A stretch of 64,000 nucleotides of DNA. Origin: an uncultured Armatimonadetes bacterium. GTDB lineage: Bacteria; Armatimonadota; UBA5829; DTJY01. Below, one piece after another: positions 1-64,000 of the stretch (the stretch's first letter is position 1; the number at the start of each line of letters is the position of its first letter). Position numbers and translations under genes: made by a program. Below the pieces are notes generated by a model. It saw nothing but the letters and a program-made list of their open reading frames with translations, ran no database searches and was not told the origin of the DNA. The stretch spans positions 3,488,001 through 3,552,000 of the forward strand of contig OY970325.1 of NCBI GenBank assembly GCA_963717145.1, in the 5' to 3' direction.

Positions 1-470
1 ACGTTATAGTTGATTTCTACGGCCTGCGCACCGCTATCGAGGGTGAGGTGGATGATCAGGTCAACGCTGAGTCAAAGGCGATCGACTCAGCGCGGAGACG
101 CGTTGCTGAAGGAATCGCTCATATTGGAGTTGCGGTGATCTATCCCGCTCGTCTGCGCAACACGCCATTCGCTGATCTCAAGCGCCAGATAGAGAATGTG
201 GAGTTGTCCATAGCAGTAGTCACTGAATCCGAGGAGACCGGATTCGCCAAGGGTAACGTAGACTACCTGGAACGGGCTTTACGAGGCGCCTTCGATCAGC
301 TTGTTCAGGAGGATGTGGTCTCCAAAGCGGTGGCGCAGCTTGATGCCGGGATTGAGGTGTTCGCGAGCGCGGTCATGGCTAGGCCCGGTGTTGTTGGTCG
401 TATGGCAAAGACCCTTGGCATACGCGATCTGCCGTCAAAAGAGGCTCCCGATGGAGAAGGGGACGACTAG
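1..470 (+). CDS. Partial (5'-truncated) putative restriction-endonuclease-like subunit
   Basis: The frame is open to the window edge (VIVDFYGLRTAIEGEVDD...), resembling the tail of a PD-(D/E)xK-type motif. It lies directly upstream of, and in frame with, a DNA methyltransferase. Confidence 0.5.
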   Translation, partial: VIVDFYGLRTAIEGEVDDQVNAESKAIDSARRRVAEGIAHIGVAVIYPARLRNTPFADLKRQIENVELSIAVVTESEETGFAKGNVDYLERALRGAFDQLVQEDVVSKAVAQLDAGIEVFASAVMARPGVVGRMAKTLGIRDLPSKEAPDGEGDD

Positions 471-2768
471 TTGGCTACTAAGCTATCCGCTTCACAAGCA
501 AATGCCGTAAGCCGTATCAGCGGTCTGGTATTGACAAACGCCATGATCTTCCAGGAGATGCTGGCGGAGCATGACGCTCGTGTATTGCCGCTGCAGAAGG
601 TCTTAGACGATCCCAATCCGGCAAGAAGTCTAGGCGACCATTGGAAGTTCATCATGGATGAGATCAACTATCATCCTATATTTCATGTGTCTCGCGAACT
701 TCTTCTTGATCTTACTGCAGCCAGGGAAATCCATGCCGCGTTGAAACAGCTTGCCAACACGGCGTTGAAGATCGTGAGCAATCGTGCAGCCCTTAGACAC
801 GATCTCATGGGTAGGGTTTACCATCGTCTGCTCGCTGATGCCAAATACCTGGGCACGTACTATACAAGCATACCCGCAGCCAGTCTCCTACTGAGGATCG
901 CCCTTCGCCCTGACGTATGGGACCTCAAGTGGGACAGTCTTGACGCACTCAGGCGATTTCGCATCGCGGATTTGGCATGCGGTACGGGAACCCTGCTGAT
1001 GGCATCTGCAGATACGATAACCGACAACTACGTTCAGGCATCGGCCGAGCAGGGCGGCAACATCGAGATGTCTGCATTACAGGCCGCCCTGGCTGAAGAT
1101 ATCCTGTACGGGTATGACGTCCTGCCTTCCGCCCTCCACCTTACGGCGTCCACACTTGCACTGAAAGCTCCCGATGTAGTGTTCACCCGAATGAACCTTT
1201 TCAGCTTGCCCCTGGGCGGACCCGATCGCAGGTTAGGTAGCCTTGAACTGCTTGGGTCAGAAGGTGTAGGCCTCAAACTCGACCTATTTGGTGGTCAGAG
1301 CAGCCCACATCAGGTTCACACCCGCGCGGCTGATCAGGAGGCTATCGCAAAGCCTCCGGCGATGGACCTATGTGTAATGAATCCCCCGTTCACTCGTAGT
1401 GTAGGCGGCAATCTGCTATTTGGATCGGCACCGGCCGAAGAGCGACGGGAGATGCGTGAGGAACTCAAGAGACGGGTCAAAGAAGCTGGTGCACTGGCTA
1501 GTGTTACAGCCGGTCTGGGCTCGGTGTTTGTCGCCATCGCGGATCGGTATATCAAGCCGGGCGGCAGGCTCGGGCTCATCCTGCCAAAAGCAGTGCTCTC
1601 TGGAGTTGCCTGGGGCAAGACGAGGCAACTACTTCGAAATAAGTACCGCGTTGAGTACATCATCAGCAGCCACGATCCATCACGGTGGAACTTCTCCGAA
1701 AGCACGAGCCTTAGCGAGGTTCTGCTCGTTGCAGTCAAATCTAGCAACGGCGATTCCAACGGAGGTCAAGCCTCTACCATAGGCGTGAACCTGTGGCGAA
1801 ATCCCACCACGTCCTTCAATGCACTTGCTGTCGCAAGTGAGTTGCTTAGGAGTAGTCCGCCGGACATACAGAACGGTCAAGGCGCGGCCTATCTGTGTCT
1901 CGGAGAAGAGAAGATGGGAGAAGCGATATCCATCCCATGGGACCAACTTAAGCAGCATATCGGTTGGCTACTCCCTTGCGCTTTTGCGCAGTCAGACTTG
2001 GTCCGCGTTGCCACCCATCTGATCCAAAACCGAGTCTGGATCCCGGGTTGTAAAGGGCTCACACCGATTCCGCTGTCGCCCCTGAACCAGTTTGGCAAGC
2101 TCGGGCCCGATGCTCGCGATGTTCACGACGCATTCAGCTTGACGGCCACCCGCACGGCCTACCCAGCGTTCTGGGGGCACGATGCGAGCGAGGTGACCAC
2201 TCTGGACCAGAAGCCCAATCGCTACCTCGCGCCCCTGCCCGAAGCCAAGGAGGGCCGGAGTCTTCGAAAAGCCACCGACCTTTGGCCGTTGGCAGGCGGC
2301 CTGCTTCTTGCAGAACGCTTGCGAGTGAACACTCAGCGGTTGGCGGCTGTGCGATTGCCTGAGCCTGTGCTGTCCAGCGTGTGGTGGTCGTTCTCCTTCT
2401 TTGAACAGAGTAAGTCCGCCGATTATGGCAAGGCGTTGTCTTTGTGGCTCAACTCTACACTAGGATTGCTCTTACTGCTGGCTCATCGCGAGGAGACAGA
2501 AGGGGCATGGATGAAGTTCAAGAAGCCAGTCCTAGCCGCCCTTCCCGTGCTCGATGTCGGCCTGCTATCAAACCGGCAGAGGAAAGGCCTGTCGTCGGTC
2601 TATGACCGCATAGCCAACACACCTCTACAGCCATTCCACCACATCGGGGATGATCCCGTCCGCGCCGAGATAGATCAGGCGATCGGGGAAGTCCTGGAAC
2701 TGCCGGACTTGTCGGTTCTGCGTTTGCTGCTTGGCCAGGAGCCGGTCGTTTGCCTGAAGCGCCTCTAG
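471..2768 (+). CDS. Amino (N6-adenine-type) DNA methyltransferase with a C-terminal target-recognition-like region (type IIG/Eco57I-like R-M)
   Basis: Motifs GTYYT, IADLACGTGTLL (SAM binding) and MNPPF (catalytic). TTG start. GC appears lower than in flanking genes. Confidence 0.85.
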   Translation: MATKLSASQANAVSRISGLVLTNAMIFQEMLAEHDARVLPLQKVLDDPNPARSLGDHWKFIMDEINYHPIFHVSRELLLDLTAAREIHAALKQLANTALKIVSNRAALRHDLMGRVYHRLLADAKYLGTYYTSIPAASLLLRIALRPDVWDLKWDSLDALRRFRIADLACGTGTLLMASADTITDNYVQASAEQGGNIEMSALQAALAEDILYGYDVLPSALHLTASTLALKAPDVVFTRMNLFSLPLGGPDRRLGSLELLGSEGVGLKLDLFGGQSSPHQVHTRAADQEAIAKPPAMDLCVMNPPFTRSVGGNLLFGSAPAEERREMREELKRRVKEAGALASVTAGLGSVFVAIADRYIKPGGRLGLILPKAVLSGVAWGKTRQLLRNKYRVEYIISSHDPSRWNFSESTSLSEVLLVAVKSSNGDSNGGQASTIGVNLWRNPTTSFNALAVASELLRSSPPDIQNGQGAAYLCLGEEKMGEAISIPWDQLKQHIGWLLPCAFAQSDLVRVATHLIQNRVWIPGCKGLTPIPLSPLNQFGKLGPDARDVHDAFSLTATRTAYPAFWGHDASEVTTLDQKPNRYLAPLPEAKEGRSLRKATDLWPLAGGLLLAERLRVNTQRLAAVRLPEPVLSSVWWSFSFFEQSKSADYGKALSLWLNSTLGLLLLLAHREETEGAWMKFKKPVLAALPVLDVGLLSNRQRKGLSSVYDRIANTPLQPFHHIGDDPVRAEIDQAIGEVLELPDLSVLRLLLGQEPVVCLKRL

Positions 2769-2806
2769 CCACGACCGCCTCGGTTTGGGCATGATACTCA
2801 ATACCG

Positions 2807-3796
2807 TTACGTTGCCGCTCCTGAGTACCGCGCGAACTCGTCGTCGGCCCAGTGCTCCCACTCGGGCTCGACCGCGAGGGAGCGCACGTCGCCATAGTGC
2901 CCGCAGATGAACCCGCCACCGCGGCTGCCGAGCTTGTCGATCAGCTCACGGGCACGCGCTCGGATGTACGGCTCGTCACCCGTGGGCAGGTCGCGCTGGA
3001 TGTCCACCGGCGACCAGATCGCGGTCCTGCCGTGACACGTCTCGGCGAGGAAATCGAGGTCGGAGAGCGTCGGCTGATCGAGCTGCAGGACCTTGACCCC
3101 CATGTCCACGAGGCTCGGGATGATGTCCTTGATGTATCCGCAGGAGTGCATCCATATCGCGATGTCGTGGCTCTTCGCGTGGCCGACGATCTCGCGGAAT
3201 CCCCACTCGAACATCTCGTGCCAGAGCGTCGGCGAGACCAGCAGCCGCTCCTGAGTGCCCCAGTCCTCGCCGAACATCACGCCGTCGCAGTCGGTGGTCG
3301 CCCACTGATCGATGCACCGCTTGAGGAGATCGACGACGTTGCGCTGGAGGGCGTTCACCTCGTCGGGATAGAGCAGCACGTCCGCGAGGAATTCCTCGAC
3401 CCGGCGCATGTATCGCATGATCGCGAACGGGAATCCGGGCAGATGGCCGATGTGATACTTCTCGGGGTTCTCGGCGAATGTCTGCCGAGGTTTGTCATAT
3501 CGCAGAGGGAGGTCCATGCGGGGCATCTGATAGGCCGCGATCTCCGACCAGTCCTTGATGACGCCCTCGATGACCTCGCCGCGCGACGTGTTCGGCAGGC
3601 ATTTCCAGACGTTGTGCCACTCGTCCTCCCACTGCTTGCAGTCCTCGAACTCCCAGGTGCGATACGGCTTCCACTCGGGGTCGGCGGAGATCCCCGCGCC
3701 GCAGAAGTCGTTGGTGTATGGGGCGGGAAGCGACATCGGACACCGGTCCGGGTTCTCGAAGTCGATGCACCGCTTGACGCGCTCTCTGCTGTTCAT
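2807..3796 (-). CDS. Uroporphyrinogen decarboxylase / MtaA-CmuA methyltransferase family protein
   Basis: MNSRERV start with a GGAGG RBS; GEDWGTQ, HSCG and GGGFI motifs. Confidence 0.85.
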   Translation of the reverse strand: MNSRERVKRCIDFENPDRCPMSLPAPYTNDFCGAGISADPEWKPYRTWEFEDCKQWEDEWHNVWKCLPNTSRGEVIEGVIKDWSEIAAYQMPRMDLPLRYDKPRQTFAENPEKYHIGHLPGFPFAIMRYMRRVEEFLADVLLYPDEVNALQRNVVDLLKRCIDQWATTDCDGVMFGEDWGTQERLLVSPTLWHEMFEWGFREIVGHAKSHDIAIWMHSCGYIKDIIPSLVDMGVKVLQLDQPTLSDLDFLAETCHGRTAIWSPVDIQRDLPTGDEPYIRARARELIDKLGSRGGGFICGHYGDVRSLAVEPEWEHWADDEFARYSGAAT

Positions 3797-3816
3797 GGTT
3801 ACCTCCACAGGTCGTC

Positions 3817-3885
3817 GTAGGGGCGAACCATCGGTTATCGAATCGTACACTTTGCCGAAAGCGGTAGCCGATGATTCGCCCCTAC
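3817..3885. repeat. GTAG-type REP-like inverted repeat
   Basis: GTAGGGGCGAACCATCGG ... CCGATGATTCGCCCCTAC between divergent genes. Confidence 0.8.
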
Positions 3886-3964
3886 AGTGGCAGGGTTACA
3901 CGCGGGCGGCGGGAGTTCCTCCGATCTGGTATAATGGCGCAACACGCTTTGAGAGGAATCCGAC

Positions 3965-4987
3965 ATGATCATCATCATGCGAACCGAGGCGACGCCGGAG
4001 CAGGTCCAGGAGATCGAGAACGAGATCCAGCGGATGGAATGCAAGCCATTCATCAACCCCGGCGTCGAGAGGAAAGTCATCGCCGTATTGGGGGCCCTCG
4101 ATGCGAAGAAGGGCGACCTGGTCGAGCATTTCAGCGCGTTTCCGGGCGTCGCGCGGGTGGACCTCATCTCGCACCTCTGGAAGCTGGCCTCGAGGGAGTA
4201 CCATCCCGCCGACTCGGTGGTCGATGTCGCCGGGGTGAAGGTCGGAGGGAGCGAGGTCGTGGTCGCGGCCGGACCGTGCAGCATCGAGACCGAGGCGCAG
4301 ACGATCGAGCTGGCGCAGATGGTCAAGGCGGCCGGCGCGAAGTTCCTACGCGGAGGCGCATTCAAGCCTCGGACCTCGCCCTATGCGTTCCAGGGGCTCG
4401 GCGAAGAGGGCCTGCGGTTCATGGCGAAGGCGCGCGAGGTGACCGGCCTCCCGGTCGTGACCGAGGTCATGGACACGCATGAGGTCAATCTGGTTGCCAA
4501 ATACGCCGACGTCCTGCAGATCGGCACGCGAAACATGCAGAATTACGCTCTCCTGAAGAAGGTCGGCACGCTCAAGAAGCCGGTCCTGCTGAAGCGCGGA
4601 CTCGGCGCGAAACTGAAGGACCTGCTGATGTCTGCCGAGTACATCATGTCGGAGGGCAACCCGAATGTGATCCTCTGCGAGCGCGGGATCACGACATTCG
4701 AGGATTCCACTCGGAACACGACCGACATCAACGCGATCCCGGTGCTCAAGCATTGGACGCATCTGCCGGTGATCCTCGATCCGAGCCACGCGACCGGCGA
4801 CTGGCGGTACGTCGGCCCGATCTCGAAGGCGGCGGTGGCGTCGGGGGCGGACGGGCTGATCATCGAGGTGCATCCCGACCCGATCCATGCGATGAGCGAC
4901 GGCCCGCAGTCCCTCACACCGGAGAAGTTCGCCGCGCTGATGGATCAGATCCGCCGTGTGGCCTCAGCGGTGGACAGAAAGCTCTAG
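3965..4987 (+). CDS. aroF: 3-deoxy-7-phosphoheptulonate (DAHP) synthase, class I-beta with N-terminal regulatory domain
   Basis: [30 protein letters not shown] and SDGPQSL motifs; TATAAT about 30 nt upstream. Confidence 0.95.
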
Positions 4988-5159
4988 AACACAGATTGCA
5001 CAGATGAGAAGGCGGATTATACGGAGAAAAGCTTTCTATCAGGAAGCCAGGAATCAAGGAATCCAAGAGAATTGGAAATCCAGCTTTTACCTTCCTGCCT
5101 TCCTGGTTTCCTCATAGATGAATCCGTGCTATCCTCTGCCATCTGTGTGATCTGTGTTC
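4987..5159. repeat. Nested palindromic repeats built from 9-mer units
   Basis: Outer GAACACAGATTGCACAGATG / CATCTGTGTGATCTGTGTTC encloses inner AGGAAGCCAGGAATCAAGGAA / TTCCTGCCTTCCTGGTTTCCT. Confidence 0.75.
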
Positions 5160-5172
5160 CCCCGAGGTTTGC

Positions 5173-6615
5173 ATGGCGAAGGTTACGCTTATCAACCCGA
5201 ATCGGATGAAGCCGGCGGTGGCGCCGATCGCGCTCGACTACATCGCGGACTGGCTCGATATCGCCGGGCATGAGGTCTCGATCCTCGACCTCTGCTTCTC
5301 TCAGGACTGGGGCGCAGATGTCGATGCCTACTTCGCCGACTGCCAGCCCGACCTCATCGGCGTCACGATCCGGAACACCGACGACTGCTACTTCGCGAGC
5401 CGCGACTTCTTCGTCCCCTACTACAAGGAGGTCATCGACCGCATCAGGTCGCAGACGCCCGCCCCGATCGTGCTCGGAGGCGCGGGACTCTCGGTCGTCC
5501 CCGAGGCGATCCTGGAGTTCACCGGCGCGGACTATGCGATCGCCGGCGACGGCGAGGTATCGATGCCCCTGCTGCTTCACTGCATCGCTTTCGACCTGCC
5601 GATATCCCCGTGCTGGGGGATCGTCTGCCGGACGCCAGAGGGTATCCACACCGAGCCGCCGATGTGGATCAACGTACTGACCCATTCACCGCGAACCAGG
5701 CGCTGGCTCGACAACAAGCGCTACTTCAACGAAGGCGGTCAGGCAGGGATCGAGACCAAGCGCGGGTGCGACCGCAAGTGCATCTTCTGCGCGGATCCCA
5801 TCGGCAAGGGAACCGAGTGCCGTCTGAGGCCCCCGGCGGGCGTCGTGTCGGAGATCAAGGCGCTGCTCGACCAGGAGATCGATGTCTACCACCTCTGCGA
5901 CTGCGAGTTCAATATCCCGATCTCACATGCGGAGGACGTATGCCGGGCGATCATCGAGGCGGGCCTCGGGGAGAGAATCCGTTGGTACACGTATGCCAAC
6001 CCCAAGCCGTTCACCGACGAACTCGCCGACCTCATGGTGCGCGCCGGATGCCGGGGGATCGACTTCGGCGCGGATTCCGGCGACGACAAGGTCCTGCGCT
6101 CGCTCGGGCGCGACTTCAACTCGGACGACGTGCGCCGAACCGCCGAGATCTGCCATCGCCACGGGATCACCTTCATGTACGACCTGCTCATCGGCGGCCC
6201 GGCGGAGACGAATGAGTCCGTCAAGCGCACGATCGACCTCATGAAGCGGATCGAGCCGGACCGCGTCGGCGTCTCGATCGGCGTGCGGGTCTACAACGGC
6301 ACGGCGCTCGGGGAGATGGTTCGCAGGGCGGGTGTCTCGGCCTCGAACCCGACGCTCCATGGGACCATCGAGGGGAACGAGAGCTTCCTCGCGCCGATCT
6401 ATTACCTCTCGCCGGCGGTGGGGATGGAGGTCTTCGGCTTCGTGGACGAACTCATCGGCGGCGACCCCCGCTTCCTGCATGCCTCGCCCGCGGAACTCGA
6501 GGGCAACTACAACTACAACGACAACACAGTGCTCGTCGACGCGATCCGCCAGGGCTTCCGAGGCGCGTTCTGGGACATCCTCCGCCGGGTACAGGCGGGT
6601 GAAGAACCTTCCTAG
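5173..6615 (+). CDS. B12-binding-domain radical SAM protein
   Basis: N-terminal cobalamin-binding-like region; TKRGCDRKCIFC (CxxxCxxC). Confidence 0.9.
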   Translation: MAKVTLINPNRMKPAVAPIALDYIADWLDIAGHEVSILDLCFSQDWGADVDAYFADCQPDLIGVTIRNTDDCYFASRDFFVPYYKEVIDRIRSQTPAPIVLGGAGLSVVPEAILEFTGADYAIAGDGEVSMPLLLHCIAFDLPISPCWGIVCRTPEGIHTEPPMWINVLTHSPRTRRWLDNKRYFNEGGQAGIETKRGCDRKCIFCADPIGKGTECRLRPPAGVVSEIKALLDQEIDVYHLCDCEFNIPISHAEDVCRAIIEAGLGERIRWYTYANPKPFTDELADLMVRAGCRGIDFGADSGDDKVLRSLGRDFNSDDVRRTAEICHRHGITFMYDLLIGGPAETNESVKRTIDLMKRIEPDRVGVSIGVRVYNGTALGEMVRRAGVSASNPTLHGTIEGNESFLAPIYYLSPAVGMEVFGFVDELIGGDPRFLHASPAELEGNYNYNDNTVLVDAIRQGFRGAFWDILRRVQAGEEPS

Positions 6616-6620
6616 CAGCC

Positions 6621-6718
6621 CCGCCTAATCCTGAGTGCGCCTCTGGGCGTGTAACGAAGCACGGTGGAATGAGGCCGTCCTTCGTTACACGCCCAGAGGC
6701 GCACTCAGGATTAGGCGG
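6621..6718. repeat. Long perfect inverted repeat with 39-bp arms (CCTGAG...CGAAG family)
   Basis: 6621-6659 is the exact reverse complement of 6680-6718; related elements at 10126 and 12545. Confidence 0.9.
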
Positions 6719-6743
6719 TTCCCTCGGAGTTACGAACTATCAA

Positions 6744-6772
6744 TGTAACGAACTGTCGCTTCCTTCCGTCTA
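6744..6772 (+). promoter_or_regulatory. Possible ECF-sigma-type promoter
   Basis: TGTAAC-N17-CGTCTA ending about 26 nt upstream of the 6799 start. Confidence 0.35.
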
Positions 6773-6798
6773 ATCGGTAAACTCGGTGGAGCGGCACT

Positions 6799-7884
6799 GT
6801 GAAAACGAGATACCTTCTTCTCTGCGCACTGGTCGTGGCGATCGGTGGATCCATCTTCTGTGCGGGTACCTGGTTCGGCAGGCGACAGGCGCCCCGGCAG
6901 ATGCCCGGAACAGTCCGCGCACAGTCCCCCAAGAGCACCAAGCAGCCTCCCAAGCCTGAGCATCCATCCGCCAAGCCTACCCCTGAAGCGACCAAACCGG
7001 CAGCCGGGCCTTCCCATCCCAGAGCCCGGAGCACCGTCAAGGTAACCGTCAGCGACAAGGAATACGCACGCGGGAAGGTGATCGATCCCTCGGGCAAGGC
7101 GCTCGCGGGGGCCGAGATCACGATCGGCGGCGCGTGGGTGACTCACGCCGTTACAGACTCCGATGGCAAGTTCCGGATCGAGGTCCCGCAGCTCGAATGG
7201 AAGCCTGGCGGGTGAGGCCCCCAGGGATGCACGGCCGGTTCGGTCGTGATGCATATCGAGCACACGGAGAAGAAGCTGGGCTTCGTCCAGGAGATCGATC
7301 GCTACCAACTCATCGGCAAGGGGATCACGGTCAAAGCCGTCCCCGCCCACTCGCCGAAGGTCACTGTCATGGACGTCTGGTGCAAGCCGATTCCCAATGC
7401 GGAGATATGGCTGCGTGAGTTCTACGGCCTGGGCTGGGATGACATACGATGCGGCCAGACCGATGCGAACGGCGAGTACGTCGTCCCCGCGGTCTATGTT
7501 GGCGGGAAGTATGCGTTCCGTGCGGTCGTTCCGGGGTTCTATGGCTATGGGTCCGGCGGGCCGTGCGTCGGCAGCGAGAACTGGATCGACAATGTCGAGG
7601 TCATGCTGGACGCCGCGGAGCACGAGCGCAAGGGCAAGGTGGTGGATGACAAGGGCAAGCCGATCGCGGGCTTCCGGGTCTACACCGACTTCGGGCCGGA
7701 AGCGATCACGGACGCAAAGGGCGAGTTCCTGCTGACCTCGATGCCGAAGGGCCTGGTGATCATCCAAGCACGGAAGGGCGACGTGTGGGGCAGCAATTTC
7801 ATCAAGTCCCGAGTGCTCGACCCCGACAAAAACCCCATCAGAGTCAGCAAGCTCCCTCCCGGCTTCGACCCCGAGAAGTGGTGA
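6799..7884 (+). CDS. Secreted or membrane-anchored protein with carboxypeptidase-regulatory-like (transthyretin-like) repeats; in-frame TGA at codon 139, candidate selenoprotein
   Basis: ORFs 6799-7215 and 7246-7884 share a frame and are separated only by TGA (7213-7215). N-terminal hydrophobic helix, Pro/Lys linker, and GKVxDxxGKP...TDxxGxF repeats on both sides of the TGA. Confidence 0.7.
7227..7254 (+). promoter_or_regulatory. Candidate bacterial SECIS hairpin
   Basis: ATGCACGGCCG-GTT-CGGTCGTGATGCAT; the stem starts 11 nt after the TGA and has a G-first apical loop. Confidence 0.55.
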
Positions 7885-7909
7885 TATGGCAAGGAAAGGA
7901 AGACTCGCA

Positions 7910-10108
7910 ATGAAGATCATCAGGGCATCTCTGGTTCTCGGTCTGGTCTGCGCGGCCTGGTTCCTGCTCGTGGGACAGCGTCCCACTTCGGCCGCGTCGT
8001 TCATCTCGACCGGCGACGGCGGCTGGGAGTGGGTGAAGCCGACGCCCAGCGTGCAGAACTGGCATGCGCTCTTCTTCCTCGACGACAAGACCGGATGGGT
8101 TGTCGGGTGGGACTGCGCCATCCTGAAGACGACCGACGGCGGGAAGCACTGGGCGCCGCAGGGACCGAGGATTCGAAGAGGCCTGGACTCGGTCTTCTTT
8201 ACCGATACGGACCACGGCTGGGCCGCCGGCGAGGGCTTCGAGGGTCGCGATGCCGTCATCCTCAAGACCGACAACGGCGGCGCCACCTGGCGAGTCGTTT
8301 ATGAGAATGAGAGCGCGGGCCTGCACTCGATATTCTTTGTAAACAATATGGTCGGCTGGGCGGTTGGACGCGATAGCACCATCCTGAAGACCACGGATGG
8401 CGGCGAGAACTGGTTCAGACAGGACTGCGGTGTTCCCTTGCAGGACAAGGGCTTCCGATCCTTTGAGGGAGTCTCTTTCCTGAACGAGCGCACTGGCTGT
8501 CTGGTGGCGAATATCAACGGAGGGGTGGATGTCTACAGGACAACAGACGGCGGCGAAAGCTGGACGCACAAACCCATTCAGGCTGAGGGCCATCCCCGCA
8601 GCATGCAATTCGCCGATGCCAACACCGGCTGGATTCTCACAGGGGCGGTTATCCTCCGAACGACTGACGGCGGCAAGACCTGGTCGGAGATCAGTCTCGA
8701 CAAGGTGATCCCTCCCGACGAGAGGTTTGCGGGAAACAGGATACTCGAGAGCTTCCATTTCTGCGACGCGCGGAACGGTATGGCAGCCACCAACGGTGGC
8801 GCGGTACTGCGCACCAGAGATGGTGGCAAGACATGGGTATTGACCCCCAATGTCGCCGGCGAGACGGTTTCCAGTGCCCATGTGCACATGGTAGATGAGA
8901 AGAACGCATGGGCAGCGGGATACGCCGGCCAGATGATGCGGACATCGGATGGCGGAATGACATGGGAGTCGTTGTCGTCGGGCAGGGACGATTTCACGGC
9001 CCGCGTTTTCTTCGTCAGTGCGACGGTGGGCTGGGCGGTCGGCTCGATCGAGAACTCACGGGGTCCTGGCGGGGTCTTGCTCAAGACTCAGGATGGTGGG
9101 CTGACTTGGAACCGGCATCCTGTGAAGCAATCGAATCGCCTCAATGTCCCCTTCTTCCTGGACACAGAGCTAGGCTGGGTTACCACGACCGAGGGCAATG
9201 TCCTCAAGACGACGGATGGCGGAGCGACCTGGCAGGTGCAGTATACGGGTGTGAAGAGCCACCTTACTGGGGTGCACTTCTTGGATTCCCTTGACGGCTG
9301 GGGCGTGGGAGTGGACGGGGTCATCATCCACACTTCCGATGGAGGCAAGACCTGGACCAGACTCGAATCCCAAACGATGGACGGTCTCTCCGGCGTATAC
9401 TTTGCTGACGAGAGAACAGGCTGGGTCTGCGGAAAGAACGGCCGGATCATGAAGACTGCAGACGGTGGCAAGACCTGGAAACGCCAGCCGACTGGAACGG
9501 TGGACTTCCTGGCGGACATGCATTTCATGGACGAGAAGACCGGCTGGGTCTCCGGCGCAAAGGGCCGTATCCTCAAGACGACGGATGGTAGCGAGACGTG
9601 GACACCACAGAAGTCGGGGAAAGAGGAACAGATCACCGGGATCAGCTTCATCAACGAGAGCGAAGGTTGGGGCGTCGGTCTCGGCACAACAGTGGCGCAT
9701 ACGGTGGACGGTGGGCAGACGTGGTCGGCTCAGGATTATGGGACTTGGAACGGGGTATGGGATGTCGGCTTCACCGATCGAGACAACGGCGTGGCGGTCG
9801 GCGGGCCGATTATCCTCCGCACGACGACGGGCGGACTGCCCGGCGCGGTCTGGGCGAAGAAGCAGGAGGACGGGAAGCCTGCGAACTTCGGCCATCTCGT
9901 GATCACGAAGAAGTCCGACGGCTACCTCCTCGCTGAGCACCCGGACTCACGGGTCGGCATCCACATCAAGACCGCCGACTCGAAGCCAAACGTCGGCGAC
10001 TACATCTACATCCACGGCAAGATCGCCACCGAGAACGGCGAGAAGATCATCGCCGCCGACTCGATCGACATCATGTGCGCCGGCTGGGGCATCCTCCCGG
10101 AGAAGTAG
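7910..10108 (+). CDS. Secreted Ycf48-like / BNR (Asp-box) repeat beta-propeller protein, paralogue 1
   Basis: Signal peptide; about 14 GW.vG...ilkTtDGG.tW repeats; about 90-aa C-terminal tail domain. Confidence 0.9.
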   Translation: MKIIRASLVLGLVCAAWFLLVGQRPTSAASFISTGDGGWEWVKPTPSVQNWHALFFLDDKTGWVVGWDCAILKTTDGGKHWAPQGPRIRRGLDSVFFTDTDHGWAAGEGFEGRDAVILKTDNGGATWRVVYENESAGLHSIFFVNNMVGWAVGRDSTILKTTDGGENWFRQDCGVPLQDKGFRSFEGVSFLNERTGCLVANINGGVDVYRTTDGGESWTHKPIQAEGHPRSMQFADANTGWILTGAVILRTTDGGKTWSEISLDKVIPPDERFAGNRILESFHFCDARNGMAATNGGAVLRTRDGGKTWVLTPNVAGETVSSAHVHMVDEKNAWAAGYAGQMMRTSDGGMTWESLSSGRDDFTARVFFVSATVGWAVGSIENSRGPGGVLLKTQDGGLTWNRHPVKQSNRLNVPFFLDTELGWVTTTEGNVLKTTDGGATWQVQYTGVKSHLTGVHFLDSLDGWGVGVDGVIIHTSDGGKTWTRLESQTMDGLSGVYFADERTGWVCGKNGRIMKTADGGKTWKRQPTGTVDFLADMHFMDEKTGWVSGAKGRILKTTDGSETWTPQKSGKEEQITGISFINESEGWGVGLGTTVAHTVDGGQTWSAQDYGTWNGVWDVGFTDRDNGVAVGGPIILRTTTGGLPGAVWAKKQEDGKPANFGHLVITKKSDGYLLAEHPDSRVGIHIKTADSKPNVGDYIYIHGKIATENGEKIIAADSIDIMCAGWGILPEK

Positions 10109-10125
10109 GTGTTGGGTGTTAGGGA

Positions 10126-10261
10126 ACCGTCAGCCCTGAGTAATGCCGGTGAATGACGGCATGTATCGAAGGGCGGCATGAGGAGCATCAGAGGGTTGGT
10201 GGAGGTTCCACCGTCCTTCGTTACATGCCGTCATTCACCGGCGTTACTCAGGACTAGCGGT
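10126..10261. repeat. Inverted repeat, CCTGAG...GTATCGAAGG family
   Basis: CCTGAGTAATGCCGGTGAATGACGGCATGTA / TACATGCCGTCATTCACCGGCGTTACTCAGG. Confidence 0.85.
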
Positions 10262-10309
10262 CTTCAGTCAGGCAAGGCAGAGGAGTAACAAGTGAACAGG
10301 AGAAACATC

Positions 10310-12527
10310 ATGCGCTATACATGGAGGACCTTGGCAATCGTCGCCGCCCTGGCTGCCGTGACGATGCTTTTCATCTCACATAACTTCGATGGCGGCGCCA
10401 TGCGTCTCGACCGGCGACGGCGGATGGGAGCACATGAAGCCCACACCGACGAGCCAGCAGTGGACGGCGGTACACTTCATCGACGACAAGACAGGTTGGG
10501 TAGTCGGCCCCCACTTCAACATGCTGAAGACCACCGACGGCGGCAAGAACTGGGCCCCGCAGGGATACACCCTCGACAAGTTCGCATACGACATCCATTT
10601 TTCCGACAAGGATCACGGCTGCGTGGTCGGCAGCGGAGGGAACGCCAATCCGGATGGCATCATCCTCAAGACGTCGAACGGCGGAGCCACATGGGAGAAG
10701 GTGCTCGACGGCAAGGTGGACGGCCTCCGATCGGTCTGTTTCGCGAACAACAACATCGGCTGGGCAGTCGGCGGGCAGACCAGCCGAGAGGGCATCATCC
10801 TGAAGACCACCGATGGGGGCGCAACGTGGTTCGAGCAGGACTGTCCGCTTTCTGTTTCCCTCAAGGCGCAAGACAAGCGGTCATTCGTAGGAGTATCGTT
10901 CCCGGATGAGAAGACCGGTTGGGTACTGGCAGGCGTCGGGGGGATGGTCCATCTCTACAAGACGAATGATGGAGGAATGACCTGGTCACACGCATCCCCC
11001 ACGGCCAAGGGATATCCCGTAGGTATCCAGTTCCTGGATGCCAACACCGGCTGGATTCTTGCCCACCAGGCCATCCTCCGGACGACCGATGGCGGCAGGA
11101 GTTGGACCGAGCACCAGTTCGCCGACGTCACTGATGGATGTCACTTCTCTGACGCGCTGAACGGCATCGTATTGATGAATTTCGGCAGCAAGGTGATGCG
11201 CACTCGAGACGGAGGAAAGACCTGGAACCTGGTAACGGGGGCGAAACCGTCCGGATTCAGCCCGGATGTCTGTATGGCCGACCAGAAGACCGGCTGGGTT
11301 GTGGGAGATCAGGTGATACTCCGAACATCTGATGGCGGCTCGACCTGGCAGTCCCAGACCACGCCTCACGGGGACAATGTATACGGTATTCACTACGTCA
11401 ACTCTAAGGTCGCCTGTGCCGTCGGTTACGCCCAGACCGAGTCCGGGCCCACTTGCCTCGTGCTCAACACTGAAGACAACTGGCTGACCTGGAGCCGGCA
11501 GCTTCTCCCGGTGAAGGGCGGGCTCTCCAAGCTCTATTTCGTAGATGCGAACACCGGCTGGGCATGCGGTCCAACCGGCATGATCGTCGCTACCAAAGAT
11601 GGTGGAAAGACCTGGCAGGCCCAGGATACCGGAACGGGCAGCGCTTTCGAGGGCCTGTATTTCCTCGATTCGCAGACCGGCTGGGCAATCGGTCAGGAAG
11701 GCGCGCTGGTAGCGACATCCGACGGCGGGGCGACCTGGACCAAGCTCAGCACCGGCACGATGGATGACATGGCCGGCGTGTTCTTCCTCGATAAGAACAC
11801 CGGTTGGATCAGTGGATTGAAAGGCCGAATAATGAAGACCACGGACGGCGGCAGAACGTGGAAGCGCCAGCCCACCGGCACGACGGCGGGCGTGTCCGAT
11901 GTCTTCTTTGCAGATGAGAGAACCGGCTGGGCCGCGGGAGATGGCACTATCGCGGAGAAAAGAGGCGGCATCCTGCTCAGGACCATCGATGGCGGCAACA
12001 CGTGGACCAAGCAGGATACCGGGATCAAGGATGGCGAGCCGAACACATTCTGGGTTATTCGGTTTCTCAACCAAAAGGAAGGCTGGATCGTGGGCGGCGC
12101 GTTGATTCATACTTCGGACGGCGGACGGAGCTGGAGACCCCAGGCTCCAGGGATGCTTGGGACCTGGGATGTGCAATTCGCCGATGAGGACAACGGATGC
12201 GCTGTTGGCCGGGATGAGATCGTTCGCACGACGACCGGCGGGCACCCGGGCGCGGTCTGGGCGAAGAAGCAGGCGGATGGGAAAGATGCCAACTTCGGGC
12301 ACCTGGTGGTCACGAAGAGGTCGGAGGGCTACCTCCTCGCCGAGCACCCGGACTCACGCATCGGCATCCACGTCAAGGCTTCGGATGCCAAGCCCAATGT
12401 CGGCGACTACATCTACATCCACGGCAAGATCGCCACCGAGGACGGCGAGAAGATCATCGCCGCCGACTCGATCGACATCATGTGCGCCGGATGGGGCATC
12501 CTGCCGGAGAAGGGTGCTGGGTTGTAG
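10310..12527 (+). CDS. Secreted Ycf48-like / BNR repeat beta-propeller protein, paralogue 2 (frameshift near 10385)
   Basis: The signal peptide MRYTWRTLAIVAALAA is in one frame and the body (STGDGGWE...) in another; colinear with paralogue 1. Confidence 0.85.
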
Positions 12528-12544
12528 GTGTTGGGTGTTGGGGG

Positions 12545-12610
12545 AACCGTTAGCCCTGAGTGTGCCGGTGAATGACGGCATGTAGTGAGGGCGGCCAGGC
12601 TACGGCTCAG
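12545..12610. repeat. Partial copy of the 10126 inverted-repeat element
   Basis: ACCGTTAGCCCTGAGTGTGCCGGTGAATGACGGCATGTA matches the left arm at 10126. Confidence 0.75.
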
Positions 12611-13641
12611 ACTTCTTCCAGCAGTTCGACTCGGCGCTTCATCTGAGATGACTTGTAGCCGGCGAGCAGTACCGTCAACGCCGCGAGTGCGTGCTCGGGG
12701 GTCACCAGGGGGTCGCGATCCTCGAGGATGCAGTCGAGGAAATCCCGGAGCATGTCGGTCGGCTGATCAACCTCTATGTCGTCCGCCGAGACCTCCCACT
12801 TGCGGCCACCGGTGAGCGAAACGGAGAGCTTCGACGGTGGGCTCGTGATGCGAAGCGCCCCATCGAGGCCGTAGACGTCCACACTGAACCCGCAGCCCGC
12901 ATAGTCCGGCGGCCACGCACTGAACCGAGCGGCCCCGGTGAGCGCAAGGTCGCCCGAGATGTCGTCCATGAACTCGATGCCGAGGAGGGACGTGTCCTCC
13001 GCCTTGTGGAGCGGCTCAATTGCGAACCGGGTGCAGATCGCGTTCACCGCGGCGATCTCCCCGATCAGGTAACGATAGAGATCCACGATCTCGGAGCCGC
13101 ATTCGACCATGATCCCGCCGCCGGCCTTGTCCCACGTGCCCTTCCAGTCGTGCCAGTCATTCATGCGGTCGTAGTCGTCCTTGATCAGCGAGCCGGTCAC
13201 CAGGTACACGTAGCCGAGTTCGTCGTTCTCGATGAGTTGCAGGGCCATCTGGTTGATGGGGTCATACCGCTGAGGGAGCGAGACGAACAGCCGGCCGGTG
13301 GATTCTTCGGACGCCTTGATCATCTCGAGCGCGTCGCGAACCGTGGTGGCGATCGGGGTCTCGCATATGACGTGCTTCCCGGCCTCGAAAGCGGCGAGGG
13401 CGATCGCGCTGTGAGTCGTGGGCGGCGATGCGATGAAGACCACGTCCACGCCGTCATCCACGACCAGGCGGTTGTAGTCGTTCACCGAGAAGCTGCAGCC
13501 GAACGTCGAGGCGAAAGCGTCCCGGGTCAGCCGGTCCGGATCGGCGACCGCAGTGATCCGCACGTCCGGGTATGCCGCCAGTTCCCGCGCGCGGCGCGTG
13601 CCGCTCCTCCCCGCCCCGACTATCCCAACATTCAGCGCCAT
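12607..13641 (-). CDS. Gfo/Idh/MocA family oxidoreductase
   Basis: VGIVGAG Rossmann motif, GKHVICETP, GGG motif. Confidence 0.9.
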   Translation of the reverse strand: MALNVGIVGAGRSGTRRARELAAYPDVRITAVADPDRLTRDAFASTFGCSFSVNDYNRLVVDDGVDVVFIASPPTTHSAIALAAFEAGKHVICETPIATTVRDALEMIKASEESTGRLFVSLPQRYDPINQMALQLIENDELGYVYLVTGSLIKDDYDRMNDWHDWKGTWDKAGGGIMVECGSEIVDLYRYLIGEIAAVNAICTRFAIEPLHKAEDTSLLGIEFMDDISGDLALTGAARFSAWPPDYAGCGFSVDVYGLDGALRITSPPSKLSVSLTGGRKWEVSADDIEVDQPTDMLRDFLDCILEDRDPLVTPEHALAALTVLLAGYKSSQMKRRVELLEEV

Positions 13642-13728
13642 TGTGTCCCCTCTTGTTTCTAGCCCGTAAGCGAGGGTTCCAAACACCGACACAGCGCTTT
13701 GTGTGTGAGTATGGGAGTGGAAGACTGG

Positions 13729-14481
13729 TCAGTCCGCGGCGAGCGCTTCGAGGACGTCTTCGTCGATGTCGAAGTTCGAGTAGGCCTGCTGCACATCGTC
13801 GAGGTCCTCAATCTGGTCCATCATACGGAGCACCTGGGTTGCTTCCTTGCCTTCGAGCTTGACCATGTTCTTCGGCACCATGGTGGTCTCGGCGCTGATG
13901 AACTCGATCCCCGCGTCGATCAGTGCCTGGCGCACGTTCGGGAGGTCTTCGATCGATGATAGCACCTCGTATGTATCGCCTTCGGTGCTGATGTCATCCG
14001 CGCCGGCATCGAGAGCCGCCAGCATGAGGGTGTCCTCGTCGATCTTGTCCTTCTCGATCGTCACGATCCCCTTGGGGTCGAACATCCAGGCCACGCAGCC
14101 CGACTCGCCGAGACTCCCACCGTTCTTGGTGAACGCGGCCCGCAACTCGGCGACGGTACGATTGCGGTTGTCGGTCAGGCAGTTGACCATGACCGCCACG
14201 CCGCCGGGACCGTATCCCTCCCAGATGATCTCTTCGAAGTTGGCGCCGTCGACGTCACCGCTTCCACGCTGGATCGCGCGTTTGATGTTGTCGGCGGGCA
14301 TGCTGTTCTCTTTTGCCTTCTGGATGGAGAGCTTGAGGCGGTTGTTGGCATCCGGGTTGCCGCCGCCTTCACGGGCCGCGACGATGATCTCGCGCGCAAG
14401 TTTGGTGAAGACCTTGCCGCGCTCGGCGTCCTGTTTGCCTTTTCGAAGCTTGATATTATGCCACTTGGAATGACCTGACAT
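13729..14481 (-). CDS. yebC: YebC/PmpR family protein
   Basis: MSGHSKWHNIK, EGYGPGG, TDNRNRT. Confidence 0.97.
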   Translation of the reverse strand: MSGHSKWHNIKLRKGKQDAERGKVFTKLAREIIVAAREGGGNPDANNRLKLSIQKAKENSMPADNIKRAIQRGSGDVDGANFEEIIWEGYGPGGVAVMVNCLTDNRNRTVAELRAAFTKNGGSLGESGCVAWMFDPKGIVTIEKDKIDEDTLMLAALDAGADDISTEGDTYEVLSSIEDLPNVRQALIDAGIEFISAETTMVPKNMVKLEGKEATQVLRMMDQIEDLDDVQQAYSNFDIDEDVLEALAAD

Positions 14482-14521
14482 GAGCGGAAACTCCCTCGAG
14501 ACACCCTTCGCCAATTCACCT

Positions 14522-14594
14522 GTCAAGGGCGAAGCATTGGCTGCCGATATCGCAGGCCTTCTCTGATGCGGAAAGCCAATGCTTCGCCCCTACA
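14522..14594. repeat. GTAG-type REP-like inverted repeat in the yebC 5' UTR
   Basis: GGGCGAAGCATTGGCT ... AGCCAATGCTTCGCCCCTAC. Confidence 0.8.
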
Positions 14595-14625
14595 ACAGAC
14601 CTCCGTGCAACGGAAATCGATTTCA

Positions 14626-14654
14626 AGTATAACATGACGAGGCTGACCCGTCAA
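14626..14654 (-). promoter_or_regulatory. Sigma70-type promoter of yebC
   Basis: Minus strand TTGACG-N17-TATACT with an extended TG. Confidence 0.7.
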
Positions 14655-14674
14655 ATCGCCGACAGATCGATCTG

Positions 14675-15121
14675 TCAAACTCGTCCGAGCAGCGACAAGA
14701 CGTGCACGCCGAACTCCGGGTCCATCACGCGGGTGGCCTCGATGCCGAGCAGTTCGATGATGACCACTTCGAGCACCAGGTAGACCGACATCGCGATCCG
14801 AGGACAGCCGATCATGACCTCTTCGTGATTGCCGATCCCGCCGTGGAAGTGGAGCGACGGCTTGTCATCGATCCAAACGAGCGTCCCGAAGCCGACGAGT
14901 TCCCGGGCGTCGTCGAACTCCTTGACGATCGGGACCACCGTGCCGTGGGTGCTCTCCGGCCCAGTGACGACCTTGCCGCTCCTCATGCCACCGACCGCCA
15001 TCACCGCGCCGACCCTGACGTTCTCCTTCGACGCGATCTCGCTCACCGCGTCGTATATCGACTCGCCGTCACTCAGCCGTGCGAGAAAAACTCGTCCCAA
15101 TGTGCCTTGTGCGTACTCCAT
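14675..15121 (-). CDS. PPC-domain (DUF296) protein
   Basis: ARLSDGE, AVGG, ELVGFGT and LHFH motifs. Confidence 0.85.
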   Translation of the reverse strand: MEYAQGTLGRVFLARLSDGESIYDAVSEIASKENVRVGAVMAVGGMRSGKVVTGPESTHGTVVPIVKEFDDARELVGFGTLVWIDDKPSLHFHGGIGNHEEVMIGCPRIAMSVYLVLEVVIIELLGIEATRVMDPEFGVHVLSLLGRV

Positions 15122-15221
15122 GTTGCCCCTCTCCGTGCCCTCTGTGCCTACGTGGTTCCCCACATCCAACTCCTCGGTTCTTTGCGGGCGAACTCGTTTC
15201 CTGCCGATGCCCGCTCGTCCT

Positions 15222-15264
15222 GAAACGAAAACGGCCTCGATGGGCTATCCCACCGAGGCCGTTC
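15222..15264 (-). terminator. Intrinsic terminator
   Basis: AACGGCCTCG/CGAGGCCGTT stem followed by TTTTCGTTT on the minus strand, about 20 nt past the 15285 stop. Confidence 0.75.
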
Positions 15265-15284
15265 GAATTGAGATGCAACAATCA

Positions 15285-16007
15285 CTATGAACCGGAGGCC
15301 GGTTCGGAGGCAACTTTCTCTGCCAGTTGATCCTTCCTCATCAGGCCGGCGACATCGGTTCCACGATGTGCGACGGAGTGCGCCTTGATGGTGAAGCTCT
15401 TGCTTACCATGAGCACTTTGAACCCCGCCTTGATCGACTGGTCGATGGTCATCACGCCGTCCTCGAGCTTCCACGTGCTCGAGGCGTCGCGAATCTTGCC
15501 ATTCTTCCCCAGGCCGAACGGCATCCCACTCACGTCGATCTTGCCATCGAGTTTACCGATGATCGAGCCGTCGTCGCCAACGGTCAGGACCTCGGTGAGC
15601 TTATGTTCCTGGTCCTTCGGCTGGTTGCTGACGAGTATCTTACCCTTGCCGGCGATGTCATTACAGACAGTTCCGTCCGCCTGGATGGTGGATGCCATCG
15701 TGGTCTCGCCGATGTTCAGGGGCTCGCCGGTCTTCGGATCGAGCCGGTAGTAGGTGAACTTCCCGGTGAACACATTGTCGCCGGTCTTTTCGAACTTGGC
15801 GTGAAAATACTTGTTGTCGGCGTCCTTGCCATCGGTGGTCTGCTGGCACGTGCCTATCCACTCTCCGGTCAAACTCTTGATGAAACCCACGGTCTTCTCC
15901 TGTTGAGCGCACGTGGCGCCGGACAATGCGGATGCGGCAAAAAGGAGGGCGAGTACGCCGATGGCCAGGTATGTAAATCGAGATGAGCTATGGTCGATGT
16001 GAGACAA
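15285..16007 (-). CDS. Secreted hypothetical protein (beta-rich)
   Basis: Signal-peptide-like N-terminus, AGGAGG RBS and its own terminator. Confidence 0.75.
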   Translation of the reverse strand: MSHIDHSSSRFTYLAIGVLALLFAASALSGATCAQQEKTVGFIKSLTGEWIGTCQQTTDGKDADNKYFHAKFEKTGDNVFTGKFTYYRLDPKTGEPLNIGETTMASTIQADGTVCNDIAGKGKILVSNQPKDQEHKLTEVLTVGDDGSIIGKLDGKIDVSGMPFGLGKNGKIRDASSTWKLEDGVMTIDQSIKAGFKVLMVSKSFTIKAHSVAHRGTDVAGLMRKDQLAEKVASEPASGS

Positions 16008-16244
16008 TTTCGAGTCCTCCTGATCTCATCTGTAAGACGGTCCTTTCAGAGTTCATGTTCCGAAGCAAGCATACCTCAAATCGCAGATATGCGCAAGTCA
16101 AACCCAGGTAGTCTACAGAATCTAGTACGATAGAAACGACCATCCGGCTCCCCGAAAAGTGAAAAACGCAAAATGCACCATGTGGAGTGCAAAGTTCAGC
16201 GCGAAGTTCCGATCGCCACCTGTCAGTGTTTCGTTGTCCATTCT

Positions 16245-18002
16245 TCATCTCCTGTCTTCCTGCTCTCTCCAAATCGGAGCGAGCACGTCCCAATCCGCAT
16301 CGGTGATCGGCTCCATCGTGCCGTCTACCGCCGTCAGGAAGTAGAGGCTCGGGACGCCGATGAGCGGCTGCATCTTCGTGTACCGAAGCCATTCGGTATG
16401 GCTCGGCGCGCTGGAGTTATCGCAGTCGATCAGCGCATGGGGACAGGCGATGTTGGCGATCCGCGCGCGGTGGATCATCATGTCCACCACCTCTCGGTCA
16501 CCGGCGTAGATGTCGTTCAGGCGGAGCATGTCCGTGCACTCGGCAAAGTACGGGTTCGCGGTGTGCGTCACCATCAGTGCGTCGGGCTTGGCGGCCTTGA
16601 GGGCGTTGTAGACCTGTTTCGCGAGCGACTTCTGCATCTCAATGCCCCAGATGCCGCTGCGTGTCCGAAATCCCTCGCCCACCGGAATGCCGGTCCAGTC
16701 GAACTTGATGCCGTCGGCATGGTAGCATCCCGGCTCGTCGGAGATCATTCGGTGGATCATGGACCGGATGCGTTCCTGGTACACCGGGCTCGACGGATCG
16801 GCACAGACAGTCCGGCCTTCACGGTCCTTGACGGTTTCCTCGGTGGAGAGTCCCTCGGGGTTCCACGCGCCGAACCAGAGCAGCACGTGGAGGCCTTCTT
16901 CGTGCCGCGCATCGATCCAGCCGCGCAGGTCCGGCCACTTGGCGGTCTCTACTTCGCATGTCCCATACTCATTCTGCCACTTATCGTCGATGACGATAAT
17001 GCCGGGTTTGAGCATTTTCGCTCGTATGATTGCCAGAAAACCGTCGTACATCTCCTGAGTAGCCAAGTCCTGGGTCGTCACTGGAGGGCGAAGCTCCGTC
17101 TGAGCCAAGCGTCGGGGCGGCTCAGACGGAGCTTCGCCCTCCAGGGTGCGAGGTGGGAATTCCAGTTTCACGCGCTGGATGCCCTGCTCGCCCCAGCCGC
17201 AGAAGATCGGCTTCGACCACCAATGGGCCTGAGGTGGGCGGTTCGGCATCACCAGGCCACGATCCCTCAACCCATCGCAGTGCTGCCGGATCGCCTCGTA
17301 CTCGTCGCTCGCCGGATGGAAGACGAACTCGGGCGACTTCCATTCGCCGTCGACCTCGGTCATGCCGTCATAGGTGAGCCTGAAATGGAAGGAGTTCGGC
17401 GCAGTGATGTACTCGAAGCGGGAGAAGCCGTATTGCCCGGGTTCCGGCGCGACTCCCGCTCCGAGCCATGGCCCGCTGTTGAACCCGAGGCTGTAGCAGA
17501 GTGGCGGAGGCGTGAAGATCCAGTGCATCAGGGCATGCTTGTCGGTCGGCTCGTCGGACATCCGGCCGCTGCTGGCGTCGATGCAGCCGTACTGCATCGA
17601 CTTGTAGTACCGCTGATCGAGGAGCGAGCACTCCGGTGTGAAGTACCGCGAGAAGTCGAAGAACGACCACTTCTGCTGATCGTCCGTGCCGCCGTTGAAG
17701 TACCGCAGGCTGCGGAGCGTCTGCCGGCCATTCACCCAGACCTGGTATCGAATCGAATGCGGATCCAGGCGCAGGGTGTAGACCTTCTCATCCCAGAGCG
17801 CGCTCGTCGCATGCCAGGTGATGTCCGCGCCGTCGGTTCCTCGAACGATCTGCGGACTCGAGAGCGATTCATCGAGGTCCGACGCCTCGGTGCTGTCGAG
17901 CGACGAACCGACCTTCAGGACCGCATAGCGCCTGCCGTCGAGAGATATGGAGATCTTGTCGTCCGTGACCTGAGCGGAATAGCGGTCGAAATCGATGAGC
18001 AT
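16245..18002 (-). CDS. Glycoside hydrolase, GH31/GH36-like TIM barrel, carrying an in-frame palindromic repeat
   Basis: IFCGWG, IVIDDKWQ and ADGIKFD motifs. Confidence 0.75.
   Translation of the reverse strand: MLIDFDRYSAQVTDDKISISLDGRRYAVLKVGSSLDSTEASDLDESLSSPQIVRGTDGADITWHATSALWDEKVYTLRLDPHSIRYQVWVNGRQTLRSLRYFNGGTDDQQKWSFFDFSRYFTPECSLLDQRYYKSMQYGCIDASSGRMSDEPTDKHALMHWIFTPPPLCYSLGFNSGPWLGAGVAPEPGQYGFSRFEYITAPNSFHFRLTYDGMTEVDGEWKSPEFVFHPASDEYEAIRQHCDGLRDRGLVMPNRPPQAHWWSKPIFCGWGEQGIQRVKLEFPPRTLEGEAPSEPPRRLAQTELRPPVTTQDLATQEMYDGFLAIIRAKMLKPGIIVIDDKWQNEYGTCEVETAKWPDLRGWIDARHEEGLHVLLWFGAWNPEGLSTEETVKDREGRTVCADPSSPVYQERIRSMIHRMISDEPGCYHADGIKFDWTGIPVGEGFRTRSGIWGIEMQKSLAKQVYNALKAAKPDALMVTHTANPYFAECTDMLRLNDIYAGDREVVDMMIHRARIANIACPHALIDCDNSSAPSHTEWLRYTKMQPLIGVPSLYFLTAVDGTMEPITDADWDVLAPIWREQEDRR
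17081..17144. repeat. Intragenic perfect inverted repeat (26-bp arms, GGAGGGCGA family)
   Basis: CTGGAGGGCGAAGCTCCGTCTGAGCC and its reverse complement; intergenic relative at 39906-40004. Confidence 0.9.
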
Positions 18003-18121
18003 GGGCGATCCTCGTTGCGGGAGCATTCGGTATCGGCGACCGCAATCCCTTCAACAGGGAGAGTTAGAGGCTGTCATTCTGAGCGTGTTACCGCACTGCA
18101 TGCAGTCGTTTCCGTGAGAAA

Positions 18122-18209
18122 CCACCGTCAGTCCTAGATCCTGAACCAAGTTCAGGATGACCATGCGCTGTCATCCTGAACTTGGTTCAGGATCTAGGAC
18201 TGACGGTGG
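18122..18209. repeat. Perfect inverted repeat, 40-bp arms (GTCATCCTGAACTTGGTTCAGGATCT family)
   Basis: 18122-18161 versus 18170-18209, 8-nt loop; each arm is itself palindromic. Confidence 0.9.
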
Positions 18210-18269
18210 GGGGACTTTCTTAGGAGCATGTCAGTGCGCAGTACGCGCAGTTGTTTCCGCCAGAAAGTC

Positions 18270-18374
18270 CCGGAAGACCCCTCCCCAGCCCTCCCCGCAA
18301 CGGAGAGGGAGTTGCACGCGTTGGCAGAGGTACTCCCTCTCCGTTGCGGGGAGGGCTGGGGAGGGGTCTTCCGG
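18270..18374. repeat. Perfect inverted repeat, 43-bp arms (CCCCTCCCC..CCCTCCCC..GGAGAGGG family)
   Basis: 18270-18312 versus 18332-18374. Confidence 0.9.
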
Positions 18375-18447
18375 CTGCACAACTCGAAAAAACAGTTTAT
18401 ACTGTGACTATGCCCGCGTCTAACTGAATGGAAGCGGAGGGGAACGA

Positions 18448-19002
18448 TTGTCCGAATCGTCCGAGAACCTGGTCGGGTTGGCGACAAGAGGCGACGTCAG
18501 ATCATTCGACGCGCTGGTCTCGCTGCACCAGGACCGGGTACATGCCCTCGCTTATCGGATGCTGGGAGACGCTGAGGACGCGGCCGATGTCCAGCAGGAG
18601 ACCTTTCTCAGGGCGTGGCGGAACCTGCGCAAGTTCCGCGGAGACTCGCAGTTCGGGACGTGGCTGCATCGGATCACGGTGAACCTCTGCCTCTCCCGCA
18701 AGCGGCGGAAGGGCATCGTTTCCGAGCCGCTGGACGATCATGCTTCCGTGAAATCGAGCGAGCCGGGCCCGGTAGCCTCCCTGGAGCGGGCCGAAACGAT
18801 CGCGACCGTGCGCCGGGTGCTCGATGCGATGCCGGCCCACCACCGGGTGCTGATCGTTCTGCGAGACATGGAAGGGCGGTCCTATGAGGAGATCGCCTGC
18901 GTCCTGGGGTGCAGTATCGAGAGCGTGAGGACCCGCCTGCACAAGGCCAGGAAGCTCCTTCGCGAGAAGATGCGCCCGTATATCGAGGAGGAAAACACAT
19001 GA
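18448..19002 (+). CDS. ECF-family RNA polymerase sigma factor
   Basis: DAADVQQETFLRAW, FGTWLHRI, SYEEIA..LG..SVRTRLHKAR. Confidence 0.95.
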   Translation: MSESSENLVGLATRGDVRSFDALVSLHQDRVHALAYRMLGDAEDAADVQQETFLRAWRNLRKFRGDSQFGTWLHRITVNLCLSRKRRKGIVSEPLDDHASVKSSEPGPVASLERAETIATVRRVLDAMPAHHRVLIVLRDMEGRSYEEIACVLGCSIESVRTRLHKARKLLREKMRPYIEEENT

Positions 19003-19757
19003 AGTATCAGTGCGACCGAATAGCCGATGAGATATGGGACCACGCAGGGGAGGCCCTCCCCGCCAACATCGCCGAGCATATCGCGGGGTGTCCCGACTGC
19101 CGGCGAGTGGCGGATGACGCGAAGAAGCTCCTCCCGATGGTGCAGGAGGCATCCTGCGTGCCGGACGCGCCCGACTGCCGGTCAGCGGTGATGGAACGCA
19201 TCTCCCCGCGACCGGCGACCAAGCCGATCTGGGCGTATGCACTCGCCTCGATCGTCCTGGTGGCCGTGATCGTTACCGGACTGCTCTCGATGCGATCCGG
19301 CCCGAGGCAGACTGTCCCACAGATGGCGGATCAACCGAGGCAGGAGATCGTGAAGCCTCAGACTCCGATAGTCGAGAAGCCTGAGGTGTCTGCGCCGGTG
19401 GTTGAGACGCAGAAGACGGTGGTTCGGCAGCCGGACGATCGACGACCGAAGCACATGCGCACGGTGCCCAAGCGTACTCCGCCGCAGATCGTGAAGCAGT
19501 CTCCCAAGCAGAAGCCTGCGCCGGAGCAGACGCCGGCCCCGTCGCTGGAAATCGTCTCCTACGAGGACGCGCCGGTCGCCGCAGTCGCCGTCACCTGGCC
19601 GAGCACCGATCCTCAGTCCGATGGATGGTACGGCTACACAAACACCGACACCGCAACCGGCGAGATCACTACCTGTCGTGTCGAGCGAAGCGGCAATTCC
19701 GTGAGCATATATCTGGAATCGAAAGTGCCCGGTGACAACCCGGGCAAGGGGGCTTAG
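18999..19757 (+). CDS. Zinc-finger (ZAS) anti-sigma factor with one TM helix
   Basis: ATGA overlap with the sigma gene; HIAGCPDC (HxxxCxxC); TM helix; Pro-rich linker. Confidence 0.85.
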   Translation: MKYQCDRIADEIWDHAGEALPANIAEHIAGCPDCRRVADDAKKLLPMVQEASCVPDAPDCRSAVMERISPRPATKPIWAYALASIVLVAVIVTGLLSMRSGPRQTVPQMADQPRQEIVKPQTPIVEKPEVSAPVVETQKTVVRQPDDRRPKHMRTVPKRTPPQIVKQSPKQKPAPEQTPAPSLEIVSYEDAPVAAVAVTWPSTDPQSDGWYGYTNTDTATGEITTCRVERSGNSVSIYLESKVPGDNPGKGA

Positions 19758-21386
19758 ATGATGAAACAAGTTTGCGTCCTGTTACTGCTCTGTTCCGTCC
19801 TGCTGGTGTCTTCACAGCCGCTGACCGCATCAATGCCGTCGGTATGGGACAAGCAGGTCAGCTTCGAGTTCAAGGACACTCCCTTCAAAGAGGCGGTCGA
19901 CACGCTATTCAGGACGGCCGGCATGAACTATGCCTATGCTGGTGCGGTCAGCGATCGAAAGCTGACAATGGTCCTTAGGGAGGTCAGCCTGGGAAGTGCC
20001 TTCTGGCGCATTCTGAGTATCGGGGGCGCCACCGCTGATGTTGACAAGAACACGGTTCTTATAAGACCAGCCCGTCCTGCAGATTCCGTCGTGTCGGAAC
20101 TCCAGCACAAGCTGGTCGAGTCCAAAGTGCAGCTTGCCGTCGAGCTTCGGACTAGGAAAGAAGAGGATCCCGTTGTCCAGAACCTCAGAGCAGCGATCAA
20201 GGCTCTGGAAGAGCGGTTCGCCAAGGAGTACGATTTGGCGGTGTGGGCAGAGATCGTCAACGTCGACATGAAGAACATGCCGCTGGATTCCGCACTCGAG
20301 CAGTTGCTCAGGGGTACGGAGATCAACTATATGGTTGATCGGGATGTTGCGGCGCTCAAGGTAGCTGCAGTTCTGAAGAACGTGACTCGCGAGACCGCGT
20401 TTCGAGAGATTCTCAAGGCATCGGGCGTCGTCGCCACCGTGTCGCCGAATGGCATCTGGCGTATCTCCAGTGCAGGGGCGTGGTACCTGTGGGGTAAATC
20501 CACTGACCTGCAAGTCAAGTTGAGCGAGTTGAAGCGCCAGCTTCAGACCGGACCCGCCAAGTCCCCGGACGACAAAGATGTGCTAGCGCTGAAGGCAGCG
20601 ATTGCAGAACTGGAGACCAAGCTCGCCGAGGAGAACAAGCGCGCTGGAGAGACGATACGACTTGCGCCACGAACCGAGCCCGAGGCCGGAAAGAGCCAGG
20701 CATCCTTGACCCGGGTCTTCGCCATCAAGTATATCAACCCAGCCGAACTGCCGCCTCTCGTCTATGCTCTGGGCGCGCAGCAGGTGACAGTCGTGACCGG
20801 GGGCAAGCTCGTCGTCCGAGCCACGGAAGAGGTGATGAGTCAAGCCTCGGAGATCATCTCTGAACTCGACCGGGAGACCGCGCTCCCTAGGCCGGTGCGA
20901 GTGCAGATCATGGCCACCTATACTATCACGGACAAGGCGGGGAAGAAGGAGGTGCTCAAGGGCGCCACAGAGGGGACACTCCCGGAGGGACAACCGATCT
21001 CGCTCGAGATCGCCAGCCAGCCCAAGGACGCGAGCGTTATCCAGTATCCGCTGATACTGGACCTCTGGCTGACCCGCGAGATGGAGCAGGAGGATCGGAT
21101 AACTCTTCAGGGCAAATGGAACCTGCAGTCTCTGGTCAGAGTTGAACCATCTGGACAACTGAATTCCTTGACCCTGTCAACCGTTCCCGTTGCACTATCA
21201 GCCGTCACGGGCAAGCCGATCATTATAGGATCAGGCACATTTGGACGTCCGGGCGGGACGGTTGACTTTGAGGTGACCGCGATCATTACCTACGGTGAGG
21301 GCAGGCTCAGGTTGAGGACCGACGATAAGGGTCCGAATCCGGCCAACCAGCGCCCCCCGCTTGTCCATGGAGTCCCTGCAAAGTGA
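19758..21386 (+). CDS. Secreted protein with secretin-N/STN-like domains and coiled coils
   Basis: Signal peptide; two STN-like units; a TRVFAIKYINPAEL secretin-N-like unit; no obvious full secretin barrel. Confidence 0.65.
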   Translation: MMKQVCVLLLLCSVLLVSSQPLTASMPSVWDKQVSFEFKDTPFKEAVDTLFRTAGMNYAYAGAVSDRKLTMVLREVSLGSAFWRILSIGGATADVDKNTVLIRPARPADSVVSELQHKLVESKVQLAVELRTRKEEDPVVQNLRAAIKALEERFAKEYDLAVWAEIVNVDMKNMPLDSALEQLLRGTEINYMVDRDVAALKVAAVLKNVTRETAFREILKASGVVATVSPNGIWRISSAGAWYLWGKSTDLQVKLSELKRQLQTGPAKSPDDKDVLALKAAIAELETKLAEENKRAGETIRLAPRTEPEAGKSQASLTRVFAIKYINPAELPPLVYALGAQQVTVVTGGKLVVRATEEVMSQASEIISELDRETALPRPVRVQIMATYTITDKAGKKEVLKGATEGTLPEGQPISLEIASQPKDASVIQYPLILDLWLTREMEQEDRITLQGKWNLQSLVRVEPSGQLNSLTLSTVPVALSAVTGKPIIIGSGTFGRPGGTVDFEVTAIITYGEGRLRLRTDDKGPNPANQRPPLVHGVPAK

Positions 21387-21397
21387 TAGCCGAAGCC

Positions 21398-21542
21398 CAT
21401 AGGGGAGGTTCTCAACGGCCTCCCCATGCCACGTAGGGAACAGGCGCTGTCCCGTTCCGTGGGTGTAGGCTTACACCAGAGCGGAACGGCACAGCGGCCG
21501 TTCCCTACACGTTGCGGGCGGGCGTTGAAGCCCGCCCCTACG
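21398..21542. repeat. Cluster of GTAG-type REP-like hairpins between convergent genes
   Basis: GGGGAGG..CCTCCCC; GTAGGGAAC...GTTCCCTAC; GGGCGGGC..GCCCGCCCCTAC. Confidence 0.75.
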
Positions 21543-24500
21543 GGCTTCCGGCGAGGACGATTTCGTCGAACCAGACGATTCCGTTCGCGCCGGGGGTGAC
21601 GACGCAGGAGACGACCGCATGGGTGGCGTCGGATGGCGCTGTGACCGGTTGACCACGCCAAGGTTCGGCGCGCTTCCAGTCGCTCTTGCCGACCGAACGA
21701 GTCTCATTGTGGCCGATCGTGTTGCCGGACGAATCGTACCATGTCACTCGGATGAGCGCTCGGGCGTCGGTACTCGTCGAGCGGATGAAGCCCGCCAACT
21801 CGTGCTCTCCGGCCTTCACCGGGAGCTTGATGCTGTTCCACGACCGCTCGGATGGGCCGGGATAGATCCGCAGTGCGCGCTGGCCCGTGTAGGAGTCGCG
21901 CATCCCGCAGTTGATATCCACGAGCCCCTCGATCTTGTAGTTCCCCCACCCCGGCTTGGTCCACGTCAGCTTGTCCGACTCCTCCGATCTCGACCAGTAG
22001 TCCGGCTTATCGTCCTTGTTCTCGTCGAACTCGACGCCGTTGTCTGCTATGAGATTAGGGGACGGATAGGACGGATGAGACGGATGGGACGCCCTCACCC
22101 CCGACCCCTCTCCCTCGGAAGGGCGAGGGGAGAGCAGGATGCAGTCGATCATCTTGGCGTAGGGGCGGTCGTCGGCCATGGTGACGAGCATGTTCTTACC
22201 ACGCGGCTCACTGACCCTGATCGTGAGAGTGTGCTCGCCGGCGGAGAGCCTCACGTTGGCGTAGTGATACCATGCGAACACCTGGCGGGTGTCTTCCAGC
22301 GCGTTGTAGAGCGTGACGACCTCGATATCCCTCGGCACGAGCGTGTTCGGCGCATGATGCCACTCGCCGCCATCGATCTTCCAGGATGATGGCGATGAGT
22401 AGCCGAGCAGGTTTTCCCTGATCCACATCGCATAGTCGCCCGGCTTGTCGGCGCGGAACTTGTACTGCGCGTACCACCCCGTGTCCGCCGGAGGAGTGAC
22501 CGCCGTCTCGAGCGCGAGGCATGCCGCCCCGGACATATTCGGCATCGCGCCCATCCGGCTGTAGTTCCAGTTGTGGGCCACCGGGCTCTCGCCTTCGATG
22601 GTGATGGAACCGCCAAGACGCAAAGGACGCAAAGAAAGACCATCGATTGCTTCCCTTTGCGATCTTTGCGTCTTAGCGGTTCGATCAGGGGCGATGCGGT
22701 CTGTACTCTTTATGATGACCGCATCCCTGGCCGCCAGCGAGTCGATCATGATCCCCTCCGGTGCCCAGGGGAGATTTGCCCTGATAAACTTCATATCCAC
22801 TGGCTGCAGGCTGACGTGCAGCTTCCCGTCCTTCACCTCGCCCGCGGGACTCCCATCCGCATACCGAGCATCCACCTGCTCCCCCGGCTTCACGGGGATC
22901 GTGAACTCCCCTCGCCCTCCGGGAGAGGGGCTGGGGGTGAGGGTCTCCGGGGTCTCCAGGACTGTCACGTATTCCCCGCCGTCGCGATATGAGAACCCTC
23001 CGTCGAGGAGCTTCACGCCCAGGAGGTCGAACATCCCGTAGTACGGGTCGATCGCCTCCTCCTTGCCGACAATGAGGTCCTGCGGCTGGTACCCGTGTCG
23101 CGGGAAGACCTCCTTGCTGTTGATCTGCACGTTCCCGTCTATCAGGTTCCACACCTCGCCCTTCTCGTTGCGACCAAGGACCCGGATGCCCTCACCGCCT
23201 CGGAGTGCGGTGAGCACCTGGAACTTGCGGCCGTCCTTGTCGGTCGAGAACTGGTCGGTGTAGTACCGGTCGACCGCGGGGATCGCGCCGAGGTCGAGCC
23301 GGAAGCCTATCATCGTCACGCGCTTGCCGTCCGAGATCGCCTGGGTCAGCTCATCCGCAAACCGCTCGCTCGCGGGCTGCTTCTCGAGGTTGACGATGTG
23401 CATCGCCACGTCGGCCTTCATGCTGACCTCGGGCACGATCCAGATATTGTTCTGCGAGCGGCCGATCGGTTCGCGCCACCACCAGCCGCCGTAGTTCGAA
23501 AAATCGGAGTTCGGCTCGGAGTAGATCTCCATGCTGTGCTGGTTGAAGTGCGCCGGGAGCCGGAGGTAGATCGGCGGCTTGTAGGCGACGAGCTTGTCCG
23601 CGTTGGCGAGGATCCGGCCGTAGGTCGCGAGCCACTCCAACTGCCGGGGATCGCGCGAGACGGCGTCCGTCCACGGCTGATCGACGCCCTTTCCGCCGAT
23701 CATGTAATACTGGAAGACGCCCTTCGCGCCGCCGGAGAGGAGCCCGTTGAAGTTGGCGTACATCGTGCCCATGCGGCTCGTGTAGCCGATCCCCTTGTTG
23801 CGCGATGGAGACGCATCCTGGTGGTTGCCCTCGCCGGTCTCCGTCACTACAAGCCAAGAGGTCTTCGTCGCCTGTTCGAGTTCGCCGTGTGTGTGTACGC
23901 CCATGAAGAGAAGCATCGGCTCGCCGGTCCCGTACGATTCCATCCCGAGGCCGTCGTGACCGCCGGTGGAGCCGGTATCGTTGATATGCCACCAGTCGAT
24001 ATCCGAGAAGCACTTGTAGATCACCGGCACGTCGGCGATCTGGCCGAAGTCGTCCGCGATCCGGTTGCAGAACTCGAGTATCGCGCGCCCATGATACTCA
24101 CGGATGTCGTAGTTGAACTGGCTCGTCGTCGCATCGAGGGCATAGAGCTTATCAATCTTCGGGGAGTAGACCCACTGGATCAGCTTCTTCGTAACCCGGT
24201 CGTCGGTCCGCTCCATCGAAACCGCACTCGCGGCTGACGTGAAATCGGGGAACGAACCCTCCCTCGGCTTCCAGGCGGCGTTCAGCTTCTCGATCGTGCC
24301 GTACCGCTGACGGAGCCACTTCTCGAAGGCAGCGCGGTAGTCGTCGGTGCTCGGGATAAGGCCATGCCGCGTGTTCATCTCGTTCCACAGCGGATCGACC
24401 ACAAACCGGAATCCGGGCCCCAGCTTCACCTTGCCGTAGTGGGCGAGAACCTTGTCGCGGTACTTTTCGTAGACGCCGCCCCAGTAGTACATCACGAAGC

Positions 24501-25467
24501 CGTCGTCGATCTTGTCGGGCAGGAAGATGACCTTGTACTTGCCCGGCGAAGGCACCTTCACGTCGGCTTCCATCACCTTGTTGTCGCTCACGGTGACGGA
24601 ACCGTGCTGGACCATCGCGCCGGTCGCCTGATCCTCGACCATGAAGTACCCGCCGCGGACGTCCTTCTCCTCCGCGCGGACCGGGCCGCTCTCCGTCACC
24701 TCGACGCGTGGACCTCCGGCGACGTAGGGGTAGCTGTAACCCTTCGACTCCAGCGCCTGGAACTCGACCCCGTAGCGGAAACCGTGCTCGTCGAGGTAGT
24801 CGATGGTCTTCTGGAAGTAGGCGTAGTCATCGTCGGAGTAATCCTTCCAGAGGTACGGCTGATTGACTCCGAGGTGGAGGTAGATGTCCTTGACCCCGTA
24901 CTTCTCGAGCAGTTCGAGTTGCGCCTGGACGAGGTTCCAGTCACGATCGTAGATGAACATGCCGCCCGCCGGGATCCAGGGGACGCCGTCCCAGATCAAG
25001 GCGTGCGCGTCGTTGATGTGCCAGCGGTGGGGGACGCCGTACTTGTCGGTGAACTGCCCGCGGGTGATGAGCTTTCGCAAGACCTTCGACGGTGTGCCGG
25101 TGATCGTGATCGTGCCGGTCCAGGTCGCCTTCTCGCCGTAGACGCCCGCCTCGACCGAGTACTCGCCTGAGGGGATGTCCTTCGGGATGGCGATTGAGCC
25201 ATCAGGACTCGACGCATCAGTCACATAGGTCACATATGTCCCATAGGTCCCATCAAGGTACAGAAATGCCCTCGCGTCCTTCGGGATCGGCTCCTTCGAT
25301 CTGATATCGAAGTCGGCCCTGATGTCTGAGCCAAGCGCCGTATGGGAAGGCATCTTCATGGTAACTGATTGCACCAGCATCGGCCTCTGCGGATACTCCG
25401 GCGTCTGATAAGCAAAGGCGGAGACGGCGAGCAGTGCTATGACAGCGGCGAGCATGCATGTTCTCAT
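21538..25467 (-). CDS. Large secreted protein, probable glycoside hydrolase (GH42/beta-galactosidase-like) with C-terminal carbohydrate-binding-like domains
   Basis: Signal peptide; FEKWLRQRYGTIEKLNAAW motif; CBM-like C-terminal modules; contains four repeat-derived in-frame inserts. Confidence 0.7.
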   Translation of the reverse strand: MRTCMLAAVIALLAVSAFAYQTPEYPQRPMLVQSVTMKMPSHTALGSDIRADFDIRSKEPIPKDARAFLYLDGTYGTYVTYVTDASSPDGSIAIPKDIPSGEYSVEAGVYGEKATWTGTITITGTPSKVLRKLITRGQFTDKYGVPHRWHINDAHALIWDGVPWIPAGGMFIYDRDWNLVQAQLELLEKYGVKDIYLHLGVNQPYLWKDYSDDDYAYFQKTIDYLDEHGFRYGVEFQALESKGYSYPYVAGGPRVEVTESGPVRAEEKDVRGGYFMVEDQATGAMVQHGSVTVSDNKVMEADVKVPSPGKYKVIFLPDKIDDGFVMYYWGGVYEKYRDKVLAHYGKVKLGPGFRFVVDPLWNEMNTRHGLIPSTDDYRAAFEKWLRQRYGTIEKLNAAWKPREGSFPDFTSAASAVSMERTDDRVTKKLIQWVYSPKIDKLYALDATTSQFNYDIREYHGRAILEFCNRIADDFGQIADVPVIYKCFSDIDWWHINDTGSTGGHDGLGMESYGTGEPMLLFMGVHTHGELEQATKTSWLVVTETGEGNHQDASPSRNKGIGYTSRMGTMYANFNGLLSGGAKGVFQYYMIGGKGVDQPWTDAVSRDPRQLEWLATYGRILANADKLVAYKPPIYLRLPAHFNQHSMEIYSEPNSDFSNYGGWWWREPIGRSQNNIWIVPEVSMKADVAMHIVNLEKQPASERFADELTQAISDGKRVTMIGFRLDLGAIPAVDRYYTDQFSTDKDGRKFQVLTALRGGEGIRVLGRNEKGEVWNLIDGNVQINSKEVFPRHGYQPQDLIVGKEEAIDPYYGMFDLLGVKLLDGGFSYRDGGEYVTVLETPETLTPSPSPGGRGEFTIPVKPGEQVDARYADGSPAGEVKDGKLHVSLQPVDMKFIRANLPWAPEGIMIDSLAARDAVIIKSTDRIAPDRTAKTQRSQREAIDGLSLRPLRLGGSITIEGESPVAHNWNYSRMGAMPNMSGAACLALETAVTPPADTGWYAQYKFRADKPGDYAMWIRENLLGYSSPSSWKIDGGEWHHAPNTLVPRDIEVVTLYNALEDTRQVFAWYHYANVRLSAGEHTLTIRVSEPRGKNMLVTMADDRPYAKMIDCILLSPRPSEGEGSGVRASHPSHPSYPSPNLIADNGVEFDENKDDKPDYWSRSEESDKLTWTKPGWGNYKIEGLVDINCGMRDSYTGQRALRIYPGPSERSWNSIKLPVKAGEHELAGFIRSTSTDARALIRVTWYDSSGNTIGHNETRSVGKSDWKRAEPWRGQPVTAPSDATHAVVSCVVTPGANGIVWFDEIVLAGSP

Positions 25468-25664
25468 ACTGGCTTTCTTCTGCGGATAAGTTGCGCCTTC
25501 CTCTACAGGCCAGGACAAAAACAGATCGCAGGTTCTTACCCACCTTGTTCGAAACCCCACCATATTGGGTAGACTTACTACGATAGCAACACTATGCTGG
25601 CACTAACAAGTCAGTCGATATTGCTGCAGTCGGACCATCAGTTGCCCCAACTTGGGGAGAGGGA

Positions 25665-27272
25665 GTGCCGGAATTGGGCAAGGTATGCATCGATCTAACA
25701 GAGCGGCTCGCCGACTTGGAAGCCGAGAACCGTCGTCTTTCATCTGAGGTGGATGAACTCAGAGTGGCTGCGGGCAGGCTCGCGGCCCTCGCAGCCATGG
25801 TCGTATCCTCCGAGGACGCCATCATCGGCTTGACTCTGGACGGCGTTATCCTGACCTGGGATGCCGGGGCAGAGCACCTCTACCAGTACCCTGCGAAAGA
25901 CGCGATCGGGAAGAGCATCTCTGTTTTCAGCCCACCGAACGTTCAAGACGAGATCCCTCTGCTGCTTCGGAGAGTAGCTCTTGGGGAGCGCATAGAGCAC
26001 TACAAAACCACAATGGTTAAGAAAAACGGCGACAAGGCGAACGTCCAGTTGGCAATATCACTGGCCAGGGACAAGGCCGGCAATGTCGTCGGCGCGCTGA
26101 CGATCGCACGAGACTTCTCAGAGACCAGTCGGGCAAGCATGCCACTCCGCGCATCCCAGTATGCCCCCAACCTCATCGAGGTAAGCCTGGACTGCATGGT
26201 CACCATCGGCCCGGACGGCAGAATCACCGATGTCAACAGGGCTGCGGAGGAAGTCACCGGTGTGAACAGGGAGGGGCTCATCGGAAGCGATTTCTCGGAC
26301 TACTTCACCGAGCCGGACCGCGCGCGCGAGGTCTACCAGCTTGTCTTCTCGGGAGGGACGGTTCCAGACTATGCGCTTGCGATCCGGCATCGATCAGGCA
26401 GAATAACCGACGTTCTTTACAATGCCACGGTTTATCGAGACGCGACGGGAGAGGTCAGAGGGGCATTTGCAGCAGCCCGTGACGTCACTGAATGCAAGAA
26501 GGCCCAAGAGGAGGTCCGTCCGCTCCATGAGACGCTGGCGCAACGTGCGGCCGAACTCGAGGCAACGAATAAGGAACTCGTGGCCTTCAGCTACTCAGTG
26601 TCCCATGACCTGTGCGCCCCATTGAACAGCATAGACGGGTTCAGCAGGGCGCTGGTGGAGAACTTCGGCAAGTCGCTGGGCCCGGAGGCCACAGAGTACC
26701 TGGATCGCATCCGCGGGTCATCGCAGCTCATGGCACAGCTCATCGACGACATGCTGAGGCTCTCATGCATCACCCGAACCGAGATGCGCCGCGTTCCGGT
26801 CGACCTGAGTTCGATCGCGCGGACCATAGCAGACGACCTTCACGGGTGCGAACCGGAGCGCTCCGTCGGATTCGTCATAGCTCCTGATCTGACCGCCCAA
26901 GGCGATCCGGATCTGCTCAGGATCGTTCTCCAGAACCTGATCCATAATTCATGGAAGTTCACCAGCAAGAATGCCGGTGGGAGAATCGAGATCGGGGCGC
27001 AGGACACCGACGGCGAGCGCGCGTTCTTCGTCCGGGATGACGGCGCCGGTTTCGATATGCGATATGTCGACAGGATGTTTACCGCCTTCCAGCGTCTACA
27101 CCTGGCCTCGGAGTTCCCCGGCACGGGCATCGGCCTGGCCTCCGTGCAGCGCGTGATTCGCCGGCACGGCGGAAAGGTGTGGGCGGAAGGCAAAGTCGGC
27201 GAAGGCGCCACGATATACTTCACGGTCGGAGACGGGAAGAACACCGTGGATTGCGAGGAGGATAGGGAATGA
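25665..27272 (+). CDS. PAS-domain sensor histidine kinase
   Basis: Two PAS domains; FSYSVSHDL H-box; N, G1 (DDGAGF), F and G2 (GTGIGL) boxes. Confidence 0.95.
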   Translation: MPELGKVCIDLTERLADLEAENRRLSSEVDELRVAAGRLAALAAMVVSSEDAIIGLTLDGVILTWDAGAEHLYQYPAKDAIGKSISVFSPPNVQDEIPLLLRRVALGERIEHYKTTMVKKNGDKANVQLAISLARDKAGNVVGALTIARDFSETSRASMPLRASQYAPNLIEVSLDCMVTIGPDGRITDVNRAAEEVTGVNREGLIGSDFSDYFTEPDRAREVYQLVFSGGTVPDYALAIRHRSGRITDVLYNATVYRDATGEVRGAFAAARDVTECKKAQEEVRPLHETLAQRAAELEATNKELVAFSYSVSHDLCAPLNSIDGFSRALVENFGKSLGPEATEYLDRIRGSSQLMAQLIDDMLRLSCITRTEMRRVPVDLSSIARTIADDLHGCEPERSVGFVIAPDLTAQGDPDLLRIVLQNLIHNSWKFTSKNAGGRIEIGAQDTDGERAFFVRDDGAGFDMRYVDRMFTAFQRLHLASEFPGTGIGLASVQRVIRRHGGKVWAEGKVGEGATIYFTVGDGKNTVDCEEDRE

Positions 27273-28510
27273 TAAGCGTCACAGCATCAGCCGATTCTAT
27301 TGCTAGAGTCTCCCCGGAGGAAGAGGATGCGATTAGCTGCCTCCGCGCGCTGATAGTCGAGGATTCGGAAGCAGATGCTCGACTGGCGGTTCTCGAACTC
27401 CGAAGAGGGCGGTATGACTCCGTCACGTGCGAGAGGGTAGACACCCTTGAGGCGTTGACCGTCATGCTGACCGAACGAGAGTGGGATGTCATCATCTCAG
27501 ACTATGTCATGCCGACTTTCAACGGCATGGATGCACTGCACCTGGTCAGGGAGCTTGGCTTCGATATTCCATTCATCATCGTTTCGGGCAGGATCGGCGA
27601 AGACATGGCCGTCGAGGCGATGAAGGCCGGGGCGAATGATTACATCATGAAGGGCAACCTCGCGCGCCTCAACCCCGCGGTAGAGCGAGAGCTTCGAGAA
27701 GCAGAGGTGAGGCGCGAGCGCGTTGAGGCCGAGGAGGCGCTCAAAGAGAGCCGGCTCGCCCTCGAGGAAGCCTATCACTGCCAGCATCACATAGCCAATG
27801 TGTTGCAGCGCGCGCTTGCACCGATCCAGCCGACTCTCAATGATGGCTACCGTGCCGCCGCGGCATACCGACCGGCGCACGAAACCGATGAGATCGGCGG
27901 CGACTTCTACGACGTGTTCCACACCGAGGATGGCAAGGTCGGCGTGCTGATAGGTGATATCTCCGGAAAAGGCATAGAAGTCGCCGCTCTCGCCTCCTCC
28001 GACCGGAGCACGATCAAGGCGTTCACGTATGACTCGTCCTCGCCCGGGCTGGCTCTGACCCGGGCAAACGCCGCGTTGTACTCCGAGCACGGCGACGACT
28101 CGTTCGCCACTGCGGTCCTCGTCGTTCTCGATCCCCCGACCGGCAAGATCGTCTATGCCAACGCCGGGCATCCATTCCCTGAAATCAGCAGGGCGGCGCA
28201 CGAAATAGAATGCCTCTTGGGCAGTAATCTGCCGATAGGGGTGCTCGAGAGAGTGGAATACTTGGAGCGCGAGTCACACCTGTCCCCCGGCGACAAGTTG
28301 GTGCTCTACACGGACGGCATCAGCGAATCCAGGCACAAGGCTGGACTCTTTGGGTCGGCGCGCATCGAGGACACGATGCGGCAGTACAGTGATAAGTCGC
28401 CGGACTGTCTCGTGGGCGAGATCCTGGCGGCTGCGGATCGTTGGTCGCACGGGCGGCACAGGGACGACGCCACCATAGTTGCCATCGAGCGCTGCGCCAT
28501 CGCAGGATGA
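27269..28510 (+). CDS. Response regulator receiver fused to a SpoIIE/PP2C phosphatase
   Basis: LIVEDS, ISDYVMP; GGDFYD, GDISGKG, YTDGISE, DDAT. Confidence 0.93.
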   Translation: MISVTASADSIARVSPEEEDAISCLRALIVEDSEADARLAVLELRRGRYDSVTCERVDTLEALTVMLTEREWDVIISDYVMPTFNGMDALHLVRELGFDIPFIIVSGRIGEDMAVEAMKAGANDYIMKGNLARLNPAVERELREAEVRRERVEAEEALKESRLALEEAYHCQHHIANVLQRALAPIQPTLNDGYRAAAAYRPAHETDEIGGDFYDVFHTEDGKVGVLIGDISGKGIEVAALASSDRSTIKAFTYDSSSPGLALTRANAALYSEHGDDSFATAVLVVLDPPTGKIVYANAGHPFPEISRAAHEIECLLGSNLPIGVLERVEYLERESHLSPGDKLVLYTDGISESRHKAGLFGSARIEDTMRQYSDKSPDCLVGEILAAADRWSHGRHRDDATIVAIERCAIAG

Positions 28511-28542
28511 AGATTCTCTCCGTGTCCTCCGTGCCTCTGTGG

Positions 28543-29277
28543 TTACTTTGCCTTGCGGAACTGCAGGAACCACGCGCCTGGGTTCTCGTTCCGGTATGCG
28601 TTGTCCCAGGAGTTGTGCCCCACGCCGGGGTAGGTCGTCAGCTTGGGGTCGCCGCCCGCCGCCTTGATCCACTCGACCATCTCCTTTGATCTCTCCTGGG
28701 GAACGGTCGTGTCCGCCTCGCCGTGGAACGCCCAGACCGGCATCTTCGCGACTTTCTTCGCCATCGCCTCGTCGCCGCCGCCGCATACAGGTGCGATCGC
28801 CGCAAACATGTCCGGATGCCGTGCCGCGATCGCCCAGGTCCCATATCCGCCTTGTGAGAGGCCGGTGAGATAGACCCGCGAGAGGTCGAGCTTGTACTCC
28901 TTCTTCGTCTTCTCGAAGGCGGACATCATGACGATCTCCTCATCCACCCAGAACGACTCCTTGCTCTGTTTCTGAGGGAAGATCACGATGAACGGCCACT
29001 TCTCCACATCGAGCATGATGGCGTTCCCTAAGTGGAAAACCTGACGCCAGCCGTCCCTTCCGCACTCGCCGTACCCGTTGAGATGGATGACCGTCGGCAT
29101 CGGCGTCTTTGGATCATAGCTCGCCGGAACGTATACGACGTACTTGATCTCCCTGTCGGCGATCGTCATCGTCTTAGCGATGAAGCCTCTTGCGATGTCC
29201 TTCGATGGGGTATCCGCGAGCGCCGCGCCCACGAGCATGACGATGATGAGCAGAAGAACCAGTGGTAGGTGATACAT
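28543..29277 (-). CDS. Secreted alpha/beta hydrolase (esterase/peptidase)
   Basis: GLSQGG nucleophile elbow, FHGEAD, GHNSW. Confidence 0.9.
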   Translation of the reverse strand: MYHLPLVLLLIIVMLVGAALADTPSKDIARGFIAKTMTIADREIKYVVYVPASYDPKTPMPTVIHLNGYGECGRDGWRQVFHLGNAIMLDVEKWPFIVIFPQKQSKESFWVDEEIVMMSAFEKTKKEYKLDLSRVYLTGLSQGGYGTWAIAARHPDMFAAIAPVCGGGDEAMAKKVAKMPVWAFHGEADTTVPQERSKEMVEWIKAAGGDPKLTTYPGVGHNSWDNAYRNENPGAWFLQFRKAK

Positions 29278-29346
29278 TCGCTTCCTCCGTGTGATGCTGC
29301 CGTATCATTTCCACACGGAGTATACCATCCTCCTGCGTAACGCGCC

Positions 29347-29416
29347 CCGTAGCCTAGCCCTTTATGGGCGTTCGCCGTAAGCGTCGCAAGAACGCCCATA
29401 AAGGGCTAGGCTACGG
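29347..29416. repeat. GTAG-type REP doublet (27-bp arms)
   Basis: GTAGCCTAGCCCTTTATGGGCGTTC and its reverse complement; identical arms recur at 59438-59534. Confidence 0.92.
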
Positions 29417-29496
29417 CACTTGAGGCAGGTATCGGCTCGCAAGCCGGTGTATTGGGAAGGTGATCACGACATCATCGACATTTCCAGGAGCGATAT

Positions 29497-31869
<2,373 letters not shown>

Positions 31870-31873
31870 GATC

Positions 31874-33167
31874 ATGCAAGCAGGAACCGCCTGGGTGGAC
31901 ATCACACCAACCAAGCCGCTGGACGTCGCCGGGCAGCTTCATGTGCGGGTTGGCGAGTACACACACGATCCGCTGACCGCCAATGCCGTCGCCTTCGATG
32001 ACGGCGCGACTCGGGTCGTCATCATTTCGTGCGACCTGCTCTACCTGCCGATCGAGTTCACCGACGAGGTGCAGGCGCTCTGCCACGAGCGGTTCAACAT
32101 CCCGGCGCGCTCCGTCCTGATCGCATGCACGCACACGCACGTCGGCCCCTGCACCAACACACGTTCCGTTCGGCGAGGTGAGTCCGGAGTACATGGACGG
32201 GCTGCGGGCCTCGCTCGTCGAGGTGATCGGGCGAGCGCTCGATGACCTGGAAGAGGTGACTCTCTACGCGGGGACCGGCCGGCTCGACGAACTCGGCTTC
32301 AACCGCCGCGGATGCCATTCCGACGGCCGGGCGGACATGTATCACGGAAGCTGGAACGATAACTTCGACGGCCTCGAAGGCCCGCGCGACGGGCGGCTTC
32401 CCGTGATCTTCGCGCGGAGGTCCTCTGACGGCGGGCTGAAGTTCGTGATCCCGTCGTTCGCCACCCACCCGACCACGATGGAGGGCGACTGCTTCTACAG
32501 CGCTGACATCCCTGGCTCCTTGCGCAACTTCCTCAGGCGAAACCTCGGCGACGAGATTGGCATCGTGTACCTCACCGGCGCCGCGGGAAACACTTCCCCC
32601 ATGCAGCTCGAGGACAACCCCGACCGTGACCGGCCCTGGTACGACGAGGAGGGCTGGGAGCGGTGCGGGACCTACATCGGCGCGGAAGTCCTGAAGGTGA
32701 TTGCCTCGACAACCGAGCCGATGGCCGACCCCGAGATCCGTCTGGCGCAGGCGGTCGAGAAGATACCGATCCGCCCGTATCCGTCCGATTTCGACCCCGA
32801 GAAGCTCTCCTGGGGCAGGGATTACTTTGCGCCGTATCGTGACGACTGGCCGAGGATGCTTCGAGAGGAGAGCCCGGTCGATGTGCGGCTGAACGTCCTG
32901 CGGCTTGGGGACGCGGTCATCTGCACGAACCCGGCGGAGTTGTACGTCGAGCACGGCCTCGGGATCAAGGATGCGTCGCCCGCGCGCGTCACCATCGTGA
33001 GCGAGCTGACCGACGGACACGTCGGCTACGTTCCGACCACAGAGGCGTTCGCGCACGGCGGATACTCGGTGTGGCCGGCGTGGTCCAGCAAGCTCGCGGA
33101 GGATGCGGGCGACAGAATCGTGGAGTCCACACGCAGCCTGCTCCGGGAGGCCTTCCCCGAGGGCTGA
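31874..33167 (+). CDS. Neutral/alkaline ceramidase-like N-terminal domain protein (frameshift near 32160)
   Basis: DITP, HDPL, CTHTH in the first frame; NRR, FATHPT, GAAGN, PAELY, GYVPT in the second. Confidence 0.8.
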
Positions 33168-33242
33168 CCATCTCTAACTGAATCACCGTTGCACGTTCGG
33201 GGTATGACTGTAGCACGGTTATTCAGTGAGGAGGTCAGTACC

Positions 33243-33644
33243 ATGAGATTCGCCGGATATTCCGCGATCGCGGCATTGCTGTTGATTGCGCTTCTGCTGG
33301 TGGGCTGCTCGCGTTCGACCTCGCCAACCACCACGAGTCCGCCTCCAATGGGCAAGGCAACCGCCGGCCAGGTGATGGTCATGGAGAAGGAATGGTCCAT
33401 CACCCTTGACCCGGACACAGTGAAGGCGGGAAGCATTGAGTTCCATGTCATGAATGAAGGCAAGTATGCACATTCGATGGAGATCGAGGGACCGGGAGTT
33501 GAACAGTCGCTCCCGAGCAACGTGGATCCCAGCCAGTCCACGACCTTGACCCTGGACCTGAAGGCCGGGAAATACAACGTCTACTGCCCGATCGGCGGGC
33601 ATGCCGGCAACGGCATGAAGGCGACGCTGACCGTCATGGAGTAG
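33243..33644 (+). CDS. Cupredoxin-domain lipoprotein
   Basis: LLVGC lipobox; type-1 copper ligand pattern H...YCPIGGH...GM. Confidence 0.85.
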   Translation: MRFAGYSAIAALLLIALLLVGCSRSTSPTTTSPPPMGKATAGQVMVMEKEWSITLDPDTVKAGSIEFHVMNEGKYAHSMEIEGPGVEQSLPSNVDPSQSTTLTLDLKAGKYNVYCPIGGHAGNGMKATLTVME

Positions 33645-33645
33645 G

Positions 33646-33700
33646 CAATGGTTGATGGTTAATGGCGGACTGGCCCCGGTCAACCATCAACCATGAACCG
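33646..33700. repeat. Palindrome of 7-mer units
   Basis: ATGGTTGATGGTTAATGG ... TCAACCATCAACCATGAACC. Confidence 0.6.
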
Positions 33701-33721
33701 TTCCTCATCTCCGCCTGCATT

Positions 33722-35188
33722 GTAACAGTTCAGGCTTAGGGATTATTTTGTCTGTAAGAAGAAGGAACCTGCTGGGAGCGTCTCGAACCAAGGAGTGTGA
33801 GCGAGCAATCCAAGCCGACATACGAGGAGCTTGAGGCCAGGGTCAGCCAGTTGGAAGGTCTAGTTCCCCAACTCGTGGCGCGTATCGGCGACCTGGAGAA
33901 GGAGAACGAAGACCTTCGCGCCAGGCTTTCCGGCGGTGATGGCAGTTCCCCATCCGTGCCTGACTGGGTGAAGCCGAACCGCAAAGAGCGCCGGGCAGCT
34001 GAACGAAAGAAGCGCAAGAAGTCGTTCGTGCGCAGGCGGGAGACACCCACCCGTGTAGTCGAGCACGCGCACTCGAAGTGTCCGGACTGCGGCCGAGCGC
34101 TCACAGGGGGCACGGTAAAGAGACTCCGCCAAGTCATCGACATCCCCATCGTGCCTGTGGACGTAGTCGAGCACAGGTTCATCGCCAGAAGATGCGGATA
34201 CTGTGGCAAGAGTCATGTGCCGAAGGTTGACCTTTCCGGCCAGGTTGTAGGCAAGCATCGGGTAGGCGTGAACCTGATGAGCCTGATATCGTATCTTTCG
34301 ACGGTAGGTCGCATGACAAAGCGGACGATACAGGGATTGCTGAAGGCTCTGTATGGTCTTCAGCTCTCTGTGGGAGAGATAAGCGAGATATTGCACACGG
34401 TGGCAGACTGTGGCAAAAAAGAGAAAGAGCGGCTACTCTCGCTTGTACGTGGAAGCCCATACATAAACGCAGACGAGACGGGCTGGAGAGAGGATGGGCT
34501 GAACGGATACATCTGGACCTTCTCCACTAAGAACGTGCGCTACTTCATCTACCGGCGGAGTCGGAGTGGAGAGATCCCGAAGGAAACGATAGGCGGCGAC
34601 TACGAAGGGGTAGTGGTAACGGATTGCTATGCCGGATACAACCCGGTAGTTGCAGACCGCCAGATATGCTGGGCACATCTGGCCAGGGATCTGCACAAAC
34701 TGAAGGAGAGGAACGCGGACGACACGGGCGTCATCGCATGGGCGGATGCGGTGAAGGGTGTTTACGATCGGGCAAAGGAGTTCCGGAGCAAGAAGGCGGA
34801 GGTTCGCAAGTGGAAGCGAGTACTCTTCGAGGAAGAGGTAGAGGCGCTCTCAGGTCCGTATGTCGGCTCAGATGCTCCACAGCAGACGCTGGCAAAGAGA
34901 TTCATAGATCGCTTGCACGAGTTGTTCATGTTCGTAGAGTACCCGGAAGTACCGTCGGACAACAATGGCGCAGAACGAGCGCTGAGGCCGTGTGTGATCG
35001 CCCGCAAGGTATGCGGAGGCACACGAAGCGCGAAGGGTTCCGAGACAAAGATGACGCTCATGAGTCTGTTTGGCACATGGCACGTCAGGGGTCTGGACAT
35101 GCTCGAATCATGCAGGCAACTGCTCGCAGGCAAGTCTGTCCTCTTCCCTGCCTGATCAAACTCGTTATCCCCAAGCGTGAACTGTTAC
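33722..35188 (+). mobile_element. IS66-family element (single-ORF type), copy 1, 1467 bp
   Basis: TIRs GTAACAGTTCA... match at 21/24 positions; 8-bp target duplication CCTGCATT at 33714-33721 and 35189-35196. Confidence 0.95.
33797..35155 (+). CDS. IS66 transposase
   Basis: Coiled coil, CPDCG zinc ribbon, ADETGW, QICWAH, DNNGAERALR. Confidence 0.95.
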   Translation: MSEQSKPTYEELEARVSQLEGLVPQLVARIGDLEKENEDLRARLSGGDGSSPSVPDWVKPNRKERRAAERKKRKKSFVRRRETPTRVVEHAHSKCPDCGRALTGGTVKRLRQVIDIPIVPVDVVEHRFIARRCGYCGKSHVPKVDLSGQVVGKHRVGVNLMSLISYLSTVGRMTKRTIQGLLKALYGLQLSVGEISEILHTVADCGKKEKERLLSLVRGSPYINADETGWREDGLNGYIWTFSTKNVRYFIYRRSRSGEIPKETIGGDYEGVVVTDCYAGYNPVVADRQICWAHLARDLHKLKERNADDTGVIAWADAVKGVYDRAKEFRSKKAEVRKWKRVLFEEEVEALSGPYVGSDAPQQTLAKRFIDRLHELFMFVEYPEVPSDNNGAERALRPCVIARKVCGGTRSAKGSETKMTLMSLFGTWHVRGLDMLESCRQLLAGKSVLFPA

Positions 35189-35244
35189 CCTGCATTGACT
35201 CCGGCATGGCCGCCTGTTAGAATGCGGACGAGAGGATTCTGACA

Positions 35245-36804
35245 GTGGCCATGCCCGGACAATCCCAACCTCATCAGGAAGTCGCCGAACGCCCGTATCG
35301 CGGCATCGATCGGTTCTTCCGGAGACACGAACTCGCTATCATACTCTCGCTCTGCGTCCTCGCCGCCATCCGCGTGCTCGCATTCAGTGCGGGCTTCCCG
35401 CCGTTCACCAATATCGACGAGCAGGCGCACTACAGCTTGGTACTCGACTATGCCGAGGGGCGCATCCCGGCTAATCTCGAGAGGTACAATCCGCAAGCCG
35501 GAGGGGTCATCGCGAGGTATGGCTCGCCGGAGTATCTCGCCTCTCAGGAGAGGTTCGACCAGGGACTCGTGCGGCCACCTTTGAAAGACCTTCCGCCGGA
35601 ACTGGCCGATGCGATCGCCGCCCGGGCTACGGAGGAGTGGAGATCGCGAACGAATCTCGAAAGTACGCAGGCGCCCGTATACTACGCCGCCGCCGGAGCG
35701 TGGTACCGGCTCGGGGAGCTATTCGGCATCCATGATATTCGTCTGGCCTACTGGATACGGTTCCTCAACGTTCTGATCTGCGGGCTGTTGGTGTGGACCG
35801 CCTATGCGTTCATCCGCCAGCTCTATCCCGGCAACCTGCTCCTGCGAACGGGAGTTCCGCTCCTGCTGGCCTTCTTTCCACAGGATGTGTTCTACAGCAT
35901 CAACAACGACGTGATGACTCCGCTTCTATATGCCGTAGCGTTCTACTCGCTGCTCAGGATCGGCCTGGAAGAGAGCAGGACTCGCGGCCCATATCTGGTC
36001 GCCGGGCTCTCGATTGCCGCCGTGATTTTGGTCAAGATGGGCAACGTTACGATCCTTGTGCCCATGGCGCTCGTGATATTGGCCCTGCTTCGGAAAGCGC
36101 GCTCAGAGGGCCGACTCAGGGAGACACTTCGCCTCATCGGGCTGATGGTTGGGGCGGCAATCATACCGATCGCAGTCTGGATGGCGCGAAACTACATCGG
36201 TTCCGGCGATCTGACCGGCGCGAGCGAGAAGATCAGCGCCCTCACGTGGACCTACAGGCCACTGGATGCGATCTTCGATCATCCGGTGTTCGGACCTGCC
36301 GGGGCGTGGACGTTCATCAGCGGACTTATCGTGACGTTCTGGCGGGGCGAACTCGTATGGCACATGGTCCGCATGGCGATGCGATCGGCCGACATCTTCT
36401 ATATCGCATCGACGCTGCTGTTCACCACGGCCGCGGTCGTCGCCCTGATATGGAGGCGCGGAGAGCAACCGGCCGGCGAACGGTATGCGGGATGGATGGG
36501 GATATCCGCTCTGGCGGCCTCCGTGGGATTGATGTTCATGCTGTCGATCATGTTCGATTTCGGATACTGCTTCTATCCCTCGTGCGAGGCGCCGTTTCTG
36601 ACGTCGGGCCGGCTCATGTCGGGGGTGATGGTCCCGTTCCTGGTGCTCTACATCACCGGCCTCGACTGGCTAATGTCGCGCGCCCGGCTCCCGATCAGCC
36701 GATTGTGGGTGCTGCTGGTGATCGTCGCCCTGATCACGGCCTCCGAGATCGCGATCAACCTTCCGGCATTCCACAGCCCGTACAACTGGTTCCACTTGTC
36801 CTGA
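35245..36804 (+). CDS. Polytopic membrane protein, GT-C glycosyltransferase-like (DUF2142-like)
   Basis: PPFTNIDEQAH, PVYY and INND motifs; about 10 TM helices. Confidence 0.75.
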   Translation: MAMPGQSQPHQEVAERPYRGIDRFFRRHELAIILSLCVLAAIRVLAFSAGFPPFTNIDEQAHYSLVLDYAEGRIPANLERYNPQAGGVIARYGSPEYLASQERFDQGLVRPPLKDLPPELADAIAARATEEWRSRTNLESTQAPVYYAAAGAWYRLGELFGIHDIRLAYWIRFLNVLICGLLVWTAYAFIRQLYPGNLLLRTGVPLLLAFFPQDVFYSINNDVMTPLLYAVAFYSLLRIGLEESRTRGPYLVAGLSIAAVILVKMGNVTILVPMALVILALLRKARSEGRLRETLRLIGLMVGAAIIPIAVWMARNYIGSGDLTGASEKISALTWTYRPLDAIFDHPVFGPAGAWTFISGLIVTFWRGELVWHMVRMAMRSADIFYIASTLLFTTAAVVALIWRRGEQPAGERYAGWMGISALAASVGLMFMLSIMFDFGYCFYPSCEAPFLTSGRLMSGVMVPFLVLYITGLDWLMSRARLPISRLWVLLVIVALITASEIAINLPAFHSPYNWFHLS

Positions 36805-36904
36805 CGAAGCCTCCGTAACTTCGGCGATCCTGAACCGTATAACCGCATGGTTGCTGGGAATTTGGATTGATTTGGGAATCATCAACGTCGCAGGGAGGTT
36901 TGAT

Positions 36905-37999
36905 GTGAGAAACTTCGTGGCCGTGGTCTTACTCGTGCTGATCATCTCGGCGCTGGGGTACTTGGCACCACCCGCCAAGTACACCCTCTACTACATCGAC
37001 ACTACGCACAACGTGTCGAAGGTCGGGATCGACTCGACCGGCCATCCGGTCGGGAAGCCAAAACGGCTCACGTCGGGCGGTAAGTACGACGCCTACAGCG
37101 TTTCTCCGGATGAGAAGTATGTCGTGGGGATACAGAATGTGAAGCCGATGAGCAACCTCGATGGCCATTGGACTCAGTACATCGAAGTCACCGGCGGCAG
37201 TCGCGTCACTGCACTGATGAATGGAAAGGCTATCTGGGCGGATGGCCTGCCCTCGGTCAGGTGGGCGCTTTCTCAGGGGATCATTGTGTACGACCTTCCG
37301 GGCAATGTGGGGTACTCCTCCTTGCTCTTCACCATCAGCGGCCGCAAGCTGCCTTTTGAGTCCGAGACCGACTTCATCGAAGCCTTATCATCCGATCAGA
37401 GGCTTGCCTTCGTAAGGGAGTTGGTGTGCTGTGGCAACACATATCCAGGGGATTTCGGTATCATTGATCTCCGCTCCGGCAAGCGGACCATGCTCATGAA
37501 GTCGGATTCCCAGGAAGCGACGGTGTGGTTTGGCAAGACTCATCGATTTGCCTTCATAGACGGCGGAGGTCGCGCCTGGGCAGGCGAGGTATATCCTTCC
37601 GACGGGAATCCCAAGGTCACAAAGTGGCCGCTAACCCGCTACGGCGGATGCACCGATCTGCGGTACATAGCTGGGAAGGGCATCTACTTCGTGCAGAGGT
37701 CGAGTGATCGTAGCACCAGAGCCTACCTTACCTCAGACCTGAGAGACCTGAGGAAAACATCGGGTCTTCCAATGCCTGCCATGCCAAACACACGTCAGAT
37801 TGCCATAGACCGAATGCTGACCGGCATTCGGGGCGCATGGACGAGCACCGTGAGCCTGACTTCCGACCTCAAGCTCCTGGCCGTTCCGGTTGACGTGCGG
37901 CAGGGAGGGATGCCGGAGATCCGCGTCGTCACCCGTGACGGCAAGTCGGTCACCATCGCGCGAGGGAAGTTCCCGCACTGGACAGGCGACCTGGAGTAA
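36905..37999 (+). CDS. Secreted hypothetical protein, TolB-like beta-propeller
   Basis: GGAGG RBS and GTG start; N-terminal TM/signal; SPDEK and SSDQR blade-like motifs. Confidence 0.65.
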   Translation: MRNFVAVVLLVLIISALGYLAPPAKYTLYYIDTTHNVSKVGIDSTGHPVGKPKRLTSGGKYDAYSVSPDEKYVVGIQNVKPMSNLDGHWTQYIEVTGGSRVTALMNGKAIWADGLPSVRWALSQGIIVYDLPGNVGYSSLLFTISGRKLPFESETDFIEALSSDQRLAFVRELVCCGNTYPGDFGIIDLRSGKRTMLMKSDSQEATVWFGKTHRFAFIDGGGRAWAGEVYPSDGNPKVTKWPLTRYGGCTDLRYIAGKGIYFVQRSSDRSTRAYLTSDLRDLRKTSGLPMPAMPNTRQIAIDRMLTGIRGAWTSTVSLTSDLKLLAVPVDVRQGGMPEIRVVTRDGKSVTIARGKFPHWTGDLE

Positions 38000-38010
38000 G
38001 CACCTTCGCA

Positions 38011-39885
38011 TCATGCCTCCAGGAGCGGGAACTCCGTGATCCGGAGCTTCGCGCAGCCGTAGGGGATGAGCGTCAGCTCCTCGACCGGCTCGGATGACTT
38101 CGCCGGGCTCTGCGGGAGCGGGCCGGCTTGGTTGTCGACCAGCTGCCACTCCGGGAGCTTCCGCCCCTTGACCCTCAGCTCGATCGGCGCGAACTCCGGG
38201 CCGTAGACCACCTCACCGACCGACTTCTTCACCACCTCGACCTGCCGGCTTCTCTGGGTCGAGCAGCAGCCCATAGTTCCACGGCGTCGTCGGATGGACC
38301 GCATAGTCCGGCAGCATGGATCCTCCCCTCTGATCTTCTCCCACCGCTCGCCGATCTTGAGCGAGTAGACGAGCGGCCCGCGCTTGAGCGTCACCGAGTC
38401 GTTGAACCGGCGCTCGACCGCGACCTTCATCGGGAATCGAAGCTCGACCACATCGCCATCGTGCCACTCGCGCTCGATCGAGTGAAACGTCCCCGGCTCG
38501 GCATGGTCGGCCTCCCCGTTGATATGGACGCTCACTCCCTCGGCCCACGCGGGAATCCGGAACCTGAGCGGGAAGGCTGCCGCGTGCTCGAGAGGTGGAC
38601 GGTCACCTTGATCGTCTCGTCGAACGGGTAGTCGGTCTCCACGTCGACGGTGACGCTTCCTGCCCGCCTCGGACCTTTGCCTTCACCTGGCACGGACCGT
38701 ATGCCACCGCCGCGAGACCCTCATCGGGCGTCGCCATCCAGAGGTTGGCGGCGAACTTCGGCCAGCCCTGGTGCAGGTTCGCCGTGCAGCACCCGTAGTT
38801 CGGCTCGAGGCCGAAGAGGTTGGACGTCATCGCTGTTGTTCGTCCAATGACGCTTGTCGATCGTGCAGAGCACCTGGTTCGCCTGCTGATCGTATTGATG
38901 CTGCCACATGTCGGCGGTGAACGTGCCGGGGAGCGCGTTGTAGGCGATCTTCTCCAGCCGGTCGCCGAACGCCGGGTCGCCGAGCATCTGCATCAGGTTC
39001 TCCAGCGAGAACATGTACTCCACGACCGCGCACAGCTCCGTGCCCTGGGTCGGATTCTTGCCGGCATAGTGCTCGTCGCCGGTGAAGATGCCGACCGCCG
39101 TGCCGTGATACTTGTCGAGCATCTCGATGCGTCTTTCCGACCGCGTCCTTGTGCTCCTCCCAGCCGGTCAGGACGTACTGCACGCCGGGAGTCTTCGCCG
39201 CCATGCCGTTGTTCACGACGTGCGTGCGCATCCCGAAGGCAAGCGTCTGCTTCTGGGTGTGAGCGAAGTCGGTGAAGTGGTAGCTCCAGTCGTAGCCCTG
39301 GCGCATGATGTCGTTCGCGAGTTCGATCAGCTCGGGGTCGCCGTTGCGGTTGTAGAGCCAGATGATGCTGAGGACGCGTATCCGCCCAGCGGACCTTCGC
39401 CCAGGTGTACAGATGCCGGTTGTTCGGAAGCTCGCGCTTCATGTACTTGAAGAACCGCTCCATCAGCGGGATCACGCGCGGGTCGCCGGTCGCCTCCTGA
39501 TACTGCGTGAGCACCTTGAGGATGATCCCGAACGGCCACCAGTCGTTGAGCGACTTCGGGCCGAAGTGGCCGCGCTCGTCCTGGCTGTCGAGAGTCCAAT
39601 CCATCCATTGCTTCGCGATGCCGATCAGCTTCTCGTCGTCCAGGAGGATACGCGAGCGGAACGAGGCCGTCGAGGTAATACGGCCCGCGCTCCCAGCTCT
39701 CGCCCGTGCCGCCGAGCCACCCGCTGTTCGGCCCGAGCGACTCCCAGAACTCCGGCAGCATGCCCGGTCTGCCCATTCGCCTGTATCGCGAGTTGTCTCT
39801 TCAGCCATCCCTTCGGCTTGACGCTCCCCAGCGGCAGGAAGCTGAACGCGGTCTCCTGCAGCGGTTGGCGGTTCGATGTATGCAT
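38011..39885 (-). pseudogene. Beta-L-arabinofuranosidase (GH127/GH146-like), multiply frameshifted
   Basis: Fragments [47 protein letters not shown] and LIPYGC are spread over several frames. Confidence 0.85.
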
Positions 39886-39905
39886 CCTGAAGGCCTCCGA
39901 TTCCG

Positions 39906-40004
39906 GTCGGGAGGGCGAGGCTCCGTCCGAGCCGGATGCTCCGGTAGCCCCACTTCGTTCTGCTGCCGAAGCATCCGGCTCGGACGGAGCCTCGCCCTCC
40001 CGAC
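39906..40004. repeat. Perfect inverted repeat (35-bp arms, GGGAGGGCGAGGCTCC family)
   Basis: 39906-39940 versus 39970-40004. Confidence 0.9.
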
Positions 40005-40045
40005 TACTCCCACACTCCCATACTCCCACACTCCCATACTCTCCT
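40005..40045. repeat. 8-mer tandem repeat (CTCCCAYA)n
   Basis: About 4.5 copies; the same unit occurs at 51942-52002. Confidence 0.8.
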
Positions 40046-40086
40046 CCCCGGAAGGACATCCGGTCGATCGAATAGAAATCAACAGC

Positions 40087-40740
40087 ATGCAAGCGGACAG
40101 AATGTGCGCCATTTTCGGTGATATCGTCAAGTCGCGAGTGACCCTGGAGCGGGCCGAACTGCAGAAGCGCATCCATGTGGCGGTCGGTCAGGTGAACGAA
40201 CGCTTCCGGGACCACATTGCCATTCCCTTCCGCATCATCGCCGGCGATGAGATCCGCGGCCTGCTCAGGGATGACACGTGCAGCTACGAGTTGATCCTCA
40301 CGATCGAGAGGGCGATCTGGCCCGCTCGAATGCGCTACTCCATCGGCATCGGAGGCATCACCACGGACCTGTCGGAGAGCATCGACGCCATCGACGGGCC
40401 TGCGCTCCACAGGGCGAGCGAGGGCATGGACCTCCTCAAGAACAGGAAGCGCGCTCATGGCCGATTGATCCTCTTCCGCTCGGACGATCAGGCGCGTGAT
40501 GACCTGCTCAACGCGCTGACGTTTCTCGTAGATTCGATCAAGAGCCGCTGGACGGCCGAGCAGTTCGAGCGCGCGTTATTGGCTCAGTCAGGCCTGTCTG
40601 TGGCCGAGATTGCTTCGCGACTCGGGATCAAGCAGCAAGCCGTAGCCAGGTCCATCTCCACGGCGATGTACCCGACCGTGGAGGAGGGGTCCAGGCAGAT
40701 CGGCCTGCTGCTCAAGAATAACAACGCAAATGCGTTGTAA
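40087..40740 (+). CDS. satD: SatD family protein (nucleotide-cyclase/palm-like N-terminus plus C-terminal HTH)
   Basis: [31 protein letters not shown], and [17 protein letters not shown] (HTH). Confidence 0.85.
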
Positions 40741-40885
40741 TCAGGATAACAACGCAAATGCGTTGTTATCTGGGTTGAAACGCATCTGCGTTGCAATCCG
40801 GATAGCAGCCAGATGTGGCTGCGAACCCGATGACACCCTGTGGCGGGTGTTATCCGGATAACACCCGAACTCGGGTGTTATCCAC
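40718..40885. repeat. Tandem array of six 28-bp palindromic units
   Basis: Units start at 40718, 40746, 40774, 40802, 40830 and 40858; each is a 24-bp palindrome plus a CCGG-like linker. Confidence 0.92.
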
Positions 40886-40900
40886 TGCGGAGGACCGAAG

Positions 40901-41668
40901 ATGGTACGCCAACTCCTGCTGATCCTGCTGATATCCCACATCATCGCCGACTTCGCCGTTCGTCGGGAGGTCCTGGGGCAGAAGAACGGCGCGCGGACGA
41001 GCGCCTCATGGCCGCACCTCTTGGTCTTCGTCGGCCTCAACTCCCTCGCGTTTCTCTGCATCGCGTTCCTGAACGGCAGTATCTCCGCAGTTCCCTGGAT
41101 GGCATACTCGCGCCTCGTCCTGGGGGTCGCTCTGTTCCATTGGCTAGTCGACCGCGTCTTCCAGCGCACCGGCCTGTGGGATAGGGAGAAGGTCGGATCG
41201 CGGCAAAGATGGCTCTACGTGATCCAGCAGGCACTCAAGATCGTCTTCATACTCCTTGCGGCCGGCGCCGGCGGGACCGTCAGCTTTCCCGGGGATGGCA
41301 TCAAGCCGCTCGCATACGTGTTTGGGTACGCATTCTCGTTGTTCGCCGGGGATGCGTTCGTCTGCCTGGTATTGACCAAGCTCACCTGGACCACTGATAA
41401 GGAAGCGGTCTCCGAATCAGTCGCGGGAGGCGGGCGGCTGATTGGAGTCTTCGAGGCGATTCTGGTCACCACCTTTGTGATAGCGCATCAGTACGCAGCG
41501 ATCGGGGTCATACTTGCGGCGAAGTCACTCGCGCGGTTCGAATGGCTGAAAGACCACGAGGGCCGAGCCGAGTACTTCCTCGTGGGCACGCTCGCGAATC
41601 TGACCTGGTTGGCGCTCGGAGGGCTGCTCGCCCTCTGGTTCGCGGGCCGTGCACTCTTCCCCGGCTGA
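40901..41668 (+). CDS. DUF3307 family membrane protein
   Basis: SHIIADF, HWLVD, GGRLIGVFE, AAKSLARF, AEYFLVGTL. Confidence 0.85.
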   Translation: MVRQLLLILLISHIIADFAVRREVLGQKNGARTSASWPHLLVFVGLNSLAFLCIAFLNGSISAVPWMAYSRLVLGVALFHWLVDRVFQRTGLWDREKVGSRQRWLYVIQQALKIVFILLAAGAGGTVSFPGDGIKPLAYVFGYAFSLFAGDAFVCLVLTKLTWTTDKEAVSESVAGGGRLIGVFEAILVTTFVIAHQYAAIGVILAAKSLARFEWLKDHEGRAEYFLVGTLANLTWLALGGLLALWFAGRALFPG

Positions 41669-41763
41669 TCGTCCCGAAACCAGCTCTTAACCTCCCCGAA
41701 ACACGGATGAAACGTCGCGTCGGTATCATATGCGTGACTGAACACATCGAGGAGGACGCGCAC

Positions 41764-42420
41764 GTGAACAAGAGAGCAGTTCTCATAGCTTTGATGGCTT
41801 CCGCCATGATGGCGATCGGAAGCGCCGCCTATGCCACGCCATCCACACTGATCTGGATACCATCGACCGACATCCAGAGCGGCTCGATGCACCTCGGGAT
41901 CGATATCTACGAGGCATCCGGGGATGGCGACCTTCCGACCGACTACGGGCTGACGTTCGGCAACGGGGAGTTCGAGTATGGTGTGGACTACTTCGAGGGG
42001 ATCGACGATCCGGTCTTCTTCAATGCCAAGGCGCTGCTCATAGACGAGTCGCCGACATCGCCCCGACTGGTCGCCGGAGTCTACGGCCTGGGGACCAGGA
42101 GCGCCACATCCTCCAGTATCATCTATCTACTTGGCAGCAAGACCTTCCCCATCGGGCGCTTCACCGCCGGCTATGGTGTCGGCAGGAAGGCGGCTCTGGG
42201 TGAGGACAACGCGATGATCCTGCTCGGATTCGACAAAGCCTTGAGCGACAGATGGTGGGCAGCCGTCGACTACCAGGGTGGCAAGAGCGCATTCGGCGCG
42301 CTGAACGCGGGCGTGGCGTACACCTTCAGCCCGACTACCAGCGTCATAGTCGGTCGGGACTGGTACAACGATCGCTCTATCCCGGATACACTCACCGCTC
42401 AGCTCGACATGAACTTCTGA
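41764..42420 (+). CDS. Putative outer-membrane beta-barrel protein
   Basis: GAGGAGG RBS; signal peptide ending AYA; TPST.IWIPSTD; amphipathic strands; terminal Phe. Confidence 0.7.
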   Translation: MNKRAVLIALMASAMMAIGSAAYATPSTLIWIPSTDIQSGSMHLGIDIYEASGDGDLPTDYGLTFGNGEFEYGVDYFEGIDDPVFFNAKALLIDESPTSPRLVAGVYGLGTRSATSSSIIYLLGSKTFPIGRFTAGYGVGRKAALGEDNAMILLGFDKALSDRWWAAVDYQGGKSAFGALNAGVAYTFSPTTSVIVGRDWYNDRSIPDTLTAQLDMNF

Positions 42421-42422
42421 CG

Positions 42423-43553
42423 CTACTGGTTCTGGGGTCCCTGGTTCTGCGGGTCGGCCGCTATCTGCGCCTGAACATCCCGGCCAACGACCCGCTCGCC
42501 GAGCTTCTCCAGGATCTCCTCCGGCTTGTCGGCGGCGCGGAGCATCTCCGCTCGGTCAAGCAGTCCCTTCTGGTACGCGTCGAACAGCGAAGCGTCGAGC
42601 GTCTTCATGCCGAGCTGCTGCCCGGTCTGGATGGCAGATACGATCGAGTGGGTCTTCTTCTCGCGGATCATGTGGGCGATCGCGGGAGTCGAAAGCATGA
42701 CCTCGAAGCAGGCGACGCGTCCACTGCCTCCCTTCTTGGGGAGAAGGAGCTGCGAAATGACGGCGATGAGGTTGCCACTGAGCTGAGTCCGGATCTGCTC
42801 CTGCTGATCGAACGGGAACACGTCGACGATTCGATCGACGGTTCGCGCAGCGCCGGTCGTGTGCAGGGTCGAGAATACGAGGTGGCCGGTTTCAGCAGCG
42901 GTGACCGCCGCTGAGATCGTCGCCAGGTCGCGCATCTCACCGACGAGGATGACGTCCGGGTCCTGGCGCAGGGACTTGATGACTCCTGTGGCGAAACTGG
43001 GAACATCCTTGCCGACTTCGCGCTGGGAGATGATTGACTTCTTGGCCTGGTGATAGTACTCGATCGGGTCCTCGATGGTGATGATGTGGCAGTCCCGGTT
43101 CTCGTTGATGAAGTCGATCATCGTGGCGAGGGTGGTGGTCTTGCCACTTCCGGTCGGCCCGGTTACCAGGACCAGTCCCCTGGGAGCGTAGAGAAGTCGC
43201 TGGAGTCGCTTGTCGAGGCCGATCTCCTCGAACGTCAGCAGCGTGAAGGGGATCAGGCGCATGTTGATGGCGATGGTGTCTTTCTGCGTGAAGACGGCGC
43301 ACCGGAAACGCGCGCGGTCGCCGAACGAGAAACCGAAGTCCGCGCCCTGCACCTCTTCGACCTCTGCCAGCGACCTCGGCTTGGCGATCTGCCTCATCAG
43401 GTCATCGGTGGTCTTGGCATCAAGCACGCCGAACTCATCGAGCCTCTTGAGCCGGCCATGCAGGCGCAGGGTTGGCGGCTCACCGACAACCATGTGGATG
43501 TCCGACCCGCCGAGATCAACTGTCCGGTCGAGAATATCGTTAATGTTCAGCAT
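42423..43553 (-). CDS. pilT: Type IV pilus twitching-motility ATPase PilT
   Basis: GPTGSGKTT, TIEDPIE, LRQDPDVILVGEMRD, AETGHLVFSTLHT. Confidence 0.93.
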   Translation of the reverse strand: MLNINDILDRTVDLGGSDIHMVVGEPPTLRLHGRLKRLDEFGVLDAKTTDDLMRQIAKPRSLAEVEEVQGADFGFSFGDRARFRCAVFTQKDTIAINMRLIPFTLLTFEEIGLDKRLQRLLYAPRGLVLVTGPTGSGKTTTLATMIDFINENRDCHIITIEDPIEYYHQAKKSIISQREVGKDVPSFATGVIKSLRQDPDVILVGEMRDLATISAAVTAAETGHLVFSTLHTTGAARTVDRIVDVFPFDQQEQIRTQLSGNLIAVISQLLLPKKGGSGRVACFEVMLSTPAIAHMIREKKTHSIVSAIQTGQQLGMKTLDASLFDAYQKGLLDRAEMLRAADKPEEILEKLGERVVGRDVQAQIAADPQNQGPQNQ

Positions 43554-43589
43554 CCGGTCCCCCCTTGTCAGCGAACTCCAGTCGAGCCA

Positions 43590-43618
43590 GGTATAACACA
43601 ACGAGCCGGGCTTGTCAA
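43590..43618 (-). promoter_or_regulatory. Sigma70-type promoter of pilT
   Basis: Minus strand TTGACA-N17-TATACC. Confidence 0.5.
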
Positions 43619-43763
43619 CGTGCGGGACTCCTCTTGCTACTGCTCAGGGAAAATGTCCCGTGCAGGAACTCAACCTGGACATCAAGGACAACGCTTCCCA
43701 GGCATCGAACCATTAGCACTGAGCCCGGCTCCGGCAGGAACGAGCCGGCATAGGAGGAAACGA

Positions 43764-45264
43764 TTGCATAGTACCCACCACATTCTGTCCGCCGCACTCT
43801 TACTGCTCATCGTCGGATCGGCCTATGCCGCATACTCGCCGCCGGGGTTCGCGCTCGATATGTGGTTTATCAAGGAGAAGGGGGTCTGGCATCAGTTCGA
43901 GCTGAACGGCCCGCATCCGAGCGACTGGGACAAGCAGTGGCCGCCGCTCAATCAGCCCGACCGGCCACCGTTGGCATGGTTCGAGCAGGGCGTCTTCCAC
44001 TCGACCTCCAAAGACCTCATCACCTGGAAGGACGAGGGGGTCGCCATCACCATCGGGAAGCCGGGCGAATGGGACGACGGCAAGATCGCGAGCGGCAACA
44101 TCGTCAAGCACGAGGGCACATTCTACCTCTTCTATCCGGGCATCCGCGAGCACGTGAGGTCCGGGCGAGTGCTTTACCCCGATCGGCGTGGCGACCTCGA
44201 AGGATATGGTTCACTGGACGAAGCATCCCGACAACCCGGTGATGGTTCCCGACGGCAAGATCTACGATCCCGCAGGCAATTGGCGCGACTGCAGCTTCCT
44301 GTGGGACTCGAAGCAGAAGGTGTGGTACACGGTGGTATGCGCGACTGCGATGGGAGAAGGCCCGATCGAGAGCCGGGGGTGCATCGCCCTGTTGAAGTCC
44401 GCAGATCTGATCCACTGGGAGGCGCTCCCGCCGCTCGTGGTGTCGGACCGGTACACTCTCGGCATGGAGCTTCCGTTCCTCTTCAAGCACGGGAGCAAGT
44501 GGTATCTCGGCCATTCGATGTACAGCAACTACTTCTCCAAGGACTGGCTCGCGAAGCACCCGGAGGTCGAGGCCAGGGGCGGCGTCCACTACATGATCGG
44601 CGACAGCATGTTCGGCCCGTTCACGATCCCCGAGGACGACTGCCTCGGATGCCAGCCCGATCCGCCGCCGTATGCCATGCAGCTCATCGACGAGGGCGGA
44701 GAGAAGCTCTTCATGCACTGGGGGCCGGTCCGATATGCCACCGCCCTGCCGAAGAAGATCGAGTTCCTGCCCAGCGACCTGATGCGGCTGGTCTACTGGA
44801 AGGGGACCGAGAAGGCCCGGAAGGAGTCGCTGCTCGAAGACGGACCACGCGAGTTCGAGTTGGAGGGGGCGTCGTCCGCAGATGTCGGCGCTCCGGTGAC
44901 GGACTGCTTCTTTGAGGGGACGGTCTCCGGCGGGACGGTCGGATTCGCGCTGGGGGACGCGCTCCTGATCTCTGTCGATGCATCCACCGGCGTCGTGAAG
45001 TCGCTCACTCCGGCGGATCGAAGTCCACGCGCAGGAAGATCAGCCAAGTCGTCCGCCGGCCCGATCCGCGTGAGGCTCGTCGTGGACGGCTCGGTCACCG
45101 ATGTCTACGCGAACGACATCTGGCTCTTCGCCGAGCACTGCGGCCGCCCGAATCCCGACCAGGCGCGCCTTATCGCCCTCAGCGGCAAGTCCACCGTGGA
45201 CAAGGTCCGCCTCGACCGCCTGGTGACCGGCAACCCGATCCATCACTACGGGTTCAACTACTAG
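43764..45264 (+). CDS. Secreted five-bladed beta-propeller glycoside hydrolase (GH32/GH43-like; frameshift near 44160)
   Basis: Signal peptide; repeated S.DL..W boxes; WRD and MELP motifs; C-terminal beta-sandwich. Confidence 0.8.
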
Positions 45265-45341
45265 GCGAGTCTCCAGTGTCCGCAGGGACACTTCGTGCAG
45301 TTGTTGCCGTGGTTTCAACCGCCTGGTATAATATGTCGACT

Positions 45342-45659
45342 ATGCGCAAAGAAACCAAGCAGAATAGCCAACCTGATACTCTCGCCGAAGATGAGGCCGC
45401 TCGGAAGGCTGTAAAAGCCTGGATACCTGAGTTCCGTAACATCGAGGAAATGGATGCCTGGTGGGATGCGCAGGAGAAAGTCGAGGCGAATGTTGACCCC
45501 CGTCTGCTTGAGCGAGTCAAGTCATCGATCAGACTGTCTCGCAGGGCCATCGACGGCTACAACTACCTTGCGAAGGAGAAAGGCCTCCGCTCAGGTCAGA
45601 CGCTGATGAAGATCGTGCTGGGCAACTATCTGGCGAAGAACCTGCCCGAAGATTTCTGA
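45342..45659 (+). CDS. Small BrnA/CopG-like antitoxin-type protein
   Basis: IPEFRNIEEMDAWWD followed by an RHH-like SIRLS...LAKEKGL..QTLMK; TATAAT at 45327-45332. Confidence 0.6.
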   Translation: MRKETKQNSQPDTLAEDEAARKAVKAWIPEFRNIEEMDAWWDAQEKVEANVDPRLLERVKSSIRLSRRAIDGYNYLAKEKGLRSGQTLMKIVLGNYLAKNLPEDF

Positions 45660-45696
45660 CGACGGAGCACATCCACTGGTTCGTGGAGGTAACGAC

Positions 45697-46126
45697 ATGA
45701 TACGATTCTTCAGGCCCACAGGACGTCAAGTCGCCATTGCGTGCCTGTCGGGAGGCGCGGTGGGAGGTATCACGGTCATCGCGTTGATCCACTTGTTCGG
45801 CCGGTTTGCCCGAGCAACCCTGGCAACACCAGGTTGCCTTTCTCGGTATCTTGGTGCTCGCGAGCGTCCCGGTAACAGTCATAGTCAGCGGACGGGCGGC
45901 GATCACCCATCCCGGCGGTCCCGGCACGTACCTGGACAACGTACCGTACTCGCTCGTGGGGGTCTCACAGGGCATCATTCTCGTCAACACGTTTGATAGG
46001 ATTGCCCGTTGGAGAGACGGCTGGCCGTCAGGCGTCGCCACGCTCCTCGTTGTCTCTATCTGCGCCTACATTGGCGCATTGGTGACGGTGGCGTGGCTGC
46101 TGGTTCACTGGTCGCGGAAGGCCTAA
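45697..46126 (+). CDS. Small membrane protein (frameshift near 45800)
   Basis: GGAGG RBS; the hydrophobic helices continue in a second frame (45806-46126). Confidence 0.55.
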
Positions 46127-46127
46127 C

Positions 46128-48062
46128 TTGCATTTCGGACTTCAGACTCGTGTTCTTCTCATTTTGATGCTCATCGGATGCGCGACATCCGCGAGGTGCG
46201 ATATGCCTTCTCCGTGGAAAGCCTGGCAGCCGATCGCGGTCCGGGGACGAGAGGCCCGCGTGTGGGGGCGCGAATACCGGCTCAATGAGATCGGCCTCCC
46301 CGCGCAGATCACGTCCGCGGGCGTCCCACTGCTCGCCGAACCCACGAGCCTCGACATCGTCGCCGACGGTCAGGCGGTCGGATGGAGCAAGACATCCGGC
46401 CACTGGACTCGGGTCGGTTCGACGAGCGCCCGGTACGCCTTCAGCGCCGATTCGCCCCACCTGACGCTCAGGATCGCCGGACTGATCGAGCCGGACGGGA
46501 TGTGGCGCATCGATCTCGACCTGATCCCGAAGCATCCGATCAACCTCGACCGCATGCGTCTCGTGATCACGCTCGACCCTGCGCATGCGGGGCTCATGCA
46601 CTGGTATCCCCTGCCGAGGAACTGGCCGAACGTCACGTTCTTCGACCGCGCGTTCCAGAATTCCGGCGCTCGTCCCAGGGAATGGGAGTCACCGTTCACG
46701 CCTCTGGTGTGGATCGGCGATGAAGAGCGCGGCCTCGAGTGGTTCTGCGAGTCGGACGAGACCTGGAGGCCCGAGGGATCGGCGCTCACTGTGCGGGAAC
46801 TCGGCGGGTCGGTCGCCTTCACCGCCCACGTGATCGAGCGCCCGATCGAGCTGTCGTCGCCCTATCGCCTCACGTTCGGGCTGCAGGCAGGCCCCGTCAA
46901 GCCGAAGTCGCCGCTGGTCGTTCAGGGCGATGTCGGCTATGGGCACTGGGCGACGTATGAGAATACGGACGCCGCTCGGCTCGAGGTGCTGAAGGGCCAG
47001 GGGATGAAGTTCGTCGGCATGCACGAGGATTGGACCGACCTCCAGGGGATGCCGAGGGTCACTCAGCCGGAGAAGCTGCGCCGCCTGGCGGACGACGTCC
47101 ATCGCGCGGGGATGGGCCTGGTGCTCTACCATTCGCTCGCGCTGCCGGACATCGCGCCGGAGTTCGGCGCGCTCGCCGACGACGCCCTCTGCGAGCCGAG
47201 GACCGCGAACTATGTTCATTCGCGGCAGCCCGATCAGCGCGATTACCCCGTCTGCCATCGGAGCGCGTATCCCGCGATCTGGGCCGAGGGGATCGCCGGC
47301 CTCTTTGCGGATTACGGCATCGACGGCCTCTATCTCGACGGAGCGGCGTGTCCGATCCCGTGCGCGAACGGGCGGCATGGGTGCGGCTACACCGATGCTC
47401 AGGGGAAGCTGCATCCCACGTATCCGATATTCGCGGCGCGGGAGACGATGAAACACCTGCGGACGATCTGCGAGTCGCAGTCGAGGCCGACGCTCATCGT
47501 GGCGCATATGTCCGCCATGATCACGCTGCCCTCGCTCTCGTTTGCCGACGTGCTGCTCACGGGCGAGCAGTACTGGAAGTCGCCGGAGGACTACCGCCCG
47601 CCGATCGAGTTCTTCCGCGCGGAGTGCATGGGGCACAATCACGGGATTCCGACGCACTTCATCGGTTATCCGCCGCTCGGTGGGGATTACGCGCGCACGA
47701 TGATCGGGCTGCACAACGCGCCGAGCCCGTGGTGTCCCGGCGGCGTGGACATGTGGCGCATCTATAAGGAGTTCGACGCCGACGGCGCGAAGTTCACGCC
47801 CTACTGGGTCCCGAAGTCACTCGCCTCCGCCGATGTCCCGGACGTGCTGGTATCGGGCCTGGTGCATCCGGATGGAAGGGCACTGCTGGCGGTCGGCAAT
47901 CTGCGGCAGTCCCGTCAGACGGTGACGATCACCCTCGGAGCGGAGGTCGGCGGGTTCCGGTCCGCGAGGGATCCGCAGACCGGCGCGAAGTTCGACATCG
48001 TCTCAGGCCGCATCCGCCTCGACCTCAGCCCGGAAGCCCTTCAGTGGCTCCTCCTCGACTAG
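46128..48062 (+). CDS. Secreted putative glycoside hydrolase of uncertain family
   Basis: Signal peptide; VWIGDEERGL.WF.ES; YGIDGLYLDG TIM-barrel motif. Confidence 0.65.
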   Translation: MHFGLQTRVLLILMLIGCATSARCDMPSPWKAWQPIAVRGREARVWGREYRLNEIGLPAQITSAGVPLLAEPTSLDIVADGQAVGWSKTSGHWTRVGSTSARYAFSADSPHLTLRIAGLIEPDGMWRIDLDLIPKHPINLDRMRLVITLDPAHAGLMHWYPLPRNWPNVTFFDRAFQNSGARPREWESPFTPLVWIGDEERGLEWFCESDETWRPEGSALTVRELGGSVAFTAHVIERPIELSSPYRLTFGLQAGPVKPKSPLVVQGDVGYGHWATYENTDAARLEVLKGQGMKFVGMHEDWTDLQGMPRVTQPEKLRRLADDVHRAGMGLVLYHSLALPDIAPEFGALADDALCEPRTANYVHSRQPDQRDYPVCHRSAYPAIWAEGIAGLFADYGIDGLYLDGAACPIPCANGRHGCGYTDAQGKLHPTYPIFAARETMKHLRTICESQSRPTLIVAHMSAMITLPSLSFADVLLTGEQYWKSPEDYRPPIEFFRAECMGHNHGIPTHFIGYPPLGGDYARTMIGLHNAPSPWCPGGVDMWRIYKEFDADGAKFTPYWVPKSLASADVPDVLVSGLVHPDGRALLAVGNLRQSRQTVTITLGAEVGGFRSARDPQTGAKFDIVSGRIRLDLSPEALQWLLLD

Positions 48063-48094
48063 GCCTCACCATCAATGGCGAGTCTAGCGGGCAG

Positions 48095-48149
48095 GAAGCA
48101 TGCTGAAGCAAGCTGATCCATGTGGGCCGAGCTTGCTTCAGCATGCTTC
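48095..48149. repeat. Perfect inverted repeat (20-bp arms)
   Basis: GAAGCATGCTGAAGCAAGCT / AGCTTGCTTCAGCATGCTTC. Confidence 0.8.
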
Positions 48150-48302
48150 GGAGCTAGCCTGATGCTTGAACATCAGGGCACTCGCGTGAACGGAGTAGCG
48201 GTTGTCGTTACCGCATAGCAAACCCAGCTGCTGTCTACCGGTATTATTACCAGTTTTTCACCATCATCGAGCTTGATTTCCAGAAAACCGGTGTATTGCC
48301 CC

Positions 48303-48331
48303 TTGACAAATGCGCAGGTGCTGGATACCTT
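48303..48331 (+). promoter_or_regulatory. Sigma70-type promoter
   Basis: TTGACA-N17-TACCTT upstream of an AGGAGG RBS. Confidence 0.55.
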
Positions 48332-49208
48332 GTGCGCAACGGCAAGCTGCCACAGAGCAGCCGCCATAACGACAAGGAGGAGTAGAGATGAACACGAAAC
48401 AGATTCTGGCAGTATCGGTAGTGGCGATAGCAGTGGCGTTCACGTCGCTGTCCACCGCGCAAGCAACCTCGCTGAGGTACAACGTTATTGACCTCGGCAC
48501 ACTCGGGGGGATCAGCAGTTCAGCGACCGCCATCAACTCAAGCGGTCAGGTCACAGGGTATTCGTACGCTCCCGGTGATTCGCGCGGGCATGTCTTCCTG
48601 TACAGCGGAGGCGGACCGATGCAGGACCTGGGGAGACTCCCCGGCTCAGATCCCGATCAGGCCTCGGTGGGCGAAGCCATCAATGATTCGGGAGTTATCG
48701 TGGGTTACGGAGGCTACTATCCCTGGCGTGCTCTGATATGGGATTCCGCGAACGGGATGAGAGTGCTCGACGTGCCGGGATCGCAACCCTATAAAGAAGC
48801 CTACGACATCAACAACACCGGACACGTGGTCGCGAACGAGGAGGCCCATAATGGAAACCCCGCCAATGCTTACATTCAGAGGAACGGTTCGTGGACACAG
48901 ATTCCCGCTCTCTCCGGTTACCCGAACATGGTTCCACATGCCATCAATAATCAAGACCAAGTCGTAGGGATGGCGAGGCCAGGTGCCTGGCCGTCGACGT
49001 CATATCACGCTTGGATGTGGGATGAGTCCGGCGGCACGCGCGACCTGGGTGCTCTAGGAGGGGCGCAATCGGGTGCTGTGGACGTGAACGATGCAGGTGA
49101 CGTCGTCGGGTGGGCAGACACAACCTCAGGCGACAGACACGCATTCCTCTACAGTGGAGGGACCATGCGGGACCTGGGCACACTGGGAGGTACATATAGT
49201 CAGGCTAG

Positions 49209-50796
49209 CAGCCTGTCCATGAAATAACCTCTGGCGCAAGGTGCCAGGTATGTAGTAAAATACGGGTATGAGCAAGCCATACCTTCCTTATCAACCTGAC
49301 CAGATATTGCTGTTGCCGCCCTTGATGTCGGAGTGGCTGCCCGAGGGACATCTCGCATACTTTGTGAGCGATGTCGTAGACAGTCTCGACCTTTCCGCGA
49401 TATACGCCTCATACGAGAAAGAGGCCCGAGGAGCGCCGCCGTTCCATCCGGCAATGCTTACAAAGATCATATTCTACGGTTTGTGCCGGGGAGTGTATTC
49501 ATCTCGAAAGCTCTCCCTGGCCACGTATGAAGATGTAGCCTTCCGGGTGCTTGCGGCAGGAAATCATCCCGACTTCCGCACGATAAGCGAGTTCAGGAAG
49601 AGGCATCTCAAGTCCCTTGCGGACCTGTTTGTGCAAGTGCTCAGGCTATGCGCAAGCGCCGGGCTTGTGTCGATGAAACACATAGCCATAGACGGAACAA
49701 AGCTGCTTGCCAACGCAAGCAAGCACTCCGCCATGAGCTACTCTCGGATGGTCGAGAAAGAAAAAGAGCTTCAGGCTGAGATCGAGGCGCTCCTTGCGAA
49801 GGGTCTTTCTGTGGACGACCAGGAAGACGCGGAATATGGTCTTGACCGCCGAGGAGACGAACTCCCGGAGGAACTCGCAACCAGAGAGAAGCGGCTCGCC
49901 AAGATCAGGGAAGCAAAAGAAGCGCTGGAGCGCGAGGCCAAAGAGCGAGCATCAGCCGAAGAAGCGATGCGAGCCCAAGAGAAGGCGGAGCAGGAAGCAT
50001 CCGGGAAGAAGCCTCGCGGCAGAGAGCCGGGGCCCGTAAAGACAGAGCCGGAAGGGAAGGCACAGCGGAACTTCACAGACCCGGAAAGCCGGATAATGAA
50101 GGACGCAAAGAAAGCCTTCGTGCAGGCATACAACGGACAAGCTGCGGTAGACGCAGATCATCAGATTGTAGTGGCGTGTGATCTCACGAACCAGGCAGCG
50201 GACTCACCGCATCTTAGTGACATGATCGAGGCAATCAAGGAGAACACCGGAAAGAAACCGGAAGAAGTATCCGCCGATGCCGGATACTTCAGCAGCGACA
50301 ACATAGAGATGGTCGAGCAGCAAGGGATCGACGCTTATATACCGCCTGACAGACAACGTCATGGCAAAGAGCCGACGGCGCCTTCCTGCCTTGATCCGGC
50401 AAAGCAATCCGCCGCAGATCGCCAGAGAGCAAAGCTCTTGACTCCTCTTGGCCGAAAGATCTACGGGAGGCGGAAGGAGACGGTAGAGCCGGTGTTCGGC
50501 CAGATCAAGAGCGCACGGAACTTCCGAGGCTTCCTACTCCGAGGCCTTGCGAAAGCGAAGTCGGAGTGGACGCTTGCGTGTCTTGGGCACAACATGCTGA
50601 AGCTATACCGATACGGCGACCGGAAATCGATCTTCGATACGTAGATATATGACCTGGATCAGGCTGATTATCAAGGTACAAGGGGTCTTTACAGACCCTC
50701 GCCGGAAATCCGGCGAAAAACACTATCGAACAGCAGCCAGCGCGACCCCGCAGATGGGAAACTCACCCACATAGCGGGGAATTCTCAGACAGGCTG
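49209..50796 (+). mobile_element. IS1182-family element, 1588 bp
   Basis: Ends CAGCCTGTC / GACAGGCTG; CTAG duplicated at 49205-49208 and 50797-50800. Confidence 0.92.
49268..50644 (+). CDS. IS1182 transposase
   Basis: PDFRTI..FR, IDGTK..ANAS, NFTDPESR, ADAGY, VEPVFG.IK. Confidence 0.95.
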   Translation: MSKPYLPYQPDQILLLPPLMSEWLPEGHLAYFVSDVVDSLDLSAIYASYEKEARGAPPFHPAMLTKIIFYGLCRGVYSSRKLSLATYEDVAFRVLAAGNHPDFRTISEFRKRHLKSLADLFVQVLRLCASAGLVSMKHIAIDGTKLLANASKHSAMSYSRMVEKEKELQAEIEALLAKGLSVDDQEDAEYGLDRRGDELPEELATREKRLAKIREAKEALEREAKERASAEEAMRAQEKAEQEASGKKPRGREPGPVKTEPEGKAQRNFTDPESRIMKDAKKAFVQAYNGQAAVDADHQIVVACDLTNQAADSPHLSDMIEAIKENTGKKPEEVSADAGYFSSDNIEMVEQQGIDAYIPPDRQRHGKEPTAPSCLDPAKQSAADRQRAKLLTPLGRKIYGRRKETVEPVFGQIKSARNFRGFLLRGLAKAKSEWTLACLGHNMLKLYRYGDRKSIFDT

Positions 50797-51123
50797 CTAG
50801 GGGCATCAACCTCAGCGGCCGGGTAGTGGGCGGGTCGTACATCGCCTCTGACTCGGCAGCACACGCCTTCGTCTACGACAATGGTTCGATGTATGATCTC
50901 AATGGCCTGATCGACCCATCGTCGGGTTGGGTACTAAGCTGGGCCACAGCCATCAACAAGAACGGCTGGATTGCGTGTGATGGTATCACTGCTGACGGTC
51001 AGACCCACGCTCTTCTGCTGAAACCTGTTCCCGAACCATCATCCCTACTTGCCCTTGCAGGCGGTCTTGGATTCCTGGTCCCGATGTTTCGCCGTCGCAA
51101 GTAATCCCACACAGCACCCTGGA

Positions 51124-51151
51124 TCAGGCCGGGCACCAAGTCCCGGCCTGA
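51124..51151. terminator. GC-rich hairpin, possible terminator between convergent genes
   Basis: TCAGGCCGGG / CCCGGCCTGA stem; no clear U-tract. Confidence 0.4.
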
Positions 51152-51242
51152 CCCTTCCCAGATCTCTGTTCTGCTGTACCCGTATCTCCGACTCCGCCTT
51201 GGCCAGCCTGGAGAAGGGAGAACAGACACCCTTTTCCTCGTG

Positions 51243-51932
51243 TTAGAAGCGCCAAAGTGCTGCCTCGAACCGCTCGGAGTAGATGCCGTCCGCGCGGCGG
51301 TTCATCCCCAGTATCCTCTCGGCGAAGGTGATCCCTCGGGTCGCCTGGTTTCGCGCGCTCTGCGACCGATGGCACTCCAGGAGCGACGACTTCCATAGCG
51401 CTTCGTCTTCGCCGAATGTCACCTCCACGTTCGGATGGAAGTCCTCGGACTTCGGATCCTCGTTGCCGAGCGCCAGGAGCGGCCGTGTCACCGAATCGGC
51501 CCACTGAGCGAACCACTCGTACACCAGGCGGTGAGTTGGATTGGAGTCCTTGCGGTGGGGCAGGAGCACCACATCAGGCTGCAGGGTGTCGAGCAGATAG
51601 GTCATTGCACGGCGATTCGCCTCAGTCGGGGCCAGCTCGCCTTCGTCGGTTTCCTCAGCCGCGAGGAAGTAGAGCCGGTCCGGTGGCAGGCCGAAGAGGC
51701 GGGCCGACTCGCGTTGTTCGGCCATACGCGCTTCGGTCTTCATCCGCCGATCGGGGCCACAGAAGTCGTCGCTCACCCCGGACCAGCCCGACGTGACGAC
51801 CGCCCAGTGCAACTCCCAGCCCCGATCGGCCAGGAGGCGAAGGGTCACCGCGATCACATCCGGATCGTCCGGATGAGGGGCCAGCGCCAATGCGATCCCC
51901 CGACCCCACACGACCGGATCCGTCAGCCGCAC
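51243..51932 (-). CDS. PIG-L/LmbE family deacetylase
   Basis: LAPHPDD, R.AEQ, HRSQ; the start is uncertain because the frame extends into 8-mer repeats. Confidence 0.85.
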   Translation of the reverse strand: MRLTDPVVWGRGIALALAPHPDDPDVIAVTLRLLADRGWELHWAVVTSGWSGVSDDFCGPDRRMKTEARMAEQRESARLFGLPPDRLYFLAAEETDEGELAPTEANRRAMTYLLDTLQPDVVLLPHRKDSNPTHRLVYEWFAQWADSVTRPLLALGNEDPKSEDFHPNVEVTFGEDEALWKSSLLECHRSQSARNQATRGITFAERILGMNRRADGIYSERFEAALWRF

Positions 51933-51941
51933 AAACTCCGG

Positions 51942-52002
51942 ACTCCCACACTCCCATACACCCATACTCCCACACCCCCACTCCCCCATTCTCCCATTCC
52001 CA
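51942..52002. repeat. 8-mer tandem repeat (CTCCCAYA-like)
   Basis: About 7 degenerate copies between divergent genes. Confidence 0.75.
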
Positions 52003-52054
52003 CCGTCGCCCCTCCTGTGCTACAATCAGCCATCGCCAACCAGGGAGGATTCCC

Positions 52055-53122
52055 ATGCTGCCCAAGACGATGAAGGCCGTCGTCACATACGGCCCGGAGG
52101 ACTACCGGCTCGAGGAAGTGCCGACCCCGCAGGCCGGCCCCGGCGAGGTCATCATCAAGGTCGATCACGCGGGAGTCTGCGCGAGTGACGTGAAGTGCTT
52201 CACCGGCGCTCATCACTTCTGGGGCACTGGTGGCGCGTGCGAGCCGCCGATCATCGCGGGCCACGAGTTCGCCGGTGAGGTCGTTCAACTCGGCGAAGGC
52301 GCGGGGGAGAAGCACGGCCTGGCGATCGGCGACCTGGCGGTCTCGGAGCAGATCGTCCCCTGCTGCGAGTGCCGATACTGCACGACCGGCAAGTACTGGC
52401 TCTGCAGGCGAGCGGACGTCTACGGCTTCCACCAGAATGTGCCGGGCTCGTGGGCCGAGTACATGAAGTTTCCCGCCAACTCGCGCAACTACAAGCTGCC
52501 CGCGGGAATCTCCCGGACCGCCGCCGCCGCGATCGAGCCGCTCGCGTGCTCGATCCACGCCGTTCAGCGCGCCCAGATCCAACTCGGCGATGTCGTGGTG
52601 ATCGCGGGCGCGGGGACTCTCGGCCTCGGGATGGTCGGCGTGGCAAAGCTGCTCACTCCATCGCTGCTGATCTCGATCGACCCGAAGGACTACCGGCTCG
52701 AAGTCGCGAAACAGCTAGGCGCGGCCCTCACGCTGAACCCCGACCGGGAGGATGTCGTCGCCCGCGTGCTCGATCTCACTCAGGGCTACGGGTGCGATGT
52801 CTTTATCGACGCGACCGGCTACCCGGAGTCGGTGCTCCCCGGCCTGCTGATGCTCCGGAAGCTGGGCACGTTCGTGGAGTACGGCGTCTTCCGCGAGCCG
52901 GCGACGATCGACTGGACGATCATCGGCGACAAGAAGGAGCTGAGCGTCCTCGGAGCGCACCTCGCGCCGTACACGTTCCCGCTCGCGATCGACTACATCA
53001 TGCAAGGCCTCGTCGATGTCTCGCCGATCGTGACCCACGAATTGCCGCTCGAAGACTACGAGGCCGCCCTCCACATGGTCCACGAGGCGACCGTCTCGAT
53101 CAAGGTGCTCCTGAAGCCGTAG
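52055..53122 (+). CDS. Zinc-dependent alcohol/polyol dehydrogenase (MDR family)
   Basis: GVCASD, GHE, CxxCxxC..C, GAGTLG. Confidence 0.92.
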   Translation: MLPKTMKAVVTYGPEDYRLEEVPTPQAGPGEVIIKVDHAGVCASDVKCFTGAHHFWGTGGACEPPIIAGHEFAGEVVQLGEGAGEKHGLAIGDLAVSEQIVPCCECRYCTTGKYWLCRRADVYGFHQNVPGSWAEYMKFPANSRNYKLPAGISRTAAAAIEPLACSIHAVQRAQIQLGDVVVIAGAGTLGLGMVGVAKLLTPSLLISIDPKDYRLEVAKQLGAALTLNPDREDVVARVLDLTQGYGCDVFIDATGYPESVLPGLLMLRKLGTFVEYGVFREPATIDWTIIGDKKELSVLGAHLAPYTFPLAIDYIMQGLVDVSPIVTHELPLEDYEAALHMVHEATVSIKVLLKP

Positions 53123-53130
53123 GAATTCTG

Positions 53131-53159
53131 TTGACAAAAGGTTTGCTTTATGCTATATA
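53131..53159 (+). promoter_or_regulatory. Sigma70-type promoter of the toxin-antitoxin operon
   Basis: TTGACA-N17-TATATA with an extended TG. Confidence 0.6.
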
Positions 53160-53191
53160 TGGAATAATCAGATTGGAGCGCAGCGCCCATC

Positions 53192-53569
53192 ATGACAATC
53201 GTCTTCTTCCGAGATCATGACGGTTCGGTGCCTGTCAAGGAGTGGTTGGATGGCGAAGTGGCAAAGCGAGATAGCCGTATTGCCGCCAAGTGCCGAGTTC
53301 GTATCGCTCTGCTCAAAGAACAGGGTCACTCGCTCCGCCGACCATTTGCCGATTATCTACGTGACGGGATCTATGAGTTACGGATAGCCTTCGGACGAGT
53401 CAACTACCGTATACTCTACTTCTTCCAGAAGGATAATCAAGCGGTCGTTCTCGCGCACGGACTCACCAAGGAAGACGATGTGCCGGATAGGGATATTGAC
53501 CTTGCCATGCAACGGAAGGCGATCTTCGAATCTGATCCGGAAAGGCACACTTACTATGAAACAGGATAG
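53192..53569 (+). CDS. RelE/ParE-superfamily (HigB-like) toxin
   Basis: PVKEWL, LRRP....LRDGIYELR, YRILYFF, LAHG..K. Confidence 0.9.
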   Translation: MTIVFFRDHDGSVPVKEWLDGEVAKRDSRIAAKCRVRIALLKEQGHSLRRPFADYLRDGIYELRIAFGRVNYRILYFFQKDNQAVVLAHGLTKEDDVPDRDIDLAMQRKAIFESDPERHTYYETG

Positions 53570-53882
53570 AAAGCGAATGACAGATGCTGTCGAGATAATG
53601 GATCGCAGCTACGGCGGGAGCCCGGATTGGGACAGGCTTGTTGCAGAAGAAGCACTCAAAGTGAGTGTTGGGCAGCTAGTCTATGACCTCCGGCAGGAAG
53701 CCGGGCTTTCGCAGACAAAGCTTGCCGATCTCGTGGGCACCAGCCAGTCGATCATTTCCAAGGTCGAGAATGCGGACTACGAAGGCAGCGCCCTGGAGAT
53801 TCTCTCGCGCGTCTGCTTTGCCCTCCATCGAAGCATAAGCGTCGGGCGGAAGAAAGACGGCCCGGTTGCCGTTGCCTGCTAG
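53556..53882 (+). CDS. XRE-HTH antitoxin (HigA-like)
   Basis: LRQEAGLSQTKLADLVGTSQSIISKVE; overlaps the toxin 3' end. Confidence 0.9.
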   Translation: MKQDRKRMTDAVEIMDRSYGGSPDWDRLVAEEALKVSVGQLVYDLRQEAGLSQTKLADLVGTSQSIISKVENADYEGSALEILSRVCFALHRSISVGRKKDGPVAVAC

Positions 53883-53894
53883 CTGTTTCATTGG

Positions 53895-55262
53895 CTACTT
53901 CGCCTGGGGCGCCTTCTTCAGGAAAAAACTCGGCAGAGGCCCGTTATCGACCTCCGCTAGCTCAGCGCGAAAGGAGTATTCCACATCCTTGTTACCAGGA
54001 TCGGCTTTCCCTTTGCTCGATCTAAACGCGAGGTCGAATCTCCTCAACTGCCCCCGTTCATTCACCCACAATGTCAGAGTGTTAACGCCGGACACCCAAT
54101 AGCCGGCCGGACCTGGTAAGTCCCTTTCGAGGACCATTACATCGGTCTTTTCCCCACCAATAGATTCCTGACCCTGATGTGACACTTTGGAAAATGTGTC
54201 GGCAATCTGGAACCCCTGGAACAATTGGGGGATGATAATGAGGTAGCCGAACGCGGGATCGACCAATGCACCGCCGTATTGGTCTGCATCACTCTTGGAT
54301 AGGGGTGACAACCTGCGAGGCTCTTCAATGTCGCTGCCATACAAATCGGGGGATTGGAAATACACCTGGTAAGTGCCGAACTTCCGATCATCCAGAGTCT
54401 TGGCATCAAGGCCCATGTTTCTCGTCATGCTGACGGTAAGCACGGCTGTTTTCAGGCCGGTATAGTGTTTTGTCATCCGCCGCATCACTTCCTGACCCGT
54501 CGGCGTGCTCCCCGGCATTGTTCCTGGTAGCGATTTGCTCCCTTGCACTTTGCTCAGGAATGAACTCGGCAGAGGACCGTCTTCAACTACGCTGATGTCC
54601 GTACGGTATGAGTTGATGAGGTCCTTGGCCTTGAGATTGGGGTTGCTGAATGTGGCAGTGAGGGCGACCTCGAACCTCTTCAGCTGCCCCAGTTGGTTTA
54701 CCCACAGTGTGACGACTGTTGAGCCCCCAACCCCGAAGTTGGTTCCCTCATCTCTCTCGAAAACGACCACATCCGCCCTTTCCCCGCTTAAGGGCTTCTG
54801 ACCTTTGTAGGCCACTTTGGGAAATGTTTCGGCGATCTGGAAGCCCTGGAATAACTGGGGGATAATGATCAGACGGCCGACGGCCGGATTCTCCAGGGCA
54901 CGGCCTAGTTCGTCCACCTGGCTCTTCGACAACGGTGACAATCTCCGAGGCTCTTCAGTGTCGCTGCCATACAGATCGGGAGACTGGAAACAGGCCCGGT
55001 ATGGGAGAAGTTTCTCCTCGTCGCCAGCCTTGCCGTCAACGACCGAGCTTGTGATCGTCTCTGCAGTCAACACCGCCGTCTGCAGGCTGGCATAGTGCTT
55101 TCTCATCCGCCCCATCACTACCTGAACCCTGGATGAGCCTCCCTGGACAGTCTCTTTGACGGCGTTCACCTCCTGGCTGCACACTCCGACACTCCCCGTC
55201 GCGACCACCAAGCACACGCATACGGTGAGCCACACTAGCGAAAACAAGCAAACGCTTTTCAT
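53895..55262 (-). CDS. Secreted protein with two tandem LolA/DUF2092-like domains
   Basis: Signal peptide; internal duplication (FQSPDLYGSD.EEPRRLSPLSKS and LIIIPQLFQGFQIA.TF each occur twice). Confidence 0.7.
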   Translation of the reverse strand: MKSVCLFSLVWLTVCVCLVVATGSVGVCSQEVNAVKETVQGGSSRVQVVMGRMRKHYASLQTAVLTAETITSSVVDGKAGDEEKLLPYRACFQSPDLYGSDTEEPRRLSPLSKSQVDELGRALENPAVGRLIIIPQLFQGFQIAETFPKVAYKGQKPLSGERADVVVFERDEGTNFGVGGSTVVTLWVNQLGQLKRFEVALTATFSNPNLKAKDLINSYRTDISVVEDGPLPSSFLSKVQGSKSLPGTMPGSTPTGQEVMRRMTKHYTGLKTAVLTVSMTRNMGLDAKTLDDRKFGTYQVYFQSPDLYGSDIEEPRRLSPLSKSDADQYGGALVDPAFGYLIIIPQLFQGFQIADTFSKVSHQGQESIGGEKTDVMVLERDLPGPAGYWVSGVNTLTLWVNERGQLRRFDLAFRSSKGKADPGNKDVEYSFRAELAEVDNGPLPSFFLKKAPQAK

Positions 55263-55311
55263 GAGAGCCTCCTCTTCTGAGAACATATTCGGGCTCCATG
55301 CCGGAGTTCCC

Positions 55312-56778
55312 GTAACAGTTCAGGCTTAGGGATTATTTTGTCTGTAAGAAGAAGGAACCTGCTGGGAGCGTCTCGAACCAAGGAGTGTGAGCGAGCAATC
55401 CAAGCCGACATACGAGGAGCTTGAGGCCAGGGTCAGCCAGTTGGAAGGTCTAGTTCCCCAACTCGTGGCGCGTATCGGCGACCTGGAGAAGGAGAACGAA
55501 GACCTTCGCGCCAGGCTTTCCGGCGGTGATGGCAGTTCCCCATCCGTGCCTGACTGGGTGAAGCCGAACCGCAAAGAGCGCCGGGCAGCTGAACGAAAGA
55601 AGCGCAAGAAGTCGTTCGTGCGCAGGCGGGAGACACCCACCCGTGTAGTCGAGCACGCGCACTCGAAGTGTCCGGACTGCGGCCGAGCGCTCACAGGGGG
55701 CACGGTAAAGAGACTCCGCCAAGTCATCGACATCCCCATCGTGCCTGTGGACGTAGTCGAGCACAGGTTCATCGCCAGAAGATGCGGATACTGTGGCAAG
55801 AGTCATGTGCCGAAGGTTGACCTTTCCGGCCAGGTTGTAGGCAAGCATCGGGTAGGCGTGAACCTGATGAGCCTGATATCGTATCTTTCGACGGTAGGTC
55901 GCATGACAAAGCGGACGATACAGGGATTGCTGAAGGCTCTGTATGGTCTTCAGCTCTCTGTGGGAGAGATAAGCGAGATATTGCACACGGTGGCAGACTG
56001 TGGCAAAAAAGAGAAAGAGCGGCTACTCTCGCTTGTACGTGGAAGCCCATACATAAACGCAGACGAGACGGGCTGGAGAGAGGATGGGCTGAACGGATAC
56101 ATCTGGACCTTCTCCACTAAGAACGTGCGCTACTTCATCTACCGGCGGAGTCGGAGTGGAGAGATCCCGAAGGAAACGATAGGCGGCGACTACGAAGGGG
56201 TAGTGGTAACGGATTGCTATGCCGGATACAACCCGGTAGTTGCAGACCGCCAGATATGCTGGGCACATCTGGCCAGGGATCTGCACAAACTGAAGGAGAG
56301 GAACGCGGACGACACGGGCGTCATCGCATGGGCGGATGCGGTGAAGGGTGTTTACGATCGGGCAAAGGAGTTCCGGAGCAAGAAGGCGGAGGTTCGCAAG
56401 TGGAAGCGAGTACTCTTCGAGGAAGAGGTAGAGGCGCTCTCAGGTCCGTATGTCGGCTCAGATGCTCCACAGCAGACGCTGGCAAAGAGATTCATAGATC
56501 GCTTGCACGAGTTGTTCATGTTCGTAGAGTACCCGGAAGTACCGTCGGACAACAATGGCGCAGAACGAGCGCTGAGGCCGTGTGTGATCGCCCGCAAGGT
56601 ATGCGGAGGCACACGAAGCGCGAAGGGTTCCGAGACAAAGATGACGCTCATGAGTCTGTTTGGCACATGGCACGTCAGGGGTCTGGACATGCTCGAATCA
56701 TGCAGGCAACTGCTCGCAGGCAAGTCTGTCCTCTTCCCTGCCTGATCAAACTCGTTATCCCCAAGCGTGAACTGTTAC
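55312..56778 (+). mobile_element. IS66-family element, copy 2, 1467 bp
   Basis: Same length, TIRs and translated ORFs as copy 1; target duplication GAGTTCCC at 55304-55311 and 56779-56786. Confidence 0.95.
55387..56745 (+). CDS. IS66 transposase
   Basis: Protein identical to 33797-35155. Confidence 0.95.
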   Translation: MSEQSKPTYEELEARVSQLEGLVPQLVARIGDLEKENEDLRARLSGGDGSSPSVPDWVKPNRKERRAAERKKRKKSFVRRRETPTRVVEHAHSKCPDCGRALTGGTVKRLRQVIDIPIVPVDVVEHRFIARRCGYCGKSHVPKVDLSGQVVGKHRVGVNLMSLISYLSTVGRMTKRTIQGLLKALYGLQLSVGEISEILHTVADCGKKEKERLLSLVRGSPYINADETGWREDGLNGYIWTFSTKNVRYFIYRRSRSGEIPKETIGGDYEGVVVTDCYAGYNPVVADRQICWAHLARDLHKLKERNADDTGVIAWADAVKGVYDRAKEFRSKKAEVRKWKRVLFEEEVEALSGPYVGSDAPQQTLAKRFIDRLHELFMFVEYPEVPSDNNGAERALRPCVIARKVCGGTRSAKGSETKMTLMSLFGTWHVRGLDMLESCRQLLAGKSVLFPA

Positions 56779-56817
56779 GAGTTCCCTGCCGGGCGGGCGA
56801 TCGGGTATAATGAGCGC

Positions 56818-58209
56818 ATGAGCAGGCAGGGACCGAACGTCATATTCATCACCACCGACCATCAGCGCTATGATTGTGTGGGCGCGAACGGCAACCCGCA
56901 GATCCGGACGCCGGTGCTCGACCGCCTGGCGTCCGAGGGAGTCAGCCTCGACCGGTGCTACGTCCAGAACCCGCTGTGCATGCCGTCGCGCGCCTCGATC
57001 TGGACCGGCAGATACCCGCAGAACCATCGCGTGACCGACAACGGCATCGCGCTCCCCAAGCACGAGATGACGATGCCGCGCGCGTTCAGTCAGGCGGGCT
57101 ATCGGACCGTGAACATCGGCAAGCTCCACTTCCTCCCGCACTACGGGCGAGATCACACGCAGAACGACCGCGAGTACTCCGGCTACGGCTATGACACCAA
57201 CCTGCTCTCCGACGAGCCGGGCTGCTACCGTGATGCCTACATCCGCTGGATCGAGAAGGTCGCCCCGGAACACCTCGAGGCGGTCCGTGTGCCGGTACCA
57301 GTCCCGGGCAAGGAGAATGGGCGGAACCACTTCCAGGGATGGGTCTTCGGCGCGCCGGAGGAGTTCAGCCATCCCGCGTGGATCGCTCACGAGGCGTGCA
57401 AGTTCATCTCGGCGTATGAGGATAGGCCGTTCTTCCTGAGCCTCGGGTTCTACGCGCCTCATCCGCCGCTCAATCCGCCGCAGCGGTATCTCGATCTCTA
57501 CGATCCGAAGTCGCTCCCTCTGCCGAAGCAGCATCCGGCTGATATGGAGAAGAGCGCGCTCCGGGACATCACTCCGCACCAGTGGCGGGAGGATATCGCG
57601 TACTTCTACGCCATGTGCAGCCTGGTGGATCACCACGTCGGCCGCGTGATCGAGGCCCTCGATGAGAACGGCCTGCTCGACGACACGCTCATCGTGTTCA
57701 TGAGCGATCACGGGGACGCGCTCGGCGAGCATGGGATGGTGAACAAGGGTCCGTCGAACTACGAGTCGATCGTGCGGGTGCCGTGCATCATGTGCTGGCC
57801 GGATGGACTTCCGGCAGGGAGGCGCGTCTCGGGGCTGGTAGAGGCGGTGGATATCTTCCCGACTCTCTGCGAGCTGACCGAGGTGCCGATACCCAAGGGC
57901 GTCAAGGGTCGAGACATGGCATCACTCCTGAGGGGCGAAACCGATCAGGGCCGGGAGAGCGTCCTAATCGAGCACAAGAACCCGACCACCGGCTTCTCGG
58001 TCAAGACGCTTCGGACGGAGGAGTTCAAGTATTTCCGCTACAACGACGACCGCGAGGTGCTCTACGACCTGCGCGAGGAGGACGAGGAGGTCTTCAACCG
58101 CGCGGACGACCCGAAGTACGCCTCCGACATCGCGCTCCTCCGCGGCCAACTGCTCTCCCGCCTCATCGCCGCCGAAGAGGACCTCCCTGAGAAGACGCAT
58201 CCGTACTAG
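56818..58209 (+). CDS. Sulfatase (formylglycine-dependent S1 family)
   Basis: PNVIFITTD, CMPSR (CxPxR), GKLH, SDHG. Confidence 0.95.
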   Translation: MSRQGPNVIFITTDHQRYDCVGANGNPQIRTPVLDRLASEGVSLDRCYVQNPLCMPSRASIWTGRYPQNHRVTDNGIALPKHEMTMPRAFSQAGYRTVNIGKLHFLPHYGRDHTQNDREYSGYGYDTNLLSDEPGCYRDAYIRWIEKVAPEHLEAVRVPVPVPGKENGRNHFQGWVFGAPEEFSHPAWIAHEACKFISAYEDRPFFLSLGFYAPHPPLNPPQRYLDLYDPKSLPLPKQHPADMEKSALRDITPHQWREDIAYFYAMCSLVDHHVGRVIEALDENGLLDDTLIVFMSDHGDALGEHGMVNKGPSNYESIVRVPCIMCWPDGLPAGRRVSGLVEAVDIFPTLCELTEVPIPKGVKGRDMASLLRGETDQGRESVLIEHKNPTTGFSVKTLRTEEFKYFRYNDDREVLYDLREEDEEVFNRADDPKYASDIALLRGQLLSRLIAAEEDLPEKTHPY

Positions 58210-58325
58210 CTGTCGGACCAGTCTGACATGTCCGACCTGTCCCCCTCGGAAGGAATCCCTGCTCGCCAACCCGAACTAACCAGAAAGCCATTTGCGGTGG
58301 AAAACCCTATCTCGGAGGAATCATA

Positions 58326-59423
58326 GTGCTCGATATCACACCACGCGTGCTCATGGGCCCGGGCCCGAGCAACTGCGACCCGCAGGTCCTTCAGGCGATG
58401 GCGATGCCGACCCTCGGCCACCTCGACCCTGATTTCATCAAGATCATGGAGAACACCAAGGCGATGCTCCGCCGGGTCATGCTCACGGAGAACGAGCTGA
58501 CGATCCCCGTCTCCGGCACCGGAAGCGCCGGCATGGAGGCCGCGATCTGCAACCTCGTCGAGCCGGGCGACCGCGTCGTCGTCTGCGTGAACGGAGTCTT
58601 CGGCACGCGCATGGTCGACGTCTGCGGACGATACGGCGCGGAGGTCATCCAGGTCACTGCGCCCTGGGGAGAGCCGATCGATCCCAAGGATGTTCAAAAG
58701 GCGGTCGCGGGCGGTGGAATCAAGCTGGTCGGGATCGTCCATGCGGAGACCTCGACGGGCGTGCTCCAGCCGATCGAGGAGATCTCGAAGATCGTCCACG
58801 ACGCCGGCGCGCTCTTCGTGGTCGATACGGTCACATCGCTCGGAGGCCATCCGGTCCGGGTCGATGACTGGAAGATCGACGCGTGCTACTCCGGCACCCA
58901 GAAGTGCCTCAGCATCCCGCCGGGCCTCGCGCCGATCTCGTTCTCACCGGCGGCGGTCGAGGTGCTCTCGAACAGGAAGACCAAGGTCGCGAACTGGTAT
59001 CTCGACATGAATTTCATCAAGAGCTACTGGGGGCAGGACCGGGTCTACCATCACACCGCGCCGATCAACGCGATTTACGGCTTCCATGAGGGCCTGCGCC
59101 TGATCCTCGACGAGGGCCTGGAGGCTCGATGGGCGAGGCACAAGGCGAACCACAAGCTGCTGGTCGCCGGCCTGTCGGAGATGGGCATGGGGATGTTGGC
59201 CGAGCATAAGTACCGCCTCTGGAGCCTGAACGCGGTCTGCATTCCCGACGGAGCGGACGACGTGGCGGTCCGGAAGCAGTTGCTCACCGACTACAACATC
59301 GAGATCGGCGGCGGACTCGGCGACTTGAAGGGCAAGGTGTGGCGCGTCGGCCTGATGGGTGTCAGCTCGACGCCGAACAACGTGATCCTTCTCCTCGGCG
59401 CGCTGAAGACGATACTCGGATAG
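58326..59423 (+). CDS. Alanine/serine-glyoxylate aminotransferase (class V)
   Basis: [31 protein letters not shown]. Confidence 0.93.
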
Positions 59424-59437
59424 GTCACAGGCAATAC

Positions 59438-59534
59438 CGTGTAGCCTAGCCCTTTATGGGCGTTCGCCGTGAGACAAGGACACCCATGATAGGCCAGGCT
59501 CACGGCGAACGCCCATAAAGGGCTAGGCTACACG
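59438..59534. repeat. GTAG-type REP doublet (36-bp perfect arms)
   Basis: Same arm sequence as 29347-29416. Confidence 0.92.
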
Positions 59535-59541
59535 TTCTCAG

Positions 59542-61628
59542 ATGCAGGTTATGTCCAAAGCTATGGCAAGTCTTACTGACCGCCTGCGCGCGGTGATGCC
59601 CCATGACGCCGTGGTGGACGATCCCCTGCGGCTGTCGTTCTACGGCTACGACGGCACGTTCTACGAGGGGATGCCGGATGTCGCCATCCTGCCCGAGACG
59701 ACCGAGCAGGTCTCCGCGGCCGTCAAGCTGTGCGCTGAAGCGGGGATCCCGATCGTCCCGCGTGGAGCGGCGACCTGTCTCAGCGGCGGGCCGGTCCCTG
59801 TGCGGGGCGGGGCGGTGTTTTCGTTCACACGCATGGACCGCATCCTCGACCTCGACTATGCCAATCAGCGCGCGGTCGTTCAGCCCGGAGTCGTCAACCT
59901 CCAGTTCCAGAACATCCTCGCGAAGAACCGGTTCTTCTACGCGCCCGATCCCGCGAGCCAGTGCGTGTGCACCCTCGGCGGCAACGTCGGCGAGAACTCC
60001 GGCGGCCCTCACTGCCTGAAGTACGGAGTGACCGCCAACCATATCCTCGGCCTGACGATGGTGCTGCCCGACGGATCGATCCTGCGAGACCGCCCTCGAT
60101 CAGCCGGGATACGACCTCACCGGCGTGATCGTCGGCAGCGAGGGGACATTCGGCCTCGTGACCGAGATCGTCTGCCGGATCATGCCGCTCCCCGAGGCGG
60201 TCGTCACTATGCTGGCGGTCTTCGATACCCTCGACGGCGCGAGCCGTTCGGTCTCGGGCATCATCGCCGAGGGGATCATCCCCGCCACGCTCGAGATGAT
60301 GGACAACACGACGATCCGCGCGGTCGAGAAGCATCTCAGCGCCGGGTATCCGGTCGACGCGGAGGCGGTCCTGCTGATCGAACTCGACGGGCCCGAAGGG
60401 AACGCTCCCGGACCAGGTGAACCGGGTCGCGCAGGTCTGCAACAAGAACGCGGTCCGCGACTTCCGGGTCGCTGAGGATGAGGCCGAGCGCGCGCTCCTC
60501 TGGAAGGGTCGAAAAGGCGCATTCGGGGCGGTCGTCAACATCGCGCCGAGCAAGATCTGCACCGACATCTCAGTCCCGCGCACCGAACTCCCGAAGGCGC
60601 TGGCGGCCGTGGTCGAGATTGGCCGAAAGCACGACATCCCGATCGCGAATGTGTTCCATGCGGGTGACGGAAACCTCCATCCGCTGATTCTCTTCGACCC
60701 GCGCGATGAGGACCAGCTGCGAAGGGCGAGGGCCGCCGATCAGGAGATCACGCAACTCGCCCTCGATTACGGGGGTGTCCTCACCGGCGAGCACGGGATC
60801 GGCTGCGGGAAGCGCAAGCACATGACGCGGATGTTCGGCCCGTCGGAGCTTCGGCTGATGCACCGGATCAAGGATGTCTTCGACCCGGAACACCGCTGCA
60901 ACCCCGACAAGATCCTCCCCGATCTGAGCGAGATCGCCGAGCCGGACCTGCCCGATCTGACCATCCGCGCGCTCGATCTTCAGCCGCTCGATCAGGATGC
61001 GGTCAGGATCACACTCGCGGTGGCGAATCGCGATGGGAAGAGGCTCTTCATTCGAAGCTCGGCCGCGAGGTCGTCTGCGCCGGATGACAGGCTTGTGCTG
61101 CACCTCGACCGCTTGAACCGGATCATCCGGCACGACCATGAGAACCTGACTGTCACCGCCGAGTGTGGAGTAACCCTGCGCGCGCTTGATGAGATGCTTG
61201 CCGCCAAACAGCAGATGCTCCCGTGCCGGCCGCCCTTCTCTGAGCATGAGACTCTCGGCGGAATGATCGCCGCTCAGGAGTCCGGGCCGAGTCGGCTGCT
61301 CTACGGTACGCCCAGGGACTTCGTCACCGGTATCAAAGCGGCTCTCCCCAGCGGCGAGATCGTCTCGTTCGGCGGATCGTGCGTGAAGAACGTTGCGGGA
61401 TATGCGGTCGAGAAGCTGCTAATCGGGTCGAGGGGGACCCTGGCGGCGATCCTCGAGGTCACCTTGCGAACCGTGCCTCGGTCTGCTATGGAGTGCGGAA
61501 GCGAAGTCTGCGGAGCTTCCGCTTTTGACATGCAACCGACTGAAAGCGGAAGCTCCGCAGACTTCGCTTCCGCACTCCATACGCGAATCAAGCGCGCATT
61601 CGACCCGAATGGGGTTCTACCGGAATGA
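59542..61628 (+). CDS. glcD: Glycolate oxidase GlcD-like subunit fused to a truncated GlcE-like FAD domain (frameshifts near 60090 and 60410)
   Basis: PRGAAT.LSGG, PDPAS, ENSGGPHCLKYG, GSEGT.G, HAGDGNLHP, GEHGIG; then VKNVAGY...LIGSRGTL and IKRAFDP. Confidence 0.8.
61487..61581. repeat. Intragenic perfect inverted repeat (39-bp arms, TGGAGTGCG family)
   Basis: 61487-61525 versus 61543-61581, within the glcE-like reading frame. Confidence 0.92.
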
Positions 61629-62899
61629 GAGACCCGGACTTCATCGAATCTGAGCTGAGCAGGTGCAACAAGTGCGGCTACTGCATGCAGAGTTGCCCGA
61701 TCTACCGCACGACTCGCAGGGAGTCGCAGGTCGCGCGCGCCCGGAATCAGACCGTGCGAGCGATCACCGAGGGCAACGCGGAAGTCACCCGCGAGATGCT
61801 CGAGCCGTTCTTCGACTGCCTCCTCTGCGGCGCGTGCACTACCGACTGCTTCGGGCGGGTCGAGACGAAGGAGCTGATGGTCCGCGCACGCGAGGCTTTC
61901 AACGCCGAATTCGGCGACCCGGCGGTCCGGAAGTACATCTTCCGGACACTCCTCGCCGATCCGCAGATGCTCTCCACGATGGTCCGGCTGGCGAGGCTCG
62001 GCAAGCGGACCGGCATCTCGACCACCGCTCGGAACCTTGGACTCCTGCGCTGGCTCGGTCCCTCGCTCGACGCCGCGGAGGGCCTGGTGACCTCGATGCC
62101 GCCCCAGTTCCTGCGAGAGAAGCTCGTCGGCCTGGGCTTCAAAGACGTCGAGGGAGTCATGCGGCTCGATCCCGAGCACGCCACCGGTCCGCACGTCGCA
62201 TACTTCATTGGTTGCGCCACGAATTTCCAGCTCCCGGGCATGGGTGAGGCGGCGATCAGGGTGCTCTCCGCCGCCGGATGCCGGGTCACGATCGCCCCGA
62301 ACGTCTGCTGCGGGCTGCCTCCATACTCCTACGGCGACATCGAAGGCGCGCACGACCTCGCCCGAATGAACGTCGAGCTGTTCGCCGGCCTCGACTTCGA
62401 TCTGCTGGTGACCGAGTGCGGGAGTTGCAGCAGCTTCGTGAAGGAGTGGGCACGCCTGCTCCCGGATTCCCCCGAGGCCGCGGACCTGTCCGCCCGGACC
62501 CGCGACCTGACCGAACTCCTGGCGACTCTCACGCTGCCCAAGCCTCAGACCACCGGCGGGATCGTGACCTACCACGACCCGTGTCATCTCGGACGCGGGC
62601 AGGGAATCACCGACGCGCCGAGGAAGCTGCTCGTCGATGCCGGCGGTTTCGAGCTGGTGGAGATGGCGGAGTCGAACTGGTGCTGCGGGGGCGCGGGGTC
62701 ATACAACCTGAGCCATCCGGAGCTGTCGAAGGAGGTCCTCGCGCGCAAGATGAGCCGAATCGAGGAGACCGGCGCGGAGATCATCTCGACCGCGTGCCCG
62801 GCCTGCATCATCCAGCTCGACTTCGGCGCGCGCTCCCACTGCCCTCAGCGCCCTGTCCGGCACATCATCGAACTCCTCGCCGAACGCCTCGGGCTCTGA
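61625..62899 (+). CDS. glcF: Glycolate oxidase Fe-S subunit GlcF-like
   Basis: Two CxxCxxCxxxC motifs, two CCG domains, YHDPCHL. Confidence 0.85.
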   Translation: MRDPDFIESELSRCNKCGYCMQSCPIYRTTRRESQVARARNQTVRAITEGNAEVTREMLEPFFDCLLCGACTTDCFGRVETKELMVRAREAFNAEFGDPAVRKYIFRTLLADPQMLSTMVRLARLGKRTGISTTARNLGLLRWLGPSLDAAEGLVTSMPPQFLREKLVGLGFKDVEGVMRLDPEHATGPHVAYFIGCATNFQLPGMGEAAIRVLSAAGCRVTIAPNVCCGLPPYSYGDIEGAHDLARMNVELFAGLDFDLLVTECGSCSSFVKEWARLLPDSPEAADLSARTRDLTELLATLTLPKPQTTGGIVTYHDPCHLGRGQGITDAPRKLLVDAGGFELVEMAESNWCCGGAGSYNLSHPELSKEVLARKMSRIEETGAEIISTACPACIIQLDFGARSHCPQRPVRHIIELLAERLGL

Positions 62900-63014
62900 T
62901 CTAAGGCACGCCGGGTTCACGTCTTCGCCAGCCATGGTGGTTTCGACGTGTCAGCGGCAGGGCACTTGGCGGAAAGTCGGGTCGCCTACGACTGGATATC
63001 AGACGGGCAGGGGA

Positions 63015-64000
63015 TCAAGTCCGGGTGCTCTTCCCTCTGTGCGGCTTTCGGAGACCCGCCAGGATGTAGTCCTCGTGGCCTACCACCGGCACCAGTGATT
63101 TCTGAGCCCTATCCACTGCGTACGAGATGACAGTCCCAGATCCCACGGAAGGAGGTAAGCCAATGTACGCCAGGATAACTGGCGCAGCCACGTCACCGAG
63201 TAGCCCGATGAAGAATGAGAGGCACTGCCCGGTTCGTCGCTGATCGGCTTCCGCGTGGTCTATCATCTCCGCAAAGCGGCGACCGACCCATTCATCAAGC
63301 TTCTGGCTGAAGCCACTGTCATTCGGCAGTGACGCGCACTTCTGCACAAGGTTAAATCCGCTCAGAGCGTCTGGGCTGGTACCGTAGAGCAACGTTTGCA
63401 GAACCTCTTGGTCCCTCGGAGTGATCCGTTCTATTGCCAAGGTAGCGAACTCCTCCGCGCTAATATCGAATAGGCTTCCGGCAAGCGGCATCTCCAGCGG
63501 GCCTGAGCGCTGGCTCTCCTTCCGCTTGATGATTCTGCACAGCCCTCTGAGAATCTCGATCTCAAGCGAGTCGACAGCCCCTTGGCAGGCCGCATGACCA
63601 TAGGAATGGGCCTTGAAGCTGCCAGGACGGAGTTCACTGATCTGTCCACCGAACTGCCGGGCGGTACATGCTGCTGAGACGAGCGTCAGCTCTTCCTGAC
63701 ACTCGTGGATGAACTCGGACCGATACTCACCGATTTCTGGTGCCCACTTCTCTTCTATCAATTCCCACAGGTCGCCCCGTGATTGGACTCGTATGCCGCT
63801 CGCCAAGAATTCCGCCATACACGTGTTCCGAAAACTGTCCGGTCCGAAGAACGTCACGCCAACCCCAGTGAGGCACTTACGGAACTCATCGTTGAGATAA
63901 CTATTATAATCTCGTATCGGGTATTGCTTCGAAGCCCGCATCCACCCAGCATCCTCGAGAAGCTCTGCCCGTTCCTCGCATCGCCCGCGAATCTCGTCTT
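63015..64000 (-). CDS. Hypothetical protein, 5'-truncated by the window edge
   Basis: The frame stays open from 63941 to the window end; GC appears lower than in neighbours. Confidence 0.6.
   Translation of the reverse strand, partial: DEIRGRCEERAELLEDAGWMRASKQYPIRDYNSYLNDEFRKCLTGVGVTFFGPDSFRNTCMAEFLASGIRVQSRGDLWELIEEKWAPEIGEYRSEFIHECQEELTLVSAACTARQFGGQISELRPGSFKAHSYGHAACQGAVDSLEIEILRGLCRIIKRKESQRSGPLEMPLAGSLFDISAEEFATLAIERITPRDQEVLQTLLYGTSPDALSGFNLVQKCASLPNDSGFSQKLDEWVGRRFAEMIDHAEADQRRTGQCLSFFIGLLGDVAAPVILAYIGLPPSVGSGTVISYAVDRAQKSLVPVVGHEDYILAGLRKPHRGKSTRT

Follow-up and report, generated by a model that had tools for sequence, protein, structure and literature searches.

Selenoproteins of the DUF1573 and TonB-dependent receptor types fall outside the classic cytoplasmic redox enzymes. 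Both are tabulated among the predicted selenoproteins in the available part of a 2026 review, where the motif is UGC for DUF1573 (PF07610) and of the FCYXU type for the TonB-dependent receptor (PMC13188914). The same part of the review quotes a bacterial SECIS model in which the stem has 4-16 bp and the loop 3-9 nt, the UGA and the loop are 16-37 nt apart, the minimum free energy is -7.5 kcal/mol or lower, and a G is present in the first two positions of the loop, usually with G or U after it (PMC13188914). Nearly all selenoproteins are said there to have Cys-containing homologues (PMC13188914).

The gene considered here lies in a window of 64,000 nucleotides (the whole stretch of DNA that was analysed), and its features are collected in Table 1. 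Judging from comparisons at the sequence level, we consider it probable that the in-frame UGA 7213-7215 is decoded as selenocysteine (Sec) through standard SelB/SECIS recoding. The candidate resembles the SelB/SECIS-dependent genes of its host, fdhA and selD, in that the UGA is followed by a short GC-rich hairpin within 16-37 nt. The apical loops of the candidate and its homologues are also the same as in those two genes (GGUC in host fdhA and GUU in host selD), with a G followed by G or U. Unlike fdhA and selD, the candidate is a CarboxypepD_reg beta-sandwich repeat protein with no known redox enzyme fold, and its Sec would be placed in an inserted surface loop. It differs from the DUF1573 and TonB-dependent receptor selenoproteins, as far as these appear in the available part of the review, in both its Pfam/NCBIfam family and its Sec motif. 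Unlike nearly all selenoproteins as described in the same source (PMC13188914), it has Cys homologues limited to one distant protein. The candidate is like the CarboxypepD_reg-like proteins (PF13620/PF13715) in that all three of its domains score as CarboxypepD_reg. However, ordinary members have a short, variable and uninterrupted loop connecting strands four and five, whereas the loop of the candidate carries GG-U-GPxGC and the SECIS-like hairpin.

No selenoprotein model was matched when the 361-residue protein was scanned against NCBIfam release 20.0. PF13620, PF13715 and UxxxxC are absent from the available text of the 2026 review (PMC13188914), and the word "carboxypeptidase" is found neither there nor in the BSepDB paper (PMC13326102) or the deep-Sep paper (PMC12013277). 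A full-text literature search returned no published link of selenoproteins or selenocysteine with carboxypeptidase regulatory or CarboxypepD_reg domains, and no related publication on selenoproteins in Armatimonadetes. The candidate would represent a new selenoprotein family, absent from the catalogues checked (NCBIfam release 20.0 and the texts of the review, the BSepDB paper and the deep-Sep paper).

Gene structure and predicted protein

The upstream ORF (6799..7215, 138 aa, GTG start) is closed by the TGA at 7213-7215, and the ORF 7246..7884 lies in the same frame, with this TGA as the sole separator. The preliminary description of this DNA had claimed two such same-frame ORFs, and both the coordinates and the frame were confirmed. 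Reading the TGA as U gives 361 residues with the sequence ...IEVPQLEWKPGG-U-GPQGC-TAGSVVMHIEH... around codon 139. Translation thus reproduced the 361-aa read-through product claimed earlier (...WKPGG-U-GPQGC-TAGSVV...), with the proposed Sec as codon 139. Homologues align over the entire 361-residue length and contain one TGA.

Table 1. Positions of the candidate gene, its sequence elements and its neighbours within the window
Feature	Position	Strand	Details
B12-binding radical SAM gene	5173..6615	+	Pfam PF04055, PF02310
Shine-Dalgarno-like GGTGGAG, 7 nt 5' of GTG start	6785..6791	+	read by eye, putative
361-residue selenoprotein candidate, single CDS	6799..7884	+	GTG start, predicted Sec codon 139, terminal TGA 7882-7884
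N-terminal hydrophobic helix, residues 2-25	6802..6873	+	AlphaFold2 model
In-frame UGA (U139), loop motif GG-U-GPQGC	7213..7215	+	same-column TGA in 11/11 homologues
SECIS-like hairpin	7230..7248	+	stem CACGGCCG 7230-7237 / CGGUCGUG 7241-7248, loop GUU 7238-7240
BNR/Ycf48-like beta-propeller protein, 740 aa	7886..10108	+	Pfam PF14870, 198 bits
Second propeller gene of same type	10389-12527		

Three CarboxypepD_reg stretches were found in the 361-residue protein by Pfam (PF13620, 72.7 bits; gathering threshold 32.3), which bears out its earlier assignment as a carboxypeptidase-regulatory-like protein. An AlphaFold2 model, built from a 7-row alignment (mean pLDDT 67.7, pTM 0.56), consists of a helix at residues 2-25, a disordered region at residues 26-85 and then three beta-sandwiches. 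The region 26-85 is a Pro/Lys/Ala-rich linker, and pLDDT values are below 50 for residues 20-85. The TGA falls inside the first of the three CarboxypepD_reg stretches. In the model, the first sandwich has strands at 124-129 and 148-154, and U139 is located between them in a loop (134-143) modelled with low confidence. The earlier claim that the stop interrupts a repeated beta-sandwich domain is in agreement with the PF13620 match, the AlphaFold2 model and the TGA-free paralogues.

Based on the model, the helix of residues 2-25 would be a signal anchor or an uncleaved signal peptide, and the protein would presumably face the periplasm. The export proposed in the preliminary description is supported to the extent that this hydrophobic helix is present; the helix is the sole basis for the term "secreted", and a membrane anchor is at least as likely. 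A lipoprotein reading was rejected: no lipobox is seen by eye, and the Cys in the N-terminal helix is missing in the homologue G006. CGEQ is a thioester-type motif, and the sequence UGPQ invites comparison with it. This reading was also rejected, as the Gln is not conserved, with K, T, S or P at this position in other members.

Conservation of the in-frame UGA among homologues

A read-through search found homologues in 13 of 61 related genomes, and a profile search gave matches in 79 of the 401 genomes of the phylum. Among these 401 genomes, the seven best matches (at least 192 bits) have a single TGA apiece; the matches without a stop are weaker and do not exceed 161.6 bits. The TGA occupies the same alignment column in every one of the 11 distinct homologous sequences for which DNA is available (G000, G006, G007a, G007b, G031a, G052a, G052b, L076, L078, L079 and L080), as the preliminary description had suggested checking at codon 139. 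This set covers four genera plus metagenomes, and the pairwise amino-acid identity within it has a median of 0.34 and a minimum of 0.26. Identities are 79% for G006, 52% for G007a, 31% for G031a and G052a (a different family) and 25% for G052b and G007b.

The metagenome scan yielded seven loci, five of which span the site and carry the TGA (5/5), while two end short of it; one of the five, L077, duplicates G007a. In a scan of genome contigs with a 4-row alignment (A2), the G007 locus was recovered, and the only other results were two short, unrelated matches. The shared motif around the site is GG-U-GPxGC. The codon before the UGA is GGG in all 11 sequences, and the Cys at +5 is present in 10 of them, being missing in G007b. 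The U-x4-C motif claimed earlier therefore stands for 10 of the 11 homologues and fails for G007b.

Protein databases carry the imprint of the same TGA. The gene is found in two fragments in every case examined among public gene calls. Six of the 11 database matches to the read-through protein are C-terminal fragments of 211-212 aa that start just past the site, and five proteins from other 50%-identity clusters (P0015, P0017, P0018, P0026 and P0027) also start right past it. All 11 short database proteins that match residues 86-138 stop exactly at ...EWKPGG, with differing N-terminal linkers.

These observations bear on the possibility that the TGA arose through an error in sequencing, or through a mutation that recently inactivated the gene and left a pseudogene. 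Nothing beyond the stop codon itself speaks for it. The identical TGA is present in 11/11 homologues from separate assemblies and is implied in 11 further protein clusters; metagenome contigs of relatives cover the site and show no difference among the matches listed. A search of sequencing runs for this DNA turned up no RNA data set; the seven runs found contained small shares of its sequence words, and the four of them that were aligned gave contigs of relatives only. Because the TGA is conserved in homologues, sequencing error and recent pseudogenisation are excluded, and we give this explanation a negligible probability.

Coding constraint across the UGA

The codons immediately past the TGA behave as coding sequence. 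At codons +1, +2, +4 and +5 (G, P, G and C), the variation among the 11 sequences is synonymous only (GGC/GGT/GGG, CCC/CCT/CCG, GGA/GGC/GGG and TGC/TGT, respectively), and no indel is found 3' of the TGA in any of the 11. Both observations argue against a true stop separating two genes, an arrangement in which a 138-residue anchored stub would be followed by a 212-residue protein translated from GTG 7246 or ATG 7249, possibly by termination-reinitiation. It is noted that public gene callers annotate just such pieces, of 211-212 aa and 134-144 aa, and that GTG or ATG codons do occur soon past the TGA. However, no motif similar to the Shine-Dalgarno-like sequence of the upstream start was seen by eye 5' of the internal GTG/ATG at 7246/7249, and two genes would, according to the AlphaFold2 model, cut one beta-sandwich in half. 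Paralogous modules free of TGA run unbroken over the site column inside single ORFs. The TGA also lies mid-frame in long forms of the protein, with frames of 953 codons in G031 and 856 codons in G052, the former including a signal-peptide-like N-terminus (MMRRF...). The homologues are thus not consistently two genes, the outcome that the preliminary description had named as contrary to a selenoprotein, and we judge a true stop between two genes to be quite improbable.

SECIS-like hairpin downstream of the UGA

The hairpin following the UGA in the candidate gene has an 8-bp stem with 22 nt from the UGA to the loop, and a folding energy of -11.0 kcal/mol when folded alone. A hairpin beginning 11 nt after the TGA with a small G-first loop had been described earlier; the outer AUG/CAU extension indeed begins at 7227, and the loop is the GUU listed in Table 1. 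Hairpins with stems of 6-8 bp are present in all 11 homologues, in line with the conservation anticipated for a SECIS element. Nine of them have a 6-7 bp stem and a GGUC tetraloop located 26 nt past the UGA, whereas G000 and G006 share the 8-bp stem and the GUU loop at 22 nt, in a register shifted relative to the other nine. The hairpin-only energies range from -9.1 to -12.7 kcal/mol, and all 11 hairpins agree in every respect with the bacterial SECIS model given above from the available part of the review (PMC13188914).

Two selenoprotein genes of the host served as positive controls. The fdhA SECIS has the form ...GGCC-GGUC(U)-GGCC..., and the selD SECIS has an 8-bp stem and a GUU loop like those of the hairpin at 7230-7248. 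The selD SECIS loops in four relatives are GUU or GUC. To express the rarity of such structures, a pattern was defined post hoc as a stem of at least 6 bp with a loop of GUU, GUC, GGUC or GGUU starting 20-34 nt past the U. This post hoc pattern follows 932 of 849,480 in-frame positions in long ORFs of the host genome (0.11%) and 230 of its 167,464 TGA triplets (0.14%). A crude genome-wide scan for a TGA with a SECIS-like hairpin and at least 30 open codons on each side gave 53 candidates; it recovered the candidate gene and fdhA, and most of the others look by eye like off-frame artefacts.

Statistical measures of the RNA structure are less distinctive. For DNA as GC-rich as this, the 71-nt region does not stand out in its folding energy (z = -1.0, equalled by 30 of 200 dinucleotide shuffles), and in a 42-nt stretch the energy is not significant against synonymous-codon resampling, with 2 of 11 sequences below 0.05; folding energy was therefore not used as evidence. 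The covariation score (0.208 versus 0.168) is matched by 36 of 500 shuffles and is not significant either. Changes on both sides are nevertheless seen in two hairpin pairs. Thr (ACG) at +9 is found exclusively alongside Val (GUG) at +11, which preserves an A-U pair, and one outer pair switches from G-C to C-G.

Codon usage was also compared between the hairpin and the remainder of the alignment. Of 59 conserved columns with four- or six-fold degeneracy, five use a single codon, namely +9 (GCG), +10 (GTC, 11/11), +12 (CTG), -1 (GGG, 11/11) and -31. Single-codon columns make up 3 of 4 in the hairpin versus 2 of 55 elsewhere (Fisher p = 0.0012, for related sequences and a region chosen after inspection). 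It should be mentioned that the hairpin overlaps a conserved beta-strand (G-A/T-V-V/A-L); the protein and RNA constraints are confounded because of this overlap, and part of the hairpin conservation may be protein-driven.

Selenocysteine machinery in the host genome

The host genome, a single contig of 5.37 Mb, contains selA (567 bits), selB (383 bits), selD (392.5 bits) and a tRNA-Sec (70.6 bits), all above curated cut-offs, and selD has its own in-frame TGA. The search for selA, selB, selC and selD recommended in the preliminary description thus found the complete set. The tRNA-Sec lies about 900 nt downstream of selA, was identified by ARAGORN as tRNA-SeC with anticodon tca, and is the only stop-reading tRNA among the 52 tRNAs of the genome; the tRNA scan found no tRNA within the 64-kb window itself. 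A gene for the formate dehydrogenase alpha subunit (fdhA, 877.5 bits) with one TGA is also present. The use of TGA as a genome-wide sense codon was considered and rejected, as both the candidate gene and the radical SAM gene end in TGA and the sole tca tRNA is tRNA-Sec.

Among the relatives, selB scores over the cut-off in 40 of 61 genomes, including all five carriers of the TGA gene. Its presence in all five carriers discriminates little, because selB is common among the relatives. A Sec-containing selD was found in all four other carrier genomes, and no fdhA of this type was found in these four at E <= 1e-150.

Residues at the UGA site in relatives

Multi-domain relatives of the candidate number in the thousands: a profile search of 1.84 billion representative sequences gave 51,148 at E <= 0.001, and the best 150 of these were examined. 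Together with the matches to the read-through protein they make up 160 proteins, in which 168 domain instances span the site. The site column among these 168 instances most often holds a gap (46), followed by Arg (21), Gly (13) and Ala (13), and Cys occurs in 2, including the query, whose U had been entered as C. Arg is thus the commonest residue at this column in TGA-free relatives (21/168). The motif GGxGPxGC was found among the 160 proteins only in P0008 (375 aa, 44% identity), an unsplit homologue with Arg at the site (KPGG-R-GPKGC). A word search limited to residues 88-190 found no Cys form.

P0071 is the single genuine Cys homologue among the 160 proteins and the word search. In gap-free alignments, its Cys171 lies opposite the Sec of G031a (33% identity over 207 aa, E = 4e-32) and opposite that of G007b (E = 2e-16). 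A check for Cys at codon 139 in homologues, as outlined in the preliminary description, is thereby answered in two ways, with Cys in the distant P0071 and Arg in the unsplit P0008. The near-absence of Cys homologues is the weakest point of the Sec reading.

These residues would fit a read-through event that does not insert Sec, in which the UGA is leaky and a tRNA near-cognate to it (Trp, Arg or Cys), perhaps aided by the hairpin, places an ordinary residue at position 139. The Arg in P0008, the prevalence of Arg at the site column in TGA-free relatives and the lack of close Cys forms are all compatible with such an event. However, the GGUC and GUU loops equal those of the host fdhA and selD SECIS elements and fit the SECIS model, no suppressor tRNA besides tRNA-Sec is present among the 52, and all carrier genomes use Sec. 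We know of no established bacterial mechanism for hairpin-stimulated UGA read-through that is conserved over such divergence. Considering both sides, we regard insertion of an ordinary residue as unlikely.

Proposed mechanism and possible function

In the mechanism that we propose for selenocysteine insertion, 6799-7884 would be one gene, and the hairpin at 7230-7248 would act as the SECIS, recruiting SelB carrying Sec-tRNA(Sec) to the ribosome at UGA 7213-7215. In the predicted product, an N-terminal anchor or signal peptide would be followed by a disordered linker and then by three CarboxypepD_reg-like beta-sandwich domains. Sec139 would sit in a surface loop (GG-U-GPxGC) that is inserted between two strands of the first of these domains, and could pair with Cys144 for selenylsulfide redox chemistry or for metal binding. 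An exposed loop in which the Sec usually precedes a Cys by five residues, in a protein with an N-terminal anchor or signal, suggests selenylsulfide redox activity or a soft-metal/chalcogen-binding site in the cell envelope.

A wider reading of the data, which we put forward tentatively and hold to be possible but rather doubtful as a whole, would make the candidate the founding member of an obligately Sec-containing envelope family of Armatimonadota. The GG-U-GPxGC loop would have been grafted onto the normally variable loop of an Ig-like beta-sandwich, and the SECIS would have been built from the codons of the next beta-strand (G-A-V-A/V-L). The Sec codon may have arisen by a CGA-to-UGA change rather than from Cys; such an origin is possible because Cys counterparts are almost lacking and TGA-free relatives have Arg as their most frequent residue at the equivalent column. 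The protein would provide a periplasmic selenylsulfide redox or metal/chalcogen-binding site, partnered by a co-conserved BNR beta-propeller protein, and may be one reason for keeping the Sec machinery in relatives in which no Sec-type fdhA was found.

Methods for finding bacterial selenoproteins depend to a large extent on Sec/Cys pairs and known redox folds, and they overlook families of the present type, nearly always with Sec, with a non-enzymatic-looking beta-sandwich and probably exported. The candidate extends the map of selenium use to Armatimonadota, an understudied phylum from wastewater or sludge-type metagenomes, and hints at a function of the cell envelope that may depend on selenium. 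The compact natural module of UGA and SECIS-like hairpin, about 40 nt in length, overlaps a beta-strand and could serve as a model for SECIS evolution inside coding sequence; the hairpin found in a different register in two lineages is part of this interest. For annotation pipelines, the two ORFs belong joined.

Genomic neighbourhood

The radical SAM gene upstream of the candidate is found at this position in G006 and L076 only and is not conserved in G007; it is probably not part of the unit. TIGR04134, a model for a radical SAM-associated putative lipoprotein, has a weak match at residues 272-311 (31.8 bits, below the cut-off of 39.8), and the presence of the radical SAM gene resembles the context of that family. 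This match corresponds to the third domain of the candidate, not to the Sec loop.

The other neighbours comprise a weak N6_Mtase (DNA methylase) match, a URO-D-like protein, a DAHP synthase, a GFO/IDH/MocA oxidoreductase and YebC, and this remaining neighbourhood gives no functional hint. The ATG of the first propeller gene is located 1 nt past the stop of the candidate gene, and the pair is kept in G006, G007, L076, L079 and L080. The 361-residue protein may possibly act together with this BNR beta-propeller protein, and a second propeller gene of the same type is found further along in the window (Table 1).

Conservation around the in-frame TGA

In run X2, record 4 is a sludge-metagenome contig of 6.9 kb that aligns to positions 7038-7976 of the window with ~88% identity. 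Among the alignment rows listed, beyond which lie 219 further rows, the 51-nt segment at 7204-7254 that contains the TGA and the hairpin has zero differences and is the longest stretch free of them. One match in G052 (L037) was reported with four TGA codons, and the homologue at L073 (G043) with one TGA and one TAG, neither of them at the alignment column of Sec139. Decay of the gene copies at these two loci, or a fault in the alignment, may account for this.

Sec-containing genes of the same genome and its relatives

The genome from which the window is taken (G000) also has Sec-containing selD and fdhA genes, and the GGG codon that precedes the UGA is common to its selD and the candidate selenoprotein family. 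The selD gene is likewise Sec-containing in the whole genomes of the Sec-using relatives G006, G007, G031 and G052, in which no match to the formate dehydrogenase alpha subunit was found at E ≤1e-150. The selenoproteomes of these four relatives may be small, with the candidate family perhaps a main member.

Features in the window and in the compared genomes
Feature	Location	Description
Inverted repeat	window 6621-6718	near-perfect; arms ~39 bp; between radical SAM gene and candidate selenoprotein gene
Candidate selenoprotein, third domain	window 7612-7731	residues 272-311
Second propeller gene	window 10389-12527	BNR/Ycf48-like; 712 aa; PF14870, 184.6 bits
selD (L001)	G000:C1:4140327-4141253	GGG-U-GCK
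fdhA (L083)	G000:C1:3205879-3207879	CART-U-HAP
L037	G052:C3:1193997-1194713	match with four TGA
L073	G043:C6:11951-12490	homologue

Gene neighborhood

The first propeller gene is followed by a second, its paralogue, so that the candidate selenoprotein gene stands at the head of the pair. The third domain of its product matches TIGR04134, "radical SAM-associated putative lipoprotein", with 31.8 bits, below the cut-off of 39.8. Together with the B12-binding radical SAM gene upstream, this sub-threshold match may be a coincidence or a hint at a functional link. The inverted repeat between the radical SAM gene and the candidate selenoprotein gene has a folding energy of -95.6 kcal/mol, and a 20-nt seed from its arm finds one additional copy elsewhere in the genome. 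The repeat might serve as a strong terminator or represent a small palindromic element.
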